Of a stretch of DNA of 64,000 nt, positions 1 to 64,000 are shown one piece after another. Source of the stretch: Ruditapes philippinarum (lineage: Eukaryota); contig NW_026864100.1 of the NCBI RefSeq assembly GCF_026571515.1, positions 124,001 to 188,000 of the forward strand, given 5' to 3'. Each line of letters opens with the position of its first letter. The first letter of the stretch is position 1. Under the pieces are notes generated by a model, which was not told the DNA's origin, searched no databases, and worked only from the letters and a program-made list of their open reading frames with translations. The translations under genes and the position numbers were made by a program.

Positions 1-2940
1 AAGATCTCGAGTTCAGTGCCATTTCTCCTGACATGAATATAGCAAAAACATTCAAACTGCTCCAAATATGTGCTAGCTAAATGTATATACATTTGACAGT
101 GCATTTTTCGAGATATTAATTTAGCAATAACGTTAAAACTGCTTCAAATATGTGCTAGATACATGTATACAATAAGTGCATTCAATCAACGTGAACTATA
201 AATTATGCATCAACACGTCAACTTTTCAAATATACATTTCCTGAACCACCCTATGCCATAGGTGTTCGGCGCGCTGATCGGCCACCCACCCCACAACCCT
301 CCCAACCCCCAAAACCATGTAAACTGCAGTATTTTTCATTTGAAACATGTTTTAATATTTGGTATATGCTTTTAATTCAATTACCTTCATTTCCCACAAA
401 AATGAAAAAAAAATTGATTTATATATACATATTTAGTAAAGGTATGCAACTCGCTGCACATTTTTCAGCACTCATCTTTATATGAACTCCATAACTCCAA
501 CGTTTTTCACCAATTTTCAATATTATGGTTCTGAAAGGTTGGAGGGCCGCAAAGTGGGCGAGGGGCCCCCGGGGGCAGCCACCAACCAACGTGCCGAAAC
601 ATATGCCCAATACAATAGTGACCATCAAGATCGTGAGACCTGCATGACTCTGAGGGCAGATATTTCCAATTGCACTCCATGGGTTCGAATCCTTCCAATT
701 CAACCGACATATTTAATAATATAACATTAATCAGGTCTCCATTTGTTTTTAAATCGCATGATGTAAACACTTACATTCCATGCGTATAGAAAACTAGCAA
801 CAATTTAATGCATCATATCTTCGACAAGGCAGAACGCTGGTATTACATTTTAAGTATGCTTAGCAGCTATTGTCATTAGAATAGCATGCACTATTAACGT
901 GTTAGAAATTGTCCTAATTTTTTACCCCACAATCGACATAGGTTGCCACAATTGTACATAGGTTCGAGCTATATTTTTCAATTTGCAGCATTTCACACCA
1001 CCCATCCTGGTCAGTCCTGGACTGTCTTTCTTACAACTGTGTGAAGCGCTTATTTAAAATAGGTACTTATACTAATATACTTAACTGAGCTGTAAAAAGA
1101 TTTGAAACCATTAATAGATTTTATGGAATATTTACTAATAAAATATCTTTATTGGCCAAAAACATACTAAATTCCCAAACTCCAAGAATAATGGTTTAAG
1201 CTTTTTGTTGGACATAAATTATACTGCCAGTGTTATAAGCAATTACACAAAATATTCTTTCACTGGTCAGTTTGCAGCATCCAGCTATACTGTCAGTTAA
1301 AAGTTGTTTGATTCTGTATTGGTTATTAGTCAATTCAACCAATTAATAGACTTAAATAAACATTGATTATAATAATACACATGTATTTGCATTTTATTTT
1401 AACTGAAAGCCACACTGCAATACAGAAAGCATTTGCTGATTATCAGCCAAGACATTTTTGATTATCAAATTAAGTAGCTGCTGAAAAAAATATAGCTTAA
1501 TAATATGGTAATTTAAGTTTTGAACAAAGTGAAACCTTAGAACATTGCCAACGTATTTGCATCATTTTATTTAAACATTGTAAAGTTAGTGTTTTTTAGT
1601 GTGCCTTATTATGTTTATTGTTAATAAAATAATCCAGACAGAAATCAACAAAGTTTATTACCATGAAGATAAATAGGCACTCATTTTAAGAACAAAAATT
1701 ATATAAATATCAAGAGCTTAGATGGACTCTGAAGTGCATAATAATTTATTACAAAATTATGAAAATATTTGTACATTTAATTGACACTAATAGAATGTAA
1801 ACAGTATTAAACAGTATGTAATAGATATTTTTGACATAATGCATAATGCCCATCCAAGGCTTTAATTATAATGAGTGAACAGGTGAAAGTCAAATAAGTT
1901 TACATCTTGCCATAATTCCTTTCAATTTTATAATGTACTTTCCATTTATGAACGATAAATCAATGCCATTGGAAATTACCCAAAATGTTCAATTTATAAA
2001 AAGTTTGGGACAGTCTTTTTATATTTTAGGCATACTTATATTTTATCCTAAACATTTAAAAATATCAGTTGTAGGTCAATAACCTTTTTTCAGTCAATTA
2101 TTTGAAACATAAAGTCAATTCAGCATAACTTGACCATGACAAAATAGGCACAATGTCATTTTAATATCATAACCATGTTATTTTGAAATTTAATAGGGTG
2201 TACTTTTTCAAAATAAAATATTGTTTCAACACCGAAATTAAAGTAAGACAATTTCAATTAACTTTTTAAATATCAAACCTCACATCCTCTATTAGTTTAC
2301 ATAAAAATTGGTCTTGCAATTTAACCAAAGTTGGGTATCATACTAAAGCCAAGAGAAAACTGTCTTGAATGATTTTCCTTTGAACAACATTCAACAAAGA
2401 AAAGTTAAACGTTGAATGCATGATTTTGTGTAAATATTATCAACAGTGTTTAACACTAAAATTTAAGAAGCGTGTTCACTTTTATCACTAGTTTAGGGGA
2501 ATGAGTTCCTATCATATAGCATAAGATTATAAGAAATCCTAAAGAAATGGAAAACTTTTAACCTCTAAATTTAAAACTTCTAACCGCTAAATTAAAGTTT
2601 TAAGTTTAATTATGTGTAGATCTATGGTCAAATTATAAGAAAAAATAAAAAATAAATGATATACTTTCAAATTTAAAGTTTTATATTTGGATGGTGTTCA
2701 CTATCATTTAATAAATTAGCTATCCATTTATTATATTAAAATGTTTATCTTTTTAGGTTGTGTAAAGTAAATAAAAGGTGCAATGGAAAATAAATTTTAC
2801 AATGAAAAGTGAACTACAACTTGTCAACTTAAAATTGCAATAAATTATGAGACAAATATAAATTGTTATAAATCTGTACTGTAATGTAGCCTACACCATG
2901 AATTAAAAACAACATAGTCAGACAAAGACAAATATTTAAA

Positions 2941-3240
2941 ATTATTATTATTATTAATTTATTATTATTAATAATTTATTATTATTTTTATTATAATTAT
3001 GAATTCATGATTGTCTTATTATTATCATTAGATCACATCATCATTATTATTATTATTATTACAATTATCAATTCATCATCATCATTAATAATTTATTATT
3101 ATTATTATTATTAATAATTTATTATTATTATTATTATTAACAATTCATTATTATTATTATTATAATTACTATTTATTTATTGTTATTATTTTATTTTTAT
3201 ATAATGTTTATTAATTTACTATAATATTATTATTATCTAA
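2941..3240. repeat. Degenerate (ATT)n/(ATC)n microsatellite
   Basis: Runs of attattatt... and catcatc visible directly. Confidence 0.9.
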
Positions 3241-5396
3241 TATCTTAATCATGTGACTGATGTTGCATTGAAGTCTGCATCTTATAATTATATGTGCATT
3301 ATTAATTGATCAATTTCTATTTAATGTGATTTTAACCCCTTCTTATCCAACATACATACTTAATTTTACCATAAAAACAATAGGCCCTAAAATAAGGCAA
3401 TGTATTCACATCTATGATAACAAAAACTGAAATATAACTGAATAATTAATTTGTTCAACATGTAGATCTAAACCTAGGTTTCACATTGAAAAATAATGTA
3501 TAAAAGGAAATACCTCACCTTATACTGTAAGGAACTAAACTACTAGCTCTACTAACATCAGTCACAAATTAATCTCATACAATAATAACAATTCATCAAA
3601 TGTCAGGAGTCATCACAAGACGCTGCTGATCACCATCGCATTTATTTCCACATTTCCCATACAGACCAGTAGTGTATTGTCTTTAATCACATTCTTCCAA
3701 TCTCGTCCAGCAAAAAGAAAATTATAGATCTATTTTGAAGATTTAAAAGCAAATCAAATATATTTTAAAACTGATTAATAATAACTGATTTATTATGAAC
3801 CTGTTAGATTAATAGACACATTTTTTCCTAATTCAGGACAATTAGCACAAGTTAACAAAAATTTCTTGCTTCCACCATTCTTAACGCCATTGAAAATAGC
3901 AAAGTGCACCTACTGACCTAGCTAGATTATCGTATTATTTATAGATTCTATATCACTTTTTTTTTAAAGGTTTTCATTCATAACTAATAAACCGCGAATG
4001 ATTTAACATTATAGCGAGATAAAGACATAGCTAAACGAATAGCCGTGGGCGAGAGTAAATCCATGGATCGTCATAGTTTAAAATTGTCAATTTACGGCAG
4101 CAGTCAGCATCAAGCTAGACAAAGTACAATCTTATGTTCATTTCACAAAACAATGAATATAAATAATTTAAATTTAAACTGTTCTCGACAACAATCTTTT
4201 GAAGATCTAAATCTGAATTGACTAAAAAAACTTCTCTGTCCTACTCCATATAATATCCTGCTTGATTCAGTGTTCCATGTTCCCACCAAAAACATCAAGA
4301 ACAAATCCGCTTTAATCGTGGAAAATATAAACAAAATTGCTGCTTATAGGGCACACAGAAAATCACCGACGTCTTATCGATTCATATCTAGAAGATATTA
4401 CTATCGATTGCTTTTTGATCAGCGATTTTTCCCTTTTTTTTTTAACATTTCATTTCTTCCATTGTTACAACATTCGACGCCAGCGTTAAAAGGATATGAC
4501 GTAGATACAGTACACACGTCATAACCAGGGCAGAGTATAAGTTGTTCCCCAAATAACAGAGACTATTCTATAGAAATAGTCATCATTATTTTGATGCGTA
4601 GAATCTATACAGTCATGTCCGGTGATTCTACGCATCAAAACTCAAAGCCGGTGTTAAATAGCTGATTAGCACCGCTTAGACCGATATTATTTCTTAGATA
4701 CATGTAACAGTCAGGGGATTGATGCAACAAACAATAACGTCAATGTACATATTAAATATATTGATTGCTAACAACAGGAAAGAACATGTCACATATTGTG
4801 ACACTGCACGTATTGACAGTAACTATTTAGAAATCATATGTTACCAATTCATAGAATTTATAAGATTATCATAGAAATGTATGAGATATTCATTGTATAA
4901 TCCATTTTTACAATACCGCACACATATATGTACTGCAGAATATTATTCACGTTCATTCACAAATTAGAAATGTCTATGGCATAGGTCGCCTGATTTTATG
5001 ATAAGAAATTAGATGGAACTAAGGGTAAACAATGTATTTAAAAGATCAGTGTCAACGCTGTTTTGAAAAATACAAATTCCTCCATAAAAGTTTTAGAATT
5101 TTTTATTGAAATTCTAAAGGACAATTTGTTATTCAATGAAAAAGATAATAAAATCAAAATAAAGATATTTCCTCTTTGTTTGTAGGTTTTCTTGATAACG
5201 CACCACTGTGAAAACATGTCGTAGATTCAGATTTAATTGTGACTTTTTCTATTTTGATTGTTAACATTCAACCAAAAACTTCCATTTCTAGGTACATGTA
5301 TAAAAAAGGTTTTAATAATGAAAAAATAAGATAAGATAAATAGATATTTGTTTATTTTATTGGGTTTTAAGTTATAATTTTAGGAAAGAATCTACT

Positions 5397-5470
5397 TCAA
5401 TCAATCAATTAATCAATCAATAAGTCGAATAAACAAACAATCAATCAATCAACCAACCAATCAATCAATA
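5397..5470. repeat. (AATC)n-type tetranucleotide microsatellite
   Basis: tcaatcaatc/aaccaacc runs. Confidence 0.7.
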
Positions 5471-6288
5471 AAATTGAAACAGAGAGTAATTGAATGAATA
5501 AATGAATTGTTTTTTTTTTTTTAATAAAGAAATCAATATAGTGTATAAAAATCCTAATAAAGGAATGAATGAAATATTAAGAGTATCTTTTGAGTGATAA
5601 AAATTTTATTAAATGTATTCCTTTTAAAAATGCTTCTGCCTTTGTTGTTGTAAAGCTATGTGCCTCCAGATAAGCCAAAATATTTCTATAAAATCAGACT
5701 TAAAAATTATTACTTAGACTTTAGGAATAAAACAATATGAATGATTCAAGTTATAATTGACATGTTGACTGATTTTTTCAATATAATGACTATATTCCTA
5801 CTGGGTTACTAACACAGTGAGGGCTTTTTTGCACATTTTTACCTCATTTTAGTAATTTATGTGAGTTGTAAGTGCAATTAAAAAGGTGTAAACTGCTTCC
5901 TTTTGGTCATTACACATTATTACACGTTACACATATTTTAAGAGTTTTCATGAAAATAAGCATAAATCTGGAGGCATGCAGCATAAAGTCATATGTTAGG
6001 TAACTTATCTTGTGTTTTTGTTTGTTTGTTTTTATCGAAAACTCTAGATTGCAAAATATTAAAGGGAGATAACCCTAGTATTTCTACCTTTGATCTAAGT
6101 TACATGTCTTTTTTCCCTTTTTATAAAATCATATGGGTATATCAAACAATACATAAATACAACAATAAAACACAGGCAAAATAGAAAACATGGCTCATAC
6201 AGGTTAATTATAAATTTGAAATAGTCTTATAACACATACAATACACTTGGATATTACACTTGGATACAGGCGAAATATATATAACACA

Positions 6289-6880
6289 CGTTACACTACT
6301 CAGTATCAGATAGACGGTTACACAACTCAGTATCAGACAGATGATTACACAACTCGGTATCAGACAGATGATTACACAACTCGGTATCAGACAGATGGCT
6401 ACACAAAACAGTATCAGACAGATGATTACACAACTCGGTATCAGACAGATGGTTACACAAAACAGTATCAGACAGACGGTTACACAACTCGGTATCAGAC
6501 AGATGGTTACACAACTAAGTATCAGACAGATGGTTACACAACTCAATATCAGACAGATGGTTACACAACTCAATATCAGACAGATGGCTACACAACTCAA
6601 TATCAGACAGATGGTTACACAACTCAATATCAGACAGATGGTTACACAACTCAGTATCAGACATATGGTTACACAACACAGTATCAGACAGATTGTTACA
6701 CAACATAGTATCAGACAGATGGTTACATAACACAGTATCAGACAGATAATTACACAACTCAGTAACAGACAGATCGTTACACAACTTAATATCAGACAGA
6801 TGGTTACACAACTCAGTAACAGACAGATGGTTACACAACACAGTATCAGACAGATGGTTACACAACTCAGTATCAGACAG
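6289..6880. repeat. 27-bp minisatellite, about 22 copies
   Basis: Unit GGTTACACAACTCAGTATCAGACAGAT. It lies just past the sulfotransferase stop codon (putative 3' UTR) and explains five repetitive ORFs in the track. Confidence 0.95.
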
Positions 6881-6894
6881 GTGGAATTAAGTGG

Positions 6895-9014
6895 TTAATG
6901 AGGAGCAATTGTAGAATAATTAAACATTTTAAAATCGAATTTGTAAATGTCAACAATTTGTGTCAAAGTTTCATTTCTTATTTTCTTGTATGCGTCTACT
7001 AACGCTTTATAACGTTGTCGTTTCATTTCTGATGACGTCATTTTATTTCTTTTTATAGCAGCAAGTATAACTTCTGAGACATAAGATGTGTTGTCATACT
7101 GACCGCTACTATTAAACAGTTTTCTCGGAAACTTAATTGTAACTTTCAAGTACCCTTGTATTTTAAAAGCGGTCCATATTCTTTGTATTAATTTTTGGCC
7201 ACACACACATGTTCCATTTTTCGTTATCTTATTTCTATTGAGGACTGTTTGGACGATTCCTGGTATAGTTGTTTCAATTTTGAGTTCATGTAACGCTGAT
7301 AGAATCGTGTCAAGCTTTTCATCAGGTACACTGAAAGCTTTCAATGCCTGCTCTACGTCTTTTGAAAAGCTTTCTTGTTTCACAAGTATATAAGCGCTTA
7401 CATCACACGGACGACATAGATTATAAATTGGTGCCCAGTGGCGATTTAATGTCTGTCCCATTTCCACTTTAAGAATGATAAAATCCAAGAACTCCTTAAA
7501 TGTGATGTCATCAGGACACAATTTGTTTACCCATGTCGGCCTAAGCTGCAGAATATTTTTGTTGACATCGTCATCTAAAAACAAATATGATCTGTCTATG
7601 AACGCTGAAAACAGACGACTAAACGGGTCACGTGACACAATGACGGACAGAGATTTTTTTCTTACATGACTCTCTATCTTTACAGTAAATTTATTTGCCA
7701 AATAGTGAACAAGCGTTCTTCCTTCCGAAAAAAGTTCTTCTGTATTTTCCACTCCGTTCTCTAAAATGTTAAAGATTTGCATCCAAAATGTCGATCCTGA
7801 CTTTGTCACCTTACAATATGTAAAGTTGTAAGTTGGTGAATAGTAGTAAAAAGTACTGTTTTTACCTTTGTATATAGGATTCCGAAATATGTCTTTTTCT
7901 TTGCAAACTTTGTTGATTCTATTTATTCTCCGACTTTGCTCTGATGGATATATTTGATTGAGATAAGTCATTTTTTCAGTTGTGCTAAAGCTTTGTGCTT
8001 GAAGTTTTTTGTTCAAACGTGTCGATGTTACTTTCTGAATGAGATCTATAGTTTATATAAGAAGCAATAGAAACAAGTTAAAAACAAGATAAAGTGTTAT
8101 TGACATAACGGGACTGGAAATATTTTTTCAAAATCAATGTTCCATTTTATGCAGTTCAATAACTTGTGTGCAAATGTTCAGATCATTCGCTCATTATGTT
8201 TTTCCAGAACTCTTATTGTGAAATAAAAAGCGCTGAAACGCTTTTCACAGAATAGCATAATTAAGCATAATTAAGTGAAATTCTTTTTAAAAGAGAATTT
8301 TTTTAAAAAGCTTTACTAAAAACGGATTCCTAATTCCTAGGACTTTATAACCTATATCAGGCAAAAGACGCAAGAACAATCCTACTTAGGACTTAGGAGA
8401 AGAATTTCATAAGACATGTTGTCTTTCATTCTAATCCTGTTTTTTAAGAATATTTGAATTGCTCTCTGTATATTGTGAATTATAATATTGTATATATTCT
8501 GAGAAATAAAATATGTTTAAACTAAACTTACGAAAACAAAAAGAAAAAGATGAAAATCTGAGTATCAAAAAAGATAAAGAAAAAAACCCTTTCATGTCCA
8601 GCCCCAACCCTAACTTTAACCTCTCACCCTTGCAGTGGATTATGCAGTATTACAAAATCACACAAAATTATCACTACGCTTGTATGCATATCTTCAAGTC
8701 AACAAATCTTGAAACAATCACTTTGAACTCAAAATCATCTTTAACAAATAAACAACAGAATAATTGATAAAAAAAATCCTCATTCCACCATAGCGTCGTG
8801 ATAATAAGTAAAACTTTCTATATAAAGCATTCACGTTTTTAGATAAATTAATATATAAATCGTTCGATAAAGGCTGATTATTATTGTGATAAAGTTTGAA
8901 ATGAAAAAAGTAACCTTGAGTGAAATTCAACGTTCCGCTGTATTCCAACAAAAAACAAGCTAGGAACGTGACTAACACCGCGGCACCAACAACCACACGT
9001 GTCCTAATATCATA
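6895..9014 (-). CDS. Carbohydrate sulfotransferase (Sulfotransfer_2 / CHST8-14-like), type II Golgi membrane protein
   Basis: Main exon 8045-6895 has the 5'-PSB motif YCKVTKSGSTFW, the 3'-PB motif RDPFSRLFSAF, and HW..CRPC. Upstream exon 9014-8915 encodes a hydrophobic anchor (VVVGAAVLVTFLACFLL). The phase-1 junction CAAG|gttact ... tatag|AT joins the two in frame. Start codon unresolved. Confidence 0.88.
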
Positions 9015-9669
9015 CTGCAACAGGATAAAAATTATTCTTTCTTATAATTTTAAAACTATTAGTTAGTCATTTATTTTCATCCATCAAATATATATATATT
9101 GGTAATAAAGTTCTAAAGAACAAAATATTATTATCTATCATATAAATGTTTATGAATCACAAAGAACTTTAGCCGCATTTATTCTTAAAGCAGCATTGTT
9201 TTTTACATTTGCTGAAATACTTATGGAAAGTATGCCTATTATAGACCTATCCACTTTGAACATAGAAATTTTGATAATAATGTAATTTTTTTGCTATAAG
9301 AACTTTATTTGACAAAATAAACAATTGCAATAAACTTACTCACAAGTTAGGACACTGCTCTATCCATATTCAATATACTATCAGACATGTTTTTGTATTC
9401 TAAATATATTAAAAGTTTATACATGCACGTATTTTAAGACTCATAATGTATATACTACTTAATATATCTTTGTTATACACCAGATGCTCATTCGTCATAT
9501 ACATCTAACACTTTCACAGTTTTTCTAATCTATTTCTACAAGGTCATGCTAAAATTTATTGCATTGGCATGATGATGCTTTATGTGCAATTTTCAACACA
9601 TGTTCCTTATCTACAATTTTATTCAATATTTACATACATTTTCTCAGTTTCAGTAGTAGAATGAATGTG

Positions 9670-9914
9670 TCGATATTGTAAGTTTTACTTTATGCAGACG
9701 ATATTGTTATTATCACTGAAAATGAAACTGATTTACAGGATATATTAAACCACCTAAATGATTGGTGCCTCATAAACGGAAGTTTGTAAATGCCAGTTAA
9801 AGTAATGTTAAGCACTTTAGACCAAAGGCTGTGCCTAGATCTGAATATGTTTTTAAATGTGGTATATCAGTAATTGAGTATGCTTGTAAGTACATGTATC
9901 TTGGTAGTATGTTA
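9670..9914 (+). pseudogene. Non-LTR retrotransposon reverse transcriptase fragment, 5' part
   Basis: Translates LYADDIVIITENETDLQDILNHLNDWC...YKMYLG-type motif (KYMYLGSM), with frameshifts; continues at 12676. Confidence 0.85.
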
Positions 9915-10377
9915 AACCCCTATCACACGAGGGCAGCGTAAAGAAAACTTCAAAACGCCGAGGTGAGCGCAGTAAGATCGCAAACTTTGCCGAAGCATCG
10001 TAGTAGCATCGCATAGAAAGCCGACCGATGGCGCGCATTTTTAGCATGCTCAAAACAAACGCCGTCACTCGGCGTTCTGATAAGAGTGCTGTGGGATCGC
10101 AGTAAGGGCGTCATAGCAACTCAGTAGCATCTTTTACAACGTAACAGAAGCGCCGTAAAAGCGCAGGAGGATCGCCGAATAAACACCGTGTCTATCCACA
10201 GCGCTTGTACGGAGATTGTGCGGCGTCTCTGCTGCGCTTATACTGCGTGTGTATGGCGCTTTAACGGAGCTTTATATTTCTAAAACTCTCTTAATTCGAC
10301 TTCACGGCACTGTCACGGCGACCATTGCGCTCTCATGGCGATTCTACTGCGTTTTTCTGAAATTGCAGACTACTGTC

Positions 10378-10650
10378 CAGTAGAATCCCAACTTAGGACC
10401 ACCCGGAATTAAGACCACCCTTCTATTAAGACCACTTTTTAAAGAACGGAATTTTCTGTTCTTTATGTTAATGGTAACATGATCCACAATTAAGACCAAC
10501 CCATTAATACGCTTTTAATACCACCAGTTTCAGTCCCAATTCCAGTAAATACCTATTAAGAGCACAGTTTGTTGTAATTCATCTGCTTGAATTCTCTAAA
10601 GCATGACATTATTCAGAGTGAGTAATCGCTGGTATATGGTATATGAATCA
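10378..10650. mobile_element. Truncated pogo/Tc1-like MITE fragment
   Basis: cagtagaatccc terminus followed by repeated ttaagaccac motifs; AT-richer than the surrounding element; right end not found. Confidence 0.45.
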
Positions 10651-11875
10651 TGCTTTCAGCGCAGTGTGAGCGCCGTGTGAGCAGCGTGAACGCGCAGTGG
10701 AAGCTCATAGAACGCACCAGAAGGGCAGTCCGAACGCAAACAATCGCCATTTAAAACGCCGTAAGAACGCACTACATGCCGTGGAAGCTCCGTAACAACG
10801 CCATGATCGCCGTAAGGACGTCGTGAAGACGCCGTGAAGTCTCCATGTCATCAAACATATTAGTTTTTCCTTGCGATCTCGCAGCGCTTTGTTAATATCT
10901 ACGTCACATAACAAGCGGGGACCGGCCGATATAGAGGGACCGATTGGACACCGTTGATAATTTTAGATCGGAAAGAACATTTCAATCATGTCCGGAAAGA
11001 AATGGGTGGTCTTTCAACCTCTGTGGTCCGCTAGTTATTCGGACGGATTCCGAAGTGTATTCACCCGATCACCCGGAGAAAACACTTGGCATCTTCTTTC
11101 TGGACACCGATCGATATTCTTAAGTGAATCGGCAGAGTATCGTACGGTAATTGTCCGATTGCCTTCCGTTATCCGGTCGGTTTTAGAGCCATCGTACAGT
11201 GACTGTAAAGTATACGGGCAAAAGCCGTACGATATCCGGCAGGCTGTCGGACGGTATTCGTATGGTATGTTCTCCCTCTTTCCTGCTGTTCTTCATGTTC
11301 CAACTTTTGCTAGTTTTCTCCTTTGTGTTCTGGGTTAACTTGCTCTCTTCCCCAGACTTATGTCTCACCTTTCTTTACTGGCTGTTTTGCATATTACACC
11401 TTGAAATCAAAGTTTCCGATAAAAGATTGTAAATGGAACTTGTAAACGTTCCAAAAACACCTGACTGTGTGAAAACGCAGAACTTTAATGAGAGAGTATA
11501 TGTGAGCAATTAATTTTTCTTATTCTCGACATCGGTTTCCCGTACAAGCGAGTCCTCCAGAAGAGTATTAGTCGTTTTAGATTTCTTAGGACAGCGCAAG
11601 ATACAGATACAGCAAGAAGCCCAAATTTAGAAAAATATGTAAAACAAGCTTAACAAGAAAAGACGGAGTTCAATAATAAAGAAAACCCGACACAATCCAG
11701 CATCACGGGACCGCCGTTAAGGAGCCCAGCAAGATACCAAAGAAACCACGAGAGTGCACAAGGCAACGCCAAGAAGCTTCTTCTTCTTATGCAATCCAAG
11801 CACTTATATAAAGCACTAATACACGTTGGACCTCAATTTTAAGTCTCGACCAAAATAGTTTACAGAAATTTTAGT

Positions 11876-11952
11876 TGGCAAGCCCCGGAATCGAAACCAC
11901 AATGTCGAGATTACAAGTCTAGCGATTTTGCCGAATGCACTTTGCAGACTGG
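11876..11952 (-). other. Degenerate tRNA-like sequence (TGT anticodon-like loop), probably a SINE head or tRNA pseudogene
   Basis: Minus strand reads ctaga-CTTGTAA-tctcg...ggtttcgattccggggcttgcca; stems imperfect. Confidence 0.4.
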
Positions 11953-11972
11953 ATAACGAGAGAATAGTATTA

Positions 11973-12178
11973 GGTGATGGTATTTGTGATTTCCCCTCCG
12001 GATCACCTCAGTAAGCGCAGTTCAGCCACGGCGGCATCGTTCCTTTACAGTCTGTCAAGCACGTATACAGAAATAATCTTCTTCACTTTAATAAGGAATT
12101 GATAACTGCACGAAAGTGAACTGCACCGTCCGAGAATTTAACACGGGTCGCCTAGTTCACAGTTTAACGGTTAACCTG
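11973..12178 (-). mobile_element. tRNA-derived SINE related to the copy at 21332
   Basis: Minus strand shares ggcgaccc..acggtgcag..cactttcg, gcttgacag, gctgaactg and ggaggg..taccatcacc with 21332-21613. Confidence 0.7.
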
Positions 12179-12675
12179 TCGTAAGATCTGTTTAATACTC
12201 CAAACGCTCCTTCGGGGCAACTTAAGACCCATACGTGCAGCATACTGCGTCTATCCGGATTCCAGCCGGTTACCTGCCGAGTCTCCTTCGATGACCGCTC
12301 GGATATCGCTCGAAAACTGGAGGATTATTTGGCGCTCAAGATGTGAAAATTTTCACCTACATGTAACCGATATCAAAAGGAGTCCGGCCGGGTATCAGAG
12401 GGTATTTCACCGTGTCTGCTGCGGTGAGCTGGCGAGGTACCGGATGCCGCAAGAAAATAACTCCGCGCTAAAATTCTCCGATTACTCGTACGGTGTCTCA
12501 CCGGTGACTTGACACCGGAGGGTCACCGGGCGGAGACCTTAAAAATTTGATAATTTCAGCCCGTTCAGACATCGGTACCCCATCGTTAACCTAATCGGAG
12601 TGTAATGTGACGCAGGCTTAAATTTAACAACGCCGTACAAACGCAGTAAAAGCGCAGTCTAGTGCGACAGGGCCT

Positions 12676-12980
12676 TTTGATGAATTCTTAGATTATAATG
12701 GTTTAGCTAAATATGTTGCACAAAGTGCTGGTCGTGCCCTGGGACTCCTCACTACTAAATTTAAGAATTCCAGCGATTTTCCTTTCGAGGTATATACAAA
12801 ACTTTATGATGCTTGTCATATGGTACATCTGTCTGGGGAACAAAGCAAGCTTCATGCATTAATTCGGTTCGTCATAGAGCAATGAAGTTTTTCCTCGGCA
12901 CGGGCAAGAACACTCTAAATGTTGCTGTACCAGGTGAATGGGTTGGATTCATCATTAATTATCATTATTGATCAATGGAA
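12676..12980 (+). pseudogene. Non-LTR retrotransposon RT fragment, 3' continuation
   Basis: DEFLDYNGLAKYVAQSAGRALGLLTTKFKN...EVYTKLYD follows logically on the YLG motif at 9897-9914. Confidence 0.75.
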
Positions 12981-13787
12981 AGCTTTTTGTAATCATGTTG
13001 TTTAAATTATGGTATGTATGGGGTAAATAAATGTATATTTGTATCGGCATTGGATAAAGGAAATACTATAACTAAATACTTAATACTAGAAGTCAAGTAC
13101 AATATTCTTGTGAACGTTTATAAATCAAAGTATTTGCTGAATAATCATAGCAAAAACTTGTTTTTCAGAATACATTCCATGCTGCACTACATTGCTATAT
13201 ACATACTGTTCGGGATTTTTTTAGAATTATCCGTTACCATGATGATAATTGACAAAAAAATCTAAAATATATTATTTCAGGCCATTTGAAAATATGGGAT
13301 AATTTAATATTTAAAAAACTTATTTGCTACAAAGGATAAACTTTTTCTATTCATTTTACTCGCACCATCGTTTATTTTAATAATTACAATAATTGTTTAA
13401 CAAAACACTGCATATCCTTCTCCTATCGGTATATTTAATAATAATATGCTACTGTATAAAAAATTCTTTGTTGTTATTAATATATCATTAAATTTTGCCC
13501 GAACAAACAAGTTTTGAGGTTTTTCTTGTCTTACGTATTTGGGTGACAGTCGTAAATCAAGAGAATTTTTAAAACATCCATTTCATTGTTTTCCTTTGCC
13601 AATTATATGAAATTAACGGATTGAAGACAACTGTACGTATGTCAAGTGACATTCAAGCAGAAAATGATACAATGACTTTGTTAATCCAAAATTGATGGGA
13701 ATTAACAGCCAGGCCTGCTCATCTGTGAAGTCTTGACAGGCTCTTTAATCTTCGCAGTTTTTATCTTGATATCCCCAAAACTGATAT

Positions 13788-14022
13788 GAGCCGTGTCATG
13801 ACAAAACCAACATAATGGGTTTGCGACCAGCATGGATCCAGACCAGCCTGCGCATCCGCGCAGTCTGATCAGGATCCATGCTGTTCGCTTACAAACCCTA
13901 TTACAAGTTGAGAAACTGATAGCGAACAGCATGGATCCTGATCAGACTGCGCGGATGCGCAGGCTGGTCTGGATCCATGCTGGTCGCAAACCCATTATGT
14001 TGGTTTTGTCGTGACACGGCTC
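13788..14022. mobile_element. Palindromic ~235-bp MITE (Sola-like), copy 1
   Basis: ~100-bp TIRs, GAG...CTC termini, AWWT flanks (atat/aatt). Confidence 0.9.
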
Positions 14023-14569
14023 AATTATAAAGGACAGTTCAAAAAATTCAGTACAAGTAAAGTTAAGCTGTAGTTTGGTCTAAAGCTGAACAGTGACATT
14101 TAGATGAGTTTATCAAGTGATGGAATAAATGCATGTTTGTGACGGAAGTCGTGCTGCCTGGGAACTCTCAAATTAATACAGATGTTGATCAACACTTCTC
14201 AATGACGTGAGTCAATAATAGCGTTTACAGGAAATATTGAATAACAATTGTACGGTGTTGTCCCAGTGCAGTTGAAAAACAATCATTTTCTAAGGTATGC
14301 GCAACGGAAGTGACAAATGAAAAATGCTCAGCAAACAGAGTGACATATCGCATTCTATTCTGCGAGAGTTGATGATATTTAGATTGATGAAAGTAATTGT
14401 AGAGTATAATTGATTAGATATGATTATTAAGCTGGACAGTGATATAAAAGAAAGCCACACTTAAGTGGCCGGACAGAATACAACAAACTCTGGTACAGTA
14501 AATTGTGATTCAAAATAAAACTTGTTTTCAAAACTGAATGGAATTCACATGCATGTATTGTGGAAAAAC

Positions 14570-15613
14570 ATGTCAAACTCTACAAATGGATCACGACGAA
14601 GTGACCTTGGATTTATTGCTGACCAGCTTGACCTTTATGCACCGCCAATTTTAATTTTGATTGGAGTAACATGTAACAGTCTGGTTATAGTAATCATGAG
14701 AACCCGTTATTTTAGTAATGTGTCAACATCACTTTACATGTGTTTTAATGCAATCGTTGATAATATTACACTTCTCGTAGCATTCCCCTTGCACTGGCTT
14801 CACGTGAGTTTTCCTGAGCTGATTTATAGAGGAGATTATGAAGATTACATATGCAAAGTAACATATTTCATAGGAGTGAGTACGAGTAATATGGGTATTG
14901 TTCTCACAGCGGCAATGACATTGGAGCGAGCTGTAGCTATAAAGTTTCCTCTTAAAGCTCCAAGTCTCTGTACGAAACGGAAGGCTAAATACGTCATGCT
15001 GGGACTTGTGATGTTTGTAGCATTAAAGGATATTCATTACCTTCTAAAGTCAAAAATGGTTCCTAAAGATTTTTTAGCATATCTTTGTGAAATTGACATA
15101 ACTAATAACATACTGCGGGTGTATGTGAACAGAGTTTGGCCCATTTCTCAGAACATATTTTTATTTCTATCCTTCTTCGTAATAATCTTTAGTAATTTGA
15201 TAATAACGAAAAGTGTTCGCGATGCTGACAAGGCCGCTTTCACTCTTCAATCTGAAGATATGAACGGCAGAAATATCAGAGCAACAAGTAATGGTCTTCA
15301 TAGAAAGTCGTCCAAGTCACGACAGCTTACTGTAATGTTGATACTGGACTCTGTCACGATCATGGTATGTACGCTACCGCTTGCATTATACGACATTATT
15401 CGGCCAGATTTCGTCGATGCTGATGTCGGACATATTGTATTTTGTGTGATATTCTACCTTGTGTATGTAAACAGATGCGCTAACTTTTTCCTGTATTGCA
15501 TTACGGGATCAAGGTTTCGTCAAGCGCTAAGGAGCATTTGCTGCGGTCGCCGTTTTGGAAGAAAAGACTCGATTTATTACATTCACCAGACAAGGGAGTC
15601 AATGTATCATTGA
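14570..15613 (+). CDS. Class A GPCR, peptide-receptor type (FMRFamide/sex-peptide receptor-like), intronless CDS
   Basis: Seven hydrophobic segments, N-glycosylation sites (NST, NGS), TM3 MTLERAVAIKFPL, TM6 CTLP, TM7 NRCANFFLYC..GSRFR. ATG at 14570 preferred over the TTG start in the ORF track. Confidence 0.92.
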   Translation: MSNSTNGSRRSDLGFIADQLDLYAPPILILIGVTCNSLVIVIMRTRYFSNVSTSLYMCFNAIVDNITLLVAFPLHWLHVSFPELIYRGDYEDYICKVTYFIGVSTSNMGIVLTAAMTLERAVAIKFPLKAPSLCTKRKAKYVMLGLVMFVALKDIHYLLKSKMVPKDFLAYLCEIDITNNILRVYVNRVWPISQNIFLFLSFFVIIFSNLIITKSVRDADKAAFTLQSEDMNGRNIRATSNGLHRKSSKSRQLTVMLILDSVTIMVCTLPLALYDIIRPDFVDADVGHIVFCVIFYLVYVNRCANFFLYCITGSRFRQALRSICCGRRFGRKDSIYYIHQTRESMYH

Positions 15614-18139
15614 AAATGAATTATGAATCAAACTTCTATCATCTTTAAAGGTGGCTTATGTAGATTTTTTTTAAATATAAGTGTATAAATATGTAATTGT
15701 ATGATTAAGATATACTTTTTATATTTTTTTTCCAAAAGGAATACAATAAAATAAAAGTTCGCGTCATTTATGTGTTCGTATACAAATAAATATCGACCAT
15801 TTTGGTTGTATTGTATTAGTCACATTACTTCATTTTATTGTAGCTTCATTTTGTCATTCATTAACTTTTGAAAATCGTAAGAATATTGTCTGTTGAATAA
15901 TACGCAGGGGGTTTAATGAAATATCCATGTATATAATGTTTAAGATCATACTGTGGCATATAATGTTCCAATTTTAGTGCATAAAATTAAAGCATTTGCT
16001 TTGGTATCATATGCCGTTTTATTATAATATTAGAAATTATTGTATTCAGTCCATGCTATCAACAAGCTGACAGATGTAGTTAGAAGCAGACAAGTGTAAC
16101 TTAAGCGGTTTGTTAAGAAAGTGTACTTTGACGACCTTATTTAGTAATGAGTAGTTGAGTAAGCTCCCTTTAATTACAATTAATTTCCTCTAGACATTTC
16201 CAAGAAGTTTTGTTATTACAAACTAATTCACAGTATCTTCTTATTTGTTCTCACAGAAAGAACATGAGATTTTTAATAAATAATTTTGATGTCTGCTTTT
16301 TTTCTTCATATAGCTTAAAATTTTCAACATTGTAATTTAACCTTTTTGTGTTTCACTGAAATGCCATTAGGGGTCGTAATTCTTGAATGAGGTTTGATAT
16401 ATTTTATATATTGTTAGCTCGGAACAATTAGAATTTTATAAAACTCGTACTTGCTGTCTATCATGTTATTTACCTTTATCCATAACTTCGACAGATCATT
16501 CTATTACATGTATATACATCAATGAGAAATGTATCACAGTACTAGTGCCACCGATTTTGTAAATACAATAAACATGTGTTCTGTGACATCAAAAGTGAAC
16601 TCAGTTTTCTAACCCGGCGAATAAATAAGAGTTTGTAATATGTTAAGTTACCAGATCAATACATTGAAGAGCTATAAATATTCATCAGCAATTATGATAT
16701 GATGTGATATGATATCTAATAAAAGTGCCATAATAAAATTGATGTTTGAGATATTTTTTAATTATACATTTTATCATTTGATCATTGATAAAACTGATAT
16801 GTTCATTAATTCATAATTCGTTTATGTACTCTTTCAGTGTAACTGTGTAATTGTAAACATACGATGCAAATTTCCCATATGGTTTGAACATGAAAATAAT
16901 TCTCGATATTGCCCGAGAGATGATTTTGTGAAAGATTTATCTTTTTTATTGATTTCGTTCACTGAGTTATTGCACGAAACTAGGTACAGGCGTCTTATTC
17001 GGGAACTCAAAATGGAAACTTGAATAATTTAGTTTTTCCTGTAAATAAGAAAGTATGACTATTTCAATAATATTTGTATATATTTATCACCCTCTACTTA
17101 CGTGTAAGTGATACCGTAGTAAGAAAAGAAAGATAAACTTTTCGCTAATAGAGTTAAAATATTCAAAATGGCAATTAAATGCTGATGCCAATATATTGCT
17201 TAAATGATATGTGTTATTTAAAACATAGCATCTAAAATAAAATGAATTTTTTCAAACATTTTCATACAATATAAGAAGTCTTTCACTGGATTAAATATGA
17301 TAAATAACATTTGTTAATGATACCGTAATACTATGGTCTTAGATAAGGCCGACATTGTGTCAATAATTGAGTAAATTTTATACATTAACTATACACTAAA
17401 ATACTCCTGAACGAACTGATTCAAACAACAATTCATAAAATTTTAAGCCTGTAAATATGCATGTAGAAAAGTCCATATACTTTTGTTAAGGTACAAAAAG
17501 CAGTTTTCGCTGTCGAGTTTGCACCGCAAAAATGTCACCACTCTATTCCTTAAAAGTTAATTTTGAAGCACAAAGTGGTGATAATTTACCTCCTTGTAAT
17601 TTCCACGGAGTATTAGCCAAATATATGATTTTTGAGCCGCAAGTAGGACACCGTACACCTAAACGTACAGTAACCAGTGGCAGTACTAAAGGAGGTTAGC
17701 CTAGTGTGAGTGATTTTTTAGAAAAAAAAATCTTGTTCTTTCCAAATTGTTCTGCAAAAGTGCAAAATGATCTATTTCTAAAGACAATCTCTAGGTTTAG
17801 ATAAAAATAAAAAAATAGCCCCGAACACTCCCAGAACAACTGCATTAGCAAATGTAAGTTGGACAAGTAATATGTAATTCTTGTGTTAAAGACATAAAAG
17901 GATCAATCTGATATTTCTGAGCAACGATTAAACAAGGTTAACCACTTACTAAGACATATACAGTGAAGATTCACGATAAATTAAGTTACTTGAATCTTGT
18001 TCATAACACGTATATACAATAACTAAACTATAATTAAATTGCTCTATCATTAACTAGGCCAATCTAAATATGAAACAAAATGTTTTAATAAGTGAATTTC
18101 CATTATTAAAATACTCTCTCAAGTCATAAAATGCAATTT

Positions 18140-18372
18140 GAGCCGCGTCATGACAAAACCAACATAATGGGTTTGCGACCAGCATGGATCCAGACCAGCC
18201 TGCGCATCCGCGCAGTCTGATCAGGATCCATGCTGTTTGCTTACAAACCCTAACAAGTAGAGAAACTGATAGCGAACAGCATGGATCCTGATCAGACTGC
18301 GCCGATGCGCAGTCTGGTCTGGATCCATGCTGGTCGCAAACCCATTATGTTGGTTTTGTCGTGACACGGCTC
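18140..18372. mobile_element. Palindromic Sola-like MITE, copy 2
   Basis: Near-identical to copy 1; perfect attt/attt TSD. Confidence 0.9.
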
Positions 18373-20337
18373 ATTTCTCAATTGAAACATGTTAAATTAC
18401 GTGTTTCGTGTTTGAGGGAGAATTAGAATTAGATTATCGAAGAATGGCAACGATGTGAATGCACAAAAAAGCATACAAGAAATTTTAAAATGAACTTCAT
18501 CAAATAATGCTGACAATGCAATTGTGTAGGAAATGAGGTTTGCAGTATTCAAGAGCATGTGTTAAAAATAATGCAAATTATACATTATCTTTACTAGTAG
18601 TTGTTTTATCATTACAAACTTATGTCTTACACATTCACTCGTGCCAGTGGTTTTGAATACATTAACTGTTAGTATAAGTACTCATAATGGCATGATCAAA
18701 TCACTTTTAAATTGTCACGTCGTTGTATAAAGAGTGAATTTGGTATGTAATAAGACATTTTCGACAATCTAAATATAGTGCAGACGACAAAATTTGTCAA
18801 GCAATGGATCAAGGTATTGTGATGATAGATGTTCAAGATTTAAAAATTCTGTGCGGCTTAAATTATTTCAATATTTAGTTTGAAGCATATCAAAAAATGA
18901 TATCAATTTCAGGTTTGTACTGTTTATCATTTAGTGTACATTGTCAAGCAAGACAACTTCATTTATCAATTTTCGTCTTTCGTGTAGTCTTATTAAAGCA
19001 ATATTTTGTTGTATTTTAAGAATCATATTTGTAGCAATTGTTCACATGCGCACGAAAGACAACGCTACACTATTTTGACATATTTTTGTTATAAATAATA
19101 ACCTTATATATGACAAAGATGAATAATGTTAAATATTGCAGTAAAAACGTTCTGAATAGTAATTTGAAAATTGTAAGAAATTTGTTTTTCTTGCATAACC
19201 ATTCTGCGACTTTTACAATAAAAATATAGGACGTAATTCAGGAACTGATCCATAAATCCACACATTTTGTATAGAAAGGTTACTTTAGCTACTTATAAAT
19301 TTACTGAAAAATAAAAACATTACTAAAAATTCATCGTCATGTTCATCGTCAATTTATTTGACAAATGATTTTGTGTTAAATACCACAAGAAAGTGTGTTT
19401 ACCTTTTACTTATAAGGCCGGTTTAAGTTTAATGAATCACTTTAGTTTTAAAAAATAAATACTGTGGTATGAAGATCATCTGGCTCACATTTTACTTCGT
19501 TAAAGAATGAACACATTAGAAAATTATAATAAAATTATTTAAAAGACATCTTATTTTTGAAATTTTATGTTTTAAATAACAGTAGATAAAATGCTTGTCG
19601 GGATTGGCGTATTTCATTTGTTTTAATTTTATTTATCGAGCGTTTATGCATTTAAAATTTATCAGTTCATGGTCCACGTCCCCCCAGCACCGGCTTATGA
19701 AGAATGCTACAATTTTACATGAATATGATAAAATTCTGAATTTACAAAACATCCGTAGATGTGTTCCATATTATCTGGGATGTACTATATGTATCGTATG
19801 TTCCAGATATTATCGAGCCTTCAATGTCATACGTTAATGCCATTCCATGAAAAAGAGACTTTTAGTCAAAAGGTAAAAGAGCAGAACAAATTGAAAAGGA
19901 ATTAGAGGTTATTAAGTCTGCATATTACCGACAAGATATTAAAATACTTATTTAAAAAGCGGGCAAAAAGGGTTATCTGACAGAAAAAAAATGTTGTACG
20001 ATCTTTAAGAATAAAAAATGTAAGATATGTGTTTGTATGAACGGGTCAATGTTCTTACAGCCTCCCCGTGCAACGCTGATTCAGCAATAAGATAAGAAAA
20101 TGGACACCTTAAGAACGCCAAAAAACAGCAAAATTAAGAATGCCGCAGACTAGGACTTATTGAGCATGTTCATACACGTTAGTAGTGGTTACAGGCCACT
20201 GTCCATGCCTCGAGCACCAATTCAACTTTCTATAAGTATTTTTTTTTAAATTATATTATGACAATATAATCGAGTTTCTGTATGCATTCTTTAGTACATT
20301 GCCAAACTAGGTGCCTGTTGTTTTATATTTGATTTAG

Positions 20338-22425
<2,088 letters not shown>

Positions 22426-23464
22426 AAACAGATCACAAATTATTTGTATTGTTTCTAGTGCATTTATCTCAATTAACTGAGGCTTATAATCTAAAAATTA
22501 CAAGTTCTTACCTCAGAAACTGTTTGAATATTCATTGTTTATGTATACTTTGTGGTTGTCATTTCAGAAAGTATTTATCTGAACGTTTTAATATGTACAT
22601 TTTAATACTTTATGACTGTGTGAAATAAACCAATACAAATGAAATAAACCGTTTCAAGTTCTTCACAATTTAGAAAAAAAACCTTATGTGTTTGCAAAAA
22701 AAAAACACAACACTAAGGCAAACAATGAAGAACAAATTATGTAAGCGGTGCAACTCCAATTCCATATAGATTGCGTGATAGATCTTAATGACTGGCTGAT
22801 TTTCCTGGCTGAATTACGTTAGTTACTGCATTCAATAATGAAAATGAAGTAGTCCTTTTATTGTTTCTCATTTATTATTTGCCTTTTTATTAAATGGGAT
22901 CCTAAACTTACAAGACGATACTTTGGGAAAACTTAAGATGTCTAATTCGCCTATTTCAAAATTATACATGTGGTGTGATAATGTGTTATATTAAATCTAT
23001 TCCTCATCAGCAAATAAATACAGTACATATTTCAAGCAATCTGTTTCTTTTTTCTACAAGTTTGTATTATGATGTGCGCATTATTTTTGTATATCCAGGA
23101 GGCTTAAAAATCAGGAAACAGTATGAAATAAAGAAAAAACATTTTGAATTAATATATGATAGATGTTATAATCTGTTTCAAAGATTGAAAATTTTATCAT
23201 TCAGTTTTTTTAATGCTAATTAATTCTCATTTATGTATTTATTCAGATAGTGTTATGTGTGCAAGAATATTTTGGAAACCAGGCAACATGCCTGGCGAGA
23301 AAACAAATTAATTTCAAGATCATAACATGTATGCTGTAAAATATTTTTGAAAACGAAGCAAAATATCAAGAAAAATATTATCTTTCATTTAATATACCTG
23401 CGGTATAATATTTATAAGTGATTTTTTAGTAGTTTCGGCAGCAATAGAACTAGAAAATTCATGT

Positions 23465-23566
23465 TGAGCGTCGCCATGTTTTAGAATTGTAGTTTTTCCG
23501 TCACGTGATAGAGTAAGAACATATTCTGTTTATACACCACGAATCAATCGGAGGGAAAAGTGCCCG
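23465..23566 (+). promoter_or_regulatory. Putative promoter / first non-coding exon
   Basis: YY1-like cgccatgtt, E-box gtcacgtga, local CpG enrichment, donor ccg|gtaatt at 23566/7. Confidence 0.35.
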
Positions 23567-23938
23567 GTAATTCAACATTGAATTTCAATAAATGTTTCGA
23601 ACCATCGTGTATCACTGACCGGTCAATGTCTCGGGCTTTTAGGTTCATTTCCTTCGTACACTCGGCCACCCATTGCCTACTAATTTACTCTAATAGAATT
23701 ATTGTAAAAAAATAAAAGGATGAAAATAAGTTTGACGTGAAAAAAACTTTATAGACACAACTATTTCGGATACTTCCTATTGATATGTGCCTTATTCTAA
23801 ACATGAAATTCAATTTAATGTGGTCGTAGTAAAATTATCTTTTTTTTTCATGAGAAACTTTTCATAGTGGCTGTCAGGAATACACATTTTCCATATTTGA
23901 CAAGGAAATACTGCTCGTGTAATAAAATAAATTAATAT

Positions 23939-24173
23939 GAGCCGTGCCACGACAAAACCAACATAATGGGTTTGCGACCAGCATGGATCCAGACCAGCCT
24001 GCGCATCTGCGCAGTCTGATCAGGATCTATGCTGTTCGTTTACAAACCCTATAACAAGTAGAGAAACTGATAGCGAACAGCATGGATCCTGATCAGACAG
24101 TGCGGATGCGCAGGCTGGTCTGGATACATGCTGGTCGCAAACCCATTATGTTGGTTTTGTCATGGCGCGGCTC
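23939..24173. mobile_element. Palindromic Sola-like MITE, copy 3
   Basis: Near-identical to copies 1 and 2. Confidence 0.9.
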
Positions 24174-24384
24174 AATTATGTAATAAAATGAAAATGATAA
24201 ATTGTTTGGCATATTTCTTCCTTCATTTACATTAATTTTATATTCATTTTACTCAGATATTTAGAATCAAAGTTTATTAACGATCATTAGATTGTTACGG
24301 CTGACTTGTATGAGGTAAGTGAAAGGCACGAAGATATAATTTAGGAAGAACCATCGGCCATCAAAGGCCAGCTAAATGCTTCTT

Positions 24385-25761
24385 TGATGACGCTGTTAAT
24401 GTCGATGTTGACGATAGGGATGATGATTACGACGACAATGATGTTGATGACGATGTTGATGACACTGAGGATAATGTTTATGACGCCTATGATGATGATG
24501 TTGATGATAATGATGACACTGAGGATAATGTTTATGACGCCTATGATGATGATGTTGATGATAATGATGACACTGAGGAAAATGTTTATGACGCCAATGA
24601 TGATGATGATGATGATGTTGATGACACTGAGGACAATGTTTATGACGCCTATGATAATGATGAGGAGGACACTGAGGGTAATGTTTATGACGCCTATGAT
24701 GATGAAGATGATGATGATGTGATGATGATGACACTGAGGATAATGTTTATGACGCCTTGATGATGATGATGACACCGAGGATAATGTTTATGATGCCTCT
24801 GATGATGATGATGACGACACTGAATACAATGTTTATGACGCCTATGATGATGATGTTGATGATGATGACACTGAGGATAATGTTTATGACGCCTTTGATG
24901 ATGATGATGACACCGAGGATAATGTTTATAACGCCTATGATGATTATGATGACACTGAGGGTAATGTTTATGACGCCTATGATGATGATGATGATGACTA
25001 CGAGGATAATGTTTATGACGCCTTTGATGATGATGATGATGACACTGAGGATAATGTTTATGAACGCCTATGATGATGATGATGACACTGAGGATAATGT
25101 TTATGACGCCTATGATGATGATGATGACACCGAGGATAATGTTTATCACGCTATGATGATGATGATGACACCAAGTATAATGTTTATGACGCCTATGATG
25201 ATGATGTTGATGATGATGACACTGAGGATAATGTTTATGACGCCTATGATGATGATGATGATGACACTGAGGATAATGTTTATGACGCCTATGATGATGA
25301 TGATGACACTGAGGATAATGTTTATGACGCCTTTGATGATGATGATGACACCAAGGATAATGTTTATGACGCCTATGATGATTATGATGACACTGAGGGT
25401 AATGTTTATGACGCCTATGATGATGATGATGATGACTACGAGGATAATGTTTATGACGCCTATGATGATGATGATGACACTGAGGATAATGTTTATGACG
25501 CCTATGATGATGATGATGACACTGAGGATAATGTTTATGACGCCTATGATGATGATTATGACACTGAGGATAATGTTTATGACGCCTATGATGATGATGA
25601 TGATGACACTGAGGGTAATGTTTATGACGCCTATGATGATGATGATGACACCAAGGATAATGTTTATGACGCCTTTGATGATGATTATGATGACACTGAG
25701 GGTAATGTTTATGACGCCTATGATGATGATGATGACACCAAGGATAATGTTTATGACGCCT

Positions 25762-25795
<34 letters not shown>

Positions 25796-26345
25796 GGACA
25801 CTGAGGGTAATGTTTATGACGCCTATGATGATGAAGATGATGATGATGTTGATGACACTGATGATAATGTTTATGACGACAATGATGATGATGATGACAC
25901 TGATGATAATGTTTATGACGCCTATGATGATGATGATGATGACACTGAGGATAATGTTTATGACGCCTTTGATGATGATTATGATGACACTGAGGGTAAT
26001 GTTTATGACGCCTATGATGATGATGATGACACCAAGGATAATGTTTATGACGCCTTTGATGATGATTATGATGACACTGAGGGTAATGTTTATGACGCCT
26101 ATGATGATGATGATGACACCAAGGATAATGTTTATGACGCCTTTGATGATGATGATGATGACACTGAGGATAATGTTTATGATGCCTATGATGATGATGA
26201 TGACTACGAGCATAATGTTTATGATGCCTATGATGATGATGATGATGATGATGACACTGAGGAAAATGTTTATGATGCCTATGATGATGATGATGGTGGT
26301 GGTGATGATGATGATGATGATGATAATGATGATGATGATAACGTG
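24385..26345. repeat. (GAT)n-derived compound minisatellite, ~39-48-bp unit
   Basis: Unit (GAT)n-GACACTGAGGATAATGTTTATGACGCCTAT, roughly 40 copies. Confidence 0.95.
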
Positions 26346-27860
26346 ATGTTGATTTTTATGACAACGTTCAACGTTTATGAAAATAATGAAATATGCTTTA
26401 AACATTTCATCACAGAGTTTATTAGTTAAAGATCTTATCTATTGAAGAATACAGTCATTTTAAACATAAAATTCATTTTTTGAAGAAGAAAAAAGATTGT
26501 CAGCTTACATATTTCAATCACCTAATTTGTAATATTGTAGAAAATACATTTTGATGATTCATCATTTAATGTACCTATATTCAAGTACAATTATATACTT
26601 AAAATGCTTAGATAACAATTAACACAAAAATCATTATCTCCTGTTCACCGGCCAACAACCTAACATGGCTATTGTATAGTTTTGTTTAGTTAGGCCACCT
26701 GGACTATTGGATGGATGGCTATTAAAAGTATATTGATCAGATAATGGTTTCTAATGAAAGTGATAATATTTAATATTTTACAAATTATCACAAATAATAA
26801 ACAGAATTCTAGTTAGTTAGGTACAGGGAAGGCACAAGTTTGATATGAACGCCTGAAATGGATAATTTGTAAGGTATAAACATGTTTCATATTTAGATAT
26901 TATCTACATTAAATTTGAAAATACATGTATTTTGAGGCGACATTTTGTCTAGTCAACTATACGGTAAAAAATTAACGGATGATTTTCTATACTATTTAAA
27001 CTACCTTTATGAAAATAGAATTAATTTTCGACAATATATTATACGCTATAAGTTGCTTATTCCATATCCATTAGATTATAATTTAAGATTGCTCTATTAC
27101 TTTGAATTTACCTTACATAAAACGAACCCTATAAATAAATTTATTGCTATTTAAAAAAAATATATATATGGCATTTCTAATATTAAAATGATGAATAATG
27201 TGGTGCTAAAATATGATAAAAGCAATGACAACACACAGATCATTTTTATACTTTTCATATTAGATATTTCAGGCGATGTGAAATGTTTATCATTTCTTTG
27301 CATAATTTACGATGCCTTAGCTAAATATGAAAGTGCTGGGGAAAATTATAAACAAATTAAATTTAAATTGCAGCTTGAGGTAAAATATCAAACTATCATA
27401 AGAAAGATCTTAAATGAACTTGCATTTGTACATTTTCATTTTTAATATATTTATTATCAAAAAATGCCTGCGAGTGAAACAAGGGTTGTTACATATGCAT
27501 TTTTGATCAACTAAAATTGAAATATTTTAAACAGTCATGTATAATTATATTTATAACCATATGCACATATAACTGGTAATTAAAAAAACAATTAACACAG
27601 CAACTACGCACTGCTATGGCCAAATTCTTAGATTGGTAAAACAATGAATTGTTTTTGCTCATTTGAAATACAACATCATAAAAATCACTGTTCATCTGTC
27701 GCTGTCAGCTTAGTATGTCTTATTTTCCTCCAAGTCCTTTCTTTTTAAAACAGGTTAGTGTCATTCAGCATGTAATTGGAACTGTAATATTTCATTGGCT
27801 GAAAGACACAAAAAAAGCTCTGAATGTTATACCATCTGGGCCAAATCGATCCAATAAATC

Positions 27861-27940
27861 TAATAACTTGATTAAAGAACTAATAACTTGATTAAAGAAC
27901 TTATAACTTGATCAAGGAACACTTAACTTGATTAAAGAAT
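27861..27940. repeat. 20-bp tandem repeat x4
   Basis: taataacttgattaaagaac units. Confidence 0.85.
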
Positions 27941-29693
27941 TAAAAAAATCTTTATAAAAACATTTAAAAGTGGGAGAGCTTAGTTAAATTTCGTCACAAA
28001 GTCTTGACAGTTCTTTTTATATGTTGAACACAGCTTTAAAACGCATATATGATATATATGTTAATAAGTCTTTCATATATAGACAGTTAAAATAATTATG
28101 ACAAAAATAATCATTTGTATACAAGCCAAACTACTACTTAGTTTACATTTTGCTACATATGACTAATAATTTTACTTTCAGCGTTACATTCATTTGCCCT
28201 TTCTGAAGAAGGAAAAAATTATTTATTATTTAATTTACAATTATGTTAATAACATGTTAAAAACTATAACACATGCTCAGATTATGATCTTTTGTTAAGG
28301 TGACTTATAGGTCCTATGGGCCGGGTGTTCATCTTTGTGTATTTATGTGTATGTATATACGTATAACACATGTCACTATAATAAAGAATTTACTTACTTA
28401 TTTCTGAGGCAAAATGTGCCTTTCACTCCAAACTCTGGGTTGGAATTAAATGCTTGACTATATTGTTCATACTGATAGCATTTGATGCATCGCTAATTCA
28501 TTTACAGACATTTGAGAAACATTTCAGCACATTGGGGTCAGCCCTCGTACACGATGGTGAATAAGGAAATCGTTTGATTTCTTTGAATGCTAGTATACAT
28601 AAGCATGCAATAGTCTCTTGGCGAAGTATTTTCCAATATCATTTATAATAAGTCGAGTTGCGAAATCATACGTATAGTAAGTAAATCCGACATCTTTTTA
28701 TTGTGCCTAGATAAACACAATTTCGGTTATTGTTTTACAATAGGTTGGTTGTACATTGAGAGTTCCTTCATTGGGCACAAAGCATCGTTTGGGACACGAC
28801 ACAAATAAAAATTTTAAAAGTAAGTTTTCTTTTCTTTTATTGGTTTATATGAAATACAACGAATGTACAATTTTACACAATGACATAGGCAAGAAATGTA
28901 ATTAATTAGATTTATAATTATCTGAAATTTCACTTACGCTATTCCAAAAATGAAAAAATTCAAACTGTTTAATATTAAGTTCAGTTTCTGTAAATAGATA
29001 TAAATTTTATCCTTATTTTATTTTATCCTCGTTAACGGATATTTCTTCCGTAACCTTTAGCAATATTTGCATTGAAAATAATTTACTTAGTTGAAACTTT
29101 CGTTATTTCTTCTTTTTTTGCTTTCTTCGGAATTCATAGTGCATGCTTTAATTAGTAATAAATGAATATTTGTTTAATACTTTATTATGCTGAAAAAAGT
29201 TTTGATGTAGCAATTTTCAATTATATTTCGTTAAGGTTAATGCTTATTTTGTTAAATATGTTCATTTGTATGTTACATTTTTTACTTTTCCTCTTAGTTC
29301 AATTAAATACAACGCTGGAAAATTTTCTTTTCTCATTGTATGCTTTAGTTATTTAACTACAAAAGTTTAATTAGCCTTTCGCACTACGCATTATTTCCAA
29401 CATTGCTCAGCTGTTTTAAGATTCATTTAATTCAAATGTGATAAAAATCTAATTCAACATTTTCAGGTATTCCAGACATATAAACATGATGTAGCAAGAA
29501 AATTATGACAGTCCTACGGAGATCTAACTTAAATGGATAATTTTATCATTAAATTTTATCAACCGTTCGAACAAATTGAATAGCGGAGAGGTGAAAATTG
29601 TCTGTTATGTAACAAGTGTTTCTTAGCCATAAATTACTAGTTTCAAAGAATTTTTCAGGAACATTATTAACTAAAAGCGTTTTCAAACCAAAC

Positions 29694-30758
29694 ATGAATG
29701 CAAGTGACGTAAGTGATTTGGACATTTTCAGCATGCGATATAGTAAATGGCATGGTTACATAAGCTTGCTTATTTGTGCTCTTGGGATACCACTCAATAT
29801 TTTAAACATTATTGTTCTTACAAGAAGTAAAATGCGCACTGCCATTAACTTTATCCTCACGTGTATCGCGATATGCGACATGACAACAATGTTGTCTTAC
29901 GTACCCTTTGCTGTCCACTTTTATTGTCAGTATTCTGCTAATTCAATTTTACCTGAAAAGAACAGTTTGCAATGGATGAATTTTCTGTTGGTACATCTAA
30001 ATGTAACGGCCACTGCTCATACAATTTCAATTTGGCTTGCCGTTGCACTGGCAATAATTCGCTATCACCAGATACATTCCCCGGCACACGGCAGCATAAC
30101 GCACATGCGTAGAATTATACGTGCTCGAGTGATAACAGGAACCATTGTTATATTTTCTATCGTGATATTAATACCGAATTATTTGTGTCACAAATTAAAA
30201 CTCCACCAGAGTCGTGATAATTCAACGTTATATGTTTTTGAAGAATGGCGTCTTGGTTCGGCACAAGTCGACACAATACGGGTGATAGCGTTGGTAATGT
30301 ACAGTTCATTGGCAAAGCTGCTCCCATGTGTGATGATCATAATATATGGCGGACTTCTTCTAAGGACGTTACATAAAACGATTCAACATCAACAACAACT
30401 AGCAGCGACGTCGTGTTTAAACTCAAAGAGAAGTAACAACCCTTCTAGAACGACAACCATGTTACTGATTGTGTTTGTCCTCTTCATATTTACAGAACTG
30501 CCTCAAGGGATTCTTATCTTATGTTGTATATTTATAAAGAATTTCTTTGAAAGAACCTACATTCCTCTCGGCGACGTAATGGATATTTTTACATTACTTA
30601 ACAATAGTATAAACTTTGTACTGTATTGTACTATGAGTCAGGAATTTCGACGTGCGTTTGTAGAAGTGTTCTGCTCATCGTCTAGAAATGATGATCGGAA
30701 TAAATATCCAGCATCGTCCGCGGTGTACCAAAATAACATAAAAACAAGTTATATATAA
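29694..30758 (+). CDS. Class A GPCR, myosuppressin receptor / DMSR-1-like, intronless CDS
   Basis: HGYISLLICALGIPLNILNIIVLTR, HTISIWLAVALAIIRY, KLLPC, RTTTMLL...TELPQG, NNSINFVLYCTMSQEFR. ATG at 29694 (MNAS); acceptor tttcag| at 29466 indicates a spliced 5' UTR. Confidence 0.92.
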   Translation: MNASDVSDLDIFSMRYSKWHGYISLLICALGIPLNILNIIVLTRSKMRTAINFILTCIAICDMTTMLSYVPFAVHFYCQYSANSILPEKNSLQWMNFLLVHLNVTATAHTISIWLAVALAIIRYHQIHSPAHGSITHMRRIIRARVITGTIVIFSIVILIPNYLCHKLKLHQSRDNSTLYVFEEWRLGSAQVDTIRVIALVMYSSLAKLLPCVMIIIYGGLLLRTLHKTIQHQQQLAATSCLNSKRSNNPSRTTTMLLIVFVLFIFTELPQGILILCCIFIKNFFERTYIPLGDVMDIFTLLNNSINFVLYCTMSQEFRRAFVEVFCSSSRNDDRNKYPASSAVYQNNIKTSYI

Positions 30759-31382
30759 CTGTTTGTATAAAGATTTTCTTGTGCCTATCTAACGAGGTTT
30801 CCATTTTACATTTATAAACAATAATTATAAGACGTATGCTTTAAAAAGAGGTATTTAACGATATTGAACTTGTCAGTTAAATCTCTTTTCATGTTCCTTC
30901 GTTGAAGTATAAATAAATTAAAATTAAAAATGTGAAATACTGCGAGCGTATTTTTGGAATTTTAAAAACGTAAAACAGTGCAGCTTTCACATTTTGTCTT
31001 GGAATCTTGATAATCAAAAGTGTGAAATAAAACAGAAACAAGTAAATGAATTGCCGATTCATGAATTGGATCAGGATTGTTCAAACAAAATGGTGATTCT
31101 AGTTACATGGTTAGGTTTAATTCAATTCTAAAAGTACATTCAGAGATTTCTCCTCCACTCATCTATACACATTTTTTATATTCTCAAATAAACACAAATT
31201 CCACGTGGCATTGCTAGTTTATCGAAATAACAAATTTAGTTTTATTTTTTTTATAAACATTTAACTGAATAAATTTTATAGTCAAATCAATGCTGTTTAT
31301 TACTTTGCACAGAGATGAATATTACACTACCTCTTAGTTAAAAACAGCATGTCATAATCATCTAAATGCAGAACAAACAGGT

Positions 31383-32340
31383 AACAAGAGCGATCAGTAA
31401 TCACATGTGTCGCCTCATGATGGCCAATATCATGTTGGGACAAATTTTGTGACAGACGGACAGACAGACGGACAGTGCACAACTAGACTAACCACTTTGT
31501 ACTGATCATTCCTGTAAAATTTGGATAAAATTGCACCAGTAGTTTATGAGGAGTAGTCCGGACAAGCTTTTGCGTATCTGGCAACACACAGAAAAAAACA
31601 CCTTTTTATCAAAGGGCCATAACTCGGCCAAAAATCATTCAACCGGAAAACCCGTGCAATATGCGCAAGGACTTGAGCTACAGATCAATCCTGTAAAGTT
31701 TCATTGAAATTGCATAAGTGGTATAAGAGAAGTAGTCTGGACAAACTTTAAAAATAAAAATTATTAAAGGGCTATAACTCAAACAAAAATCACTGAACCG
31801 GAAAATGCTGACAATATGCACAACTAGACTTGGTACTGATCATTCCTGTAAAGTTTGGATGAAATTGCACCAGTAGTTTATGAGGAGTAGTTTGGACAAG
31901 CTTTTGCGTATCTGGCAACACACAGAAAAAGAAACCTTTTTATCAAAGGGCCATAACTTGGCCAAAAATCATTCAACTGGAAAACCCGTGCAATATGCGC
32001 AAGGACTTGAGCTACAGATCAATCCTGTAAAGTTTCATTGAAATTGCATTAGTGGTATAAGAGAAGTAGTCCGGACAAACTTTAAAATTAAAAATTATTA
32101 AAGGGCCATAACTCTGACAAAAATCATTGAACCGAAAAATCCTGATAATATGCACAACTAGACTTGGTACTGATCATTCCTGTAAAGTTTGGATGAAATT
32201 GCACCAGTAGTTTATGAGGAGTAGTCCGGACAAGTTTTGTGACGGACGGACGGACAGACGGACAGGCAGACAGACGGACAGACAGACGACGGAGAAGTGA
32301 TCCCTATATGTCGCCACTACTCCGTAGAGGCGACACAAAA
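31383..32340 (-). mobile_element. HINE/Helentron-like non-autonomous element with an internal dimeric satellite array
   Basis: aacaagag end, (GACG/GACA)n microsatellite, terminal hairpin tgtcgcc...ggcgaca then an A-run, alternating subunits with ~340-bp period. Confidence 0.8.
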
Positions 32341-34189
32341 ACAGGTCTTATTCTAACATGGTTTCTATATACGAAAAAAACAGCCGAGAATAACTTTTGC
32401 ATTTGTACATGTATGTCGTACGTCAGGTTGTTAGTATAAGCCTACAATAATAATTCATAGAAATGATTCTGAGTTTAGTGTAAAATATTATAACCTAAGA
32501 AATGATATTGTTCAAAGTCAAAGTTATGTCTATGGAAATGTTGCGATCATTAGTCCATTACATCTGACAAGTGCCACATATCCGCACTAACGAGTCTGCA
32601 CATTTCGACATATCACAACATTTAGTCTTAAACTTAACAAGCAATAAATATTATTTTACAGTACCATTTCAAGGTAATTATCATTGAAACATGGAATCAG
32701 CAGTGAAGTACAGTGAAACCTCTAAACAGCAATACCCTTCTGGATACAAAGATTTTAACTTCTGATCTATTTTCAAATAAAATCAAAGTATTTCTTTTTT
32801 TTTGACATTGGGTGAAGAACAACGTGCACGGCGGTACAAGACTCGCACAGTTCTAAGCAGTTACTGTCATTCACCAAACACGTTCAGTTATTTTATGTAC
32901 AAAAGCAGAGTTCCGTTAATCCAGTTACATACTCTAGATAAACTATGCTCATCCTTGAGTAAAATATCTTAATCACAGAATTTATTGAAAACTATGAACT
33001 TCTTACTAAATATGTCTAATTGGAATAAAATAATGATTAAACTATGTATGATAAGCTGCATTCCCTATTACAGGTCAAGTAAAGTTGGTATTTTCTTTTT
33101 ATTGACACTATATATTCATATTTTGACCACCTATAGTGTGTAGAATTTTAAACATAAGAAATATACTTTGTATGAAGTCAAAAACATGTTTATTTTATAT
33201 TTACAAAGAAACTGTGAAGCAATTACCAATATTTTCTAACATCAAATTTCAGCATAGTATATCTTTAAACTGTCCTCAATAGCAATTGATAAACTCTACG
33301 CACACCAGTGACATCTATGAAAAGTAAGTCAGTTGCTAGTAACAATAACATGTTTTAAACAGCAATAATCTGTCTTGTGTCCCTTTTTTCAGCTGTTTAA
33401 ATCGTGTTTATATATAAACTAGTACATAAATATTGTAAGACATGTGTGCCTTAGAATATAATGAAGCCTGTTATTTAAATAACTTTTAATTTTTTTGCAA
33501 TTGTTTTTGTTTGATTTCCAACATTGAACATATAAATATACATAATGCATGAAACAATAATTCAAATGATTTTAGTATGATTTCAAACATATCTTATAAT
33601 ACATACTTTTTCTCATTAAAATTAAATTTCTGACTTATTTTGTCAAACAAGAGTGTATAAAAACATTAATTTTAATACAAGTACATATAAGTCATTGTAC
33701 ATACTAAAGGAAACGATCTCAATCATATCAATTTCAAAAAAAATATCAATTGTAATAATAACAAAAACAAAATGCCCCCGACCCAGATTCTTAATGAAAT
33801 GGATGACTGCTTAAGAAAAATATTTAACACAGTTAAATTATACAAACTTAAGTTGTAACTTAATGTTTTTTTCTATCAGAAAAAAATCTAAATTGGCACG
33901 TCATTGCTATTTGCACCGCTAGGTGGAGCATTATATGCATCGAAAGTGTTTATTTTTAGTTAGGATGAAGCATTTGTAAGACATGGGAATTAAATAAAGT
34001 ATTACCTCCTTCAAAAAGCAATCCTCCTTTATAGCTGAAGAACCTTCATATATATACAGTTGCTGTTTCTAAAGCACCACCATCAAGTTGTTGATTGTTA
34101 GTAAAAATGCTATGATGGATGGACGGTGAGACACCAGGGGTATTAAATAAGTATAACATAATATAAGCAAATTTTTTAGGGCATATAAT

Positions 34190-35100
34190 TAATGTACTCA
34201 ATATAAGTGATCATCCTATGAAGTTTGACAGTTGTAAAACTGTTAACAATATTAAGGTCATTTGATATTGACCTTTGACCTTGTGACCCCAATATAGATA
34301 TGGATCTTTTATTCAATATAGGCAATCATCCTATGAAGTTTGAACACTGTAAGCCAAATGGAACTTGTGTTATGCTCCAGAAAGCACAATTTTCAGTGTT
34401 AAGGTCATTGTGACCCTGACCTTTGATCTTATGACCCTAAAATCAATAGGGGTCATGTATTGGACATGGCTGTTCATCCTATAAAATTTTACAGCTGTAG
34501 GTTGATTAATACTTAAGTTATTGAGCAAAAACTGTTTTCAGTTTTAAGGTAATAGTGACCTTGACCTTTGACCTTGTGACCCCAAAATCAATAGAGGTCT
34601 TCTACCCAATATTGACAATCATCCTATAAAGTTTGAACACTGTGAGCCAAATGGAACTAAAGTTATGCTCAAGAAACCACAATTTTCACATTGTGACCCT
34701 GACCTTTGACCTTATGACCCTAAAATCAATAGGGATAATGTATTGGACTATAAAATTTTACAGCTGTAGGTTGATTAATACTTAAGTTATTGAGCAGAAA
34801 CTGTTTTCAGTTTTAGGAAATAGTGATTGACCTTGACCTTTCACCTTGTGACCCCTAAATCAATAGAGGTTTTCTACCTAATATGGACAATCATCCTATG
34901 AAGTTTGAATATTGTGGGCCATATGGAACTTAAGTTATGCCCCGGAAACTGTTTTCAGTTTTAAGGTTACAGTGACCTTGACCTTTGACCTTGTGACCAC
35001 TAATCAATAGAGGTCTTCTACACAATATGGACAATCATCCTATGAAGTTTGAATATTGTGGGCCAAATGTAACTTAAGTAATGCTCCAGAAACCAAATTG
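34190..35100. repeat. ~145-bp tandem array (tgaccttgacctttgacc family), probably HINE-internal
   Basis: About six units with the motif recurring near 34262, 34411, 34556, 34693, 34829 and 34973. Confidence 0.8.
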
Positions 35101-36304
35101 TGACCACATACTCTACCCAAAGTTAGAGGACCATGCAATAATTTACTTACTAGATATCAAAGGTATCAGTTAATAAATGGAGTAACAAGGAGAAATAAAA
35201 CATATATCCCACTTTTTTAAGTTTAACCATACAAGGTAATACAGCCTTGTTACAAAAAACAAAAGATATAAAACTAAAGATATATCAATATCCAACTCGC
35301 CGGAATAGGTAAAAAATTTCTGAGTGTTATGAAGGGAAATAAGTTGGGGGGAAATAGAAATCACAGTTATATAACCTGCCAAACTCATGTACTTTGTATC
35401 GGATGTGTATAAATCAAGAAGCCATTGGTACGGGTAGAACTTGGCTTTTTATATGAAAATTTTCAAAAATCATCCTTTGATACATTATTCAAGATCAAAT
35501 CATACCCCTTAGATTTTCAATTGTCATGCCCTCATACACGATTAATACATTTTATAAACTTATCATACTGCACAAAGATATTACACAAGAAAGTAAATTA
35601 GGATGCCTCACCTATGAATCTAACCATATAAATGCAAACTAGTAACATTTTTACAATGTACATTTTTGTAAATCAGCTTAAAGCTTAACAGTACATAGAA
35701 AAGCAAGAGATAAATCTATATCGTTTGCATGACATCAATTGCTAGAAAAGGTCATAACGTATACAATGCAGACTAAAGTAGACCGTTAGGTCACAATCTA
35801 AGTTTGTTTGCTTGTCTAGTTTTTGTGTGAATTTCAATACATTTTCAGCGGGCGGTCAATTTCCAAGATAACTAACTAGTAATTACCTATTTTCGACAAG
35901 TGATGACTACTAATCCCACATGATTTTTAAATATACTGTAAAAGACAAGTGACATATCACTGTGAGATAATTTGTCTCAATTCTGACTCATCCAAGAATC
36001 AATCAAGCCATCCCTGGATTACATATGTTATGCTTTCCCCTTTTGAGCTACACTGCATATCCACATTCTAGGTTATGAAACATCAAAGTTTGACTGTGTC
36101 TAAACAAAAATGTGGGTGCAAATTTGGAAACCAAATTTTTCAGAAATCAAGTTATTTAATCATCAATTTTGAATCAAGGGCATCATCTATTTAACTTTTG
36201 TAGACAGACATATGGTGACTCCTTTTTTTGTCCAATTTCCAAATCTGATTTTAGAAATAAACCTTTGGAAGGCAAAGACTGTAGTTTTCCACTGTCACTT
36301 TTTA

Positions 36305-39300
36305 TCAACACCTGTCATCAAAAATATCCCACTGTAAAATTTCAGGTAAGTTGCTAATTTTCACTCTCTTTTCCAGCACTGGAGGCACATCAGATTTATT
36401 TGGATCAAAACATCTTTTATGAGATGTTTTTGAATGACAAGGCATTGTAACTCCATTTCTGTATCGTTGTAGGCAATCTTCGTCAAGTAATGTATGGAAA
36501 TCTGCTTGATAATTATCAAATTTATAGTCATCAATAAGCCCTGTGCAAAACAATTTGTAATTCAAAATAAACCAGAGAAAAATCACAATCCTGACGTCAA
36601 TATCTCCTTCATCAAACAAGTCCAATAAATGACTTCCAAGGAGTACATCATTCTCACAGTCATACATAAACACAATTAGCTTTTCATTCTTTATCCCTAT
36701 ACTAGGAATCAAATTATTTTGCATTTTTCCAGAATTTTGTCTACCTTGTAAATATGAAAAGACAAATGTTTTTACAACCATCTGAGAATATTCATTATCC
36801 AAAACCTTGTCACCTGATTCTGACACTGAAACATCATCTTCAGATGACTGTCCAAATGAGACAGGCAATTCTACGTCAGTATTGTTCATGATAAGTAGGT
36901 CAACATTTCCATGCCACCCATCCTCCAAACCTGAAACGAGAAATTCAACAGTCTTAACCTTTAACTTCATAAAGACATGTCTTGACAGCTTTTCATCCCC
37001 CCTCCCCTTTTTGAGGCCTCAAATAGTGAAGAATTTAAGATTGAGCATGCTGTTACAAAGGCTTTGGTCCAGTCAAAAATTTGTGCCAAGTTTGATCAGC
37101 ATTAAAGCATTTTTTATAGTTTCATAGCAGTTTATCTTGTAACAAGAGGCTTTTCAATGAAAACAGCCATTTTTCACAATATGCTCATGCAGTAAAAGGT
37201 TAATTGACTCAAAGTTTACCTAGTGTGGTAATCAACTTATCTTCATTCACAAAATGACAGAGGACAATGGGACTACCTAAGTAGTAAGGGCATAAACACA
37301 TGGTGCATATAATTGCTATATTTATCTCACTTGATAATCAAGTTCTGGTTATATCGGTTCCTGAGATGGGATAGAATTGGACAAAGTGATTCCTATTAAG
37401 CCTCTGCACACATTATAAATAATCACATGACTTGGTTATATGTCTAAGATAGTGATAAAGTGTGCCAGAATCTTAGAATATGATAACAAAAACAGTTAAA
37501 GCAATTTTTTTTTTTAAAAATGGGTTTATTTAAGGTCGCTGCCGGAAAGCCCATATGGGTGACTGTACACTCAAGTTGGGCCATCCTAGAGCGTCCCGCC
37601 GAGATTTTTTCGTCGATTTTTTTCCAGCTTATATTGGTGGAGGAAGACCCCAGGTGCCCCTCCGTGCATTATTTCATTCACGAGGGGGCAACCGGGTAGA
37701 ACCACCGACCTTCCGTTAGCCAGCTAGATATTAAAGCAAAATAAACAACAAAATACTAATAGTGACCAAGGAGCAAGCAACTTTTGGCCCCAGGGGCATA
37801 TTTCATTCTAATTTGCAGACATTCACATGGTAATGTTACATGCTAAATATCTTAGCTCTTTGCATTGTAATTTCACAAAATTAAGACTGAAAATTTAATG
37901 TGTTTTCTCATACAAGACTATATCAACTAAGTGGTCACAGGGGTGTGGCCAACATTGACCCAAGGACCATTATTAATACCAATTTTTAATTTCACTTCCA
38001 ATAAGGCAATGCTTCATGTCAAATATCTAAACTTTAGGAAGAGTAGTTTCACCAATGTAAGACTTAAATGTGTTTTCCAGCACAAAAATATATTAATTAA
38101 GTGACCCCCCCCCACAAGGGCAGGGGGACCTAAGGGGCATGATAAATACAAGTTATTTTATGGTCCATATAGAGATAGTACAGTCAAATCAATGTAAGCT
38201 TTGGGCACACAAGTATCAGTATAAATTATAATGATGTGTTTTTCATATATTTATAGTCAACAAATCAAATGACCCCAAGCACTTGGCCAATATTGATCCA
38301 AGATTTATTAAATTAATACCAGTTTTGTTAAGGTCAATAAGACAATGCCACATGCTAAAAATCTAATCTGTAGACATTGTAGCTTCACACAGGAAACCCA
38401 AATCTGTGTTCTGCACACAATCTCATTATAAGAAATATTTCTTCCAAAATTTTTTAGTTGTTTCTATTTATTGCTTCAAAATTTTGAAATTGATACAAAA
38501 TGACTGTGACCTTGACCTGAGAAAGGTCACACCTATTGTCTGCAAATTACCTTATTATGGTTAACATTTCTGCCAAGTACTAGTACTTTCAATTTCCTTC
38601 CACCAATATAAAAGATACAGACCAGACAATCTGATAAAAATTAGCTCTAAATAAAGCTCTGCTTTTAGATCTGATCATGACCAAATACAAAGAAATTTCA
38701 GGTGATCTTTCACACAGTCAATCATCGGCGAGCTTTCATTACTTTGAAAGCGATGCGGTGTCTAGGAAACCAATACTGAGTAGCTAATTTTCAAAATTTT
38801 GAGAACAAACATGGCAATGTCCATATAGCTGATAGGTACATGTAAGCTGGGGAAACAATCTAGCCCATTAAAAATTGACATTATTTCAAGTTAATTCGTT
38901 AAAAATTACTTGAAAAAAAAATTTCTACCAAAAATCAACAATTTGTTTAACTTCTACAGATAACAGTATTTTGATACTTCTTCTAATGCCTATCTGTAAA
39001 AACCGGTTTGTTTGCATGGCTAAAAATAGCTTTTTCAGGAAATCCGAAATATAAAGAAGGCGAAACATATTTGGTCATCATCAGATCTACATGAAAGAAA
39101 AAAGTAGATCTGAACTAGAGTCAGTTTGACCAGAAATATACTCTTTGATTTAATGGTATAAGAGAAGTAGTCCGGGCAAAAATAAAAATCATTAAAGGGC
39201 CATAACTCTGACAAAAATCACTGAACTGGAAAAGGCTGCAATATGCACAACTAACTAGACTTCATACTGATCATTTGTTTGGATGAAATTTCACCAGTAG

Positions 39301-42300
39301 CTTTTGAGGAGTAATTTTGTGACTGATGGACAAATAGATGACAGAGAAGTGATCCCTATAAAAATAATACATGAAAAAATATAATAAATAAGTTTCAAAT
39401 AAATTCCAAGTTTAACAAGAGGGCCATGATGGCCCTGAGGTCGCTCACCTGTATATAGCCCCCCCCCCCGGCCCAATTTTTACCCAAGGGCTTTTATTTG
39501 TTTATTTGAACAGACTTGGTAGACACCCATAAGAAGATGTTTCATGCAAAACATCTAAGTTCTAGCTCATTGGGTTTTTTAAAAGAAGATTTTTTAAGTT
39601 TTTACTATACACATATAGTTAAAAACAATGACACCCCTCGGGCAGGGCCAGTTTTGACCCCTGGGCTTTTATTTGAACAAACTTTGTAGATATTTACTTA
39701 AAGATGTTTCATGCTTAATATCTAAACTCTAGTTATTTGGGTTTTTTCAAAGAAGATTTTTAAGTTTTTGCTATGTATATAAGGAAAATCAATGACCCCC
39801 GGGGCGGGGCCAGTTTTGACCCCAGGGCTTTTATTTGAACATACTTGGTAGACACCCATTAGAACATGTCTCATGCTAAATATCTTAGCTCTAGCTCTTT
39901 GGGTTCTTTAAAAGAAGATTTTATAAGTTTTTACTATATGCATATAAGGAAAATCAATGACCCCCTGGGGAGGGGCCAATTTTGACCCCAGGGCTTTTAT
40001 TTGAACAAACTTGGTAGACATTCACTAGAAGATGTTTCATGCCAAACATCTAAGTTCTAGCTCTTACGATTCTTTAAAAGAAGATTTTTTAAGTTTTTAC
40101 TATATGCATATAGGGAAAATCAATTACCCCCCAGGGCGGGGCCAATTTTGTCCCCAGGGCTTTTATTTGAACAAACTTGGTAGACATTCACTAGAAGATG
40201 TTTCATGCCAAATATCTAAGCTCTAGCTCTTTGGGTTCTTTAAAAGAAGATTTTTTTAAGTTTTTACTTTATGCATATAGGGAAAATCAATGACGCCCTG
40301 GGGTGGGGCCAATTTTGATCCCAGGGCTTTTATTTGAACAAACTTGGTAGACATTCACTAGAAGATGTTTCATGCCAAATATCTAAGCTCTAGCTCTTAC
40401 AGTTCTTTAAAGGAAGATTTTTTAAGTGTTTACTATATGCATATAGGGAAAATCAATGACCCCCCGGGGCGGGGCTAATTTTGACCCCAGGGCTTTTATT
40501 TGAACAAACTTGGTAGACACTCACTAGAAGATGTTCCATGCCAAATATCTTAGCTCTAGCTCATACAGTTCTTTAAAAGAAGATTTTTTAAGTTTTTACT
40601 ATATGCATATAGGGAAAATCAATGACCCCCCGGGGCGGGGCCAATTTTGACCCCAGGGCTTTTATTTGAACAAACTTGGTAGACACTCATTAGAAGATGT
40701 TTCATGCCAAATATCTAAGCTCTAGCTCTTAGGGTTGTTTAAAAGAAGATATTTAAAGATTTTTCTTTCGGTTGCCATGGCAACCAGAGTTCTGTATGGA
40801 ATTAAATTCTTTGAACAATTTTTAAAGGTGACCACCAAAGGAACATTCCTGTGAAGTTTGGATGAAATTGGCTCAGTGGTTTATGAGGAGATGTCATTTA
40901 AAGCAAAAGTTTACGGACGGACGACGGACGGACGACGGACGGACGCCGGACGAAAAGCGATCACAAAAGCTCACCCTGTCACTTTGTGACAGGTGAGCTA
41001 AAAATTAATGGAGATAATTTTGGAAATACAGGAGCCAGAGTTATAAATCTTATCACATATAATTATATGACTAACAAACTTTTTTTTTTTAAGTCTGAAT
41101 TACAGAAAAAGTAAGGAAAATTTTGTTTGTCAGGGAAATACTGTAATTTGAAATATTGATACTAGAGTTATGAACCTTTCATACATTATACTTGTATTTT
41201 ATGGGAGTTGATATGAAACTTAAATTTAAATTTAAAAAATTATATCCTTTGAAAACTAAAGCAGATAACAATTTCTATAAAATAATTTTTCCAAATTCAA
41301 GGAATATTTCTTAAAATATTAATGCTAGAGTTATGAATCTTGTCACACATGATGTGGGTGATTATAAGTAACAAATATTTGAAGGTTGAAGTGCATACTG
41401 TACAGCAAAAATAACATTTTTTAAAATAATATCTTTATGAATCTTGTCACACATCATGTGGGTAAAGATAATGATTATATACTTGAATGTTGAAGTAGAT
41501 ACCTTAGAAAATGACGCTTACCTATATGAATACATAAAATTTGTCCAATAAAGGTACAAAGCTAAGGCTTGTTAAAAAGATGTTTTATCCAATTTCTAAG
41601 TTGAAAAAGAGGCATAAATATGCAAAAAAGGAAACAAGAGTTATTGAACTTACGCCAATAATGTTAGATTATCACAGAGAAGAAGCATGTGAAGTTTCAA
41701 TCCATTCCCTTCAGTAGTTATGGAGATACCAGCTTACACGCAAAAACAACCAAGAATAAGTCTAAAAAGGGGCATTAATATGCAAAAAAGCAAATCAGAG
41801 ATATGAGACTTGTGCCAGTCATGGTAGATAATCACAGAGAACAAGAAGTTTTAATCCATTCTTTTAGTTATTGAGATACTAGCTTCCACGTAAAAACTTA
41901 ACCACAGAGACGCCGCCGCGGCCTACACCGGCTCTGACAAATTGGTTACTGCATTAGCTTGAGTATTCTACTTAAAATCTTAGTCCATTGGGAGATAATT
42001 CTTCAAATATTGGCACATGTTTACAAGAGGGCCATGATAGCCCTGAAATAGCTCACCTGTATATAGGACTCCAGGGCAAGCCAATTTTAACCCAAGGGCT
42101 TTAGGGCCCCAAGGCATTCATTTGAATAAACTTGGTAGACACTGACAACATGATGTTTTATGCCACATATTTAAGCTCCTAAGGTCTTTTGGTTTCTATA
42201 AGAAGTTTTTCTTTTCGGTTGCCATGGCAACCAAAGTTCTGCATAAAATTAAACAATTTTTAAAGTTGACTACCACAGGAACATTCCTGTGAAGTTTGAA

Positions 42301-45300
42301 TGACATTGGCCAAGTGGTTTAGGAGGAGATGTGGTTGAACCCATTACGCGATATACATGCCTTTTAACGCCCTTTTCACCCCCCCCCCCTTTTTGTTGTC
42401 TCAAATGGTGAAAAAATGCCTTATTTAGGCCCCCAACACTTGTCTTTGTTTGAGAAATGTTGTTAAAGAAAGTGGCCACTTTTTTGGCGCGGCCCCCCAA
42501 CCAAAAGATACATCAGGGGGTTGCCAGAAGAGGGAAGTGCCGCCTACTGTTTGGGGGGTTTGAAGGGGGGCGGAGCCCCCCTCATCGCCAAGAAAATTTT
42601 GGACTTGTGAGAGGCTAAATGACCCCAGATTGATCATAAGGTAACGTGTATCCAACGCTGAAAAGCATCTGACTCTATCTCAATCCATTGAGAAGTTGCA
42701 GCACTTTGAAATCAATTTTGATGGAAAAATTCAACGCAAAATAGTGAGTTTTGGCAATTTTGAGATGTCCCCTCGTTGCGATGGTAACAGAAAATTTAAG
42801 CCTGAGCATGTTGTTGCAAGGGCAATGGTCCAGTCAACATTTGTGCCAAGTTTGATTAGTGTTGAAGCAGTTTTTATAGTATTATAGCAATTTGAACATG
42901 TAAAGGGAGACTTTTCAATGAAAACAGCCATTTTTCACAAAATGCTCATGAAGTAATGGGTTAAAGAAAAAGTTTACAGACGGACGACGTACGGACGCCC
43001 GACAACAAGCAATCACAAAAGCTCACCATCAGGTGAGCTAAAAACCATGTTTGTTCTGTTTACAGTTAGATGGGCCTCTAACCCTATTCTGTAGTGCAGA
43101 TGGATGGATAGATGGACAGTTCAGTTACATGTACTATTGATATAAAAAGAATAATTATTAAGGAAAATTCTAAATTCAAGGAGATATAATTCTGAAAATA
43201 TTGCTCCTAGAGTTATGAACCTTGTCACATAAGATGTAGTTCATGATATATTTGAAGTTTAAAGTTGATACCTTAAGAAATGAAAAAGTTGTAATAAAAG
43301 TATTTCACTGCACCAAAACTTTAATCTCAAACCTGGATGCGGACGCTTTGGGCAAGGACAGCTCTCCATAAATTTTGTATAGTCAAGCTAAAAATCATAC
43401 TCATTTCCCATATCTTACCAAATGAAGTATCTCCACATTTGCCAGAATAAGAGTGATCCACATCACAACATTTTACATACTGTATTCCTGGGTATGAATC
43501 AATCATATATGTCTTCTCATCAACAAGGGGCATCAGTAAATGTTCCGCATATCGCCTGGCAACGGTAGCTTCACATCCTTCCTCTCCTCTTTCTGCCAGT
43601 ACAGAATGATCTACAAATATTAAAATATAAAAACTTAAAAACTAAAACTTTCAAAGAACACCCCAAAATGACAAAGCTGAAAAAATGTTGCAGAAAAATA
43701 GCTGCATTATACAAAAATTGTAGCATGTACGGAATATACAGGGAATATATTATACATTGGGTAACTGACAATGGTTATCGAGTCACAATTTTCATTCTAT
43801 ACAGTAATTTGGATTGAAGACACCACTCTTATTCACCTTATTAAAAACTAAAACCAACATTTTGTACAAGAACTAGTCTTAATATTTTGCTTATATTAGT
43901 ATGGTTTAGTGTCTTACATGTGACCAAGTTTAAACAATATTTCATAAGGTTTTAAAAGTCTTTTTTTACCTACAATTCAATTATGATATTTAAGTGAGTT
44001 TTCAAAATACAACATGTAGTAGAAAACAATTTTATGGTCAAGTCATGCGACTAGTATGTAATAACATGTAAAAATATTTTGACGTTCAGTTGCAGAATAA
44101 ATTTAACCATGATGCAACAAGTGTGAATCAAGAAGATGAGCTACTCACATAACCTTAAGCATTTGTACTTGTGATTTCTCTGTTCCAGTCATTGAGAATA
44201 ATTATTTATAAAATGATAACTAAAAACAATGTACAAATACAATTTATTGTTCCAATAGGGTAATGAAATTAAATTAGTGTCACAGATTTTTTTCTATGCT
44301 CAGTTCTGTGGCACACAGTGCAAAGTGAATTTCAAAAGAATGGCATTTGAGTCCTAATCAGGCTGCACAATTTTCCTCACACTGACATTTGGTGCCAAAT
44401 TGGGGATCTTGATGGTACATATCAGAGCCAAAGTAACATTGTTCTTAGGATATCTCTTTTGTGTGGATTTTATTATTGTACAGCAACTTACCATGCAATA
44501 ATAATCTGGGCATTTTCACCCTACACCAGTGGTAAAAATAAGACCCCATTTAACATAAACTCTCTTTTCCCCAATTCCAAATAAAATATTCACAACTGCT
44601 GCTAAATAAATCAAAATTTTTGAAAATTTGAGAAGGATTGAACTGTTTAGATTTTTTTTTCAAAGACATGACATGTTATATTATCACAATAAATGAATAA
44701 ACTTGAAAGCCATCCATAAAAACCTTGGTTGTATATCAAGATTTAAGAATTTTTTAAAATCTACAAAAATGCTGCCTAATTTTTCCAAATTAAAACCAAT
44801 TGCTTTTTTGGCTACTTTGTGAAAAGGCCAATTATTATTATAGTAATTCTAATATTAGACAAAATTAATAAACTCAAATTATCATATAAATGAAGTTATA
44901 AATTATATAAAGCATTGATGTCTATGTATCTCAGTTGGGTGTCAAGTTTAGTTTTTTACTAGTTACCCACTTATAACATTTCTTATCTTAATTCTTACTA
45001 ACAGGTGAACTTTTTTTACAATATATCTGGGGTGACAAAATCATAATTTTTCATATTGCCAAGGTTGTCCCATAAAAGCAAAACATTCCAGTAAATTTAA
45101 ATGATTAAATTTAGAATTATTTTCAATATAAAGCGTGTTTGGTTTAAACATATTTATTTAAGCTCGATTGCAAAACAAGTTCTTGCAACTTATATTAATC
45201 ACTTTCGAGTCTGCTTCCTGGAACCAACCAGTACTGGTGTCGTGACCAGCGTAGGGCTCGAACCCATGATCTAGTAGGTTGAGTCTCAGGCAGACACCTT

Positions 45301-46375
45301 AATTATAACCACTAGGTCACTGCTCCCCAGTCCCCTTAAAATAAAGCATGTAAACATAATACAGGGAAGTCAAAGACTTTGGCTTGCCCAGCTATAGACT
45401 ACATGTGTATATTTTAAAAAAAATCAAATAAAAAAACAATTAAAAAAAATATAGAATTCTATACCTATCAATGAAATTTTGAGTGTCAGTTCTAGTTAGG
45501 CGCCGCCATTTACAAAGTAACTCAATGATAAAAGGCGGTGTATTCCAATAATGGAAGAAATCTCAACTTTTCAGATTAATAAAAATTGTCGAGTGTTCCG
45601 AGTGAAAACGGAAGCGGGTACATTTAATACCAAATGACACCTTTAAAATGGAAAAATGAAAGGATTTTTACGGACTTCCCCGTTCATAGGCTTTGCCTAA
45701 TTTCATATTAGTGAATGAATTAACCTGTGAAGGCATCGCCACATCTCACGGTGATAGATCACAGTATATAGGTACTTTTGGCATGGTTTTGCTGTTTGCA
45801 GGGAAAATTCCTAACATAATACTGAGACTGAGTTTGAGGCAACCACGTGAAAAATGTGGGTTTCATAAGTCCAAATATGACAAGTTGAACAAACTGAATA
45901 ACTTCAATAAGGGACAAGTTGACTGAACTCAAAATACCATAAATGGTGTCTGACTTTTATGGGAAAACTAACAAAAATAGACAAGTTGAACAGTACCACT
46001 ACTAGACAGAAATTGCAGCAATCTTTGTAAAGCTCTCCGTTGAAATTTATCAGCTGGTACTCTTGGTGTACTTGCCCTATCAGCCAAAAAGTCTTGAAGA
46101 ATTTTGTAGCCAGTCAAAAAGAAACAACCAATTGGAGCCATATATTTGCTTTCTTTAGTTTCTATGCCCATCGTTTCAACCTTGCAAGTTGCATTATTGA
46201 AAGCAACATCAGTTCTTGCATCGACTGCTACCACCCTAAGACATCTTAAAAACATATAGTCATTTCCACTGGCAAACGCTTGCAAAGCATTTTCTATGCG
46301 AATTTTCAATTTTTCGTTTCCTTCTTCTTCCAGAAAATCTTTAAAATATTCTGTTTTGTTTTCTTCAGCATCCAT
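36305..46375 (-). CDS. Uncharacterised 398-aa protein, 3 exons, possible PD-(D/E)XK-like C-terminal domain
   Basis: Exons 46375-45997, 43610-43419 and 36930-36305; both introns GT-AG, phase 1; total 1197 nt open. Junction reads GDTSFG|LEDGWHGNVDLLI...SQMVVKTFVFSYLQ...LIPSIGI...MYDCENDVLL. Confidence 0.8.
36958..37199. mobile_element. TTAA-specific MITE (piggyBac-like)
   Basis: ttaa|cctttaacttcat ... atgcagtaaaagg|ttaa; 3' half homologous to 42790-42960. Confidence 0.65.
37506..37730 (-). mobile_element. 5'-truncated SINE (V-SINE-like)
   Basis: T-run tail followed by ggtggaggaagaccc...ggtagaaccaccgaccttccg, resembling common mollusc SINE bodies. Confidence 0.5.
38666..39089. mobile_element. 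TIR-bounded MITE
   Basis: tagatctgatcatgaccaaata / tatttggtcatcatcagatcta inverted repeat (21/22). Confidence 0.7.
39414..41004 (-). mobile_element. Full HINE/pearl-like element with about 8 x 166-bp satellite units (BIV160-like)
   Basis: aacaagagggccatgatggccct hairpin, gctcacctg subterminal IR, tandem units, (GACG)n, agctcacc...ggtgagct-aaaaa end. Confidence 0.88.
42023..43044 (-). mobile_element. Second HINE of the same family, single repeat unit, interrupted by a MITE
   Basis: Same terminal modules as 39414-41004. Confidence 0.8.
42340..42960. mobile_element. piggyBac-like non-autonomous element
   Basis: cccattac...gtaatggg TIRs followed by ttaa (left flank ttgaa); splits the HINE. Confidence 0.75.
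45136..45328 (-). mobile_element. tRNA-derived SINE
   Basis: Minus strand ggggagcagtgacctagtggtta...gggttcgagccc; homologous to 55190-55382. Confidence 0.8.
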
Positions 46376-46893
46376 TGTCGCGAAAATATATGATAGTCCG
46401 AAAATGACTTACTAATCAACAGTTTCCGGTGTCCGGATTTCGACGGTCTCCGGTATTAAAACAATTTTTTTTAGTGAAGTTATATATATAATTTTAAATT
46501 GAATGTAGGGGTAAATGAGAAAAATGTAATTGACGAATGTTTTAAGTCATGAAGTCCTGTGTTTGTGATGTTTTAACAGATTAAAGGTTATTGATAAAAT
46601 AGTTCCATCCAATGAGCATTGGAAAATAAATCTGAATAAATATATAATTCTTAGTAAATTAAATGACACTAAATCATACACATGTAATTTCAATATTAAC
46701 ATTAATTTTCATGAAACTGCACCTATTTAATTTGTTAGTTTTGTGACATCATATAACAATATCATATCTGGCAGAAACACCAAAATTAAGTTCAGAGTTT
46801 AATTTAGATTAAAATTCGATTTTTTAGATCAGTTTACTACGTGAAAGGCAATTGACCAGTACAAAATTAGGGCATCTGAAAAGAAATTATTAA

Positions 46894-47237
46894 AGGAACT
46901 CCATTGAGGTCCAATAGCCTAAAATAATAAATTTTGAAATTCTTTCTAAAATCAACAGGTACATTAAAATTTGAAACCAAGCAAGAGATGATACATACAT
47001 ATACACGGCATTAAATTTTTATGCGATTTTTGACCGATTTGAGTGAAAGGCGTTTAAACGGTTTTCATTTATTGGGCCAATTTGCACAATAAAATTGATT
47101 ATTTCTTGAAAACGGAGTGAGCGAATGATCTGAAATTTTGTACATGAGTTATTGGTCTAAACATACATCTAGTTATACAAAAATCTTGGAAAAATATTTC
47201 CAGTCCCTTTTCTTCAAAAAACCTCAGTGGAGTCCCT
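46894..47237. mobile_element. Kolobok-like non-autonomous element
   Basis: TTAA TSD on both sides; TIRs aggaactccattgagg / rc agggactccactgagg. Confidence 0.75.
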
Positions 47238-50200
47238 TTAAACAGGAGTCATTCAAATCCCGGAGAGAGAAAAAAAAAAGAGAATAACGTGAACAATATA
47301 TGGAGACAATTTATTTTAAATTTATTTGCAAATGGTCTACAGTACAGTATGACACAAAATTCATTTACATTACCATATTACAGGCATAGTTTTAAGATAC
47401 GGCGAATTCTGAGTAAGTTATTCAGCAGCATATTTATAGAAACGTAATGCATGTATAATCTATCAAAATTCTATTCAGATATATAAAAATGTTTCATTTT
47501 GAATTTTCTTTTAAAAGAACATCTTATTCAATGTTTATTTAATTTATTGCATTTCAATTGAAGCTTTAATGAGGACAGTCAGTCCAAGAAAATGTACAAC
47601 ATTGATTTTAAAAATCCAATTCAAAGTTTATTTAATTATTAGGAGAGTTTAAGGAAACAACGTCCTGCATTTTAATGTTTCTTGGGGGAAAATCTTTTCC
47701 TCCTTTTTAAATTGATTTGATTCAAAACAACATTTCTTTCGCAAAGGTTTACTAGGCCACTCTTCTTGAAATAAACTTTATTTGGACAAGTAAACTTTTT
47801 TTGCATGCCACTCCTATATAATGTGATAACATGAACTTTCTCCATATTAAAACATATATTTCATATTTAGTACTTATATAACAATTAATTTAAGGCATGT
47901 TTCTAAATGAGAGCAACGGTTAATTGTGAATGGAATTTGAAATGACTGTCTCCCCATGCGGCGGGGATGAGAGCGAAGATAATGGCAGTAAATAAGTTCT
48001 ACTAAGAAGCTATTGACATATAAGTGATTGTTTAAAATCTAAACTATATATGGTCTTATATATTCATCTTTTTGTACTTATTTTAAAGAGATATGCAGAG
48101 TTCAAACAAATTAAGATGTTCATTTATCTTTTATTTTCATTTATCTTTTATTTTATCATAGAAAGTAAAGCAACTGTAACATTTTTGTGCTCTTCATCAT
48201 TAAAATATAATAAATCATATATAGCTTATGTTAACATTCGACCACCTTTTAATTCTTGAAAACTGATGGTTATTATCTACATAGTATTGCATAAAAAACA
48301 ATGCAAGCTTGTTACGGAGGTGAAGATACAGTCACGTGAGCATGCAATATTTATGCATGTTTTTAACATGGATGACTCAAGGTGCCATATAGGAATACAT
48401 TGTGCGGTCTAATTTAAAATAATATCGTACTGCATGTAGCACATGAAAAGCATTGCAAAACGGTTTCTTTGTACGAAAGAAAAATTAACGGAACTCGCAT
48501 GATCGAAACAGACGTATACTTTTCATACAAGAGTAGCGCTAACGCACCTTTTACGTGCATCAATATCTGCAAAAGCCCTTGTACTTATTAAATCCCTTGT
48601 CCTACGTCTGTTTCGATCAATCATTCGAATTATGTGCCAATGCTTCAGCAGATGTTAAGGCGCAAAAAGTGCATATTCCAATATAATGAAAAAATTAGGG
48701 CCTCAGTAATTATAAATTTTACAACTGTAATAATGATGCACTTGGATGCATCGGTCAACTGTCACTCCTGTTTTTTTTTCTATAAGAAATTTTCTTTTGG
48801 CTCTTAAAGAATTAGTGGACATACAAATATCGAATATTTTCACCTAAGCATATTTGTTACAAATTACAGAAGTAATTAAGAATAATATTTCTTAATTCTT
48901 GGCCCCAAAGTCCGTCCCTAAAGGGGGTTAAACCCTTTTTATTTTTTAACAAAATTTTTATCTTTTTTTGACATTTAAATTTGAACCCCATCAATTTCTC
49001 ATAGAGATATTCCTTCAAAGGGGTTAGCAAAAATATTTGATTTTTTACCAAAAAAAAACCCAAAAATTATACAACACCCCCTGTTCCCGTGGACCCCAAC
49101 AAATTAAATGTTTATTTTCACATTTTTTATTTTAACCAATTAACTTTAAAGTTTTTTTTTTAAAAAAAGGGGTTTTTTCCCCTGACCCTGGGTTGGGTTT
49201 AAAAAAATTCTTTGAAATGAAAACCTTGTATTTTATTTTTAAGTCCCCAACGCCAGCCTTTTTTATTTTTTCCCCCGAGTTAAAAAAAACAAACAACAAC
49301 AGAAAACAACTTCAAAGCCATATTGTACTTTTAGTCTCGTTTCATTTTTCATGTCCAACATTTCTACACCAAATTCTTAATTTTATTGTAATCGAAAAAT
49401 CAAAGTTCTGTCAAAATGATTGGTAATGTAAAATAAAGAGATCGTTATGCAGTGTTGAGTACAAGACTGATAATTAAATATAAAATGTAAGTAAAATAAC
49501 GTACAGCTGTATATTCGTTCAATAAAATTCGGTATCGTACGTAACTTCTTAATTCCACACCACCATTTTTAAAAATAGAGTATTAATTGAAAACGGACAC
49601 AGTGTTGAATACTCCTACATACCAGTCAACTTCAAATAGTGTTTTTCCAGGTTTTGTACATGACAAACAAATATCCTACCAACCATATATCAAAGGGAGA
49701 GGACATTTATAAGCTTTATAGCTTTCTGCCCAATCCCAAAATGTACTTTGTAAAAATTGTTCACTTGTTAAATGTTTTGTTGAATAAATATGTTTAAACC
49801 AAAGATTAGATTTGCTTTGACAAAATTATTTTTGTATAATATAATAAATAAATAAAACCCTTGTGTTGCTGATACCAATGATAAGATAACTGTAAGCGCA
49901 ATTAGCAGAGTTTAGTATCAGGTATATCTTATTATTTTTTTTACTTTTATAATAATTGAATATGATACGACATTTACACCATAGAGAAAATAATATAATG
50001 AATGTTGAAAATTATAATTAGAGGGAGAAAACTGTATTTTCCACAATGTGAATTACATTGTAGGTTTATAAGATTTATAAACACCATTTATCCCAAGAAC
50101 ATCTGCGTCCTTAGTCTGTTGTCAAAAAGTGCAAATCCTTTGTACATGTATCTGAAAATCAGAATAAGAAAACAGATGATGTACATTAAATTTGTTTGTA

Positions 50201-52753
50201 ATTTTACTGGGGCGTTATTCCAAGTAATAATCACACGGGCGTAAACAGGTTCACGGTTTATATAGGACGTGCTTTTTAAAACTTGGCCTGTGACTGTTTA
50301 CAAACAAAACGCTATGAAAATTGGTATAAATCTTTAGCATAGAACAATTATTTCGGTTTATGTATTTGATTATTCTAACAATATTTTTACTGCAGAATGT
50401 ATTCGTGAAATTGAGCAAAATCGCCAAATTCTGCATCTATTGTTGGGCATTATAATTATAAGGCCTATACCTGTTTGTTAACGAAAATCACAGAGCGGCA
50501 GATTGTAGAAAAATATATATTTAAATACAATATCACTCGGCACAAATATCCTCGGTCTATGTATACTTTAGAGAAACGTATGTTTTATTTCATTTTGAAA
50601 CAAACGTTGTTCATTATTCAATTTTTCAGAATAAAAGCTTATTAATCAACTCATAAAATGATCGTAAAATGTTTGAACTGTCTAAGAGGTTTTTTATTGC
50701 TCCAGGTACATGCATATCTAGTCATTACGTCATTAAAGTACGTGCCGGGTGGTTTGACATTAGTGTCACAACATTTCAATTGCATTTCTTTCATAATGTA
50801 GTAAATATAATGAAACATCTGCCGTCTAATACTTATCGTATTGTTTTCTTACTTCCCAGTCCAATTATGATCAGCTGTAATATAGATTTAACATCTGCGC
50901 GATATGTTTTTTTTTATTCTGTGGAACGTAACTAGTACAATGTGTATTGATTTCGTCTGTTGTTAGACAATCCTGAAAATCATTGTCTTATTTTGTAATG
51001 TTGACAAGATTTATTGATTAAGATCAGATCCTATAAATTAATTATGATATCTAGAAATCAAATACACATAAGTGATAATGTTTACCAGAATTATTATCTA
51101 AGACATAAGATGATTCCTTTGTAAACAAACAACGATGTTGTAGGCGGCATTTTCATGTTAAACAAAATATCTCAGAAAAAATGTGTACATTGTGACCCAG
51201 GTGAACGAATGTATCCCCAAGTGGCATGAGTAACTTTATGAATAAAAAATTACAGAATATTTATAGACAACTTGTAACAGCATTTATTACAGTTCTTTTC
51301 CAATTTCATTGGATAGGTTCAAATGTCATATATGGAGATTAAGGATACCATTTGACACTTCCCGGTACTGTTTTTCGTCGTAGAAACACATCTGGGGAAG
51401 ATTCAAAATCTGACCATTTCCATGTTTAAATGTTGAATTCTGCTTAAGCCGGTGCTAGGGGGCGTGGACATAGATTGCACTTTCCAGTACCGTCCATGAA
51501 TAAGCTTCAAATCAAGCCTGCAAATTTTACCGTTTTGGACCTTCGTTAGAGATTCCACTTTACTCAATTTTAACTATCCTTTTACATTCTCTTAAAATCT
51601 AAGCTGATTTGATTGTCAGAAAAATATTAAAATAACCGAAAACAAGTGAAATAAATAATATAATGAAATTCTATAGAAAGATATAATGTATTATGTAATT
51701 CAAGAAAACATATACAACAGGGAAATAGCAATTCCTAAAAACGAGGAAATAATGTGTCTGGCAATATACACACAGTGCAAGGAAAACGAGATTTAGATTT
51801 GAAAGGGATCAAATTTTGATTATCTTTCTCATTAAATAACATATATTTAGAGACATTGCAATATTTATTATAAAAAAGGAGATTGAAAAACTTAGAGGAT
51901 CAGACACAGATTATAAAGTATCTATATTTGGGTTCATCAAAATAACTAATTGCAGCATAGATACACAAAATAGTGTGGTTAAAGTAACAGGAAAACAAAC
52001 GATAAAAAGTTAAATACAAAATCAAATCTTTGGAGAATATTAAATGTATTCATTGAATCAGTTGTACGTAAGAGAAATAAATAAATAAATACATATACAT
52101 TGTATTTTGGCCGGATATGAAGATGTTCCGGTGAATGTTCGGCTAAAGCATGTACTAAATATAGATTATATTTTATTTAATGATGTCAGATCTTTAAAAG
52201 ATCAGCATTAATGTACGTGCATAATAATTATTATTTGTATGTTTGTTTTGTTTTAGTCTAGTCAAATATCATTCGAATATATGATGAATTGTGTTACATA
52301 CATTGAGTATCTAAACTATCTAAAGGGATAGATTTTAGGTGGCTCTGTTAAAATTGGCTTAAATTAAGTCACGTGGACAGTGATGGCAAACTAAATAAAA
52401 AAGTTTCGATTGTTTTCAGCACTACTCAAGGGATTTTATTATTAAAACAATTACATTTTTGAGGTTTTTAAATCTAAAATTAGATTTTGCCAAAACCTGA
52501 ATATCCGTCCGGTTAGAAATGAAACCCTTCCTCCTTTTCCTCCCATCCCGCCTCTATCCTACCCCAGATGCCGAAAGATAACCATGCCGAAAAAAATCTT
52601 CATTTAAACTTCAAGTTTCTAGTTTTCATATTTTCGAGAAAAATCAAAAGGGGATAGATATATTCCTTCAAGGTAATACATTCAATAGCTTAGATATAGT
52701 AATTGTTTTTAAAAATCGTTATTATTTTCATTGCCTTCATATCAAATGAATAT

Positions 52754-52975
52754 GAGCCCGCGTCCCAACGACAAAAACCAACATAATTTGCCGTTTGCGA
52801 CCAGCATCCGCCGCAGTCTGATCAGGATCCATGCTGTTCGCTATCAGTTTCTCTACTTGTGATAGGGCTTTTAAGCGAACAGCATGGATCCTGATCAGAT
52901 TGCACGGATGCGCAGGCTGGTCTGGATCCATGCTGGTCGCAAACCCATTATGTTTGTTTTGTCATGACGCGGCTC
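52754..52975. mobile_element. Palindromic Sola-like MITE, copy 4 (spacer reversed, internal deletion)
   Basis: Same TIR sequence as copies 1-3. Confidence 0.85.
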
Positions 52976-54266
52976 AATTATGTTTTCTAAATCATAAATG
53001 GTGTGTCATATGTTCTAACTATAAAAAGTTTGAATTACACCCAGTAATTTTCGTATGGATAAGAATGCAGGGATGCTGGTAAAGATCATGATAATTACAA
53101 CAGTCATTTGAAACCATGCCTAACCTTCCACACAATACCGGGTCCTGGTTATAGCTTACAAGTCCTGCTGTGACAATCAGTTTGCAAAATCTCATCAAAC
53201 CGATTCCTGCAATGTGTGTGAGGCTACAGACGTACTAGGATTTTGCGCAAATGTAAACAACTACTTTATCCTGACACTTTGGTGGAGGTATGAACGTTTG
53301 CCACAATCTTCATTTGTGATACATTGCTGCTACATTGACATGCAAGCCTTCAAAAAATTATATTCAAGTTTAAAATCCCCAACCCCAAATCCAAAGTAAG
53401 GGCTTAAAACCATCAATCCTGGGCGGGGACATTTTTCCCCACAAAAGCGGCCCACGGGGTTGTTTTTAGTCCCTCGGTGAAAATTATTTGGGTTTTTGGG
53501 CAAAATTTATGTTTCCTGAAATGTTTTGTTGGGGTAAATTTACTAGGTTTTTTGCGAAATTTTAAAACCAAAATTAACTTTTTCCTAATTTTTTTGGGGG
53601 AGTGCAAATGTTTTAAGGGGGGTTAAAATTTGCAAAAACCCCCAAAATTTGTTTAAATACGGTTTTTTCCAACCAAATCGAGGTAAAAACAATTGACATG
53701 GAAATAATTTTTATAAAATTTTACCGGGACAGGGCGGTTAATTTGGGGAGCAAAGGGAAAGGGAAATTTCGGCGGAACCGAGTTTTAAATTTTGATTTTT
53801 GTTATCTGGGCAAAAAAGCCTTTAAAATTTCGTGATTTGTTCTCCAAAATTACTCAAGTATGGGCTTGAACCCAAAGCAAATCTTAAAAGCCCAAATTCG
53901 TCTATTTGGGGATTTTCATATTTTTAAAAATAATGGGGCTAAAAAATTTGACTTAAGTCTCTTTTCCAATTTTTTTGCCATAAATTCAAAACCGACTGGA
54001 CGCCCGTAGATGTCGCAACGCCTTCTAAATAAATAGCACAATGCCGCTAAATTGTCGAAAAAAATGCTTTCAAAAATTCACGTAATAGAATCGGGGTAAT
54101 AAAACTGAAAAGGCATAAATTTAAGGGGATATGATAATGGTAATGGTTTATGGGTATGGTATGGTATGGGTAATGGTTTGGTTTAATGGTTTAAGGTATA
54201 ATATAAAAATATTTAAAAAATAATAATTTAATATAATAAAAATATAAATAAAATAAAATATAATAT

Positions 54267-54444
54267 GACCCCGGTCATGAAAAACCCAAACATAAGGGGG
54301 GGTTTGCGACCCCCCTGATAAAAATTCGAATTTGATAACCCCAAAAAGCATGGACCCCTGATTAGACTCGCGGATCCCGCGGGCCCTGGTTGAACCCCTT
54401 TGCGGTCGAAAACGACTATGTTGGTTTTGTCGTGACGCGGGCTC
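54267..54444. mobile_element. Palindromic Sola-like MITE, copy 5 (garbled)
   Basis: Recognisable ends, atat/atat flanks, homopolymer-type distortions. Confidence 0.6.
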
Positions 54445-55189
54445 ATATGAAATAATTTTAAATATCATATCAAAAATCATACATCATTAATTAATGATAA
54501 TTTACAGAAACTGTAAATACATGATTTTTTTTTTTTTTAAAGGAAAAATAATAAAAAAGGTTTGGTGAAACTTCTGGAAAGGATTCACCCGATTCTACCC
54601 TGTTTATATTTTAAAAAGTAAAAATTTTAAGCCAAAGCATTTTAAAAAATTATTCACCCCCTTTAAATTTCTAAAACTGATATATATTGCAAGTAAAGTG
54701 GTTCTTGATTATAAAGCGTTTTCTCAGTCTTGAATTCATTTTACTGGTTCAACCTGATAATTCGTTTATAAAATTCAAATCCATGAAGAAAAACAAACCC
54801 GACAATCACAAGCACAGGAAATGAAAAGAAGCAAGGGGCATTTCAACAGGAAAATATTCTTTTTATCGTCAATCGTGTTTGAAATCCGGCGGGAGGTTTT
54901 TTCTAAATAATTTGTTGTTGATTTCCGCAGCAAGGATTGCAAACCAAAAAAGGTTAACACGCCTTATCTCCATTAACAATATTAGAAAAGTGCTTTTCCT
55001 TGTATTTTGGGAACCTTTTAATCAGTTTTCTGGCTGCTTTTCGGAAGAATTTGAACAATAAATGAGGACTCTGACTGGTAGCAATTATGAGGACAGTATG
55101 TAAAAGTGCAAATTATGCTTTAGGTAAGAATAACACCATTTTAAAAAGTATCGTAACACATGGTGGGTCATCACGTATCACTTACTTGG

Positions 55190-55382
55190 ATTAAACATAT
55201 TTATTGAAACTCGATTACGAAACAAGTTCTTGCGACTTATATTAATAACTTTTAAGTCCATTTCCTGGAACCAATCAGTACTGATGACATATGAATAAAC
55301 ATGGCCGTGACCCGATTTGGACTCGAACCCATGATCACTGGGTTGAGAGGCAGTCACCATAACCACTAGGCCACCGCTCCCC
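55190..55382 (-). mobile_element. tRNA-derived SINE
   Basis: Minus strand ggggagcggtggcctagtggtta...gggttcgagtcc. Confidence 0.8.

Positions 55383-64000: not shown

What the first reader, a model, noticed from the sequence alone, without database searches (positions are those of the whole stretch)
36305..46375. Three scattered ORF fragments splice into a 398-aa protein with a restriction-endonuclease-like signature
Seen: three separate ORF-track fragments join through two phase-1 GT-AG introns into one uninterrupted frame. It has a helix with E (CEATVARR), a Cys/His patch (CCDVDH..KC), then GDTSFG..WHGNVDLLI, an acidic linker, and SQMVVKTFVFS followed by strand-like LIPSIGI and LIVFMYD. Inference: this order resembles the PD-(D/E)XK fold (E-helix, D-strand, ExK, Q-helix) of Crinkler-type REase effectors. 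The ExK position looks degenerate here (ESGDK), so it could be an inactive or atypical nuclease, possibly an innate immune effector.
Basis: partly seen in the sequence, partly recalled or inferred. Interest (0 to 1): 0.72.

Follow-up and report, generated by a model that had tools for sequence, protein, structure and literature searches.

The report
Bivalve family of restriction-enzyme-like proteins
This three-exon clam gene (first splice seen in public runs, second inferred) belongs to a large, unnamed bivalve family predicted to fold like bacterial restriction enzymes; this copy lacks part of the likely cutting motif, so it probably binds nucleic acid rather than cutting it.

The parts
45997..46375 (-). 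Exon 1 coding part (codons 1-126 plus 1 nt): helical/beta N-terminal region with the family motifs L.h...NA...F..A.C, F..G...L and AL..LL.FL; lacks the family's N-terminal NLS-like motif
43611..45996 (-). Intron 1, GT-AG, phase 1, 2386 nt
   Evidence: joint in 4 of 4 laid runs
43419..43610 (-). Exon 2 (192 nt): first core helix, Cys/His patch, GDTSF
43570..43572 (-). E140, inferred helix acidic residue of the active site; a non-synonymous variant stands here in 2 of 4 runs
   Evidence: E or D in 35 of 47 homologues; variant
43465..43542 (-). H150 ... C174-C175, inferred metal (zinc) site
   Evidence: H 43, C 42, C 44 of 47 homologues; binding not tested
36931..43418 (-). Intron 2, GT-AG, phase 1, 6488 nt, holding a 166-bp tandem array at 39501-40764
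   Evidence: inferred; array
36305..36930 (-). Exon 3 (626 nt with stop): WHGxxD strand, acidic linker, Q-helix, IPxIG and FxYD strands, C-terminal helices
36899..36901 (-). D201, inferred catalytic-motif aspartate (the D of PD)
   Evidence: D in 44 of 47 homologues
36806..36820 (-). ESGDK (228-232), next to the four-residue gap where close paralogues carry E-V-K
   Evidence: the same short form in a 95% identical protein from another source, P0001
36782..36784 (-). Q240, start of the second core helix (family QxxA[QE]TIVFSFLQ)
   Evidence: Q in 37 of 47
36359..36370 (-). KRVK (378-381), possible C-terminal nuclear localisation signal shared by the close clade
   Evidence: basic motif in 8 of 10 close-clade rows against 2 of 15 others (found after the fact, no shuffle control)

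Best explanation
The gene encodes a member of a large, unnamed bivalve protein family that is predicted to have the restriction-endonuclease (PD-(D/E)XK) fold; this copy lacks the family's ExK motif and is likely a catalytically dead or weakened, likely nuclear, nucleic-acid-binding protein. Shown: gene structure (intron 1 directly), family size, conserved residues, loss of ExK here, purifying selection. Predicted: the fold, from a homologue's model. Inferred: intact members cut DNA or RNA in the nucleus with E(helix)-D-ExK and a metal ion, as DrdV does with E25/D64/E79/K81; the family turns over by birth and death, as conflict (anti-virus or anti-transposon) families do; dead copies like this one are kept as binders, decoys or partners of active paralogues, as the two repurposed endonucleases mL37/mL65 form a pseudo-dimer.
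Confidence: 0.5

Rival explanations
1. This copy is an active but atypical nuclease: E140 and D201 bind the metal and K244 on the Q-helix supplies the lysine in place of the lost ExK.
For: E140, D201 and Q240 are kept. DrdV has an extra active-site lysine, K94, after its ExK. Some restriction enzymes move the acidic or basic residue to a helix (recalled). ExK is missing in over half of the family although D is near-invariant.
Against: K at 244 occurs in only 4 of 47 homologues, Q or E in 41. E140 carries a non-synonymous variant in 2 of 4 runs. A second acidic position kept in close paralogues (xxE after the PV strand) is Q here.
Confidence: 0.15
2. The copy is a decaying duplicate without a function: transcribed, still open, but drifting.
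For: It lacks both ExK and the N-terminal NLS-like motif; 13 of 20 listed coding variants in exons 1-2 are non-synonymous; 8 of 72 genome matches hold stops and some paralogues are frameshifted.
Against: dN/dS 0.33-0.50 at dS 0.7-1.1 against 9 paralogues; variants give 7 on 118 synonymous against 13 on 452 non-synonymous sites; frame and splice sites intact; a second source holds the same intact exon 3. These pairwise values average over both lineages.
Confidence: 0.13
3. The whole family is a non-catalytic, structural RNA-binding offshoot of the mL37/mL65 lineage, with ExK a fading relic.
For: mL37 and mL65 are the top structural rows and align over about 190 residues, into the N-terminal region; mL37 is the nearest named cluster in both Atlas searches; mL65/mL37 are described as repurposed endonucleases (passages of PMC8998825).
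Against: No member matched PF07147; profile against the clam's own mS30 exon gave probability 0.1% (weak test); sequence identity 7-8%; DrdV fits with lower rmsd; NLS-like N-termini instead of mitochondrial-type presequences; Atlas scores under 0.9 are leads only; D and E-V-K are kept far above chance.
Confidence: 0.1
4. The family is the nuclease of a mobile element (or was carried by one), and the copies are dispersed insertions.
For: 72 matches on 67 contigs, almost none in tandem; REase domains are linked to transposons (passages of PMC5289972).
Against: Copies are old (28-58% identity), keep two conserved introns, and among 13 close copies similarity ends with the coding exon except in 3 pairs that look like haplotypes or segmental duplicates. 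No viral, phage or prokaryotic relative found. The assembly is fragmented, so clusters could be hidden.
Confidence: 0.07
5. It is a Crinkler-type (CR) REase toxin or effector.
For: [quoted passage not shown]
Against: No Crinkler header, NTPase or kinase Pfam match in 63 members; no such cluster among the Atlas rows shown; single-domain architecture with an NLS-like start.
Confidence: 0.05

Closest known systems
mL37 (MRPL37) and mL65 (MRPS30), PF07147, of the animal mitoribosome
   Same: Best structural match, about 190 aligned residues reaching into the N-terminal region; nearest named Atlas clusters; similar length; nuclease fold reused without full catalytic set.
   Different: 7-8% identity, no PF07147 match; single-copy mitochondrial rRNA binders against a family of dozens of copies with NLS-like starts; many members keep D and E-V-K.
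Nuclease domains of type IIL/IIG and type I restriction enzymes (DrdV, BpuSI, HsdR)
   Different: No methyltransferase, recognition or motor domain; eukaryotic, spliced, acidic insert before ExK, Cys/His patch, N-terminal extension; no sequence-level match.
Crinkler/CR-REase effectors (Zhang et al. 2016; known here only through passages of PMC5289972 and PMC12957317)
   Same: Eukaryotic REase-fold proteins in lineage-specific expansions, nuclear, conflict-related by proposal.
   Different: No header (Ubl/LxLFLAK), NTPase or kinase domain found; no sequence or Atlas link.
Other animal PD-(D/E)XK proteins (FAN1 VRR-NUC, RAP domains of FASTK, DXO/Rai1, R2-type retroelement nucleases; recalled)
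   Same: Same superfamily; include pseudo-enzymes.
   Different: None of their Pfam families matched any of 63 or 25 members.

Membership tests
PD-(D/E)XK superfamily | alpha-beta-beta-beta-alpha-beta core fold | tested here: met
PD-(D/E)XK superfamily | Conserved aspartate on the second core strand | tested here: met
   D201; D in 44 of 47 homologues, at the start of strand 206-208 in the model.
PD-(D/E)XK superfamily | (D/E)xK motif in the family | tested here: inconclusive
   54 of 117 rows against shuffle maximum 18, but modelled in a loop of pLDDT 62-66.
PD-(D/E)XK superfamily | (D/E)xK motif in this copy | tested here: not met
   Four-residue gap against close paralogues; scored absent.
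PD-(D/E)XK superfamily | Spatial clustering of E, D, E, K around a metal; nuclease activity | not testable with these tools
   Model coordinates are not returned; no assay.
Crinkler / CR proteins | N-terminal header (Ubl with LxLFLAK/HVLV, or CR helical header) | tested here: inconclusive
   No Pfam match in 63 members and no such motif in the alignment; helical CR headers have no profile here.
Crinkler / CR proteins | REase coupled to NTPase+HTH or kinase (the commonest CR C-termini) | tested here: not met
   Full-length members are 330-441 aa and align end to end; no longer relative among 528 candidates (weak); no NTPase or kinase Pfam match.
Crinkler / CR proteins | Match to a CR-REase family profile | not testable with these tools
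   Defining paper and its supplements not held.
PDCD9 (mL37/mL65, PF07147) | Profile match | tested here: not met
   0 of 63 at E<=0.05; the PF07147 search of the genome found only mS30 exons.
PDCD9 (mL37/mL65, PF07147) | Extended structural likeness beyond the nuclease core | tested here: inconclusive
PDCD9 (mL37/mL65, PF07147) | Mitochondrial location and pseudo-dimer | not tested
Transposable element nuclease | Shared element termini around copies | tested here: inconclusive
   No common downstream boundary among 13 close copies; upstream ends not compared; copies may be too old.

The most novel reading that the evidence does not exclude
Bivalves keep and have multiplied a nuclear, partly still active sister family of the 'repurposed endonucleases' mL37/mL65 of the animal mitoribosome, and use it as a restriction-like defence in which active enzymes pair with dead copies such as this one. 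It would be a living example of the enzyme from which two mitoribosomal proteins were recruited, and an animal immune arm built from stand-alone restriction-type nucleases.
Probability: 0.15. Interest if true: 0.85.

Novelty: new variant of a known kind. Interest (0 to 1): 0.58.

Why it matters
Stand-alone restriction-enzyme-fold proteins in dozens of copies per genome are not a recognised part of animal biology (my knowledge; my literature searches found no description). The family has about a thousand clusters at 50% identity, no Pfam entry and no named member among those looked up. If intact members cut nucleic acid in the nucleus, they are candidates for defence against herpesviruses or transposons in farmed clams, oysters and scallops, and a source of new nucleases. 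The structural link to mL37/mL65 would bear on where these mitoribosomal proteins came from. The repeated loss of ExK gives a natural series of enzymes and pseudo-enzymes that can be tested directly.

Full report
Observation. The three fragments are on the minus strand. The open frame alone proves little, since 5 of 6 phase-1 donors tried gave one. The runs are only guessed to be RNA, but a GT-AG joint is what a transcript gives. Intron 2 was not seen directly. Contigs in two runs end at 43417, where the donor and the start of exon 3 share two letters, and go on with letters that did not lie on the stretch. Of 30 exon-3 loci fetched, 26 had a long frame with W[HY]G, and all 26 (this gene included) have AG at the same phase-1 place. 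Exon-2 and exon-1 homologues lie upstream in the same order on 7 and 6 other contigs. Full-length proteins from other sources align across both junctions: P0031 39.6% over 381 columns, P0014 39.5% over 380.

Organism and family. A paralogue frame in G000 (L002) is identical to a protein that NCBI names from Ruditapes philippinarum, so the window is most likely Manila clam. Exon 3 has 72 matches among 111 scored candidates, on 67 contigs; 8 rows hold stops. The count may be inflated: the normally single-copy mS30 gene is present twice. A profile of 25 exon-3 frames finds 997 clusters at E<=0.001 and 604 at 1e-10; I saw only the best 150. Of 30 clusters looked up, 21 carry a name; all are 'uncharacterized' or 'hypothetical' proteins of clams, scallops, oysters or pearl oyster. 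The best Atlas clusters are unnamed, all eukaryotic, commonest Mollusca, with 458, 167 and 116 members. No family library names them. The range outside bivalves is not established.

Active site. Among 47 homologues of at least 330 aa, the positions matching E140 (E or D in 35), H150 (43), C174/C175 (42, 44), D201 (44), Q240 (37) and Q/E at 244 (41) are conserved. The order matches DrdV's E25, D64, E79-x-K81 and K94 (passages of bioRxiv 2021.01.06.425610); the matching is inferred from order, not from coordinates. An ExK shortly before the Q-helix occurs in 54 of 117 rows (60 of 177 rows could not be anchored and were dropped), against 9.75 on average and at most 18 in 500 shuffles; E-V-K accounts for 29. 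Only 12 of 47 carry all three parts, and the model leaves E-V-K in a loop of pLDDT 62-66. On a quick tree of 73 rows (3 of 76 dropped; motif columns not removed; labels by pattern) the state changes 22 times, no fewer than shuffled labels need, with at least 11 changes forced by strong branches: this reads as repeated loss. The window's gene groups with L003, also without ExK, inside a clade that holds ExK-bearing L002, L006 and L008. Here the motif falls in a four-residue gap, and ESGDK matches the stretch after it; a 95% identical protein from another source has the same gap. E140 has a non-synonymous variant in 2 of 4 runs.

Selection and location. Exon 3 against 9 close paralogues gives dN/dS 0.33-0.50; seven other pairs give 0.21-1.07. 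The 20 coding variants listed for exons 1-2 (28 further rows of that table were not shown) are 7 synonymous on 118 sites and 13 non-synonymous on 452. The gene is constrained but changes fast. An NLS-like basic motif stands in the first 40 residues of 30 of 47 homologues, against 6.0 on average in internal windows. This copy lacks it but has KRVK near the C-terminus, as do 8 of 10 close-clade rows against 2 of 15 others (seen after the fact). The proteins are acidic overall, which counts against simple nucleic-acid binding.

Mechanism. Most likely, intact members are metal-dependent nucleases that act in the nucleus, and the family turns over by duplication and loss in the manner of conflict genes; bivalves show such expansions in other immune families (passages of PMC8195603, on TRADD-N). 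This copy has lost the motif but stays under selection, so it likely acts as a binder, decoy or partner of active paralogues. mL65 and mL37 are a precedent: a pseudo-dimer of repurposed endonucleases (passages of PMC8998825). The target, the dimer and the immune role are all inferred; none was tested. Rivals are an atypical active site, a decaying duplicate, a wholly structural family, a mobile-element nuclease and a Crinkler-type effector. Flanks of 13 close copies share no common downstream boundary, and no phage, viral or prokaryotic relative was found.

Comparison and novelty. It works like a PD-(D/E)XK protein by fold and motif order; this copy fails the ExK test. It is not shown to be a Crinkler protein: CR proteins are defined by a header and typically NTPase-REase or REase-kinase C-termini (passages of PMC5289972; PMC12957317), and none was found. 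The defining paper (Zhang et al. 2016) and its supplements were not held and might list this family. It is not a PF07147 member by profile. Searches turned up no description; subscription journals and supplements are outside them. Verdict: real gene, undescribed family of a known fold, this copy a likely pseudo-enzyme; interest 0.58.

Noticed in passing
window 6895-8052 (-): Single long frame of 385 aa with a Sulfotransfer_2 match, E 8e-27.
   Followed up: partly
window 14519-15613 (+) and 29613-30758 (+): Two intronless-looking rhodopsin-family GPCR frames (7tm_1; the second also 7TM_GPCR_Srw).
   Followed up: partly
window 63308-63733 (+): 141-aa frame that reads like a real first exon (MAVKIKMLGL...), no Pfam match.
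   Followed up: partly
window 24300-26440: Long simple repeat rich in GAT/GAC that gives open frames on both strands (Asp-rich, His-rich, Met-rich, Ile-rich); probably not coding.
   Followed up: no
window 6208-6894: Short-period tandem repeat with open frames in several phases.
   Followed up: no
window 39501-40764: 166-bp tandem array, 7.6 copies, inside intron 2, followed by ACGG repeats at 40913-40952; a 145-bp array lies at 34390-35093. Looks like a known bivalve satellite-bearing repeat element (recalled).
   Followed up: no
window 45140-45710 and 43100-43350: Very deep cover in all four laid runs (thousands against about 10 on the exons): abundant interspersed repeats inside the introns.
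   Followed up: no
L045-L048 (G000 C2941, C15217): mS30/mL65 gene is present on two contigs, which suggests retained haplotypes in the assembly; no mL37 exon was found by PF07147.
   Followed up: partly
L034:1050-1110: Five head-to-tail copies of a short GTGGCGAATCGTTA unit just upstream of a paralogue's first exon.
   Followed up: no
L031, L033, L038, L058: Several close paralogues are frameshifted in exon 1 or exon 3, consistent with birth-and-death turnover.
   Followed up: partly
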